Source: Octopus vulgaris
Taxonomy: Eukaryota
Direction of reading: 5' to 3'
NCBI GenBank assembly: GCA_951406725.2
Contig: OX597821.1
Coordinates: forward strand, 73,594,001-73,658,000
Length of the DNA: 64,000 nt
Below the pieces are notes generated by a model. That model was not told where the DNA came from and did not search any database. It saw only the letters and a program-made list of their open reading frames with translations. The translations under genes were made by a program, and so were the position numbers. Positions 1-64,000 of this stretch are shown one piece after another. How positions within the stretch are numbered: position 1 is the stretch's first letter; each line of letters opens with the position of its first letter.

Positions 1-777
1 TTCTTGTAGTAGTAGCAGTAGTAACAGTAGCAGCAATAGTAATCGTTGCAGACATAACTGAAGAGATAGTAGCAGTAGTGGTAGCAGCAGCAGAAAAAGT
101 AGTAGTAGTAACAGTAGTAGTTATTGCATTCGTTATTAAAGTAATTGTATTTGATGATTTTCTTCGTGTTTTTGTTGTTGTTTCTGTGGTTGTCTTTTTC
201 TTTTGTAATTGTTGTTGTTTTTAATGTTACTTTATTTCATTGTTGTTGTTGATATTGTTGTTGTTGTTGATGACAGACAAATGTTTAAGGTGAGCTTTAT
301 TTGCCGAAAAAAACGTTAAAACCCCCCCCTAAAAATATCAAAACAAAAATCAAACACCAGAGGACAAATTGTCAACTGTAGCCCCGTCCCAGCTCTGACC
401 CCCCCTAATCAAACCCTCTCCCCCACCCCCGGCTGTTGAAGGTCTTCAGTAGAGGGGATCTACAAGAATAACAATATTTTACAAACTGAAGCTGGAAGCA
501 TGTTTGACATTGGCTGAGGCTGTTGTAATATAAATGTAGTCGAAGCAGACGATTTAATGCTGGAAACATTCACCTTTGACCTCTTGGTCATTAAAAGTCA
601 CTGACCCTCTCAAACATGGCTGACATGTTTGGAGCGGGGAAACATGTGTGTGTGAAGGTGTGTTTGCGAGAATGTGTGTGTGTTTATGATGGTTTTAGGA
701 GTGGAAGAATGGACATGAAAGCAAAGAATGAGAAGAGAGGAGGAAAGAAGTTGAGCTTTAAGAAAAAGTGTGTGTGT

Positions 778-841
<64 letters not shown>

Positions 842-935
842 TACATAAAAGAAATTGAGACAAGAAAACAAAACAGAGAGAAAAACTGAGAGATAAAGCA
901 AAAACAAACGAGTGTAACTGAGAAAGAAAGAATGA

Positions 936-1070
936 GAGAGTGGGAGAGCGAGAGAGTAGGAGAGCGAGAGAGTAGGAGAGCTAGAGAGTAGGAGAGCTAG
1001 AGAGTAGAAGAGCGAGAGAGTAGGAGCGAGAAGGTAGGAGAGAGTGAGAGAGTAGGAGAGAGTGAGAGAG
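936..1070. repeat. Purine-rich minisatellite (14-16 bp unit GAGAGTAGGAGAGC.A)
   Basis: About eight imperfect tandem units. Confidence 0.75.
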
Positions 1071-1176
1071 AGAAAGAGCGAGACAAACAAACGAATGACA
1101 ATGTGATATAAAAAATAAAAACATTGAAAGGGAAAGTAAAAATAGGAAAGGAGGAGGAAAATTTTAAAGAAGAGAA

Positions 1177-1216
<40 letters not shown>

Positions 1217-1854
1217 GGGAGAGATCCTAGAAAGAAAGAGAGATACTATTTCCCTAAAAGTCCTCTACGTATTGCGATTCTGTTCATTGTTCCCTCAGGC
1301 AATCCTTAAACTGATAGGAACACATTGTCGGCAAATATTTACAATAGTCTCGCATGTTCTCACATGTAAGGTCAGCGAAAACGAGATTTTCCGACGGAAA
1401 GCGAAAGAAAAAAAGTAAAGACGAAACAAAAGAAAGTGAAGAGGCAAATAATCCCAAGAATAATAAGCTGAAGGTCGGCAGTCTTGTGGTCGATAAAATA
1501 AAGTACCATTGAAGTACTGCGATACAACATAACGTTTGATTGGTACAAATGAGGTTGAACGGGAAAGTTGATCTGGGCGAGATTTGAATTCAGAACATAA
1601 TGTTGGCTTCAAATTTTGGCACAAGGCCAGCAATTTCGGAGGAGGGGGTAAGTCGGTTGCATCGAGCCCAGAGTTTAACTGGTACTTATTTTATCGATCC
1701 CCAAAGGATGAAAAGCAAAGTCAACCTCGGTAGAATTTGAACTCAGAATGTAAAGACGGACGAAATGGAGAGTGAGGAGAGATACGTAAATGGGGAACGA
1801 TCAAGAGATGGAGGGAAGACAAAGAGTGCGCGTGTGTAAAGCAGAGAATGGGAG

Positions 1855-2441
1855 ATGCATATATATGTTATGATATATATATGCTAAACGTCATACGTAT
1901 CAATGTATATGCTTGTATGTATACACACATACACACGCACACACATATGCATATATACATACGTATGTATGCCTGCATACGCATGCATATACGCATGTAT
2001 ATACGTATGTATATACACGTGTATATATATATACATACACATATATATATATACATATACACGTGTATATATATATACACACACACACACATATATATAT
2101 ATGCATATATGTATATACACGTATATATATATATATATGCATATACACGTATATATATATATACACATGTATATACACGTATATATATGCATATAAACGT
2201 ATATATGTATGCATATATGTATAAATCTATATATACATTCATATATGAATATATACGAATCTGTCTGTATATGCACATATATGCATATACACGTATCAAT
2301 ATATATATATATATATATGTTAGTATGTATACACATATACACACGTACACATACGTATGGCTACATACGCATGTGTATGTATATATATTCATGCATATAT
2401 ATATACACGCATATATGTATATACACGTGTATATATATACG

Positions 2442-2472
<31 letters not shown>

Positions 2473-2806
2473 GCATATGTGTATATATATATACACGTAT
2501 AAACATTTATATATACATATGCATATATATATATAAACGTATATATATACACATGCATATATGTATGTATATATATATATAATATATATATATACATATA
2601 TATATACACGTATATCTATATATGCATCCATATATAAATATATAGGAATTTGTGTGCATGTATATATATATATATATATATATGCATACATATACATCAC
2701 ACGTATTGATACATAAAAAGATGCACATACGTAAATATACATATATACATACACCTGCGTACCTATAAATGTGCAACCAAGATGTACACCAAAATACACA
2801 CACAAA

Positions 2807-2852
<46 letters not shown>
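1855..2852. repeat. Degenerate (TA)n/(CA)n compound microsatellite
   Basis: ~1 kb of alternating purine-pyrimidine sequence. Confidence 0.95.
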
Positions 2853-2856
<4 letters not shown>

Positions 2857-3142
2857 CAGAAATAGATTGTAGGAAAGAAGACGAGGGTGGAGGTGGCGAG
2901 AAGCGGCGGCGAGCGAAGACAGAAGCAATCAGTTATGTCAGTTTGAAAGTAAAGGGATTACAGAAGAGTGGAGAGTGTGGTAAAAAGGGGAATAATTGAG
3001 TTAAACCTGGGCAAAGGGCAGACTGAACAGAAATAAATATCGCTTCTTAGAAGAAGGGCGCTTTACAGGTCTAGCATCTACATATATATACAAACGTATA
3101 TACATACATACATTTCTAGACATACACACCAAAACAACTCAC

Positions 3143-3185
<43 letters not shown>

Positions 3186-3619
3186 AACAAACACGATAAC
3201 ACGTTCAAACGCAATTTGTGAAGTTTCAACTTAACACAAAGTTTACGCACACACGCATGCATGTATGTATATGTGCGTGTGTGTATGCGTGCGTGTGTGT
3301 AGTCACTGGTAAACACGTGACCATTTCACACAAACATTTTACACCCACACACACGCATGCTCACGAATGTGTATAAATCAACGCCGTACACATTCACACA
3401 TTCTGTGTATGTTATGAACACACACACACATCTATGTATTAAGGAATATAATTATTCTGATTGTGTTAGTGTAATTGAAGCCACGGTTTCGATCTAACGA
3501 GGTGTCATTCAGTTCTGCTGCTCTCAGATCGACGTATGCCGATGCAGTCGGACTAAATCGAAATGGCTAAATTCTAAACTTCAGTTGTCAGACCTCTTGT
3601 AGTTTCAACTCCAGACTTA

Positions 3620-4850
3620 TCTGGTCATCCCATAAGTTCTGTCCGAATTTTGAATAAAGAAAACAAGTGAACAAATGTTATATTTAATTGGAATTTAATC
3701 ATCAATGTACCTTCCCTGATTATCTATGACTTCCTTCCATCTCTTTGCGAGCTTTTTAATCCCATCAATGTAAAACTCTTTTGGTTTCAAAGCGAAGAAC
3801 GTTGAAATGTCAGTCTCGACCTCCTCCTGGCTTGCGAAAGTTACGTCCCCCAAATGATTCTGTAAACTACGAAACAAATGGTAGTCTGAAGGAGCAAGGT
3901 CGGGAGAATATGGTAGATGAGGATTTTTTTCCAACCAAGCTCTTCGGTCTTCTGTGATGTGATCTTTGCAGTGTGGGATCGCGCATTGTCCTGACGAAAC
4001 ATCACTCCTTTTCGATTCACTAATTGCTGACAGTAGACTTGAGCATTGATTGTTACATTAGATGGTAACAATTCAAAGTGAATTGCTCCTTTGCAATCCC
4101 ACCAGATAGAGAGAAGAACCTTTTCCCCATGAAGTTCTCTTCTCGTTAGTGGTTGAGCTTTTCCCCTTTTACCAAGCCACTGTTTACGACGTTTAACATT
4201 TTGATAGAAGATCCATTTTTCGTCATCAGTCACAAGTCTATCCAAAAAGGGTGAAATGAGTTCGCGAGAATGGAGAGAAGAGCAGATGTCAACTCGGGAT
4301 TTGTGGTTCCTTTCGTACAATTCATGAAGAACCCATTTTCCAACTTTAGTAACTTTTCTAAGTTGTTGAAGATGACGATGGACAGTTGTATGGTTTGAAC
4401 TAAGCTTTATGGCCAATTCTTCAACTGATAATGCAGGATGTTCTTCAAGTAATGCCTCAAGGAGCTTGTCATCAAACTCAACTGGACATTCTGTTTGGTC
4501 TTCATCTTCAAGGCTGAAATCTCCACTTCTGAATTTTGCAAAGCATCTTCTGCAAGTTCTTTCATTCAAGTATTCTTTCCCATAAACTGAGTGCATGATT
4601 TGAGTTGCTTCGGTTTCTGAGTTTCCTTTTTTGTACTCATAAAGCATTATGTGCCTCAAATGCTCTTTGGCTACTTCCATTTTAGAAAAGGGTTTTAATT
4701 ATATTATTCTGTAAAATAATATTTAATTAGTTTAAATGTACACAAATGTATAAAGATAATTTTTCATTCCATTAGACATTCTAAAATACTATTAAATTTC
4801 ATTCACTTTTAAAAAAGGTCAAATCGGACAGAACTTATGAGATGACCTGA
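3620..4850 (-). mobile_element. Mariner (Tc1/mariner, DD34D) DNA transposon, near full length, inactivated
   Basis: 27-bp TIRs TCTGGTCATCCCATAAGTTCTGTCCGA (3620-3646) and TCGGACAGAACTTATGAGATGACCTGA (4824-4850) with 2 mismatches. TA target duplication at 3618-19 and 4851-52. Transposase lies inside. Confidence 0.95.
3695..4680 (-). pseudogene. Mariner transposase pseudogene
   Basis: ORFs 3841-4680 and 3695-3934 carry an HTH region, WVLHEL (WVPHEL), TDDEKW, QDNA and YSPDLAPSDYHLF. There is a frameshift in the A-run near 3925 and an apparent in-frame deletion between YCQQL and VNRKGV. Confidence 0.93.
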
Positions 4851-5289
4851 TACTTCAAACCCGACATTAAATATGTGTTGTACTACTGAAAGCATGAAAC
4901 CAGAAGCTGTGTGGGATGTTGCCTTTTATCTCGAAACCCTCATTGGACTGCAGCAATGTTGGGGCACCTCTGCGAAGGGTTTTATCTAACAAATCCAACC
5001 TAATATTTGTTTTGAGTTTGGAATTTAATCTATCGTTCACTTTTGCCAGACCGTTAAGTCACGTAGATGCAAACAAATCAACAGCAGTCATCAGTGGTGT
5101 GGTGGTGATGGACACACACACACAACGGGTTTCGACACACTTCCAAGAAATTGGTCATCTCGGGGCTATGGGGCTGTTGTAGAAGAAAGTAGACCAAAGT
5201 ACCGTGTAGATTGAACATGGAGCAATGAGGCTGCAAAGCGAGCGTCTCAACCACACAGCCTTTTTGAAACTATTTCTCTCTACGTCCCT

Positions 5290-5469
5290 TTCTACTGTAG
5301 GCACAAGCCCGAAATTTTTGGAGAGGGGACCAGTCGATTAGATCGACCCAGTTTGCAACTGGTACTTAATTTATCGACCCCGAAAGGATGAAAGGCAAAG
5401 TCGACCTCGGCGGAATTTGAACTCAGAACGTAGAGACAGACGAAATACGGCTACGCATTTCGCCGCCTT
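5290..5469 (-). mobile_element. SINE family A
   Basis: Family A core, flanked by direct repeat TATTTCTCTCTA (5272-83, 5471-82). Confidence 0.8.
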
Positions 5470-6694
5470 ATATTTCTCTCTATATTAAAAGTTCTTAAAA
5501 ATATTAACATTTTGTAAACTGAAATTAATAACATGTCTATCTAATTAGACATAAAAAAGGGCCACAAACACATACAAAATCTAGAATTGAAGGTTACTTG
5601 TTGACAAAATATTGCTCGTTGGGCCTTCCTGTTCAGGCATAACAAAAACCGACGATGATCGGAGACGAAACCCACCAAAACGCTGTTTCGATACTGGAGC
5701 GCCGCCTTGAAGAATTCTTAGTCAAATGAATCGACCCCAGGGACCTTTTTTTTTTAAAGCTTGGTACTTTGTCTATCGGTGACTTTTGCCGAACCGCTCA
5801 ATTTCGTGACGTAAACACATCAGCATTGGTTGTCAAGCAGCGGTGGAGAACAACCAGAGACACACAGACACACACACACACGCATACACACACACACAAC
5901 GGGCTTCTTTCAGTTTCCGTCTACCAAATCCGCTGATAAGGTTTTAGTCGGCCCGAGACTATAATAGACGATACTTGGCTAAGGTGACCCAAAGTGGGAC
6001 TGAACCCGGAACCATGTGGTTGGGAAGCAAACCTCTTGCCACACAGCTACGGCAGTGCATGTAAATATTTTTTTTGTAGATTACCACGTTCCAAAATTTA
6101 AGAGAGAGAGAGAGAAACAATCGACCCCCAATAAATGACTGGTACTTTATTTCATCGATCTCAGAAATATGAACGGCTAAGTCATCTATCACAAGATTTG
6201 AATTCAGAACGTAAAGAGACAGAGTAACCGCCATAAATATTTTCTGATGCTCTACCGATTCTGCTAATATTTTTTGTTTTCCTTTTCTAATGATGAAATT
6301 ACAGTGTGGAATATTATGATTATGCTATCAATAACTAATCTCAGATATCTCGACAAGATACACTTGTACACACGACTTTTATCTATCGATTCATGGATGT
6401 CCGGGGCTGATGAATGTTCCGTTTTATGGTTAATTGTGACAAAGTGTATTGGAAGGGATTAATTGAATAAAATACATATTCCTCTTCGTCATTAGATAAA
6501 TTATAAAATAAACAGACGAAATATATATATGTGTGTGTGTATGTGTATGTGTGTGTGCGTGTGTGTATGTGTGTGTATGTGTGTGTATATGTGTGTGATT
6601 TACACATGTAGAGAAATTTACATTAATGTGTTGATGTGTCTCAGGCAACATGGCTGAGGTTTTAGTAAGATAACAGGTTAAAAAAATATGTTTT

Positions 6695-7065
6695 GCTCTT
6701 TTACTTGTTTCAGTCATTTGACTGCGACCATGCTAGATCACCGCCTTTTTAGTCGAACAAATATACCCCAGGACTTATTCTTTGTAAGCTTAGTACTTAT
6801 GCTATCTGTTTCTTTTGCCGAACCGCTAAGTTGCGGGTACGTAAACATACCAACATCGGTTGTCAAGCGATGGTGGGGGGGGGGACATACGCACAAATAC
6901 ATACATACATATATATGACGGGCTTTCAGTTTCCGTCTACAAATCTACTCACAAGGCTTTGGTCGGCACAAGGCTGTATTAGAAGACACTTGCTCAAAAT
7001 TCCACGCAGTAGGACTGAACCCAGAAACATGTGGTTGGGAAGCAAGCTACTTACCACACGGCCCT
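6695..7065 (-). mobile_element. SINE family B
   Basis: Reverse-complement match. Neighbouring copies at 5690-6055 and 4940-5260. Confidence 0.8.
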
Positions 7066-9277
7066 ACCAACCTATTTCATAAAATTAAACCCCCCTTCTA
7101 CTCTACGACCTTTCTTATTTTCCACATGGTTTCACTTTATTTCATTTCGTCACTTTATTGTATCTTATCCCGTTTTTTATTTCATTTTGTTATATTTCTT
7201 CTCATCTTCTTCCCTACCCATCCTACATACGGTATTACCCGGTTACCTTCTGAAACTTATATTCCTACACTGTATTCACCCAACTGTACGCTGTGTCAAC
7301 CAGTGTCTTAATGAAATGTCATTTAGTTTCTTATCCACTCAAAACGTTGGTACCCTGTAACCGGCGTTACGTTGCATCCGCAACGTGAAGCACTGACCTA
7401 ATTCACTTAATTATAAATATATACCATCGAGTGTTACCACTCTATGTTGCCGGACGAGTATTTTGTTAATTCCGAATAATGTAACTTGTTTCGTTCCAGT
7501 TTCACGCTTATCAGGTCGACTTGCTTATTTACACGACATGAAGACGAAGCCTGCATTGTTGTACATTCAACTCAGTGGGTTTAGAAAATTGACTATTTGC
7601 CCGCAAATGTCTATACAGATCAACAGCAGAATTATTCAAAATATAATGAAACTGGTTTTCCTATTTTTCAAAGCTGAATGTCCGATGAAGAATTATTAAG
7701 GGAATGTGTTATTAGACTGTGCTTCCTTTGCAGTGAAATATTATATCTGGAGTAATATGTTTGTGATTCAATCGAAGAAATAATCAATTATATCGCCCCA
7801 ATACATGACTGGTAATTTATGAGTTTTGATTTTGAGGAGAAATTTTGTCCGGCGCTCTTCCAATTCTATCATCCACCGTTGTTTCCCAGTTTAAAAATAG
7901 GCGATAAATTGTGTAGAGAATATGATAGGAATAGAAACAATGCTAAATAAATAAATATATATTTATATTATTTTACTTATATTATTTTAGAAGAAGGAAG
8001 CAGAATCGTAGTTCTGATGGCTAAGTGTTCAATTTCGTTGTGTCACCATCCAAAGAACGGGAAGTATCGGAGAGTGAGAGGTGTCAACTGTCTTAATAAT
8101 AAAAACAAGTGAGATAAGACTGAAAGCATATAGCAAACACGGCTCTTTTCTAGCTTCCCATTAATTCTATAGTGAGACTCCATTCGTGAAATATACAGGA
8201 CAACAGAGCAGTGTCTCATTGAAAGAGAGAGATGCGTCTCTCACAAGCTAAACGCTGCAGTAAAGCAAATTTAATGAAGTTCTTAAAGACGACGACATAA
8301 TATAACTGGGTAATGGAAACCAAGTGTGTCCAGCATTAAAGTACAATGTTTATAGAATATCTAGAAAGTGTGTGTGTGTGTGAGTGGTATACACTGAAAT
8401 TATCTAGACATTAATAACACACTTTAAATAAATGCCACTTAGATTTTCGATAATTTTTTTTATATTCGAAACAGTTTTGAATTTCTTATCTAAAAACAGA
8501 AAAATTAAAAATAATAATAAATGCACTACATTTCCTGTAGTTGTATTTTGTGGAGAAAAGCGATAGAAATTAAAGGAGAAAAATGAGAAATCCAAAAGGC
8601 GAAAGGCCATATTTGGTTATTATGCGTCTTCCAGAGTTGCTGTTTACATAACTGCCGACACAGAGTTGTCGTCTGTCAAAACCAACAAGAATCAAGTTAA
8701 CTTCGATCATTCTGCAAAATTCCCGGCAGACTTGGAATACATAAATTTACAACTAAATGATGGATTCCTCCGTTTCTCTACCTGTCCGCAGCTATTATGA
8801 TGTATGTTTCTCCAGCCAGAATTTCACGAAAGATTTTTAGTTGAAAACAGACAACTTCCACAGTACTAATTTCGTGAGAATTAATATGGCTGAAAGTAGC
8901 GATCAGCGTCAGAGGCGGGAAGGAGATGAATTACTTATGTGCAACGGAATTCACGTTCAATTCTCAGATGGCGTCGTTTCACTTCACTTATTAATGTGGC
9001 AAGCTGAGTGAATCGTTAGTACACCGGACAAAATGCTTAGCGGAATTTCGCTCGTCTTCACGTCCTGAGTTCAAATTCCACCGAGGTCATCCTTTCGGGG
9101 TCGATCAAATGAGTACCAGATCGGCACTGTAGTCGATTTAATCGCCTTAACATTCCCCACCCGAAATTGCTGGTACTGGGTCAAAGTTTGAAACCGTCAT
9201 ATATTTGGAGAAAATTAAAAAAAAAATTTTATCAGAGATCAGCATATAAAAAATAAACCTATTTAGGTACATTCATG

Positions 9278-9329
<52 letters not shown>

Positions 9330-9488
9330 TATATTTAATAGTAGTATAAGAAACATTTATAATTAAGGTCACAGAGAATTTCTGTATGCCTGCTTCCACG
9401 CCTTCAACACGTGTAAATTATAAAGTGATATTTTAAAGTAGTTAGACGTCTATCTTCAGCATAGAAGCTCAGAAACCTCTGTACCCTT

Positions 9489-9519
<31 letters not shown>

Positions 9520-9554
9520 AGGGTACATATATATCATATATATTTTTAATTATT

Positions 9555-9835
9555 TTTTATGCGCCCTTTTCAAGCCCGGTTTTCCGGTTTCTGTGGCGTA
9601 TGTCTTCCCCCCAGCTGGACGGGACGCCAGTCCATCGCAGCGTTACCCAAGAAACAAGAAGAAAGAGTGAGAGAAAGTTGGGGCGAAAGAGTACAACAGG
9701 GCTCGCCACCACCTCCTCGTCGAACTTTAGGTGTTTTCGCTCAATAAACACACGCAACGCCCGGTCTGGGAATCGAAACCGCGATCCTCCGACCGCGAGT
9801 CCGCTGCCCTAACCACTGGGTCATTGCGCCTCCAC
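9555..9835 (-). mobile_element. SINE family C with alternative 3' tail
   Basis: Head matches 56033. The 3' part (ggacgggacgccagtccatcgcag on +) differs and recurs at ~17450-17525. Confidence 0.75.
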
Positions 9836-10299
9836 ATATATTATATATATATATGTTTATTTATTACGAGGGAAATAACCAGTAAAAACGTCAGTGTAAA
9901 CCCGTCTAGTAAAACACAGTCTTATCTTGTTTAGTTCATTGGTATTACATTGTAAGTTCAAACTCTGGTAGAGTCTATAATTTCTTTTGTGATTCACAAA
10001 TCGATAAAGCTAAGATCAGCAATAGACTCTAAAAAACCAAAAAAAAAAAATAATAATATCGGTTGGAGTGGCCTCTGTTTATCATTCGAACTTATTCGAG
10101 CCGACAAAGGAGGCAGTCCTCTGTGGTTGCCTCGACTTGCTAGAAATAACACTCAAATCTCCTACAAATCACACACAGCCGTCTTAGAAAAAAGGTGTAT
10201 TGGATAATATGGTTCACTCTGCATTGGAAAAATACGGATTTGTCACGGCTAGAATACCTTTGAACCAGGATCTACGCAGCAGCAACAAAAGCAGCAGTA

Positions 10300-10490
10300 G
10301 AGGTGCAATGGCCCAGTGGTTAGGGCAGCAGACTCGCGGTCGTAAGAACGCGGTTTCGATTCCCAGACTGGGCATTGTGTTTATTATTGAGCAAGAACAC
10401 CTAAAACCCACGAGGCTCCGGCGGAGAGGGGTGGTGAACACCGCTGTACTCTTTCACCACAACTTTCTCTCACTCCTTCTTCCTACTTCT
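10300..10490 (+). mobile_element. SINE family C, 3'-truncated
   Basis: Matches the 5' half of 56033-56398. Confidence 0.78.
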
Positions 10491-12376
10491 GCCACAAAGC
10501 AGAGGAACCATAGTGTAACCCACTATGGTGTAGTAAACTTTCAGACCCTAGTCTAGATTGCGAATCCTCTGTACCCCAGGATGGTTCAGCTCTCCACCCG
10601 TTAAAAGCCACCGTTTATGGAATGAGGATAACAACGTAGCTTTCGCGCCCGTGCAACCGCCAGTTATCGCGTGTTCTTCAAGTTGCTACACGCATTCTTA
10701 GTAGCTTAGTGGCTAATGGCGTGAGTCCTGATTGGAAGAAGACAACAGCAGCAACAACAACAAAAACTAATTTGACTGTGTCAGTTATGGAGAATAATAA
10801 CTGCATTTGATAAAAGCTTAAGAGGAATTGTTGTTGTTTTGTTGTCGATTTGTCTCAGGTGAATCACGATTAAACTGAACAATAGTCAGAGACTCTTAAA
10901 CTGCGACCATCTTTGCTTTCTTTTTGCTTTTTCAGAAACAGTGTAAGACTAGATTTTTTTTTTTTAATATGTTATTTTATTTTCAAGATAGATTTAGCTG
11001 CTACTTTAGTAAGCTGCAAGTTTAAGAAGCTCCGTTTTCGGTCGCCAAGCTTCTAAGAATTATCGTGTGCTGAGATTTTAATCTCGTTACTAACTGAATA
11101 AAATACGTGAAGTAAAAGCGCTTCGAGTGAAAATCAAACCAATTATCAAATTTAGTTCCCAAGGAGCTTACAAAAGACACCAGCAGGAGTGTGTGTGTGT
11201 CTGGAGGGTTGAGAGAACGAATGGGCAGTTTTTCCTACTAAGCTGTGTCGGTGTCTAAAATATGGGCGAGTTCAAGTCTTTGGGGTTAATAATATAAATA
11301 CTAAACATGCATTGAGTGGATTACATCCCTCCCTCGCAACTCATTATTGACTCCAAATATTGCTGCCATATCTGATCACACACACACACACACACGCATA
11401 TATAACTATATATACGCACACAGAGATAGAAATACATGTACACTTACTAATACACGTCCACCTCCTTTAGGAAGGCACAAACCAAAACTAAAGAAAAAAG
11501 AAACACAAATAAAGAATAATTAAATAATAAATAAAAATGTTTTCTGGCCATAGCTTGGCAAGAGGCCGCTAGAGAGCCATAAATGACAATCCAGTTAGCC
11601 ATATAACCAAATTGAGAATTGCAATGGCGGAGTGAGTGCGTGTGAGCCTTAGTTAGATGTGTCTTGTGTTTTCTATAATGTGGCTTCTGTTTGTATATTA
11701 CGTAGCCATTACCAACCTTGAAATGGAACAAAGTGTCAACACCAAATATTGTACAAAATTGTGGAGGAAAAAAGAAAAGCAAAATAAAAAGAAAAAAAAA
11801 TGTTACTCAAACAACAGCGAAAGGAACGGCAAAACATCTTTGCTTGTATACAAAAGAAAATATTTCTATATATATATATATATATATAAAAAAAAAAATC
11901 TGAAATGCCTTGAAGGGTTATTGACAAAGCATAAATATTTTTCCTCGGTCATATTTTTGCAAAACTTGGAAAGAAAAGGAGAGAAAGAGGGGCAAAAAAC
12001 AGAAAATAGGGAATAAAAGCGGAATGAGTATATGGGAAGAATATACATGCATTATATATATATATGAAAAGGTAAACAGGTAGATCTCTCTCTCTCTCTC
12101 TCTCTCTTTCTATATATATATATATATATATATATTCACACACACACACGTTAGGCAGCAAAAAGAATTCGTTAGTTAGAAAGACAATTGGATCATTAGA
12201 TAATGAAGTTAGATAAAAACGTGAAATAATTTATTTATAGCTTCATCTACTTCGAGTTCCATCGTTAAAAACGAAGTATTTCATGTTCTATCGAAGTATC
12301 TAAATCCGTATGATATAGACAACATTCAATGTCGTTGGTATGAACAGAATTTCTAAAATGGAAATCGAAATTCGAA

Positions 12377-12449
12377 GGATTGCTTTGGCCCAGTGATAGA
12401 ACGTCTGTCATGTTTACAGAAGCGTAAGGTTCGAGTCCAACAGACAGCC
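12377..12449 (+). pseudogene. tRNA-like sequence (tRNA pseudogene or head of a fourth SINE family)
   Basis: TGGCCCAGTGA A box, anticodon arm TCTGT-7nt-ACAGA and GGTTCGAGTCC B box. The acceptor stem is broken. Confidence 0.55.
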
Positions 12450-12994
12450 TTTGACTGTTTCTATGGATGCTAACAGCTTTTCTTCACAAAAGCTCCAGTT
12501 ATGAAAACTCTTCGTAATCAGTATCTATAAAGAAAGAACAGTTTTTGGTTTCCTTTTTTTGTCCTCAAGACAATTCATACCCCGACCCAGAGGGCCGGTG
12601 TAGCTAGGAGTTATCCCATCTCGGCTCATAATCACAGCGTTCCACGTGTCTGAGGCGGATAACAAAGTTGTTCGCCCCACAACTACATTAAATATTTTAA
12701 TTCAGTCATTGGACTGCGGCCATGCTGGGACACCACATTGAAGAGTTTTAGTCAAACAAATCGACCCCACTACATATTTTAAAGTCTGGTACTTATTCTA
12801 TCGGTATCTATTGCCGAACCGCTAATTTATGGAGACACAAACAAATCAACACTAGTTGTCAAGCGGTGATGGGGTGGACAAACAGTCACAAAGGCACACA
12901 CACACACATATGTTATATAAGTAGATATAAGATCGATGGCGCTTTTAAAATACCATCACTAGTGGCAAGCGAATATCAGCTGTACAGGCAAATT

Positions 12995-13037
<43 letters not shown>

Positions 13038-13232
13038 ATAAGATATATACTTACACACACACACACACACGCGAAGTGCTAGACGAGTACTTGCATCGCT
13101 AGAAATAGAAGTAAAAAACACTTCTGTGCCAAGGAATAGTTTCAAATCTAATATAGGAGTTGGTGGGAAAAATTTCCAATGACCATTAATATAGTCTAAC
13201 CTCTCCTAGGTCAGCAGAAGTAATGCTGGTCC

Positions 13233-13294
13233 AACTGATACCATGGTCTCGAAATGATCGCCAAATAGGGGCCTGTTTCTCTTCAGCCGCAGTT
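13233..13294 (-). ncRNA. Degenerate type I hammerhead
   Basis: AACUG-CGG / CUGAAGA / GAAA..UUUC / GAGA (A14G) / C-CAUG-G / UA / U-CAGUU. Confidence 0.55.
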
Positions 13295-13554
13295 TGTCAG
13301 CTAACGACTGCCAAAATTTAGCCCCCTCCTCATGCCTGCAAAATTCGTTTGAAGTGACCAAACACTAAACAAACGAAATATGTGAAATTATTTGTAAGTA
13401 GATATAAGAGCGATGGCGCTATTAAAATACCATCAATACTGGCAAGCGAATATCAGCCGTACAGGCAAATCAATAAAATATATACATACAATGTAAGATA
13501 TGCACTTTTATATAGATACACACACGGGGGTACTATACACATACAGACATTTTA

Positions 13555-13722
13555 TATATACACTCACACGAGGGTACTTCATAAATATTATATATATATA
13601 CACACGAGGGTACTTCATAAATATTATATATATACTCACGAGGGTACTTCATAAATATTATATATATACACACGAGGGTACTTCATAAATATTATATATA
13701 TACACGAGGGTTCTACATACAT

Positions 13723-13778
<56 letters not shown>

Positions 13779-13820
13779 GTGGGTACTACATGTATATATA
13801 TATACACACAAGGGTACTAC
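13555..13820. repeat. Minisatellite, ~34-38 bp unit
   Basis: Four units of (TA)n-CACGAGGGTACTTCATAAATAT plus degenerate units. Confidence 0.85.
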
Positions 13821-13821
13821 A

Positions 13822-13875
<54 letters not shown>

Positions 13876-14019
13876 TACACACGCATATTGCTTTTGTGAC
13901 TTTGGAGTAGTTTTAACTCTTATTTTTAGCAACAGTGGTGCTAGTCAGTACCCTCGGTCACTTTTGTGACCTCTGTTAATTTTGCCTTTAGGTTCTAATT
14001 GCTAATAAGCTACCCTTTT

Positions 14020-14085
<66 letters not shown>

Positions 14086-16204
14086 TACGATAGGCTTCCG
14101 CAGTTTCCGCCTACCAAATCCACCCGTAAGATGTTGGTCGGCCTGGGGCTATTAGTAGAAAACACTTGACTAAGGCGCCATGCAATGGGACTGAGCTGGA
14201 AACGTTGTGGTTGCAAAGTGAGCTTGTTAACCACCGGGTCATACCTGTGCCTATGTCGATGATGGCAGCGAACTGGCAGACTTGTTAGCCCACCGAACAA
14301 AATGCTTAACGGCGTTTCGTCCGGTCTTTCACGCTGTGAGTTCAAACGCCACCGACTTCGCCTTCTATCCTTTCGAGGGGTCGAGGAAATACGTATCAGC
14401 CAAGCAATTTGACTTAACCCCTACCCCTAACTTGCTAGGCTTGTGCCAAAATTTGAAACCAATATGATGGTGAAATGCAAAACCAGAAAAAAAAAGACCC
14501 CAACAACTCCATTCTTCGAATTAAAATTCTCCATAGTTCTACAGAAAGAAATTCAGCGTTGGAGGAATTGTCTTGTGGTATTAGTTTCGATTCTTAGAGC
14601 TGTCTATTCTTGGATCGTAGATCTTTTATCCGTAAACCAGTTTAGTACCATCATCTGCTCTCTTAAAAGCCTTTGGCAGTGTTCTCTATGTTGCAGGTTG
14701 TCCAGCTACATTTCCGATTTGAGGATGACATCCTCTCTCGTTCCCATTTGCACCGTAGGCATTGAACATTTGATAATGTTAAGGAGGTGGTGCAGCGAAC
14801 AAAATGCTTGGCAGCACTTCTTCCGACCCTTCACGCTCCGAGTTCAAATGACGGGGATGTTGATTTTACCTTTTCTCTTTTAAGAGTAGATAGCATAAAT
14901 ACCAGCTAAGTACTGGGGTCAACGTAATCGACTTATTCCCGCCCTTAAAATTACTGGCCTTGTACCAAAATTGGAAACCGAGAGTGCAGTTTTAGCTACT
15001 CTTTAATACAATATATATGGAAATTTAGACGGAATGGTCACAGATGGATTGTTTGAAGTGAAGCCAACTTAAGACTATATAGTAATATTCATTAACCGTA
15101 TTTAACTTACTAAAAACAACAGCCAGACCTACGTTAAATCAGATCTTGCCTTCTTAAAAGAGGAAGGACACATTCGATAATGTCGTCCTTGGTAGACATT
15201 GGCGAAAAAGAAAAATGGAAGGCTAATGGTTGTCACGTGTTTCATCATGTCTGCTCGATCAGGACTAATTTGATTAATCATCATCATCGCCACTTCCTCC
15301 CCTATCCTCCTCATCACCGCATAATAATCTTCCTCTCCTCCTCTTTATTCTCCCTACCACCACCACCCTCCCTCTCCAGCTCCTCCTCAATGAGACAAAC
15401 AAAGAAACAACCACTGCGGTCTTTAGTATGATGTGTGACACGACCAGACGTGTCAGCTGATGTGTGTGTGTGTGTGTGTGTGTGTTATTTGTCAAATGCC
15501 GCCTTACAAGCGCTACCATCATCAAGGGAGATAACACCAGCTTCCTGCGTGAGATTCTTTTATTCACTGGACATTCCAGACATGACAGAAACTGTGCTAC
15601 GTGGAGTTTGTCACATGATTCTCTTGTGTGTGTCGTCCAGGTCACGTGCCGAAGCACAATTCATGCATGTGTATTTCAATATCATGAAGGCCATAGTGTA
15701 AGGGTTGTATCACGAGTGCCGGGTTTCGAGATCAGCAGCCGAACTGTCAGAGGTCAGAGTGTTTTACGTGCTTCACAAACGTTTTCTGAGATTTTATGAA
15801 AGTCTTATATTATTATTAAATAATGTAATCGTAATAATTGTTTCATTTTAATTCCCACGAAGGTCCATTCATACGAAGAATAAAATAACGATAATAAATT
15901 CTTGAAAATATTCTCTCTTTTTACTCTTTTTCTTGTTTCAGTCATTTGACTGCGGCCATGCTGGAGCACCGCCTTTAGTCGTTAGCGCGCCGGACAAAAT
16001 GCTTAGCGACAGTTCGTTCGCCCTTATATTCTGAGTTCAAATTACACTGAGGCCAACTTTACCTTTCATCCTCTCGGTGTCGATAAAATAAATACCAGTT
16101 GAAAACTGAGGTCGATGTAGCCAATCCGGAAATTGCTGGCCTTGTGCCAAAATTTCTGACTAATATTTTGTACAACTTTATATATAATTAGTTTTCTTTA
16201 TTTC

Positions 16205-16351
16205 TACAGGAATGGTTGTGTTGCAAGTAGCTTGCTTACCAACCACATGGTTCCGGGTTCAGTCCCACTGCGTGGCATCTTTGGCGAGTGTCTTCTATTA
16301 TAGCCTCGGGCCGACCAAAGCCTTGTAGACGGAAACTGAAAGAAGCCTGCC

Positions 16352-16409
<58 letters not shown>

Positions 16410-16596
16410 TTATGTGTCTGTGGTTGTTCCCCCACCATCACTTGACAACTGATGGTGGTATGTTTACATCGCCGTAACTTAGCGGTTCGACACAACAGAC
16501 CGATAGAATAAGTACCAGGCTTATAGAGAATAAGTCCTGGCGTTGAATAAGTCCTGGTCGCAGTCAAATGACTGAAACAAGTAAAAGAATAAAAAA

Positions 16597-16600
<4 letters not shown>
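16205..16600 (+). mobile_element. SINE family B
   Basis: Collinear match. Further partial copies lie near 16715-16910, 16995-17185, 12700-12900, 14085-14250, 28855-29005 and 31130-31300. Confidence 0.8.
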
Positions 16601-16634
<34 letters not shown>

Positions 16635-16653
16635 GTATATGTACATACATACA

Positions 16654-16686
<33 letters not shown>

Positions 16687-17539
16687 GAGTATGTGTGTTT
16701 GTGTATGTGCGCGCGCGTAACTGTGTTTGTCCACCTCCACCGTTTGGTAACCTGTACTGGCTTGTTTACGTCTCCGTGACATAGCGGCTTGGCATAAAGA
16801 CCGTTAGAATAATTCCCAGACTTACAAAAAAGGCACTGGGGCCGATTTGTTGGACTAAAACCCCTTGAAGCTGGTTGCTCAGTACCGCTGCACTCCAACG
16901 ACTGAAACAAAACAAAAACAAAGAAAAACACCAAATTCTCCGACAAACACACGAGTAAACAGTATTTTTTTGAGGAGGGGGTATATTCTTTTGCTCTTTT
17001 ATTCTTTGATTTGTTTCAGTCATTTGACTGCGGCCATGCTGGAGCACCGCCCTTTAGTCAAACAAACCGACCCCAGGCCTTATTCTTTGTGAAGCTTAGT
17101 ACTTATTCTATCGTTCTCTTTTGCCGAACCGCTAAGTTACGGGGACGTAAACACACCAGCATCGGTTGTTAAGCGGTGGTGGGAACGGACGAACGAATGA
17201 ATCGATACTAAGTATTTTTACTAATGATAATTATTTCACCAACGCTTGAAAGAAGATAATTAACATTATAGGGGTTTGAAATGAAAATTAAAGGACCAGA
17301 ATTTTGTCCTTGACTTTAACGCGTCAACCATCAAATGTTTTAAGAACAGTTTCTTGCAGAAACAGCAATCCAAAAATCTTCGGGAAGGAAGCATGAATTA
17401 TATTTGATTCTAATTTTTTTCTTGAGCCCCAGGGACTCAGATGGGGGCCACTTACTCGGTTTACGTAGCGTATAAGTAACCGAGATTATCCTCGTCCCTG
17501 AAGAGGACGCAGGTCCATCGCAGGGTTCACGGCCAGTCG

Positions 17540-17935
17540 TTTTGAGGGGAGGGGCAGGTAAATTATATCGAACTCAGTATTTGACCGGTACTTTATTCAA
17601 TCGACTTCGGTAGGATGAAAGGTAAAATTAGCCATGGCGAAATTTGGACTCCGGGCGTAAACAGCCGGAAGAAATACCTATTTCTTTACTACCCGCAAGG
17701 GGCTAAACATAGAGGGGACAAACAAGGACAGACAAACGGATTAAGTCGATTACATCGACCCCAGTGCGTAACTGGTACTTATTTTAATCGACCCTGAAAT
17801 GCAAAATCGACCTCGCCGGAATTTGAACTCAGAACGTAACGGCATTTCGCCCGGCGTGCTAACGTTTCTGCCAGCTCGCCGCCTTCAAAATACCGGAAGA
17901 AATACCGCTAAGCATTTAGTCCGACGTGCTAATTA
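17540..17935 (-). mobile_element. SINE family A, young copy nested in an older copy with 14-bp TSD
   Basis: CCGGAAGAAATACC at 17665-17678 and 17893-17906. Confidence 0.85.
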
Positions 17936-19046
17936 TTTTCCAAGTCACCTTTTTTTATTGACCCCATTACACGACTGGTATTGTATTCTATCTATGCCGA
18001 AGGATGAAAGACAAAGTTGACCTCGATCACGAGCCGGAATAAACATCACAAGACATTTTGTTCGACGCTCCAGTACCTAACTCATTTCAGAGAATTGTTC
18101 ACCTGAGAATATCGAACACACTACAGCAACGGCGATTATTCCGCAGCATCGGTAGAGCATCGGATAGAATGGTGCGCGATAGTTACCCTGGCTCTCTGCT
18201 CTGTAAGTTCGAACCAAGGCTAATTTACTTTTCATGTTTTTCTGAAATAGATAAAGTAACCAGCGAAATACTGGGGGTAGATTTAACCCCAGTTTTCTTG
18301 ATTCGGATTCAACTCCTTGAAAAAGGAGCATTCGAAATGCGGCCCCACCAGTCTCTTCATCCCGACATTGTGGATACAACTAAAAAGAAAGACTGGTGAC
18401 TATTTTATAGATGAGAGAGAGAGAGAGAGAGAGAGAGAAAGAAGAGAAGGGAAGTCGATCACAGCGGGATTTGAACTCAGAACGTAAAGAGATATGATCA
18501 AATATCACAACCGCGCCACCGATTCTGTCATAATGTTTACTAAACATAGGCACACGGCCAAATATTTTTGGACGAGGGTAATAGTGCTTTTAAATGCTAA
18601 TAATGTTGATAATAATAGTATATCCAAGTAATGATGACGGAGTGTGCGCGCGCGTGGATGTGCGCATGCGTGTGTACGTGTGTCACACATCGGCGCTCGT
18701 GGATCATTATTAACTACTTGACACGTTGTATTTTTTAAACTTTTTTTATAGCCATCCTGTCACTTATTGTCTGAATTGCTATTTGATTGAAGAAACTCCC
18801 CTCTCTCTATCCCCCTCACTCAGTGTATAGACGTGTGTGTGTGTGTGTGTGTTTGACATCTCACTCTAGCCAAAGTCTCTCACATGCTTTTCCCATCAGT
18901 CAAAGGAAACGGTCGTCCAGTAAAAGAGATGCCAATTCTGAAGGTTGACGATGATGGTGATAATGATTGATTGAGTGATGATGATGATGATGATATAGGT
19001 GCTGCTGCTGATAATGTAGCTGATGAAGAGGACAATGGTGAGACAG

Positions 19047-19099
<53 letters not shown>

Positions 19100-19438
19100 C
19101 ATCTCAAATTTTGGCACAAGGCCAGCAATTTCAGGGAAACGAAAAAGTTGACCATGTCGACCCCTGTGCTCAACTGTTACCAACTCCATCGACCCCGAAA
19201 GGATGACAGGTAAAGTCCACCACGGCGGAATTTGACCTCAGCTGAGGTTGATTATTATTATTATTATTGATTTGACCCAGCTTCATTCTTATTCCTAGCA
19301 GGATTTATGTGGATAGCGAGTTACTACCATTAACCTTAGGTACCCACAAGCTTTCTATCGTCTTTCACGTGTCCTTAAGCTCTACAGGACATTCTATTTC
19401 AATATCCTTCGACAGTTTGTCTAAATCTTTACTTACGT

Positions 19439-19498
<60 letters not shown>

Positions 19499-19514
19499 TA
19501 TTATTATTATTATT

Positions 19515-20340
19515 ATATGATAACTCACAGATTATTTTGCTGGGTACGAATGAAAGAGTCAGTTGTCCACAACCAGCAGACTAAGGTGACACTTGTTTAC
19601 TGGTCATGCTTCAAGAACCCTGTGAAGTATTCTTGTAATTCCAAGCAATGCTGATTTCTATAGGTGTTCTACCTTCACTCTTGCACCGATCTGTTTCAGC
19701 CATCTTGGTAGTTGAGTGGTGATACTTCGTAATTCCTACTTTAAATCGTCTCATAGTTGTTCATTTTTACTTCTTCTTTCATCCTGTTCTCCCCGGGGCA
19801 TGCAATGTCGATTATTATACATGTTCTTTCTTTTTTATTACCACAACAATGTCCGGTTTCTTATCTCTGATTAGGTGATCCCACATGATTTTGCAGTTTT
19901 CCTTTTCGGCGTCTTTTGTACTCGCGTTGAGCCAGTTTTGGGCATTCGCTAACGATATGCCATACCGTTTCACCCCTCTCACTACACATTCTGCATTTGT
20001 CGCTATCGCTAGTGTTGTCTATTCTGCACTTCATATAATTGATCCTTAACGCTTGTTCCTGAGCGGCGCATATGACTGTATCTGTCTGCTATCTTCAGGT
20101 CACTCCTCCTCATCCATAGCCACTGGTCCTCTGTATCTGTCTTGGCTGTCACATCTCTTGTAAACTGACCGTACACTTTTTTTCCTTCCATGCTTTCTCT
20201 TTTTTTTTGTCTATTCCTTGTTTAAATTTTTCTTTAGTTACACAACTTTTCAGTTCTGATGACGCCAGCCCTCGTGTGTTTCAATAGTGGCTCCACGGCT
20301 TTTTTTAATATATCACACTAAGCTGTTTTCCTCTGCTTCG
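19515..20340 (-). mobile_element. R4/Dong-clade LINE 3' fragment, third family
   Basis: Minus strand gives VYGQFTRD..QWLWMRRSDLK, AQEQALR, CRMC, ETVWHIVSECPKLAQ, IMWDH and KPDIVVV..IIDIACPG. The 3' end runs into (TAA)n on its own strand (19498-19514). Confidence 0.8.
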
Positions 20341-20345
20341 ACGAA

Positions 20346-20760
20346 GGCGGCGAGCTGGCAGAATCGTTAGCACGCCGGGCGAAATGCTTAGCAGTATTTC
20401 GTGTGTCTTTACGACTTTGCCTTTCATCCTTTCGGGGTCAATAAATAAAGTACAAGTTATGCACTGGGATCGATGAAATCGACTTAATCCCTTTGTCTGT
20501 CCTTGCTTGTTCCCTTTATGTTTAGCCCCTTGTGGGCAATAAAGAAATATGAATCGTTAGCATGCCGGGCGAAATGCTTCCCGGTATTTCGTCTGCAGCT
20601 ACGTTCTGAGTTCAAATTCCGCTGAGGTCGACTTTGACTTTCATCCTTTCGGGGTCGATAAAATAAGTACCAGGGGAACACTGAGGTCGATATAATCGAC
20701 TTAACTCCTCCCCCATAATTGTCGCCCTTGTGGCAAAATTTGAAACCATTATTATTATTA
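20346..20760 (+). mobile_element. SINE family A, two joined copies
   Basis: Two heads (20346 and ~20550). Ends TTGTGGCAAAATTTGAAACC(ATT)n. Confidence 0.85.
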
Positions 20761-20994
20761 TCATTAATGATTATTAAAATCATGGCGGTGGCAATGGTGA
20801 TGGTATTTAATTATTTACGAAGTCTAAGTTAATGTCTGTAAGTACCAGAAGTCACTATTATAGTTGCGATACCGCTGTTGTTGGTTTGATTGTTATTTTC
20901 ATCGTCCTTCAGTCCCCAGGGCAAACCTGACCCAGTCAGCCTATGTTCACGCTTGTTTAGAGATATATAAGACACCTCCATCTAATTATCCTTT

Positions 20995-21343
20995 CTATTA
21001 CAAGCACAAGGCCTGGAAATTTTGGTGAAAGGGAGAGTCAATTGTATCAACTCCAGTACTCAAAAAGATGAAAGGCAGAGCTGGCCTCAGCGGAACCTGA
21101 ACTCAGAACGTAAAGACAAAAGAAATATCTTTTTCTACTCTAGGCACAAGGCCCGAAACTTTTGGGAAGAGGGCTAGTCGATTAGATCGACCCTAGTAAA
21201 CTACCGGTACTTAATTTATCGACCCCGAAAGGATGAAAGGCAAAGTCGACCTCGGCGGAATTTGAACTCTGAACGTAATGACAGACGAAATATCACTAAG
21301 CATTTTGTTCGATGCGCAACCGATTTTACCAGCACGGCGCCTT
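20995..21343 (-). mobile_element. SINE family A, young copy nested in an older copy
   Basis: GAAATATC is duplicated at 21122-29 and 21287-94. Confidence 0.8.
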
Positions 21344-21974
21344 ACTCGATTAATCTAATCATATGTTCTTTACTTATGCAACACACTAAGCAGGAAGTGA
21401 TTTGAGGGAGATTTCGTTACAACTTCTAGCAGCTCGAGCAACCATGCCGAGGGCTCCATCGTTGGCACGTTTGTTCGGATCAGTTATATCATTTATCATC
21501 TTTTTTCTTTACTGCGACAATAACAGCAGCAACAACAACAGCAAATATAGCAGCCGTACAATATGTCAAAATATTGAAATACAGAACCAAAAAAAAAAAA
21601 AAAAAATTGATAAAAACAAACAGTAACAAAAACAAGAAACATGCCAAAAGACAAATAAACAAATAAAAAAAAATACGGAAGAATCAAAATGGCTACCCCG
21701 TTCGAAAAATGAAGCAAACAATAAAACAACAAATAAGATTCGGTCATCAGGCTATGATGTTGGTGCATTGATGATGATAGTGACTGCATCACACTGGCCC
21801 CAGCAGACAAACACACGCGAAACTCTAGGAACCAGAGTTGGTTCTAATTATAAACATGTCATGTGATCAGAGGAGCAAATAAGCAGCAAATAAATATGAC
21901 TTCTCATCTTCTTCTGTACGATGAGAGTTGTTGGATTGAATGATCATAACCAGACTATACACACATACATACAC

Positions 21975-22054
<80 letters not shown>

Positions 22055-22099
22055 ATGCATGTGTGTGTATGTATATATATATATATATATCTACTCTCT

Positions 22100-22323
22100 C
22101 TTTTTTACTCTTTTACTTGTTTCAGTCATTTGACTGTGGCCATGCTGGAGCACCACCTTTAGTCGAGCAAATCGACCCCAGGACTTATTCTTTGTAAGTC
22201 TAGTACTTATTCTATCGGTCTTTTTTGCCGAATCGCTAAGTTACGGCGACGTAAACACACCAGCATCGGTTGTCAAGCAATGTTAGGGGGAGGGAACACA
22301 GACACACAAACATATACACGCAT

Positions 22324-22377
<54 letters not shown>

Positions 22378-22527
22378 TTCAGTTTCCGTCTACCAAATCC
22401 ACTCACAAGGCTTTGGTCGGCCCGAGGCTATAGAAGAAGACACTTACCTAAGGTGCCACGCTGTGGGACTGAATCCGGAACAATGTGGTTGGTAAGCAAG
22501 CTACTTACCATACTTCCACTCCTGCGT
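22100..22527 (-). mobile_element. SINE family B
   Basis: Reverse-complement match to family B. Confidence 0.85.
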
Positions 22528-23826
22528 CATACATATGTACTTATGTATGTATGTATGTTCTCTTCTAATATTTAACTATTTGTAGTCTTCCTGTAAGGAA
22601 CGATCTGCTTTCTAACAAAGATACAAAGTTCCACCGTTCAAATGTAAATAGCAAAAACAATGTCATCTTTTGAACCTGAGATAAACCTCGCACATTTTTA
22701 TTGTTTCGCATACAAACTTTATTCGTATCGTGCTGGTTGATTTCTTTGCCTAAAAACCTCAGCTTTTCTAGATTGCCACTTCTGCACTTTTCTGTTTTAT
22801 ATGCTACATAGCCGGGTTCAGACGACAGGCCTGAGGTGCTATGGTGACGATGTCATTGATGTGTCTTCACTTGGCCCTCGTCTGCATCCATTTTGGGTAT
22901 TTCCGTACATTATCTTGTCCCCAACTTTGTTTTCTGCAGTTTTAAATTATGCTTCATTCATTTGGCATAAATATTTGCCATGGATTTTTGTAAGACCCAA
23001 ATGAAAAGAGTATCGGCACTTTGAATTCACAGAACAATTAAACAGCGTAGCATAATAATGAGATTACAGACGCACTAATTCTTAATTACCAGATCGATAA
23101 GAACAAAATAGCTTATGTATAGCTGTTTCCATTTATGTATTTATATATGTATGTATATATTACAAACATGCATATATATATATATAATATATGTGTGTGT
23201 GTGTGTGTATACAGTTCTTTGTTACTATATAGGGAAAACAATGTAATAAAGACATAGGTTTTATTTATTCATCAATGCCATGAGATGATGCGGAACATAA
23301 TATAATAAATGACCCACATCTGATGCCTTCCAGTAACTTTACTCGTCGTCAAAGAGATTGACATTTCGCACAAACACTCGTGTGTCACAGACGAATCGAA
23401 ATTAAATAAAGTTTCTTTCACATGCAGAGTTTTAAGTTGAAAAATATTCTAAAGAGATATACAAGCATAGTATTTGTGCATATCCAAGCTGGTGTATGTA
23501 TGTATGCATGGGTATGTATGTACAGATGTATGCATGTATTATGTGTATACATATGTGTGTATGAAACATATCTATGTACGTATGTATATATAGAGACAGA
23601 AAGATAAAAAGATTGAGCGAGGTTGAGAGAAAAAGAGAGACAGATATGTGTGTTAGTGTGTGTGTGTGTATGAATAACTATATATTTTTCTGTATGCATC
23701 TATACATTCATACATACACACAGATATACATGTACAAATTCAAGTTGCATAAAATTTTCAAAAAATAGACAATACATGTGTGTGTGCGTGAGTGCATATA
23801 TATATATATATATGCGTGTGTGTATG

Positions 23827-23882
<56 letters not shown>

Positions 23883-24135
23883 CATACATACATATATACG
23901 TCTATGTGTATATTCATATAATGTATGCTGATTTGCTAAGTTGGGCTGTGTAATAATAGTGACTGCTCGGGCGAATGACTTGTGCTATGCGATAATGGTG
24001 ACTATTCATAGCAATGGCTTCTCGTCAATATATCCAAGCTGGCATACAAAGAACACAACAGCACATTCAGTCTATAGTTTCACTTTTAATTCTAACAATT
24101 TCCCCTCCCCACTCACATTCATTCGCACACACTAG

Positions 24136-24183
<48 letters not shown>

Positions 24184-24330
24184 TTCTTTCTCTTTCTCTC
24201 TCTCTCTCGCATAGGTTCTCTTTTCTTTACACACTCGATTTCTCTCCCTTTAAAGTCCATCCATATCAAAGCCAAAGGGAGAAATATAAACGAAACAATG
24301 AAACAATACGAACACAATATAACGAAATAT

Positions 24331-24368
<38 letters not shown>

Positions 24369-24687
24369 CAAGCAAACAGCAGCAGCAGCAACAACAACAA
24401 GATTATACACGATTATTCAAAAATGGTGAGTGTCACGTGATGATACGAAGCTACGATCAGGAGCGATAGAACGTTGAAGAAAATAAAGTTTCCGTCTAAC
24501 TGCAAAACTAAAATGGTTATTAATAATATGCTTTTATTAAATTGTTCCATACAAACTTTAAAAAAATAGGAAATTGTTCGTGTATTTAAATAAGAGGTCC
24601 ATTTTCTTACATATCTATTTATTTACTTTTGAGATTTATTTGTTTTTAGAAATTTAAGTATATAATTTCTATATTTTAGAAATTTAA

Positions 24688-24712
24688 GTGTATATATATA
24701 TAAGTATATATG

Positions 24713-24801
<89 letters not shown>

Positions 24802-24867
24802 GTATATATATATATATGTATATATATATTATATATGTATATATATATATATATGTATATATATGTA

Positions 24868-24914
<47 letters not shown>

Positions 24915-25120
24915 GATATGTATATGTATGTATATATATATATGTATGTATATGTATATATATATATATGTATGTATATGTATGTATATGTATATATATA
25001 TATATATCTGTGTATATATATATATATATGTATGTATATATTTACATGCACACACATACATATCTATTACGTATGTATGTATGCATGTATATAGGTACAT
25101 CCATACATATACGCACACAT
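24688..25120. repeat. (TA)n-rich microsatellite
   Basis: Direct inspection. Confidence 0.95.
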
Positions 25121-25550
25121 GCATTTAAAGAGAGGCAGACAAAGTTAGAGAATAAGAATGAAAAAAAGAAGAAGAAAAGACCAGTGGAAGAATGTGAATG
25201 AGAAAATTGAAAATAATGTAAAAATACTTCAGTAGGATTCATTCGGAAAACATTTTTTGCCAAATTTTTAATGTCCTGCGAAAGCGCTGTCAGAGTAGAC
25301 ACAGAGATTACTCTCCCCTTGGACCTCCCTCTTCACAAAAGAGAGAACAAATGTGTAATACAATAGAACATCGGAATAAACAATGTTGAGCATTAGAAAT
25401 AATGTTTTGTTTAACAATATCATGGATGTTTTTGTTCTATGTAGTGTTTAGTGGATGTTAATAAATAGCTGAAGTATATTCTGAAAAAGAATTTATCATA
25501 AAATAACTCGAAGTGTGTAGTTTTCTCTGTTTTTTGATTATTTGAAAGTG

Positions 25551-25590
<40 letters not shown>

Positions 25591-25754
25591 ATTTTGTTCT
25601 AGTCTTAGTTTTCAAATTTCTCACCAATAAATAGAGAGCCAGCCTTCAACCGCAAAACATGGCTAAACTAAAAGAGCGGTCAGTCATCTATTTATGTTTG
25701 TTAACGTAGGTATGTATGGCGTTATGTCTGGGAGTCATGAGGCTTTAACTTATC

Positions 25755-25890
<136 letters not shown>

Positions 25891-25969
25891 TCTATATATC
25901 TCTATCTCTGCCTGTCTTCTCTCACTGCGTTTTAAATTCATTCTCTCTTCCTTTTTCCCCCTCTTATTG

Positions 25970-26005
25970 CTTTCTGTTGAAGAGCGTAGGCTCGAAACGT
26001 AAAAG
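25970..26005 (+). ncRNA. Hammerhead-like motif with A6U core change
   Basis: CUUU / CUGUUGA-A / GAGC-GUAG-GCUC / GAAA / C-GUA / AAAG. Same repeat family as 43866-43901. Confidence 0.5.
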
Positions 26006-26101
26006 ACTTTTCCATTTTTCCCGAGCGTCAAACTAATACAATTGCTTGTTGTTCCTACACCTGTCTTCGTCTTTCATAGTTCTATAAATTTGATCTCTCT
26101 C

Positions 26102-26132
<31 letters not shown>

Positions 26133-26151
26133 ATGCCAGTATGTCTGTCTG

Positions 26152-26190
<39 letters not shown>

Positions 26191-26257
26191 GTCCACAACG
26201 TGTATGGAACACTCTTTTCTCATTCGACATAAAACAACGTATATATATGTGTGTATA

Positions 26258-26316
<59 letters not shown>

Positions 26317-26468
26317 ATGCATGTATATATATGTATGCAAGCATATATGTATATATATATATATATATGTATGTATGCATATGTATGTATATATATATGC
26401 ATATATATATCTATGTATATATGTATGTGTATATATATAAGAGCATGCATACATATAGTGAGGGAGTG

Positions 26469-26534
<66 letters not shown>

Positions 26535-26968
26535 TAGAGAGAGAGAGAGAGAGAGATGACATAATAAAGAGGACGACTGACAAGCAAGATGTTGTTAAGA
26601 GAGAAAGTGGAAGAGCGGGAGGGAAAAGGGAAGTAAGTGAGATGAAGTGCTAAAGCGACAACTTACATCGTCACAATGTCAGACATTTACTAAACGATCA
26701 TTATTATGTTCAATATCATCGAACTCAGTACAGATTGGTATCCATTTTATCACAGTGGAAATATGAAAGTAATTTTTGTTTCACTGCCTCATGCGACTGT
26801 GAACAATGTCGTCATTGGACGTGAGAATTGGATGGAAATATCGTCAAAGAATGCGATTGAATACTTCGTTACAGCTGGTTTGGTGCTCGGTCAGACGTCC
26901 ATTCCGAGTTAAGTAAAATGAAGAGAGAAGGAAACTTGAGACGGGGACGGACATACACACACGCACTC

Positions 26969-27015
<47 letters not shown>

Positions 27016-27271
27016 TGTACATACACGCACGCTCACGTAAACGCATACACACACATACACGCAAACACATACACATACAGACACGCAAACACACATACGC
27101 ACACGCAAGCAGACACACTCACGCACACACATACACATATACACATGTCAGCCTGAAGTTACAGTAGAAAACACTTGTAGAAGAGAAATGTGATTTCAGA
27201 TTGATCTGTATAGATTCTGGCTGAAATTTATTAGACAGAAACATATGAAGACAAGTGTGTGTGTGGGTTTA

Positions 27272-27331
<60 letters not shown>

Positions 27332-28007
27332 AGGGAGGGTGAGAGAGAGAGAGAGAAGGAGGGAGGGTGAGAGAGTGCGTGTGTACCAAACTGTTCTAGG
27401 AAAATATTTCTGAACAGAATCTCCAGAGTGACCCATTGAGGACTTTAGAACGAGATATATCTTAAAATCAACATTATATCGCAGTACTTCATTTCGATCA
27501 GTTGAACAAAATGAAATATTCTTCTGTTATGTTTATACTTTCTAAATGCTCCCAGTTTTCAAGGACATAATTCAGTCTTGGTATAAAATATGCTTATTTC
27601 AATACCAGTACTTGGAGTTGTTTCAGATTCAATTAATCCACGAAGCATCACATTAGTCTTTGTCGTTCTTTACACTTCTTATGACACTCTCGGTTATATC
27701 CAGCTCAGTAATGCCTTCCTGAGAGCTGTTTTAACCATAGTACCAAGTATAGGCGAAATTTATACCCGTTGCCAAATACTGCAGCAAATATTATGTTCTG
27801 TGCATAAAGAAAAGATATTCGAACTTTTTTTTTTATTAAACTTCAACGTTCGGGATGGTATGTATGTATAAATTTTGCTAAATTCAATTTTTTCCACTTT
27901 GTCTCGGTTAAATGAAGTTTTGCTTATGGCTTTAAACGTCACGGTAACCAAAACAGCAGTTTGGTTCCAGTATAATCTTTAAATATAAATCTGATAGATA
28001 TATATAT

Positions 28008-28405
28008 ACTCTTTTACTTGTTTCAGTCATTTGACTGTGGCCATACTGGAGCACCATCTTTAGTCGAGCAAATCGACCCCACGACTTATTCTTTGTAAGC
28101 CTAGTACTTATTCTATCGGTCCCGAACCGCTAAGTTACGGGGACGTAAACACACCAGCATCGGTTGACAAGCGATGTTGTTGGTGACAAGCACAGACAGA
28201 CACACAAACATACATATATATATATATATATTATATATATATATATACGACGGGCTTCTTTCAGTTTCCGTCTACCAAATCCACTCACATGGCTTTGGTC
28301 GGTCCGAGGCTATAGTAGAAGACACTTGCTCAAAGTGCCACGCAGTGGGACTGAACCCGGAACCATGTGGTTCGTAAGCAAGCTACTTACCACACAGCCA
28401 CTCCA
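28008..28405 (-). mobile_element. SINE family B
   Basis: Reverse-complement match. Shares the same short internal deletion (tatcggtcccgaacc) with 35085-35478. Confidence 0.85.
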
Positions 28406-28410
28406 CTATA

Positions 28411-28610
28411 TATAAGTTTTACAAATTTGGGATATTTACCAATAAATAAGCAACTCCTATTTCCGGATAACCTCATGGTATGGTATACGCAGAGAAAATA
28501 AAATAAATAAAATAACATAAAATTTTCTCTGCGTATACCATACCATGAGGTTATCCGGAAATAGGAGTTGCTTATCTATTGGTAAATATCCCAAATTTGT
28601 AAAAATTATA
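28411..28610. repeat. Near-perfect 89-bp inverted repeat (fold-back)
   Basis: 28411-28499 vs 28522-28610 with about 2 mismatches and a 22-nt A-rich spacer. Confidence 0.92.
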
Positions 28611-29470
28611 TTATAAAATATAGTTTTTACATTTCATTAGAAAAGTGTAAATTAGTAAACTTCCTGATAACCTGCAATACTTGTTATTCCCTAATATATA
28701 TATATATAAAATGGGTCAAGAATGCAAAACATTCGGACAGTTAGGTGATACAAAAATGGGACAACAAAACATCCAGATGGACGAGACAAATATTTTCGTC
28801 GCTTTGAGACCGCGACCTGTTCACTGACAAAATTCCGTGTTGCATCTATATATATAACGGTCTTCTACCAGTTTCCTTCTACCAAATCCACTCACAAGGG
28901 TTTGGTCAGCCGAAGGTTATAGTAGAAGACACTTGCCCAAGGTGCCACACAGTGGGACTGAACCCAGAAGCATGTGTTTGGGAAGCAAACTTCTTACGAC
29001 ACACCTACTATTAGTCGTACGTTTATTTTGTTCGTGACGTGTGTGTGTGTGTGTGTATGATGACGAAGAAGAAAAAGAAGAAGCAGTGATTGCATACCCT
29101 GGAATTTCCAGCGTATCAAGTCACTGGACTGGTGATTAGATAAACCATTCATCCATCCCTCCATCCATCCCTCCATCCCTCCATCCATCCATTCATCCAC
29201 ACAAATACATGTATATATTTAGTGTGTGTGCATATATGTATGCATGTGTGTGTATGCGCGTATATATGTGGGTTTGTATTTGCGTACGTAAGTGTGCACA
29301 TACGTAACATCTGTGTATTTATGCATATCCGTGCTGCGATTTACCCGCCCCCTTGCGGCACAAAACTTAAAAGGATAAAATCGTTACCTCCACAGAACGA
29401 AGGCTATTCTTTCCCCTAAATGTTCAAAGATGACTACAAATATGTTTACTGAAAAGAGATTAGCGTTGGA

Positions 29471-29625
29471 AGGCGGGCGGAGCTGGCAGAATCGTTAGCA
29501 CGCCGGGCGAAATGCTTAGCAGTATTTCGTCTTTACGTTCTGAGTTCAAATTCCGCCGTGGTCGATCTAATCGACTGGTCCCCTCCCCGAAAATTTCAGG
29601 CCTTGTGCCAAGAGTAGAAAAGAAA
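29471..29625 (+). mobile_element. SINE family A, internally deleted
   Basis: Head and tail present, flanked by AGCGTTGG repeats. More decayed copies lie near 1605-1765, 6120-6265, 8995-9196, 14266-14462, 14790-14980, 15978-16165, 19100-19240, 49311-49522, 58020-58140 and 60910-61110. Confidence 0.8.
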
Positions 29626-29939
29626 TAAGCGTTGGGATTAATTTGATCACCTGAAACTCATGAATTTGATACTATACAGCATGACCAAGGACTGAAACTT
29701 GAAAATTAATTAAGTGTTAAATGGTAGTTAAGCTCTTTTGTCTATCAAGACGTTCATTATTTAATTAGTATGGTAATTATCTTCGTTAATTATTGCTAGT
29801 AAAATATCATATCGTAAGTTCAAATTCTACAGAAGTAAAACAAATTTTAATAAATATCTGCTGCTTATTTTAAAACTTCAGCTTAATCTTCATGTTGTGG
29901 AGATGGAATGAAGCCAGCCGGGCCTGTCCTGAACTTCAA

Positions 29940-30245
29940 TGTCCCATGCTTTGGGATCGATTCCAGTCAGTTTTAGGCTTTGTTTCAGTTGGTCCTTGCA
30001 TTGACAGAGGGGATACAAGTATCAGATCATTTTGAAAATGAACGACAGAAGAAAGAAGAAGAGAAACGAGAAGAAAGAAAATGGAGGCTGCAACAATTAA
30101 AACCTCCGCCACGGATCCGTTGTGAACTTTGCAACAGACGCTTCCTCGCAAGAATCGGCCTCATTAGTCATCGGACAGAGAGGAAGAAGTGGCCAAGAAG
30201 AAACCAGATAAATCATCGGACACACGATTAAACGCCGACGACGAG
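29940..30245 (+). mobile_element. RTE-clade LINE 3' end with terminal C2H2 finger
   Basis: FENERQKKEEEKREERK..CELCNRRFLARIGLISH, then a short 3' UTR ending cgacgacga. Confidence 0.7.
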
Positions 30246-30419
30246 TTTTCATACTGCATACATGGGACCAAAGACAGTCCAGCTACTATTAATGCGCAGC
30301 ATCTCGGTCATATGTCTTTTACTATAACCCAGGGATGACCAGTGCATAAGATCGGAAGACGGAAACTGTATGGAAGACTGTCGTGTATATATATATATAT
30401 ATATATATCACCTTGATCA

Positions 30420-30751
30420 ACTTGACTGACTAGTCCGTCGGGCGTCCATTTGACACCGCTGGTCACAGCACGCTGTCCACTCCTCTCTGGATCGCGCCTT
30501 TCTCATTCACGTGATCCCAATCGTCCTCCTGAAATCGTAACTCCACCGTTGTGGAGGCCTTCCGGGTGGTCATTTCCGCTCGCGCGGGTACCACTCGACA
30601 ACTGATTATCGGTGAGCCGAGTGACGTGTCCAGCCCATCTAAACTTGCTACGTGTATACTCTGCGATGATATCCCTCACGCCGGACTTCTTTCTGATGAT
30701 CTCGCTACTGATGTACTCCCTCAACGAGATACCAAACATCGACCTTTCCAT

Positions 30752-30752
<1 letters not shown>
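30420..30752 (-). mobile_element. RTE-clade LINE 3' fragment
   Basis: MERSMFGISLREYISSEIIRKKSGVRDII..KFRWAGHVTRLTDN, then GRPPQRW. This is the typical post-RT RTE C-terminus. Confidence 0.85.
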
Positions 30753-30834
<82 letters not shown>

Positions 30835-32017
30835 CATACACACAAATATTCTATAATTATAAACATAATTATAGAATAATTGCATAATTTTACCTCAAAA
30901 GGTTATTTTAACGTACCGAACTACTTGGTAAAATTATTAATTAGTTAATTAATTAATTTTACCCTTTTATTATTATTGAAATTATATATATATATATATA
31001 AATAGATAGACACACGCACGCACGCACACACATGCATATGTATATGTGTGTGTGTGTGTGTGCGTGTAATTATATATGTGTATGTGAGTGGGCAAGTGTG
31101 TGTGTGTGTGTGTGCGTTTCAGTGTGAATGTCTTTGAGTGTTGGTTTGTTTATATCCTCGTTACCTTGTAGTTCAGCAAAAGGAACCGATAGAATAAGCT
31201 CCAGACTTAAGAAAGAAAGTCCTGGGGTCGATTTATACGAGTAAATCTTCGTAGCGATGCACCAATATGGCCGCAGTCCAATAACTTAAACGAGTAAAAG
31301 ACTATACCCAGTCCACAATATATTATGTTTTGCATGTAGTCAAAAGAAACCTTGGACAGAGTACAGCTAAAGGGATGATTCCGCCCCAGCAGTAGCAATG
31401 AGACACAAAATAATGGTTGGGAATAAGTTATTCAGAAACGAGAAGAAGCAATTTGCTTTAAGTAAAGAAAAAAGGGAAAAAATAAACAAAAAGTTTAAAA
31501 CAACAACAACAACAACAGCAGCAACAGCAACAAAATGAGGTTCTCATCTGGTAGTGGGGATGTCTATGTAATAATATATTGTCCGAAGAAGCAACCAGTG
31601 TAGGACAGATTTTGAATCGTTGGACGTATGTGGCGTGAGAAAAGATGGCAGCCATTGATGAAACTAGGCGGGAAACTCACCAAGTACAAGTTGTGAAGTC
31701 AAGAACAGCTGAGAAACATCATCTTGCTTTGCTGAAGCTGAAAATGCGAGCCTCTTGACGTGCAAAATAACTGTCAGTCAGAAAACGTTCTTTTCAATGT
31801 CCGAACAATGAAAACTGTGACTGTTTCAACATTTCTTCCGGCTCAGTTCCACATACCTATTAGTCCGTTCACGGATTTTATACATTATGCATCAAATAAT
31901 GTAATTTCATTATTTTTTTATATGAATTTTTGTTTTCTTTTTGCCTTCTTTGTTTTTGTTTTAACGCTATTAAACAAAAAACAACACTAAAACGCAATGC
32001 ATCCTAAATATATATAA

Positions 32018-32083
<66 letters not shown>

Positions 32084-32361
32084 GTATATATATGTTTGTA
32101 TGTACTTGTGTGCATGAGTATGTATACACAGACACACATATGTAAATATATATATATGTGTGTCTATCTATATGTATTTATGTAAACACACACACACATA
32201 TTCTCTCAACCAGTATACCTAGGATAGATTGCGCTGCATCAACTCCAAACGAGAATATTGGTTGAGCTACGATGGTAAGATCGACAAAGGCAAGAAAAGT
32301 AGCAGAAGGAACAATAATAAATTTGATGACATCCGACGAAAACATAAAGATACCGAAACAA

Positions 32362-32422
<61 letters not shown>

Positions 32423-32980
32423 GCAAAAAATAAGCGAAAAATGGTAAAGAAGAACAACAGAGCAATGGAAGAGAAAATGAAGTTGCTGATCCAATGCAGT
32501 TATTATTAATGGTATTGTTAGATGAGTTGAGGCGTGGAGTGTTGTTTGCGACAGATCGCTGCAAAGATAAGCGGATGGAGCGATATTTGGAAATGGAGAC
32601 AAGGTAAAGAAAAAAAAAAGGGCAAAGAATAACAGGAGTGATGTTTTTTTTTATTTATTAAAAGGAAAAGGAAAAAAAATAGTGTGATATGGTAACAGTA
32701 ATTTTCTTTCAGACAGTGACAGTTCTACTGCTAGCACCAGCCCCACCACGACCACCACCACCACCAACAACAACAGCAACGACGAAAACATAGCAAAAAA
32801 TACGGAGCTTTAGAATGTTCTGTTTTTTATTTTTCTGGGAGAGAACGTATGTTTCTAATGATTTTTTTCTTCTACAAATTCACTTCTTTATTATCAAGGC
32901 TTTTCCCAACAGGGATTTGAAAATAATGAGATAGAGCATTCAGTTAAGGTCTCAGATGTGTTGATATAACGCACATGCTG

Positions 32981-33034
<54 letters not shown>

Positions 33035-33521
33035 TATATAGACACGTGTGTGTGCACACCGACTACTATGTCTATAATTATTTATATATACACACATGCA
33101 CAAACGTGTATATATGAATATATATGAGGGTATAATACAGGTGAATGAGCATGTATATAACCACACATATATAATTGTGTATATAAATGTAATGTAAATA
33201 ATATATACAAACAAAAAATATCCAGACACAATATATACACAAACACATGTATTTTATTCCCAAAGAAAAGAAAAATTCCGTGTTCGAAGCGTTAAGAAAT
33301 AGTTAAGTTTCTTCTCAATCTGTAGCTCAGTTTTATTGTTCGCATCCTTTATTATACTACAGCACCAGCATTTAATTATAATTAATTAATATTCTATCAT
33401 CCCAAAACACTGCTTAATTATTTCCACACATTATTCCTTCATCCCACAACAGTGTTTAATTATTCTTATACATTATTCTCCTCATCCTGCAAATTTGTTT
33501 CATTACTACAATACTTTAATC

Positions 33522-34183
33522 TAGTTTTTCTCAACCATCTTTTACCTGCTGACCCCTTTGGTTCTCATTTTACTCCACTAGACCCTCATAGCCTTTCGAT
33601 ATTAAAAAAAAAAAACTATTATATTTCTATTATTAAATATTACCAAGGCGGCGAGCTGGCAGAAACGTTAGCACGCCGGGCGAAATGCGTAGCCGTATTT
33701 CGTCTGCGTTCAAATTCCGCCGAGGTCGACTTTGCTTTTCATCCTTTCGGGGTCGATAAATTAAGTACCAGTTACTCACTGGGGTCGATGTAATCGACTT
33801 ATTCCGTTTATCTGTCCTTGTTTATCCTGTCTGTGTTTAGCACCTTGTGGGTAGTAAAGAAATAGGTATTTCGTCTGTCTTTACGTTCTGAGTTGAAATT
33901 CCGCCGAGGTCGACTTTGCCTTTCATCCTTTCGGGGTCAATAAATTAAGTACCAGTTGCGTACTGGGGTTGATCTAATCGACTGGCCCCCTTCCCCAAAC
34001 ATTTCGGGCCTTGTGCCTAGAGCAGGAAGGCTTATTGAATAATATTAGGAATAGTATTAAAACAAAAATTGTTAAAATGTTTTGTGTATTGTAGAAATAG
34101 ACGAATTTATTGGACATAAACTGTAACAGCAAAATTTTGTGTGGACCCTCGAGGGTCACTTGGACCCCGGTGGAGAACCCCTG
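33522..34183. mobile_element. hAT-type MITE interrupted by a SINE
   Basis: Imperfect TIRs TAGTTTTTCTCAACC and GGTGGAGAACCCCTG. 8-bp TSD CTTTAATC (33514-21) / CTTCAATC (34184-91). SINE-A inserted at 33647-34025. Confidence 0.75.
33647..34025 (+). mobile_element. tRNA-derived SINE family A, nested/dimeric copy
   Basis: Head GGCGGCGAGCTGGCAGAAACGTTAGCACGCCGGG, B-box-like GTTCAAATTCC, central CTTTCATCCTTTCGGGGTCGATAAATTAAGTACCAG. About 20 related copies in the window. Confidence 0.85.
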
Positions 34184-35084
34184 CTTCAATCCTTCCCTCA
34201 ACAGTTTCATTCTTCTCCTACATACAAACATTATCATCGCACAACATTATTTAATTTTTCTTATATTCCACCCCCCCCATTCCGCCATCCACGGCTGTTC
34301 CAGACATTACTACATTTCATGCGACACACATTAACTCTAATTGTATATTTTATAATCAAAGCAAGCCATCCATGACCAACCTGTTGTACATTCAGCCTTA
34401 GTGTATCTAGGACTACACTATATATTGCATTTGTTTTCTAAAAAGCGATGCGTTGTGGTTCCGTATTCTTCAGAAGCGATCTACGTTCCTTTTCCACCTG
34501 GTCCTGGAGCCACACAATAACTTCGCTACACCGCACTGCTACACCATGTTCAGACACGAGGATGGGTTAAAGTCAATACTTCTCACTAACAGGAAAAGAA
34601 AAAAAATGGCTTCTCACCACCAGTGCCAACATCACCAGCAACATCAGCACTACCGCCGCCGCCACCACCACAACTATAACACCATCGCTAGTACTAATAA
34701 CACCAACTACACAAATGAAACAAATAAAATTCTTCAATATTTTCTTTTCATCTCAACTATTTAACTTCAGCCTCTCAGCAAATACACGGCGATGTTTAAC
34801 CGCTAATTCCAATATCGTGGTTTTGAAATAACTCTACATTCCAGCTGAGGGTTGTTTGCCGAAGACTCACAGAAATTTCACTTACAGTCAAGAGAACATT
34901 TTCCTGCATTCAGTCGACACATCACTGGTTTTATTTGCAAGGAAACAGTTAAAAGTCAACTTTGTCAGCTCAAAGAAGCAAAGATGCTCGCGAGATCTTT
35001 ATATATATATTTTCATTTAAGTGATATTTTTGAATTTGGTCTGTCCAAACTGTTGACACCTCGCATTTGTAATGTTCCCTACAT

Positions 35085-35478
35085 ACTCTTTTACTTGTGT
35101 CAGTCATTTGACTGTGGCCATGCTGGAGCACCGCCTTTAGTCAAGCAAATCGACCCCACGACTTATTCTTTGTAAGCCTAGTACTTATTCTATCGGTCCC
35201 GAACCGCTAAGTTACGGGGACGTAAACACACTAGCATCGGTTGTCAAGCGATGTTGGGGGCATAAACACAGACACACAAACATATACACGCATACACACA
35301 CACATATATATATATGACGGGCTTCTTTCAGTTTCCGTCTACCAAATCCACTCACAAAGCTTTGGTCGGCCCGAGGCTATAGTAGAAGACACTTGCCCAA
35401 GGTGTCACGCAGTGGAACTGAACCCGGAACCACGTGGTTTGTAAGCAAGCTACATACCACACAGCCACTCCTACGCCT
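35085..35478 (-). mobile_element. SINE family B
   Basis: Reverse-complement match to family B. Confidence 0.85.
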
Positions 35479-36529
35479 ATTAAAACGAACTGTCTTGCTC
35501 AAGAACACAGCACAACAACCCGGTCTGGTAGTCGACATCACATCTGTAAGTCCAGTGCTCTAACCACAGACCTATGCGCCTTTACATACTCAAGAAATAA
35601 AAACGAGAAGTATAAATTTGTATGCACATAAAATCTAAGAGTAGCCAAAAAAAATGTTGAAGTGGAATTTGCTGATATTTTTACTAACTCCGAGACCAAA
35701 ACGGATCTGAAAAACTTTAATCTTTTGCCCACGATTAACAACTGGATGCCCTTCACTGGTACATTTACCCTGACCAAGCTTCCATCTCTCACCTTTTCGA
35801 AAACTTACTTGGGAGGGAAACACTTCTTTCTGTTCACACCCACGTAAGAACACCGAACCATCCCGCAATTGCCTTTCTGATTAGTGGAACGTATTACTTC
35901 CACAAGAAGCAAAAGAGTAGCCCTCTCACGTGGCCAGATATGAACAAGGTAGTGTAAACATTTACCACCTCTCTCGGCCTTCCAGGGGTAGCTTCATCTC
36001 AACCCATTTCTATGTGAGACTAACTGTACGACGTAGAGTATACGGAAGTTATATACGCCTATTACTATGCATTAGGCAGGTCATCTGAAGAGAAACACAC
36101 CTCATACTCTTATCAAATATGGAGAACACAAAATCAAGACAGCAGACTATACTTGGCTGTCACATGACTTTGTAAATGAACAATCTGGTGTGCTTTTTTT
36201 AATGGCCTACCAATGTATACAGTGAGTTTCTCTGCCCTAGGTGTCAAGAAGACACTCAGCAAGGATTGGAAACAGAATTGAAAGATGGTGATGATAATAA
36301 TAATAATGATGATGATGACGATGACGATAGCGACAATACTTTCCAAAATAACAATAATAATGAACAATTCTAGAGTTTAATTATTGTGCTTCAACAAGAA
36401 AGTCAATGTAAACAGACTAAAGAGTCACGTGTAAAGAAAATCAAAACAAATACGAATTCTATGAATACCTATCTATCTATCCATCCATCTATCTAACTAT
36501 CTGTCCATCTGTCTGTCTGTCTGCCTATG

Positions 36530-36602
<73 letters not shown>

Positions 36603-36949
36603 GTTTGTCTATATAAACAAAGAAAAATGACTAAACTTTTTATAAATTAAGTAAAGCAATCATTAATTGTTATATTGGTATATTAATAGGCATTAAACTT
36701 TATAAATAAATCAATGAATGAACATACTTAATTGTTAAAAGTTATATTTGAAATATTTAATGTTTAAATTGAATCTAGGAAAGGATAAAGAGAGATTAAA
36801 GTTTAAAGCTTTAAACGTTTAAAAAAATGCATGAAGGAATGAACTAGAGAAATATAAAAAGAAAATAGATTAAAAAATGTAGCAAAATTAAAAGAAGGGA
36901 AAGAGAGAGGAAAGACAATAGAAATATCGATTGATGAGGAATAAAGATG

Positions 36950-37500
36950 TAAATTGAAGGAAATATTAACTGAATATGATGAATGATGCGAAAAATGAAA
37001 GACGGCGATAGTTAGGGTCAGTTCTTAAATAATTAAGTAATTAAATGAATAAATTATAGAATTATTAAAATCGAAAAACTTTAAAGTTAAAAATATTAAA
37101 AGGAAAATATTAAAAGGAAATAAACAAAATAATGGCTTAAATTAGAGGTTAAAAATTGAAATTTAGAAGCAAAAATTTATATGATAATAATATTAACCTG
37201 TATGTGAAGAAGATAAAAATTGGAAAATGTTGTTTATTTTAAGGTTGAAAGTAAAATATAATAAATTAAAGATAAATATAATGATTGCATAATGAAAAAT
37301 AAGAATAATGCAATAAAATTAATATAGCGGGGAACTGAAGGAAAGAGAACGTATAAAGAAGAGTGGAGGTATGAAGGAGGGTGGGTGCTAGAATTTTATA
37401 AAAGAATTAAATTTAGTATAAAAATATTAGTGGACTATAAAATGTAGTAATTAATACATAAGAGTTATGTAAAATGGCAAAATACAATTGGCGAAAGTAG
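36950..37500 (+). pseudogene. Possible highly decayed Penelope-like ORF relic
   Basis: A-rich strand with ordered fragments NRKTLKL, ENVVY, ELKER and VINT.EL resembling the PLE linker and endonuclease. Many stops, weak evidence. Confidence 0.3.
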
Positions 37501-38544
37501 TTAATTATTAATTGTTTTTGGTAGAATATAGTTGAACCATTAACCGAGTCCAACTGGGCGAAACCGCCACCTGTGAGTTCTTCAGACGTAGTAGCATAGT
37601 AGACAAACAGTAATGGTATGGCCAGCCAATATGCCAGAGCAAATTTACATTCATAAGGACAAGAGCGGAAAATTTCGCTCTTACAGTTTAGGTAAGTGCC
37701 CTGGTTCTTTAGTATGACTTTCTTTGCACAGCCAATCAAAGCCTGCGTCTCCTACTAATATTAAGGTTTTAAGCTTTTCCAGCATCCTCCACTTGACGTC
37801 GTAAAACGCAGCAAGTATCTTCCATACATTGATGATCTTCTGATCCCAGGCGAAGGGACATAACTCAAATGAATTGAAAGAAAGTGTCCTCCTTCAGTTT
37901 TGACTTAGAGGATTTCTTTCCGTTTTTGCTTATAACAGCTGTAAAACCCGCAGCCTGGACGTGACTTTTACGTTCAGCTTTTTTTTCTGACAATTGCCGA
38001 GATTATCTTAACTCGTGGTATGAAATCGATTGGTAAAATGGCTGATAACAAAATATTGTATTGATAACAAAATATGTATTTTGACAATGATGAGAATAAT
38101 GATAATGGTACGCCCACTCTATTAACCAATATAGTGCCTGTTATTTTTTAACTCATGAATTTTTAGACAGCTACAGACACATGCATGCATACACACACAC
38201 ACACACACATGTATATCAAAAGGTCCAAAAGCTCTTCTCGAGCCATACGGTCATGCGGCCGGTTTCCCGATTTCTGCCGTATATATGTTCATCTCCTGGA
38301 CGGTCCGCCGGTCAGCAGCAGGATTTCTTATTTTCGTCGACAGAAAAGAACGCATCAACCATTCCAGGAATCGAAACCACAATCTTACGATCATGAGTGC
38401 AACACCTCAATCACTAAGCTACGCACTTTTATATATATATATATATATAAACCATCCTTCTTTCCTTCTTTCCTGACCGTCCAATGATATATTTGTTCCA
38501 CGTCCTCGCGTTGTTGTGTTTTTTTTGTGCTTTCTTGTTTGGAT

Positions 38545-38548
<4 letters not shown>

Positions 38549-38591
<43 letters not shown>

Positions 38592-38948
38592 CATACATGT
38601 GTACATATATATTCATGCATATATACTTATATATATATATATTCATGTATATATACATATATAGACATATATATATATTCATGTATATATACATATATAT
38701 ACACACATATATATATATATACATACACACATATATACATACACACACACATATATATATATACATACATATATATACATATATATATTCATGTATATAT
38801 ACATATATACATTAATATATATATACATATATATATACATATATACATTAATATATATATACATATATATATACGTTTATATATATATATACATTAATAT
38901 ATTTATGCATAAATATATATACATTTATATATATATATATATATATAA

Positions 38949-38983
<35 letters not shown>

Positions 38984-39146
38984 CATATATATATATAAAT
39001 ACATATATGTATACATATATATACATATATATAAATACATATATGTATACATATATATACATATATGTATACATATATACACATATATATATAAATACAT
39101 ATATGTATACATACATATATATACATATATATATATACATATATGT

Positions 39147-39185
<39 letters not shown>

Positions 39186-39330
39186 TATTTATATATATAT
39201 ATACATGTATATATATATATACATGTATATATATATATACATGTATATATTTATATATTTATACATGTATATATATATATACATATATAGATATACATGT
39301 GTATATATACACACACATAGATAATTGCAC

Positions 39331-39380
<50 letters not shown>

Positions 39381-39390
39381 GTATATATAT
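38549..39390. repeat. (TA)n-rich microsatellite
   Basis: Direct inspection. Confidence 0.95.
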
Positions 39391-39878
39391 CTAAAAAAAA
39401 CACATGCAACGCCGAGATGGATCTCGCAACTGCACGTCTTTTCCGTGTCGGTGGGTCGAGGCCATCTTAATTTTCCCAGTGAACATTAAATCGAAAGCGC
39501 TTCGGCATGTCATCTCCCATTTATATCTGCCCTAAAGATACTCTTCCAAGATAATACTACTACTGTAAGGATTACTGAAGGAAAATTCTAGATTAACTAA
39601 TTTTATTCTATTTACATTTTACTTTGTGTCGGGTGTGCCTTGGTGCGACGGCGGTGGCTGGGTATAGGTGAGGTCGGCTAAATTTATTCTTTTATTTATT
39701 TTTATTTTTCATTTTATTTCTGCTTTACTGTCGTTATTTGTTTTATATCATTACTTTTCTTTATATATCATTTTCAATGATCTTTTCTGATTTTCGTTAT
39801 ATGATGTCGAAGCCATTACTTCTGGTTTTCTGATATACAAATACATACATACGCGCACATATGGATACATACGTACAT

Positions 39879-39954
<76 letters not shown>

Positions 39955-39957
<3 letters not shown>

Positions 39958-40420
39958 GCATGGCTGTGGTAGTCACTTTGCTTTCCAGCCACATGGTTCC
40001 GGGTTCAGTCCCACTGTGTGGAACCTTGGACAAGTATTTTCTACTGTGTTCTCGGGATGACAGAAGCCTTGTGAGCGGATTTGGTATAGGGAAAACTGAA
40101 AGAAGCCCATCGTGTGTGTGTGTGTGCCTATATATATATATATATTATATGTATATATATACATACATGCATACACACACAAACACACTCATATATATGT
40201 GTGTGTGTATGCGTGTATCTTTGTCTATGTGTTTGTCTCCACTTCGTTCGACAACCGGTGTTGGTTTGTCTATGTCCCCGTAACTAAGCGGTTTGGCAGA
40301 TAAAAGAAGTACTAAGCTTAAAAAGTAAGTACTTGTGTCGATTTGTCCGACTAAATCCTTCAACGGTGTGCCCCAGCATGGTCGCAGACCATTGACTGAA
40401 ATGAGTAAAAGATAAAAGAT
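39955..40420 (+). mobile_element. SINE family B
   Basis: Collinear with 50159-50653, more diverged. Confidence 0.8.
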
Positions 40421-40861
40421 GATCTCATCACTGTTACGATTCGCTCAAAGACCGATGAATGTAAGCGATTCTGTTCGATAACTTTGATATGTTGTGAGAC
40501 GTTGCCAGTGTAAGACTTTCTAGCAACCCCCTATTTTAACTTCCAGTAGCTGAAAACTGCTCCCATTCCATCCCCGGGGTTAGCCTGAATCTGATGTAAT
40601 ATACCCCTGCACTATTCATAATACCCCCACCGTCTGATTTATCTACAATGATGAAGTCAAATATTTACGATGCATCATGTTTTGTATTTTTTTTACTAAG
40701 GCGCAGGCGTGGCTGTGTCGTAAGAGGCTTGCTTCCTAACTACATGGTTCTGGGTTCAGCCCCACTGTGTGGAATTTTGGGCAAGTGTCTTCTACTATAG
40801 CCTCGGGCCGACCAAAGCCTTATGAGTGGATTTGGTAGAGGGAAACTGAAAGTACCCCGTC

Positions 40862-40909
<48 letters not shown>

Positions 40910-40912
<3 letters not shown>

Positions 40913-41423
40913 ATGCATTTCTAAATGTCTCAGAGATTTATAAAGTAGTAACACGATAAAGTGGTGGTGTGCTGTCAACTTAATGTGACAGTTCCATGAA
41001 AGGGAATAATATTACTGCTATTTAGCCCTAGGAAGCAGCACTGCTTCCTGTCGGCCATGAAACATTTCCTGTGTCCTTATGTTTACAAAAGGGGAGATAA
41101 GCACCTTCACCCAGCAAAGCCAGCGTCCAGAGACTAGTTTCTGAGTCATTACTTGTCATCAGTCTGGAGTAGCCTGGCTTTTTATCTGTCGATGCCTATC
41201 TGCCTCTGTAAGCACATATATTTCAAGTGAAATGACGAGCAATGATTCAGAAACTAGTCTCTGGTTGCTGGCTTAGCTGAGTGGAGGTACTTATCTCCCC
41301 CTTGTAAACATAAGGATACAGGAAATGTGTCAAGGTCGACAGGAAGCGGTGCTTCCTAGGACTAAGTAACAGTTGTATTCTTCCCTTTCATGGGACTGTC
41401 AGATTAAGTTGACAGCATGCCAC

Positions 41424-41430
<7 letters not shown>
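40910..41430. mobile_element. Fold-back hammerhead element inserted in the internal (TA)n of a SINE-B copy
   Basis: Diverged ~200-bp inverted arms (~40958-41159 and ~41233-41429). (TA)n on both sides. SINE-B continues on both sides. Confidence 0.75.
41119..41178 (-). ncRNA. Type I minimal hammerhead ribozyme
   Basis: Minus strand reads GCCAG-GCUACU-CCAGA / CUGAUGA / C-AAGU-AAUG-ACUC-A / GAAA / C-UA-G / UC / UCUGG-ACG-CUGGC. Stem I has an internal loop and stem III is palindromic (ACUAGU). Confidence 0.8.
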
Positions 41431-41512
<82 letters not shown>

Positions 41513-42255
41513 TGTGTCTATCTTTGTTGTCCCGTCAACATTGCTTGACAACCGATGTCGATGTGTTTATGTCCCCGTAACTTAGCGATTCGGCAAAAGA
41601 GAGACCGATGGAATAAGTACTAGGCTTACAAATAATAAGTCTTGGGATCGACTTGTTCGACTAAAGGCTGTGCACCTGCATAGCCGCAGTGAAATGACTG
41701 AAACAAGTAAAAGAAGAAAGAATCTCAAACGCTTTCTTCCTGATTAATACACGTTTACCTTATGCATGCCTGAAATACAGTAATCAATCATACATCGATA
41801 GTTTCGCTCTTTATCTCCTTTGATTCAACCTCATAAATTCTTCTGATCGATAAATGTATAAAATGCAACATTCTTCAAATATTGTTTGCAGTTATTGTAT
41901 TTTTTTCAATATTGTCCATTGTCGGGATTTGTATAATCTGTTAATCAGAATTAAATTGGTTTATAGGACTTCCTACAAATATTTAATTTCTAGTTAGGTT
42001 TTTAGCAGAGTTGAACCTCGTAAAGAATATCAAGAGTTAAAATTCATTATGATCACATGAAATTGCAACATTATCATTAAGTACTTATTCATGATTAGCA
42101 TAAATGAAATCGGTTAGCTATGTAAATTTTATTTCATAAAAAAAATGTATATCTAAGCCAATATAAACTTCTGTATATTTTCCTTCTTTTTATATTTTTC
42201 ATTACATTCACCACATGGAATTTTTTCTCGAACTTTTCACCAAATATAGATAATT

Positions 42256-42620
42256 CTTTTCTACTCTAGGCACAAGGCCCGAAATTTTTGGGGAGGGGGC
42301 CAGTCGATTAGATAGACCCAGAAAGGATGAAATGTAAAGTGACTTCGGCGGAATTTGGACTCAGATCTTAAAGACAGACGAAATACCTAATTCTTTACTA
42401 CCCACAAGGGGCTACACACAGAGGGGACAAACAAGGACAGACAAACGGATTAAGTCAATTATATTGACCCCAGTGCATAACTGGTACTTATTTAATCGAC
42501 CCCGAAAGGATGAAAGGCAACGTCAACCTCGGCGGAATTTGAACTCGGAACGTAACGGCAGACGATATACCGCTAAGCATCTCGCCCGGCGTGCTAACGA
42601 TTCTGCCAACTCGCCGCCTT
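42256..42620 (-). mobile_element. SINE family A, nested/dimeric copy
   Basis: Reverse complement of the family A head, core and tails. Junction at 42387/42388. Confidence 0.85.
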
Positions 42621-43564
42621 ATTATATATAGATAATTGTTTCTAATATAAGTACAAGATCTGGAAGTTTTAGGAGGAAGAGATAATCGACACCAACGATC
42701 AAGGCGGTGCCCCGGCATGGCCGCAGACCACTGACTGAAATAAGTAAAAGATAAAAGATGATCTCATCACTGTTACAATTGAAGTTAATGTTGACCTCTG
42801 TAGAGTTTGAAATCAGAGCATAAAGAGCTGGAACATGCACTGTAAAAGGTCTATTACGGCGCTCATTTGAAGGACCGAAAGACATTGAAGAATTATTTGA
42901 GGAAATGGCGTAGAATCATTGATTCCGGGTGAAATTACGTTTAATCGAGACTCGACGGTAAACTGAAATCGATTTCATCTTAACTGCCGGTTACCTGGAC
43001 ACGACTTCAAGTTAAGGGTAGGTAACCCGAAATCATGTTCAATTAACAGGAAGGTAAGATGTAGATAGGAAATTTGAAATCACAACATCGGCCTAGCTTG
43101 TTTCTTTAACTCTAACCTCATTGCGTAGCTCTGTGTCGTTCATTTTAATTTTGAATCTTAGAACCATCTCACTTTCACAGGCCAGATCGGATTGTTTTGA
43201 AAATCTTTACACATATGTAGGTGGCGATTTCAGGAAGTCTCTATTGCTGGCGTCAATGATTGGTTTATATTAGCATAGTCCTAGTACGTTGCTATGGAAT
43301 GGTAATTTTTGACTTCCGGTGTGTCAAGATTGGTTGCATCTGATTGACTGATATTCCGAAAACATTCAACCATAAGAGACTCAAAATTCTTTTTCTTAGA
43401 AAAAGGGTTATGATGTTTGAAGATGACATGAACAACTAAACCTGAGTAAGAAAAATACCATTTCCGGTGCATCAGAACGAAGAAAGATCCCTCGGATTAT
43501 TTTGCTTGTGCTGTATTGTTCTGTGTATTGACGCGGAATATCAATTGAAAATTACACATACATG

Positions 43565-43606
<42 letters not shown>

Positions 43607-43865
43607 ACATCACACCACCCCGCACACACTAGCACTGACCACATCCCAGCACCTACACCATCATCCACACACCTACACACACGCACACGTCAAGGTCATT
43701 AGCCCCCATCCATACGCACGCGCACCTTCGTTTTGGGATCACCACTACTTTATTATCTCCCCTTCTTCTTAGCACTCCTGTGTGACCCCTCTGTCCGGCA
43801 TTCGCCATGATAGATCGTTAGCCACTAAACCTTTTTCTATTTTCTCCCCTTGTTTATATCTATTC

Positions 43866-43901
43866 CTTTTTGTCGAAGAGCGTAGGTTCGAAACGTAAAA
43901 G
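43866..43901 (+). ncRNA. Decayed hammerhead-like motif in an element (43604-43995) inserted in (TA)n
   Basis: CUUU / UUGUCGA-A / GAGC-GUAG-GUUC / GAAA / C-GUA / AAAG. The downstream cccgagcgt.aaactaataca block is shared with 26020-26040. Confidence 0.45.
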
Positions 43902-43991
43902 ACTTTCTCACTTCCCGAGCGTTAAACTAATACATCTGTTTGTTGTTTACACGGCCGTCTTCGTCGTTTGTTTTTTTTGTAAATTCTCACA

Positions 43992-44052
<61 letters not shown>

Positions 44053-44275
44053 TACCTTAGCTCACTCCAGTCCATCAAATCGATGTTACCTGAACAGGTG
44101 CACCACTGTGTACCTTACGTCAGGTGTCGAAGAAATTGCAGATCAACGCGAGATGAAATGTTTTGCTTAAGAAAACAACGCACCACGCCCGGGCTAGGAA
44201 TCGAAACCACAATTTCAGAATCGTGAGTGCAACATCTTAGTCACTAGGTCCTGTGGTCCTCAACACACACACACA

Positions 44276-44382
<107 letters not shown>

Positions 44383-44697
44383 TTTATGTCGAAGGCATAC
44401 GAAGGGTATATTCAACACATGTTTTAGAGAATATGGCTTTTTATATGGAAACTAAAACAGGGGTTGTCTCCTGACTCGAGTGTTCCGCCATTACGATCTT
44501 CAGGTTTCGCTCGTATAGCAAGACAAACACACAACTTGCTTTAATAAATATCCATATATACACACGCATATATTGTTTATACTACACACACACACACATA
44601 CATATATGCGTATATGTCTATATACGTATTTATATGCATAAATATATGTACACTCATGCATATATATATATATATATGTGCGTTGTGCATATGTATG

Positions 44698-44745
<48 letters not shown>

Positions 44746-45668
44746 GGAATGATTTTTGTGTATGAACGTAAACACTGTATATTTTATGCTTTTCTCTACA
44801 GAAGGAACAGAATTTTGATAATTACACCATTTCTTTCGCTGTTTCGGCATTCATTACCAACACTTCACGACCTGCCAACTTGAGTCTTCGTTACAGTTTT
44901 ATCTTTGCTACAGTCTGCGTTTGCACATTTATTTTAAAGAAAACTCTTTTTCTACATATATTGCCGCATTAATAATTTCCAATAACCAAAAAAAGAAAAA
45001 ACAAACAAAACAAAAAATAAAAACAAAACAAACAGAAAACGAAAAGTAAAAAAAAAAAGATATAAAGAATTTAGTTTTCGAAGGAACTTTTAAAGACAAA
45101 AAAACAAAAAATCCAGAAAAAATAGAAAAAGAAAAAAAAAAGAAAAGAAAAGAAGGGAAAATGTTAAAGCTAGGTTGTTATTATCAAATTGAAGCTGTAG
45201 GCCAAAACTGAAGATTTTCGAATTTTCAATTCCCATTGGTTTGGCGGAGTCTGTCAATGTATCGTTTGGATGTTGTCTCTTAGTTGATAGACCGTGACAT
45301 AGGACCTGATAATAACACCTCCATACATATGGATAAACGCCACCAGAGTGAAACAAACAAAAACAAACAAACGACAAGAACAACAGCAACGACTGCAAAA
45401 ACGACAACAACAACAATAAAATTCATAACAACATCAATAATAATAATGATGATAATAATAATAATAATAATGATAATAATAATAATAATGTGGAAAGTAA
45501 AAAGAAAAACTAAATTGGCGAGTGTTTTGCATTTTGGAGATGCTGAGTTGGTGGTTCTAAGTGTTTGGTAAATTATTATCTTCAACCATCTCACGCTATC
45601 TTTCCACTGTAAAAATACTAAAAGAAAACCAGAACCGAAGGCCCAGAAGTTAGATAAACAGGTGGAGA

Positions 45669-45729
<61 letters not shown>

Positions 45730-46578
45730 TGATGGAATGTATGAGTGTAAGAACGAATTTGTGCGTGAGTGGGTATATGTGTGTGAGAGAGTTAGCATGT
45801 GTGTGAGAAAGGAAGAGTTAATTTGTGCGGACGGGTTTGTGTGTGCTCGGTCGCGTGTCTTGGTGTGCATGTGTGTGTTCGTTTGCGTGTCTTTGTGTGC
45901 ATGTGCGTGTGAATATGTGTGTGATTGTTGATTGAAGCAGAAGTGGTTTATAAAAGGGAATGTGAGAGAAAGGAAGACAAAGGTGAGAAAAGGAGGGAAA
46001 GAAGAGAGGGAGAGCGAGAGGGAGGGAGAGAGAAAGAGAGAGAAAAAACGAGCGAAAGAGGAGTAAAAATCGAAGCAAAAAGCATCAATTCCAAAGAAAA
46101 ATGAAGACGATTTGGAATGTGGACATTAAAGAATTGAGATAATAAGATTACGAGATCGAAATATTCTGACGAATTATATTTTAATACAGGCCATCGATGT
46201 TTGAAAATGACTGACAAAATATTTTGGGAGGGAAAAGCAGTTCGGAACTGTGACCAAAAAATATAATGTTTTTTATTTCGTCTCCAGTTAGGGCTCACGG
46301 TGTCTCTGAATGGTCAAGAAAATTATTTTTGGTTGAGATTTTCTGCATAAACCACAGAGCTTACGTCTCTGAGTGGAACAGTGGAAATATGGAAGGCATT
46401 TCTAAAATTCGACGTGTAGTCAGCGCTGGGTGAATCATTATATAAAACAAGCAAGTGATTAAGACATCAAAGGAATAGGGAGGTACCACAGAAATGGTGA
46501 ATGGTTTACGGCACAAAAGAAATCACTTTAAACTTTTTCTTATAAATAATTTTTCCTAATATTTATTGTAGTTCTTAA

Positions 46579-46915
46579 GGTGGTGAGCTGGCAGAATCGT
46601 TAGCACGCCGGGCGGAATGCTACGTTCTGAGTTCAAATTCCGCCGACGTCGACTTTACTTTTCATCTTTTCGAGGTCGATAAATTAAGAACCAGTTACGC
46701 ACTGGGGTCGATGCCATCGACTTAATCCGTTTGTCTGTCCTTGTTTGTCCTCTCTGTGTTTAGCCCGTTGTGGGTAGTAAAGAAATAGGTATTTCGTCTG
46801 CCGTTACGTTCTGAGTTCAAATTCCGCCGAGGTCAACTTTACCTTTCATCCATTCGGGGACGATAAAATAAGGAATAATCGACTTATTCCTTCCCCCAAA
46901 CTTCCTTTGAAACCA
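46579..46915 (+). mobile_element. SINE family A, nested/dimeric copy
   Basis: Same head and core as 33647. A second body starts at 46788. Confidence 0.85.
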
Positions 46916-47008
46916 ATATTTATTGCAGTTCTTGGGTGTGTGCCATATTCTAGGTTTTTCGAAGAATATGGGGGAAAATATATGTCGGAATGTGTGTTTA
47001 TATATGCA

Positions 47009-48095
47009 TTGGGTCATCCTATAAATAATGCGTTTTTTAAATACTTCTTTTCTTTTTCAAAATCAAGATAAACAAAGTTCTTTTTTTATCTAAAACATAC
47101 TCTCTTCCATTTTCTACATCTGGTAGGCTTACAAGGCCCCTCTTCCAAAATTCACTTGTCTGTGACGAAAAATACTCCTCCGCTACTGTTTGGCTTCGTC
47201 TACAGAATTCATATTTTTTCCGTCCAAATGATTCTGAAGACTGCAGAATAAATGATAATCAGATGGGGCAATGTCCGGCGAATGTCATCCTCGCTGTACG
47301 TGGCCGAGCATTATCCTGATGGAAGAACACCTTTCGTCTTGAAACCAAAGATGATCCTTTTTCTTTTAACGCTAACTTAAACCGCTCAAGTTACTCTCAG
47401 TAGATCTCCTTTGTTATCGTTTGATTTGGGTTTAAAAGTTCAAAGTGGCTAAACATATCTGACCAAACCATACATGGAAGACCTTGTTCAGCCTGAAGTG
47501 ACAGCAAAGAAGAGCACGCATTCACTCTCTGCGTGCGATTAGATTCGGAAAGTTTGTGAGGAACCCATTGACCCAATTTGCCGATTTTTCCGAAGGCACG
47601 CAAGTGTCGATGAATAGTTGAATGTTCAAATCCAAGCTTCTCTGCTAGTTCCTCAACAGTCATGATGGGATTTTGCTCCACCAGAGTTTGCAGGATGTCT
47701 TCGTCGAGAGCTACAGATCTTTTAGGACGAGACTCGTCTTCTAGGTTGTAGTTTCGGGCTCGGAATTTTTGGAACTGCCGCTGACACTGGCTTACGCTTA
47801 TTGTCCGATTCTCATATACTGCATTAATATTCCTCACACTTTCCGTTGCGTTGTTGCCATTATTAAACTCATAAAACAAAATATGCCGAATGTGCTTCTT
47901 TATCACTTCCATTATAGCTTTGAAAAAATAGCTGTTAAAACTGAATTGCACTCTTTAAAACTTGCACTAAGAATAAGGACAAGCTAAAATTACTACCTGG
48001 TTTTATAGCATATTGATGCAGGTAGTTTATCCCGTTCCCCTCCGACTTTTAGTTCATGCAATTGAAAAAACCGCATTATTTATAAGATGACCCAA
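47009..48095 (-). mobile_element. Second mariner element (different family), internally deleted
   Basis: TIRs TTGGGTCATCCTATAAATAATGCG (from 47009) and CGCATTATTTATAAGATGACCCAA (to 48095), followed by TA. The left TA has mutated to CA. Confidence 0.92.
47080..47912 (-). pseudogene. Mariner transposase pseudogene
   Basis: MEVIKKHIRHILFYEF...WVPHKL in ORF 47397-47951. Downstream frames give FFHQDNARP and SPDIAPSDYHLF. The first catalytic-D block (TGDEKW) is deleted, and there are stops and frameshifts. Confidence 0.9.
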
Positions 48096-48171
48096 TATAC
48101 ATACATACATACATACAAACATACATACATACAAACATACGTATAAATCTCTTCTCTCTCCCTTCCTATAT

Positions 48172-48261
<90 letters not shown>

Positions 48262-48467
48262 GAGAGGGAGAGGGAGAGAGAGAAAGACTGTTAATAGTAA
48301 ATAGGTAATGACCTACTCTGTTATATGGAAATAAGTACATAAAGATAAAAGGTTGAAAATATCAACGAGTGTGAAGTGAAATCGGGAGTGCTTGTTAGAA
48401 GTGGGTTAAAACTGAAGAGGGAAATAGAGAAAGTACATGCTCACGATTATCACGTGGTATCATGATT

Positions 48468-48790
48468 TCTAGTGTTTCAGGAAGTATTTGTCAATGTGAT
48501 GACATTTAGTGAATCTCTCTGACCCGACATTTAGACAGATTTTAGATTTATTTAGGTTTTTGAGTATGACGCTCCTAAGCTATGCATAATTTCTTGTTCA
48601 TTTTCTGTATGATCTGCAATTGTCGGCTATCTTCTTCTTGTTGAAATCAGACGCATGCTCCTTTAAACTCCTGATACAAATGGATAGTTTGATTGGGTTT
48701 CTGTCTTGTTTTTATGTTTCTGAAGAAAGGGATATGCTGAAGTTTCGTTTAAATTTTGCTTCCACAATATCTACATATTTACCAATTTTA
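48468..48790 (-). pseudogene. Penelope-like element GIY-YIG endonuclease C-terminal relic
   Basis: Hand translation across frameshifts gives KYVDIVEAKFKR (YIG..E..FK.R-like), TQSKLSICIRSLKEHASDFN..IADNCRSY (T.LSK.IW.LK-like) and LNVGSERFTKCHHIDKYFL* (LNKRSE..KCRH..K-like). Confidence 0.6.
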
Positions 48791-48881
48791 TGAGATACCA
48801 ACAAAAAATATTATTTACATCATTTACATTTGACGGATATTTGTCCTCATCTTGTTTGTTGTTAACGCACCGTTTCCCCAA

Positions 48882-48927
48882 GACACCCGATGAAGGCTGG
48901 AAGGTATATCGGCCAAAACGTTGTGTT
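48882..48927 (+). ncRNA. Degenerate minimal hammerhead
   Basis: GACAC / CCGAUGA-A / GGCUGG..UCGGCC / AAAA (G12A) / C-GUU / GUGUU. An inverted partial copy at 48853-48876 keeps GAAAC. Confidence 0.65.
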
Positions 48928-49689
48928 AACAACGAACAGTGCTATTGCTATTGCGATTTCGGTCGTTACTTACGTTGTTGCTACCGTTGTATGGGGGCAC
49001 GTATTTCCGCTTCCAACTTTCAACAGGAAAGTGGAAAATTGTTGCTTGTAAATTTGAATGAGGAGGTTCTTCAACTTCCTCTGTAATTCTTGTCCCGTCA
49101 TCCCATCTTTTCATCACTCGACGTTATTTTAAAGATTCATCAGTTTTTGAAATATCTGTGAACAATATCGTAGTTAAATTGTTGTGGCGCCATAAGTGAG
49201 CGAAAAATGGAAGGGCCGCTCCACTTTCTTCTTACTTACATCGGCAACAACAATACGTACAACAAAATGTTTATTAAAACATCCTAAGCGAGTAAATAAG
49301 CCGCAAATCATTACAAAGGTATGAGGCAAAATGTGGGGCGGCGGGGTGGGGGAAGAGGACAGTCGAATACATCAACCCCAGTATTTGACTGGTACTTACT
49401 TTATCGACCCAGAATGGATGATAGGCAAAGTGGACCTCGGCGGATTTTGAACTCAGAACGTGAAGACGAACGAGTGCTGCTAAGCATTTTGCCCGACGTG
49501 GTAACGATTCTGCTAGCTCGTCGATAATAATAATGATAGTAGTAGTAGTAGTAGTATTAGTAGTAGAAGCATCAGTAGTAGTAGTAAAATCCAGAATAAC
49601 AGCTCATACTTCCACTGTTTACATTTAATCGTGTTCGCTAAGGAGTGTTTTACATTTCCCATCTCTTATTTGTTTTTACCCACTATTTG

Positions 49690-49710
49690 ATATATGTATA
49701 TACATGCATG

Positions 49711-49749
<39 letters not shown>

Positions 49750-49939
49750 ACACACATATATATATATATGCATACATATATATATATATACATATATACA
49801 TACACATATATATATACATATATACATACACATGTATATATACATACATATACATACATATATACATATATATATACATATATACATACACATGTATATA
49901 TACATACATACACATACATATATATACATATATACATAC

Positions 49940-49970
<31 letters not shown>

Positions 49971-50158
49971 CATACATATATATACATATGTACATATACA
50001 TACATATATACATATACATATATATATATATACATATATACATATACATACATATATACATATATACATATACATACATATATACATATATATATACATA
50101 CATATATATATATATACATATATACATACACATGTGTATATACATACATATACATATA
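49690..50158. repeat. (CA)n/(TACA)n/(TA)n compound microsatellite
   Basis: Direct inspection. Confidence 0.95.
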
Positions 50159-50323
50159 GGCGCAGGTGTGGCTGTGTGGTAAGTGGCTAGTTTACCAACC
50201 ACATGGTTCCGGGTTCAGTCCCACTGCGTGGCACCTTGGGCAAGTGTCTTCTACTATAGCCTCGGGCCGACCAAAGCCTTGTGAGAGGATTTGGGAGACG
50301 GAAACTGAAAGAAGCCCGTCGTA

Positions 50324-50387
<64 letters not shown>

Positions 50388-50405
50388 CGCTCAGGAAATG
50401 GAAGC

Positions 50406-50440
<35 letters not shown>

Positions 50441-50653
50441 TGTGTGTGTTTGTGTGTCTGTGTTTGTCCCCCCAACATCGCTTGACAACCGATGCTGGTG
50501 TGTTTACGTCCCCGTCACCTAGCGGTTCGGCAAAAGAGACCGATAGAATAAGTACTGGGCTTACAAAGAATAAGTCCCGGGGTCGATTTGCTCGACTAAA
50601 GGCGGTGCTCCAGCATGGCCGCAGTCAAAAGGACTGAAAAGAGTAGAAGAGTA
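50159..50653 (+). mobile_element. tRNA-derived SINE family B, full length, with internal (TA)n/(GT)n
   Basis: Head GGCGCAGG.GTGGCTGTGTGGTAAG..GGTTCAGTCCC, then ACCTTGGGCAAGT (CORE-like), internal microsatellite, and tail GCATGGCCGCAGTCAAA..ACTGAAA..AGAGTA. Confidence 0.88.
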
Positions 50654-50835
50654 ATACATATACACATATACATACATATATATATATACATATACATATA
50701 CATATACATATATATATACATATATATACATATACATACATATATACATATACATATATATACATATACATATATATATACATATACATATACATATATA
50801 TACATATACATATATATATATACATATACATATAC

Positions 50836-50866
<31 letters not shown>

Positions 50867-50869
<3 letters not shown>

Positions 50870-51208
50870 TATTGGTGAATTCTGTTTTTGTTTTTTCCAA
50901 CGGATTTCCTATTTCTTCCTGAAGAGAAAGACACAATATGGTCCCATTATTCAATCGGATTTTGGTAAATTGTGCCTTTCGAAACACGTGTAGAATGAAA
51001 TAAAACGATTTCTGTTCAATCTGCGTTCAGCTCCATTTCTTCAATTCACCAATAATATTTTAATTTCAATTATCCGCACCAACGCACGGTTGCAACACCA
51101 TATGGTTGTACCTCCAACCGTGCTGTTTACTGCTGTGATTTTTGCTACCAAGGTATCGGTTAAACTTTTGATTAATCTACTACAAGATTATTCATCTTTC
51201 TATTTCAC

Positions 51209-51215
<7 letters not shown>
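50867..51215 (+). mobile_element. Short hammerhead-bearing insert in a TA-rich tract
   Basis: Non-repetitive island between TA arrays. 15-bp inverted repeat TATTATTGGTGAATT / AATTCACCAATAATA brackets the ribozyme. Confidence 0.6.
50910..51002 (+). ncRNA. Type I hammerhead ribozyme, intact core
   Basis: UAUUUCUUC / CUGAAGA / GAAAGACACAAU..AUUGUGCCUUUC (11 of 12 bp) / GAAA / C-ACGU-G / UA / GAAUGAAAUA. Predicted cleavage after GUA at 50992. Confidence 0.85.
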
Positions 51216-51268
<53 letters not shown>

Positions 51269-51269
51269 C

Positions 51270-51303
<34 letters not shown>

Positions 51304-51744
51304 ACATATACATATACATATATATACATATACATATACATATATATACATATATATATATATATACATATATACATATATATATAAATACATATATATA
51401 TGCATATATACATAAATATATATACATACATACATATATATATAAATACATATATATATGCATATATACATAAATATATATACATACATACATACACATA
51501 TATATATATATATATATATACATACGTATATATATATATACATATATACGTACATATATTTATATACATATATATATATATGTATATATATATATGTATG
51601 TATATATGTATATATATGTATGTGTATGTATGTATATATACATGTGTATGTATATATGTATATATATATGTATATATGTATGTATATGTATGTATATATA
51701 CATGTGTATGTATATATGTATATATATATGTGTATGTATATATG

Positions 51745-51799
<55 letters not shown>

Positions 51800-51965
51800 A
51801 TGCATGCATGTATATACATATATCAAATATATGTATATATATATACATATATACGTACATATATTTATATACATATATATACATACATATATTTATATAC
51901 ATATATATACATACATATATTTATATACATATATACATACATATATGTATATGTATTACATACAT
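51215..51965. repeat. (TA)n-rich compound microsatellite
   Basis: Direct inspection. Confidence 0.95.
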
Positions 51966-52123
51966 GCGTACCCAAACACACACACTCCACACCAAAGTCC
52001 AGTATGACTCTGTTTTAGAGGACTTAGTGGAGAGAAAGAGAGAGAGAGAAGGAGAATGGACTCATTTAAAGTATTTAAATACATCTTATGTTTCCATCAT
52101 CATAATCCTCCTCCTCCACATTA

Positions 52124-52155
<32 letters not shown>

Positions 52156-52319
52156 GATGTTATTAAATCTATTTTCATTGTTCTTCTTTTACCCCCATTT
52201 CTGTTTTTTAAAACCAAATCTTTTCTTGCATTTGGGAACTGTATTATGTTTCTTACTCCATTATGTTGCACATGTCGGCAACAAATGTTTTGCCTGCAGA
52301 CTAAATAATACTAATCCTC

Positions 52320-52372
52320 ATACTACTGCCACTGCCACCACCACCACCACCACCACCACCACCACCACCACC

Positions 52373-52451
<79 letters not shown>

Positions 52452-52480
52452 ATAATAATAATAATAATAACAACAACGAT
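52320..52480. repeat. (CAC)n(TAC)n(TAA)n compound trinucleotide repeat
   Basis: Direct inspection. Confidence 0.95.
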
Positions 52481-52589
52481 GATAATGACGATGGTAATGG
52501 CGGTCATGCTTTAACAAAAACAAAAATAATAATAATAATAATGATAATATTAAAAGGTGACAAGGCAGTAACATGAGAAATAAATTAGA

Positions 52590-52782
52590 TTTTCTACTTT
52601 GTATTTATAGTAACTGGACTTTCTGCAGTGATCTGGAAAATAGTGAGGGTCGGCGAGCAGATGGAAATATAAATATGTGATTGACTAACAACCGATGGTA
52701 CAGAACGAAACGAAACAACACAAATAAAAACACGGGAAAAATAAAGAAATAACATTATATATACGTATACAATCATTCGTAC

Positions 52783-52783
<1 letters not shown>
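52590..52783 (+). repeat. ~194-bp direct duplication (second copy 54661-54854)
   Basis: One visible mismatch. Both copies run into (TA)n followed by TGTGGAT. Confidence 0.9.
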
Positions 52784-52867
<84 letters not shown>

Positions 52868-52870
52868 TAT

Positions 52871-52932
<62 letters not shown>

Positions 52933-52985
52933 GTATATATGTATATGTATATATATATGTATATATATATATATATATATGTTTT

Positions 52986-53045
<60 letters not shown>

Positions 53046-54405
53046 TATATATATATATGCATATATATATATATATAAATATAAATATATATAAATATAA
53101 ATATATATAAATATATATATATATATATAAATATAAATATATATAAATATAAATATATAAATATATATATATATATGTGGATACGTATGTATATATGTAT
53201 ATATACATGCTGTTATACACGCTGATGGTATTAAAAAGAAACTGCTGGAAAATTTCAAGCTGTGAGAAGAAAATAAGTATTGTGGAGTTAAAAAAAAAAG
53301 AGAAGCTTAGACAAATTTATAGATGAAGAAGGAAGAAAGAGAGAGGAGGAGGAGGGAGAGAAAGAGTGAGAGAGTGATGGTAGAAACAAAAATTAAAAAA
53401 ATTACAAGGATAAGGAGGTGGGGGAGTGGCGGATGTGCGATCGGGCTGGATTTTGGTGAATAGTGCGAAGAAAGAGAGAAACGACGAACAGTGTGAGATG
53501 ATGCAAAAACATTTTGAGTGTCGTTGCCATTTTCCGACATTAAATACTTCACACAGCTATTGAACACAGATTTACTTTCCTTTAACACTGAGAGTGTTCT
53601 TGTAAAAACGAAAACAAACAAACAAGCGAACAAATAGCCAAACTAAAACATCCACAACAACAACAACAACACAACAAAAAAGATCTGTATTCCGAAATAC
53701 GATAATGAATTCTCCCATCTGTGAAATTAGACTCATTACTCCAAGTTTCCAAGACAGTCATTCCATTGCACACAAGTTACACATTTAATACAGTTATTAG
53801 GCGTTACTTTTTTTTTGTCGCTCTTTCTTATGAAATTAAGCCCAGCTTGTAGCAGTTATTATTTTTATATTCTTCTTCTTCGAGAATTCTGAAAATTGCA
53901 TGTTCTCCGTCTGTCATTTATTTTCATTCAACTTGTTCACTGCCTTCATTCGCTTCCATCATGCATTTGCTCCGCTGTCCTTCATTTCTTTTTATTCACT
54001 TTTTATATTTATTTATATTTTTCGTTCGCTTTGCCTTCTCGTCTCCTGGCACATATTACACACACACACACACACACACATACACACACACACACATACA
54101 CACACACACACATACACACACACACACACACAGAGAATCGTACGCATACGAACAGACACACAAACAAATACTAGCACATACAGTAGCACAGACACACACA
54201 CACACACAGATGCACATTGACTCTGGTTCATACACATACATATATGCATGCTGACTCGCCCAACGAACAAGATGTGTCCAGTGTCTGGAGCAGAGCGAAA
54301 TTTCTTTTGAAATAGTTCTAACACGTGCAGCTACAACGTTTATACATACATAAGTACATACATATATACATTCAAGTGTGTGTGTGTGTGGGCACATACA
54401 TGTGT

Positions 54406-54542
54406 CAGATGCAGACCCAAAGTGGGGTTGACCCTGAGGGGTACGTGCCCCCTCCCAAGAAAAGATGTGGGCCCTTCTAAATAATGTTATTACGCCCCTT
54501 CTGACCTTGTGCCCTCCCTTCGAAAAATTCCTAGGACCGCGG

Positions 54543-54545
<3 letters not shown>
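54406..54545. mobile_element. Possible small GC-rich MITE
   Basis: Degenerate termini CAGATGCAGACCCA and TAGGACCGCGGCTG around a GC-rich island. No clear TSD. Confidence 0.35.
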
Positions 54546-54583
<38 letters not shown>

Positions 54584-54853
54584 CAAGCTCCAATTGTGCT
54601 TGGGATCCCCCTGAAACATGTCTAGTCGGATACGGACTTGAAACTGTTAACCAAACTATGTTTTCTACTTTGTATTTATAGTAACTGGACTTTCTGCAGT
54701 GATCTGGAAAATAGTGAGGGTCGGCGAGCAGATGGAAATATAAATATGTGATTGACTAACAACCGATGGTACAGAACGAAACGAAACAACACAAATAAAA
54801 ACACGGGAAAAATAAAGAAATAACATTATGTATACGTATACAATCATTCGTAC

Positions 54854-54912
<59 letters not shown>

Positions 54913-54974
54913 GATGTATGTATATATGTTATATAATATAATACAGTATAATACCACAGTATCGACCTAATAAT

Positions 54975-55210
54975 CAGACGCTGTTGTAAATCGCTAGTCA
55001 CAATGCGCTTCAAATTATTTCCTGATTGTGTTTTCCATCTTAATACAAACCATCCAATTAAATCGTTTTCCCATCGTCGTGGAGGCCTTCCAAGTGGCCT
55101 TTCTGGGTCCAGCTGGTATCTGTAGTTTCACGACATGTCCCGTCCAGTGGAACTTGTGGTTTTGGTATTCTACAATCACATTGTTCACTCCGCTCCGTTC
55201 GCGAACTATA
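54975..55210 (-). mobile_element. RTE-clade LINE 3' fragment
   Basis: Minus-strand translation IVRERSGVNNVIVEYQNHKFHWTGHVVKL..RPLGRPPRRW is paralogous to 30420-30752. Confidence 0.7.
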
Positions 55211-55263
55211 TGACTATATATAGTTCATAGATGAACTATATGACCTCGCACGAGGTCATAATG

Positions 55264-55326
<63 letters not shown>

Positions 55327-55327
<1 letters not shown>

Positions 55328-55704
55328 GCGCAGGAGTGACTGTGTGGTAAGCAGCTTGCTTACCAACCACATGGTTCCGGGTTTAGTCTCACTGCGTGGC
55401 ACCTTGGGCAAGTGTCTTCTACTATAGCTTCGGGCCAGCCAAAGCCTTGTGAGTGGATTTGGTAGACGGAAACTGAAAGAAGCCCGTCGTGTATATGTAT
55501 GTGTGTGTGTATGTTTGTGTGACTGTGTTTGTGCCCCCACCATCGCGTGACAACAGATGCTGGTGTATTCACAGCCCCGTAACTTAGCGGTTCGGCAAAA
55601 CCGACCGATAGAAAAAGTACTAGACTTGCAAAGAATAAGTCCTGGGGTCGATTTGTTCGACAATAGGCGATCAAATGACTGAAACAAGTGAAAGAATAAA
55701 AGAA

Positions 55705-55705
<1 letters not shown>
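55327..55705 (+). mobile_element. SINE family B
   Basis: Collinear with 50159-50653. Confidence 0.85.
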
Positions 55706-55750
<45 letters not shown>

Positions 55751-55842
55751 AAATGACGAAGAACAAACACAAAAGAAACAACAATGCCAGGATGTGGTAC
55801 ATGTATCGTATTAGCAGACGCTCAGTGAAAGAAAGAAAGGTG

Positions 55843-55877
55843 GTTTAATGTTTCGAGCAAAGCTCTTCTTCAGAAAC
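55843..55877 (-). ncRNA. Minimal hammerhead with loopless stem III
   Basis: GUUU / CUGAAGA-A / GAGC-UUU-GCUC / GAAA / C-AUU / AAAC. The C-A mismatch fits CpG decay of GAAACGUU. Confidence 0.6.
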
Positions 55878-56032
55878 AGGAGACAGAGAAAAGTCCAAGA
55901 GAAAAGGAAGACGGAGAAAAACAAAATCGGCAACGATTCACATGTATGTATATGTTTGTGTGTTCGTGTTTGTACATCCCCCCCACATCGCTTGACAACC
56001 GATGCGTTTATGTCCCCGTAACTTATATATAT

Positions 56033-56398
56033 AATGGCCCAGTGGTTAGGGCAGCGGATTCGCAGTCGTAGGATCGCGGTTTCGATTCCCAGACCGGGCG
56101 TTGTGAGTGTTTATTGAGCGAAAACACCTAAAGCTCCACAAGGCTCCGGCAGGGATGGTGGTGATCCCTGCTGTACTCTTTCACCACAACTTTCTCTCAC
56201 TCTTACTTCCTGTTTCTGTCGTACCTGTATTTCAAAGGGCCGGCCTGTCACTCTCTGTGTCACGCTGAATATCCCCGAGAACTACGTTAAGGGTACACGT
56301 GTCTGTGAAGTGCTCAGCCACTTACGCGTTAATTTCACGAGCAGGCTGTTCCGTTGATCGGATCAACCTCGTCGTCGTAACCGACGGAGTGCTTCCCC
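56033..56398 (+). mobile_element. tRNA-derived SINE family C
   Basis: A box TGGCCCAGTGG and B-box-like GGTTTCGATTCC. The same head occurs at 10300-10490 (+) and 9555-9835 (-), and in decayed form at 38235-38425 (-) and 44070-44260 (-). Confidence 0.82.
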
Positions 56399-56400
56399 AG

Positions 56401-56439
<39 letters not shown>

Positions 56440-56440
56440 C

Positions 56441-56498
<58 letters not shown>

Positions 56499-56694
56499 AA
56501 TACTAAGTAATTAAGGGTTTAGCAACGAATTGCCTCACCAACACACCGAATTTAGAAATAGCAGTCAAAGAGATATAGCTATTCCTTCTACTAAAAGGGG
56601 GATCTCAGTAAAAACACAGCACTTAAAAGGCAAACACAGACAGGTAAGAAAGAAAGAATGAAATGACGGCAATCCATCATGCAATTTTAAGTTA

Positions 56695-56786
56695 CCTACG
56701 GACGTACGTTTCGAGATCAAGTTTTAGGATATCATAAGAATTAGAAAATTCTACTTTACCCAGACTTCTTCTCTCATCGGCGCAGG
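56695..56786 (-). ncRNA. Inverted copy of the 57417-57508 hammerhead
   Basis: Reverse complement of 57417-57508 within the inverted arm. Confidence 0.78.
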
Positions 56787-57416
56787 ATACTACAATTGTG
56801 AATAATTGTATATTAAATTTTGAGATACTAGAATGCGTCATCTCAACTCAGTGTCAGAGCGAGCCAAAGCATGACCAGTACCACGAAATTCAAAGTTTGA
56901 ATGAAAGTTTGTGTCACCGTAACTTAAAATTGCATGATGGATTGCCGTCATTTCATTCTTTCTTTCTTACCTGTCTGTGTTTGCCTTTTAAGTGCTGTGT
57001 TTTTACTGAGATCCCCCTTTTAGTAGAAGGAATAGCTATATCTCTTTGACTGCTATTTCTAAATTCGGTGTGTTGGTGAGGCAATTCGTTGCTAAACCCT
57101 TAATTACTTAGTATTACTTAAATTTTCCTCGAATGGGGCTTTTACATACCGAAATCTACTTGGTGTAATTGATAATTATCCCTAATTAATTAATTTCACC
57201 CTTTTATTATTACTGATAACCATATTTTATCCCAGTAAATGACCACAGCATTTTGTCTTGGCTACACGCGGGTGGAAGGGGGCTGGTGACACAAACTTTC
57301 ATTCAAACTTTGAATTTCGTGGTACTGGTCATGCTTTGGCTCGCTCTGACACTGAGTTGAGATGACGCATTCTAGTATCTCAAAATTTAATATACAATTA
57401 TTCACAATTGTAGTAT

Positions 57417-57508
57417 CCTGCGCCGATGAGAGAAGAAGTCTGGGTAAAGTAGAATTTTCTAATTCTTATGATATCCTAAAACTTGATCTCGAAACGTACG
57501 TCCGTAGG
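57417..57508 (+). ncRNA. Type I hammerhead ribozyme (U4C core variant)
   Basis: Stem I CCUGCG/CGUAGG, core CCGAUGA, stem II GAGA..UCUC with structured insert, GAAA, palindromic stem III AC-GUAC-GU. Predicted cleavage after GUC at 57502. Confidence 0.8.
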
Positions 57509-57805
57509 TAACTTAAAATTGCATGATGGATTGCCGTCATTTCATTCTTTCTTTCTTACCTGTCTGTGTTTGCCTTTTAAGTGCTGTGTTTTTACTGAGA
57601 TCCCCCTTTTAGTAGAAGGAATAGCTATATCTCTTTGACTGCTATTTCTAAATTCGGTGTGTTGGTGAGGCAATTCGTTGCTAAACCCTTAATTACTTAG
57701 TATTACTTAAATTTTCCTCGAATGGGGCTTTTACATACCGAAATCTACTTGGTGTAATTGATAATTATCCCTAATTAATTAATTTCAGCCTTTTATTATT
57801 ACTGA

Positions 57806-57847
<42 letters not shown>

Positions 57848-57877
57848 CATACATACATACATACATACATACATACA

Positions 57878-57911
<34 letters not shown>

Positions 57912-58149
57912 CATTATATATATATATATATATATATGCTTTCGGTGCGGACTATATGATTTGACATTAAACGAATTATGAGATGAAATCTCTCTCATAA
58001 GGCTGAATACTTTGTTTCATTTCGACTTTGGCTGTCATCCTTTCGGAGTCGACTAAATAAGTACCAGTTATGCACTTGGGTCGATATAATCGACTATCAC
58101 CCTCCCTCAAATTTGCTGGCTTTGTGCCAAAATTTGAGGCTAATTCTTT

Positions 58150-59620
58150 CAAATGGACTCTAAACGAACTAGCAAGATTAGACGAGAGAGCAAAGAAAAT
58201 AATGATTGCATTTAGAATACCCGATATCTGACACTGAAAAACTACACCTACCTCGAATTCAAAGGTAGTAGAAGTTTTATATAACTAGAAGATTCTAACA
58301 AAATATTCACTGTAGGACTTCAGAAATATCTTGCACGGAATCACAGACGTTTTCTTTTTTTACAAATAGCTAAGATACATAAGCAAAGCATAAAAAACCC
58401 AAACAACTTTCTGTCTTCAATGAAGTCAACAGATACGAAACAGAAGCTACAGTCACAGATAATTGTAAAGAAAAATGATGAACAGAGATCGTGAATTAGT
58501 TAAATTCTAAACCAAAATTAGGGCTATAGCATGTTTTGGTTAACCGATGGCAAGAAAAGCCCCTACATGGCCAATACTGGAAAATACTGAATAGTTGAAA
58601 CAAAGGAAAATGTAATAGTAAAATTTATCACTACTTAAGATATTTACCTTGAGAGAATCTCTCATATGGTTTTGTGGTGCTTATAAGCACTTCTAGTTTA
58701 CATCGCTAGCGAGAGACTATCACTGCCCTCCCCGCTGCCAGAACTAACAAATCACGTCATTTCGGCCTTCTTTGGCCTTGTCAGCAGTAGATGCCTGATT
58801 GCTGGAAATTGCAGTAACCGTCCAACCAGGTATCGCTAAAAGCCAGTGGCAGAAGCTGTATTAATACCAAAAGGTAAAAGTTATCGCCACTTCAGTGGTT
58901 GTAAGTTTTATCTTTTGGTGTTAATACTGCTTCTGACGCCTTAATTATCTTTTAAAGAAAAAAATCTCAATAGTGGCTGAAAAGCGTAGAGACTGAAGGG
59001 TTTTTCTTTGTGACCCAAGATCGAAACCTTCCCCACCCCAAGAGAAACCACCAAAACTTATTATGAAGTAGAATAAAGTAATTGTAGAGTGTGTAGAGAT
59101 GGGAGAAGAAGCAGCTATATTATCTCTGGCTGATCAATCTTAGCCAACAGACGTATACCAGAAAACATTGCTGATAATAGCGAAGCAATCATATTGTGGG
59201 ATATGCCAATACACAGAGAGAGAGGAGATCAAGGCTAACCGACCAGATATTGTTGCCAATGCCCACCAGGAAAAGATATGCCTCCTAATCGGCATATCTG
59301 TTCCAACCGATGGTCATGTATCTTTGAAAGGGATGGAGAAGTTATCCAAATATAAAGATCTGGAAAGAGATATACCCCGATTGTTAGGACCTGAAAACAG
59401 AAGCAATCTCTATAATTATATGTGCTTTGGAGAAAAATATGCAGATCAATACATAACCAGAGTTCAAGGATTTAATCAGAAAATAACACTGCTTGGCAAT
59501 ACAAACACGCTACATATGACACTTTTATAATAGTAAAAATAGTAAAAACCTAAACAAAGCACCGTAAATACCGAAGAGACACAGAGATTCGCTCGGTTGT
59601 GTAGTAAAAGTCCGCAATAA
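58150..59620 (+). mobile_element. Older R4/Dong-clade LINE fragment with internal insertion
   Basis: WTLNELARLDERAKKIM and SDTEKLHLPR (post-RT region), then EIKANRPDIV..KLSKYKDLE (59168-59530). Followed by a (TAA)-type tract at 59617-59680. Unrelated insert at ~58590-58960. Confidence 0.8.
58850..58935. repeat. ~86-nt hairpin
   Basis: CAGAAGCTGTATTAATACCAAAAGGTAAAAGTTA vs TAAGTTTTATCTTTTGGTGTTAATACTGCTTCTG. The loop region also pairs (CCACT/AGTGG). Confidence 0.8.
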
Positions 59621-59699
59621 AAAAAAAAATAATAATAATAAAAATAAAAATAATAATAATAATAAAAATAATAATAATAAGTCGTAGTACCTGACAACT

Positions 59700-60712
59700 A
59701 TGAAGAAAAAAAAGAAAAAATAACAAAAGCTGTAAAACAACTGAAATCCAAACTAAAACTGGAACAGCAACGGATCATGATAAAACGATGCCAAGAAAAG
59801 CCCCTACTTTGAAAGTACTGGGTTAAAATAAACGCAAAATAAATAAAGCAAAATCCTAATAATGGCTGAAAAGTTCAGGACTCAAAGCAGAAACTGAAGG
59901 ATTTTTAATTGCAGCCTTCCCACCAGAAATTGCCCAACAGGTTAGACTATTTATTTTAAGTACCAGTGAAACACTGGGGGCTGATGTAATCGGCTCATCC
60001 CCTCCCCCAAAATGGCTGCCCAAAACATGTAATGAAAAGAAACACAAGTAACTGCAGAATATGTGGAGATGGAAAAGACACAATAAATCATATTATCGCT
60101 GGCTGCCCAGTCCTGGCTAAGAAGGAATATATTCACAGGCACGACAGAGTTGGGACCTATGTACACTGGAAGCTATGCCAACACACTGGAAAAACAACAG
60201 AAAAAAAATGGTCCAGGCACACGCCAGAAAAAGGTCACAGAAAATGAGAAAGCAACCATACTATGGGATATGCCAATACACACAGATAGAGAAATTAAGG
60301 CTAACAGGCCAGATATAGTTGTTAGAGATCACCAAGAAAAAAGATGCCTTCTCATCAATGTATCAATACCAAAAGATGTCAATGTTTCTCTAAAAGAAAT
60401 GGCGAAAATTTCAAAATACAAAGACCTGGAAATAGAGGGTACTCGAATGTGGAATCTAAAAACAGAAGCAATTCCTTTAATAGTAGGCGCATTAGGTATA
60501 ATAAAAAAATATTCAGACAAATACATAACAAAAACACAAGGATTAACATATATAAAAATAGCACTACTAGGCACCGCACACATCCTACGTAAAACACTTT
60601 CAATAGGTGAAAATAAGAGCACCACAAGAAACCACAGCACATACACAAGGCACACAGAGCTGCACTCGGTAGTGCAGTGAAAGCACATGATAAAAATTAG
60701 ACTATTGTATAA
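59700..60712 (+). mobile_element. R4/Dong-clade non-LTR retrotransposon, 3' fragment (CCHC zinc knuckle + restriction-like endonuclease)
   Basis: WLKSSGLKAETEGFLIAA, CRICGDGKDTINHIIAGC, RHDRVG, ILWDMPIHTDREIKANRPDIVV, KISKYKDL and IVGALG. Frameshifted. Ends in TAATAATA. Confidence 0.9.
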
Positions 60713-60827
60713 TAATAGTTTCAAATTTTTCCACAAGGGCAGCCATTTTGGGGGAGGGGATGAGCCGATTACATCAGCCCCCAGTGTTTCACTGGTACTT
60801 AAAATAAATAGTCTAACCTGTTGAGTG

Positions 60828-60900
<73 letters not shown>

Positions 60901-61363
60901 TAATAATGGTCTCTAATTTTTGTCACAAGGCTAGCAATTTTGAGGGAAGAAAGCAAAACGATTACATCGACCCTAGTATTAGACTGGTGCTTTATTTTAT
61001 GTACCCAGAGGGATAAAAGGTAAAGTTGACCACGGCAGGATTTGAACTCAGATCATGAATAGACTTATATACCACTGCTGAATATTTTGTTTGGTGTTCT
61101 ATCATACTTAGCAACTTTCCTCTCTCCTCTCTTTTGTTTCCCGTATACTTTTCTGAAACTCTCTCCTTTTCTTTCTCTGCCAACTCTTCTTTCTTCCTCT
61201 CTTTCCTCCTACCCTCCTTCCCCCTCCCTTTCTCTCTTCTCTTCCTTTCCCCCTTCTTTTTTCTTTCACATTTTCCCATCCTTTCACCCTTTCTTCGTTA
61301 CTATCTCGTGGTCCAACTTTCTCATTTCTCTGGAACTAGTTTTGGAGAAAGTATGTATAAAAT

Positions 61364-61411
<48 letters not shown>

Positions 61412-61426
61412 TGTGTGTGCTGACAC

Positions 61427-61468
<42 letters not shown>

Positions 61469-62224
61469 GTATCCAGTGATGTATTGCTCTCGACCTGCAA
61501 GAAACACCAGCCAAATGTTTCTCAAATCATATCCCGTTGTTTTAAAAAGATATGACACACTGAATACAAAATACCTGCAAATAAAGAGGGATTGGCATGG
61601 TGGAACGCTTTTGACCACAGGGCAGTCTGCTGGATTAATGTTTATCTAAGTTTTAGACCAACCACCATCGCCTACACCATCATCATCACCTCCAATACCA
61701 TCACCACCACCACCGCTACCACTACCACTACCACTAACGCCTCCACCACCACAACTACCACCACCACCGCCATCATCACCTCCATTACCACCACCACCGC
61801 CGCCTCTAACATTACTACCATTATAGTAAACCTCTACCCCTCCCACCCGATTCGCTCCTCATTTTACCTCCAGTTTTCATCCAGCTTCGGTCGAGTGCTG
61901 CTGCCGCTGCTGCTGTTATAAGCGATGAAGTTAATTGGTCGGATGTCTGATGTTAATGTGATGAATTATGGGAGTTTTATTGTTGTCAAAGAGAGAATCG
62001 ATAGAAAAGAAATACGATATATTGACAGAAAATAGATTGATGGGGGTGAAGAAGGTGAATGGGCGAGGGTTAGGGTTAGTAGAAGTGTGAGGGTGGGAGA
62101 GAGAGAGGGAGATTCGGGGAAAGAGAAGGAGAGAGAGTAGGAAGGATTGTGAGTGATAGTGAAGAGGTAGGTATGATATACAATGTAAGGGATAGTGAGA
62201 GGAAAGAATGGTATAGGGCATTTG

Positions 62225-62458
62225 TTACTTATGGACTCTTTAGGTTCATATTTTACTCGGGTGGACCCTCAAAATCTTTCGATGTTTAAGAACCCCCTTT
62301 TGTGTTTTTGCAATTAAATATTATTAGGAATTGTATAAAAAAAATTGTTAAAATATTTTGTGAATTGTAGAAGTTTAACCGTTTTATTTCACATAAATTT
62401 TAAGGAAATCCTTATCTGGACCCCAAAGGTTCATGTGGATTCCAGTTGAGAAGCACGG
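62225..62458. mobile_element. Second, more decayed copy of the same hAT-type MITE
   Basis: Shares blocks with 33522-34183 (cattttactc..gaccctca, aaaattgttaaaat.ttttgtg.attgtagaa, tggaccc) and ends ccagttgagaagcacgg. Confidence 0.6.
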
Positions 62459-62562
62459 ATATAGAGAGTGTGAGAAAGAAATGAGGTAAATCTGAGAAGT
62501 GTGAGTGCGAGTGTTGAGAAAGGTCATAAGAAATCCGAGTGTGAGGAGGGATTAGTTAAATA

Positions 62563-62813
62563 TTGGGTTGGTGCATAATTATTGCGGCTTTCCTTTAACA
62601 AATTTAGTACAGCAAAAACAATAACAAGATTTAACAAAAACATCTTTAAATGACGGTCTGACCGTCTGCCAAGCAAATGGGAAGCAGTAATTGAAGTAGA
62701 TGATGAATATGCCTCGGAATAATCATTTAAATATGTTTTTGTTACGCGTTGTTATTGTTTTCGTTGAATAAAATTTGTTGAAAAAGAGCCGCAATAATTA
62801 TGCACCAACCCAA
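62563..62813. mobile_element. Mariner-derived MITE with ~91-bp inverted arms
   Basis: Starts TA|TTGGGTTGGTGCATAATTATTGCGGCT and ends AGCCGCAATAATTATGCACCAACCCAA. Arms are 62563-62653 and 62723-62813. The centre encodes RLPSKWEAVIEVDDEYASE*, a mariner C-terminus. Confidence 0.88.
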
Positions 62814-62908
62814 AAGAATATTTTGTGAGAGAGGTTTTGTGAAAGATAAACACATAATGTGGTAGAGCCGTGTGAGTGTGGTTGTGTGTGTGTGTTTGTA
62901 TGTGTATT

Positions 62909-62973
<65 letters not shown>

Positions 62974-63231
62974 CTTGGTGCGCGCGTGTATGTAAACAGA
63001 AAGACTTCCATAATAAAGAAAGAAAATCGCGAACAAGGCGAGAAGTGTGAAAGAATAAAAGAAAGAAAAAGATAATGAGAAGGAAAATGTTGTGAGGCGG
63101 AGGGAGGGAAGGAGAAAGACAAAGAGAATAAAGAAAAGTGACAGGGACTTGACCAGAACAAACCTTATTCTTGTGAAGTGAGTCGCCTTAAAACCTTATT
63201 GATTCTTTGTCATTTCAAAATGTAGCGTTCA

Positions 63232-63272
<41 letters not shown>

Positions 63273-64000
63273 CATGTGTGTGCGTGTGCGTGTGTAAGAG
63301 GGAGGGAGAGAGAGAAAAAAGGAAGGGGAGAGATAAAAGACCCAACACATAATAAAATGATACAGTATAATTTACCAATCCTAAACAGTCATCATTTTTA
63401 TGGCATTTCCCAGTTCTTCCCCCACCAATTTCTCTCACTTCTTTGTAAAACGGCAGCCAATTCATTCCTTGTAACAAATAAATCCAGCTTGACCCTTGTC
63501 CATCTCAGTGATGGCCATTGCATTTATTATTGTTATTCTTACCGTCATTAATATCTGCGTGTGTGTATGAGATCGCTGACCGTCTAGCAATTCTGTCCAA
63601 CTGTCCAAAATATAATCATCTCAACTTGGCCATTATTTATCCATCTGATAAAAACCTGTTAACCTCTTAATTGATACGCAAGTTGTTGGGGCGTGAAAAA
63701 CTGTCGATTTCTGAGCGATCAGCTTGGCCTGACATTTGTACGAAGCAATTCTAGCTTGGCACTAGCCATAATATACAAAAATATAATAATATATAAAAAA
63801 GAAACGATTGTCCGAGCGATTACCAAACGTCCATATTTGACTATATTCATTACTGTCTCTTTAACCCCAACGTTTTCAGGTGGCAAATGAAAAGCAGGGG
63901 AGCAGAAGACACGGAGACGTACAGACACATTCAGATAAAGACAACGTAGAGGAAAGGACAAGAACAAAACCAGCAAACAAATATATATAAATGAATGAAT

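Follow-up and report, generated by a model that had tools for sequence, protein, structure and literature searches.

The window analysed here, a stretch of 64,000 nucleotides from the genome of Octopus vulgaris, carries a composite insertion between two TA microsatellites: a 424-bp inverted arm, a 589-bp unit and a 302-bp partial repeat of that unit (Table 1), giving a head-to-tail array of 1.5 units. The inverted arm is the reverse complement of 57285-57708, with identity at 424 of 424 positions, and the partial repeat returns to 56919-57220 at a spacing of 589 with a single mismatch in 302 (C57199 against G57788). An earlier description made from the letters of the DNA (the sequence-only reading) had reported this arrangement and called the unit protein-free, and both statements are confirmed. 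The unit has a GC-content of 36.7% and its longest stop-free frame encodes 67 amino acids; the two element frames within the set scanned (150 of 154 filtered frames in the window) gave no Pfam match, and no coding remnant is recognisable in the six frames of the unit. No target-site duplication is readable because there are TA microsatellites on both sides.

Table 1. Features of the insertion and of a related fragment in the 64,000-nucleotide window.
Feature	Position	Strand	Basis or remark
Left (TA)n microsatellite, insertion target	56402-56494	.	TRF, sequence
Inverted 5'-truncated arm, unit 367-589 plus 1-201	56495-56918	-	3' end (site A, unit 201) adjoins (TA)n
Second hammerhead motif copy, within inverted arm	56695-56786	-	Descriptor match, core start 56780
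Blunt junction of two 5'-truncated arms	56918/56919	.	Direct array start = equivalent of 57508
589-bp non-coding unit	56919-57507	+	Predicted strongly self-paired as + strand circle
Type I hammerhead motif	57417-57508	+	Descriptor, folding; variants in relatives
Partial tandem repeat, unit 1-302	57508-57809	+	301/302 identical; 3' end (site B) adjoins (TA)n
101-bp one-sided 'tail', site A to site B, absent from inverted arm	57709-57809	+	
Possible 74-nt intron, putative	57508-57581	+	Motif scan alone
Right (TA)n/(TACA)n microsatellite, partly TACA	57810-57936	.	TRF
Older diverged solo 'tail' fragment, unit ~195-298, ending in (TA)n	30879-30979	+	78% over 105 columns, E 4e-16

The hammerhead motif of the unit has a stem I of 6 bp (57417-57422 with 57503-57508), followed by a core at 57423-57429 that reads CCGAUGA, as against the canonical CUGAUGA (a U4C substitution). 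A stem II of about 60 nt, closed by 57430-57433 and 57487-57490, leads to GAAA at 57491-57494 and to a GUC whose C17 is base 57502, so that the predicted cut falls between 57502 and 57503. A descriptor of the motif matched twice when both strands of the 64 kb were scanned, once in the unit and once in the inverted arm, and in none of 3,000 dinucleotide shuffles of the unit. At gathering score Rfam matched nothing in the window (the 12 weak matches include no hammerhead), and scans of metagenome contigs, viral contigs and prokaryote genomes for the ribozyme pattern returned no match.

Folding predictions for the monomer give stems I and II pair probabilities of 0.94-1.0 and stem III a probability of 0.0, with the active hammerhead fold 3.9 kcal/mol above the minimum free energy. 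Stem III comes from a perfect palindrome of 8 nt; two copies of it are predicted to pair with each other at -11.2 kcal/mol. Cleavage is therefore predicted to need a dimer, given that stem III does not form in the monomer; a dimer-type design with a palindromic stem III has been described for metazoan hammerheads (PMC4209133; PMC6765202). The U4C change considerably lowers activity in vitro, with viroid infectivity still possible (PMC3088659), and in Xenopus eight of nine predicted retrozyme dimers were not cleaved in vitro (10.64898/2026.07.22.740005). Because of the U4C core and the missing stem III in the monomer, cleavage in the young U4C subfamily may be inefficient or absent. The 'well-paired type I hammerhead' of the sequence-only reading thus stands as regards the motif, the predicted cut after 57502 and stems I and II; it does not extend to stem III or to a canonical core.

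Folded as a circle, the + strand of the unit is predicted to reach -151.3 kcal/mol, compared to -123.1 +/- 5.8 for shuffled sequences (z -4.9; none of 60 as stable), and stems I and II are retained in that fold; the value for the minus strand is -114.6 kcal/mol. In a read-through transcript of the whole insertion the inverted arm is predicted to pair with all 92 bases of the ribozyme, whereas stems I and II form if the arm is left out.

The unit, or part of it, is present in 20 of the 24 public sequencing runs listed (these 20 coming from 9 studies), and at least half of its words are found in 18. One of the runs, X19, which is labelled as a second organism, contains a fraction of 0.47 of the words. 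Four of the 20 positive runs (X1, X2, X3 and X6) were aligned, the records all being contigs, to one non-redundant unit (57058-57646), yielding 10, 1717, 7 and 131 contigs, respectively. No RNA run is listed among the carriers of the unit, a result without bearing on expression, and the 'RNA?' labels attached to X1, X3 and X6 are conjectural. X2 is possibly the source of the assembly and is then not independent of it; its contigs fall into identity classes of 99% and above, 95-99%, 90-95% and below 90% with 536, 698, 412 and 71 members. A contig of 473 nt in X1 shows zero differences from the unit, and one of 506 nt in X3 shows three and crosses the head-to-tail joint, a joint that recurs in diverged form in X2 and X6. 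From the aligned contigs and the joint in these three runs it follows that the unit belongs to a multicopy family, with young and older members, that closes on itself at 589 bp; a genomic tandem and an RNA circle give the same head-to-tail joint in contigs. Neither of the two skip joints in X2 was used, since two loose ends of that run resemble a library linker. Differences in depth along the unit were also left out of account, contig depth being unsuited to ranking its parts.

The contigs also bear on the ribozyme. Relatives with the canonical U4 at 57424 number eight in X2, one in X3 and four in X6, and those with an A at 57420, which converts a G.U pair of stem I to A-U, number 12, one and four in the same runs. 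Predicted pairs of stem II would be lost through the variants at 57432 and 57473, unless their partners covary among the 27 variant rows that are unlisted. Loose ends in X1 and X3, at 57478 and 57444, come from related families that share the ends of the ribozyme and differ in distal stem II, which suggests that the long stem II may be a variable module.

Divergence within the insertion amounts to one in 726 aligned bases, or 0.14% (95% interval 0.003-0.8%). At a substitution rate quoted for an octopus of 0.0036 per Myr (PMC13282606), the insertion would be about 0.2 Myr old and at most about 1 Myr, an estimate that depends on a divergence which gene conversion or assembly polishing could lower. 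It is from this near-identity that we infer the family may be active.

The two arms of the insertion end at different places: the direct array at unit position 302 (site B) and the inverted arm at unit position 201 (site A), leaving a one-sided extension of 101 bp. Other copies end near these two sites. One X3 contig runs into (TA)n at 57218 (unit 300), which is site B, and one X6 contig starts at 57112 (unit 194), which is site A, after (TA)n and a flank whose sole near match in the window is without an adjoining TA run. The old fragment at 30879-30979 covers only the interval from A to B and has TA at its end. Together these data provide three ends per site, a small sample, and a microsatellite target is seen at both flanks of the insertion, at the old fragment and at the two contig ends. 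The tail of insertions made by Penelope-like elements (PLEs) is usually 30-40 bp (Craig et al., 10.1101/2021.04.23.441226; Schostak et al., PMC2377424); at 101 bp the one described here is about three times as long. In vitro, the PLE known as PAc starts reverse transcription at two internal sites that bound the tail, and both strands of AT-rich DNA are nicked (PMC11167929). Classical L1 twin priming was considered and rejected: the arms would overlap by 201 bp, or be separated by a 388-bp gap on a multimer, and two internal priming sites fit better.

A partial tandem, an adjacent inverted and 5'-truncated copy, a tail at one end and a microsatellite target make up the described pattern of PLE insertion (Craig et al., 10.1101/2021.04.23.441226; Schostak et al., PMC2377424 Fig. 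1C), and each has its counterpart at the octopus locus (for the tail, a one-sided extension of greater length), where the partial tandem and the inverted, 5'-truncated copy lie side by side in an AT-rich microsatellite. Canonical EN+ PLEs (Penelope of D. virilis, PMC2377424; PAc, PMC11167929; PMC4209133) are alike in all four respects, with an AT-rich target, and the hammerheads in PLE pLTRs have the palindromic stem III in common with the octopus hammerhead (PMC4209133). The octopus element differs in having no RT/GIY-YIG ORF, a tail of 101 rather than 30-40 bp, a hammerhead that is not of the minimal type and an intron that is putative; it is not an autonomous EN+ PLE. Likeness extends to the Chlamys PLEs of Chlamydomonas (MRC1, Chlamys-N4; PMC8557442, PMC9977147), some of which are also non-autonomous with pLTRs and head-to-tail insertions, and microsatellites serve as targets for Chlamys and Naiad elements, (TA)n in the case of Naiads (PMC8557442, PMC9977147). 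Unlike the octopus unit, Naiad and most Chlamys elements are described as being without hammerheads, and the non-autonomous Chlamys families share their 3' ends with an identified partner, whereas no partner was found in the octopus window.

Close comparison is also possible with the non-LTR retrozymes of animals (Cervera & de la Pena 2020, PMC7229834; Li, Clavereau & Pollet 2026, 10.64898/2026.07.22.740005). The octopus family has a type I hammerhead (in the U4C variant), one per unit, in a short, non-coding, multicopy tandem with a GC-content below 45-50%, and, by prediction, a highly self-paired monomer in which stems I and II are kept; the self-paired circular fold and the proposed movement by PLEs are also features of the described retrozymes (PMC7229834). 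At 589 bp it exceeds the 150-450 bp given in PMC7229834 and lies inside the 51-972 bp of Li et al. (2026, 10.64898/2026.07.22.740005), who treat retrozymes as non-autonomous derivatives of PLEs. It departs from them in its U4C core, its stem II of about 60 nt and the single ribozyme per strand at this locus, and it is known from sequence alone. A full PLE scar, made up of inverted arm, one-sided tail and TA target, is present as well; in the text consulted of PMC7229834 and 10.64898/2026.07.22.740005 no such scar is described for retrozymes. With Repbase, subscription papers and supplements outside the scope of the search, we found no paper reporting inverted arms plus tails for retrozymes and, in the literature on octopus and cephalopod hammerheads and retrozymes, no description of the family; the words 'hammerhead' and 'ribozyme' have no occurrence in the main text of an octopus repeat annotation (PMC13282606). 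A catalogue entry for it, under the name of a Penelope repeat, may already exist.

A Pfam scan of 150 of the 154 filtered frames in the window detected no frame of an RT/GIY-YIG PLE that could be the autonomous partner, and returned pieces of mariner-type transposase plus two weak zf-RVT matches. The mariner-type remnants lie at 3844-4698 (-) and 47400-47954 (-), with HTH_48 in both and Transposase_1 in the first. Broken remnants of a non-LTR retrotransposon occupy about 58150-60700 (+), within which 59183-59640 and 60250-60717 are 70% alike; in their motifs they are akin to the R4/Dong type and are not a PLE. A perfect 87-bp inverted pair (59935-60021/60737-60823) brackets a LINE-like RT C-terminal fragment with a weak zf-RVT match (59990-60244), and could be another young inversion event. 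The window is otherwise dense in TA/CA microsatellites and dispersed repeats. These include a 292-bp direct duplicate (52582-52873/54653-54940) of 96% identity, partly microsatellite, and, just left of the insertion, a dispersed repeat at 56033-56218 that is about 86% identical to 9650-9825 and 10307-10491 and SINE-like in appearance; ARAGORN found no tRNA in the window, this repeat included.

On the basis of the repeats, the contigs and the PLE literature, the view of the locus as part of a young, multicopy, non-coding hammerhead family with a Penelope-like layout is supported. The insertion is probably a young copy of a protein-less 589-bp hammerhead family. The family itself is likely to be a non-LTR retrozyme that a Penelope-like RT/GIY-YIG protein moves in trans, and so a non-autonomous type of PLE. 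One might suppose instead that the unit derives from an autonomous PLE, as its pLTR or by deletion, and was amplified together with it, rather than being an independent parasite propagating as an RNA circle. The proposal draws on Xenopus, where 24 of 57 retrozyme families match known transposable elements, 21 of those 22 elements being PLEs, at their pLTRs (10.64898/2026.07.22.740005), and it overlaps with the retrozyme reading, given that any deletion derivative able to close on itself counts as a retrozyme. Even so, we think it unlikely: the unit closes head-to-tail at 589 bp both here and in three other runs, its six frames contain no recognisable coding remnant, and the listed loose ends resemble diverged family sequence, TA flanks or linker and not an ORF. 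A different concern is that the inverted arm is an artefact of assembly or of fold-back, as might be suggested by its 100% identity and by the fact that none of the three joints listed is a strand-change joint for the arm (contigs show presence, not absence). However, the arm is asymmetric about the junction; its 3' end borders on TA, at a site shared with other copies, and the tandem joint is found in independent runs; an artefact is very improbable.

How a retrozyme moved by a PLE protein could have come to lie here can be set out as a series of steps, which as a whole we consider probable. A source locus of several units elsewhere in the genome would be transcribed; two hammerheads would pair through their palindromic stem III and cut some of the junctions at the GUC, producing linear multimers, monomers and possibly ligated circles. 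A helper PLE protein, acting in trans, would nick a (TA)n tract on both strands, and reverse transcription would start inside the RNA at two sites some 100 nt apart, site B at about unit 302 and site A at about unit 201. The outcome would be a direct cDNA of 891 nt and an inverted cDNA of 424 nt, the two being joined bluntly at 56918/56919 through their truncated 5' ends, and the interval from A to B would be the one-sided tail. Since both cDNAs cross an intact cut site, the template would have been an uncut junction of a multimer or a religated circle. An active retrozyme locus has been defined as one with two ribozymes (Li et al. 2026, 10.64898/2026.07.22.740005); the present locus has one per strand. 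Because of this, and because the read-through transcript is predicted to be buried in a 424-bp hairpin, the copy is probably a dead-end daughter and not a source, and monomers are probably not made from it.

A separate question is what set the start of the direct array. The sequence-only reading had placed this 5' junction at the ribozyme cut, with the array starting at the equivalent of 57508 or, allowing for microhomology, of 57503. The simple reading is the first of these, 5 nt past the predicted cut, and the join there is blunt and free of microhomology; a start at 57503 requires an extra deletion of 4 nt. That the junction reflects ribozyme cleavage is not established. There is one such junction, it is 5 nt off, and the other 5' junction of the insertion, that of the inverted arm, lies 218 nt upstream of the cut, the arm reading through the cut site. 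By chance, a single junction would fall 0-5 nt downstream of the cut in 1% of cases, and at least one of two would fall within 5 nt of it on either side in 3.7%; both figures are post hoc, with n=1. None of the 19 loose ends listed (of 101 in the aligned contigs) lies at 57503-57508. Base 57508, moreover, forms the last pair at the foot of helix I and supplies the G of a donor-like GT.

Three explanations may be weighed. Should the array start be the ribozyme-cut 5' end of a linear multimer, with the next hammerhead uncut and 5 nt lost in end joining, then a once-cut linear template would allow up to 896 nt of cDNA from site B, and 891 are observed; the chance values just given also speak for it. 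Were the junction signal genuine, it would point to a linear multimer cut once rather than to a circle, because circular RNA has no terminus there. Yet besides the post hoc single case, the remote start of the inverted arm and the empty interval among the listed loose ends, the core carries U4C, and the dominant substrate of PAc is uncut RNA, with zero RNA-seq reads ending at the cut (PMC11167929). That the cut determined the start of the array we regard as rather unlikely, if a serious candidate. The fuller proposition, in which dimeric hammerheads cleaving a linear multimer set the 5' ends (891/896 nt) and two internal Penelope-type priming sites 100 nt apart set the 3' ends, is unlikely.

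The explanation towards which we lean, with some reserve, is that nothing more than ordinary 5' truncation placed the start at 57508, whether at random or through a pause of the reverse transcriptase at the foot of helix I, where G57508 forms the outermost pair. Truncation at the 5' end is typical of PLE insertions (Craig et al., 10.1101/2021.04.23.441226), the second junction of this insertion bears no relation to the cut, and helix I has a pair probability of 0.94-1.0. Against this, the enzyme traversed helix I twice in the same event, once in each arm, and a coincidence of 1-4% is left over. The position of the junction exactly at TAG|GTAACT, the joint-best donor score among the 34 GT sites of the unit, raises the possibility of splicing, reverse transcription of a lariat intermediate having halted at the first nucleotide, a 2'-5'-linked G, of a 74-nt intron. 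A tract of 83% pyrimidine fits this suggestion, as does a branch-like site placed 23 nt ahead of the first AG (57580-57581); 5' introns are retained in PLEs (Craig et al., 10.1101/2021.04.23.441226; PMC2377424), and there is a likeness to the 75-bp intron of D. virilis Penelope (PMC2377424). However, the AAG acceptor is weak, the D. virilis intron is described as ending on the 5' side of helix I and not after it (PMC4209133), and X3 record 17 spans the whole region unspliced (X3 is possibly DNA); a splice joint from 57507 to 57582 is not among the three joints listed, in contigs that show presence and not absence. A splice-derived start appears improbable.

Taken alone, the locus is one further member of a described class; its points of interest are the long tail, the U4C subfamily and a junction that can be tested. 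The role of the hammerhead in PLEs has been described as unclear (Craig et al., 10.1101/2021.04.23.441226), and the basis for the mobilisation of retrozymes by PLE proteins is co-occurrence and pLTR similarity (10.64898/2026.07.22.740005; PMC7229834). A young and abundant retrozyme family with a complete PLE scar is suited to testing both questions by mapping the ends of its copies, and the family provides a natural comparison of U4C with U4. If it is true that copies record both ends of their template, this would constitute in vivo evidence that ribozyme cleavage defines the template of retrotransposition and that PLE proteins mobilise retrozymes, evidence that could be read from thousands of copies in one genome.
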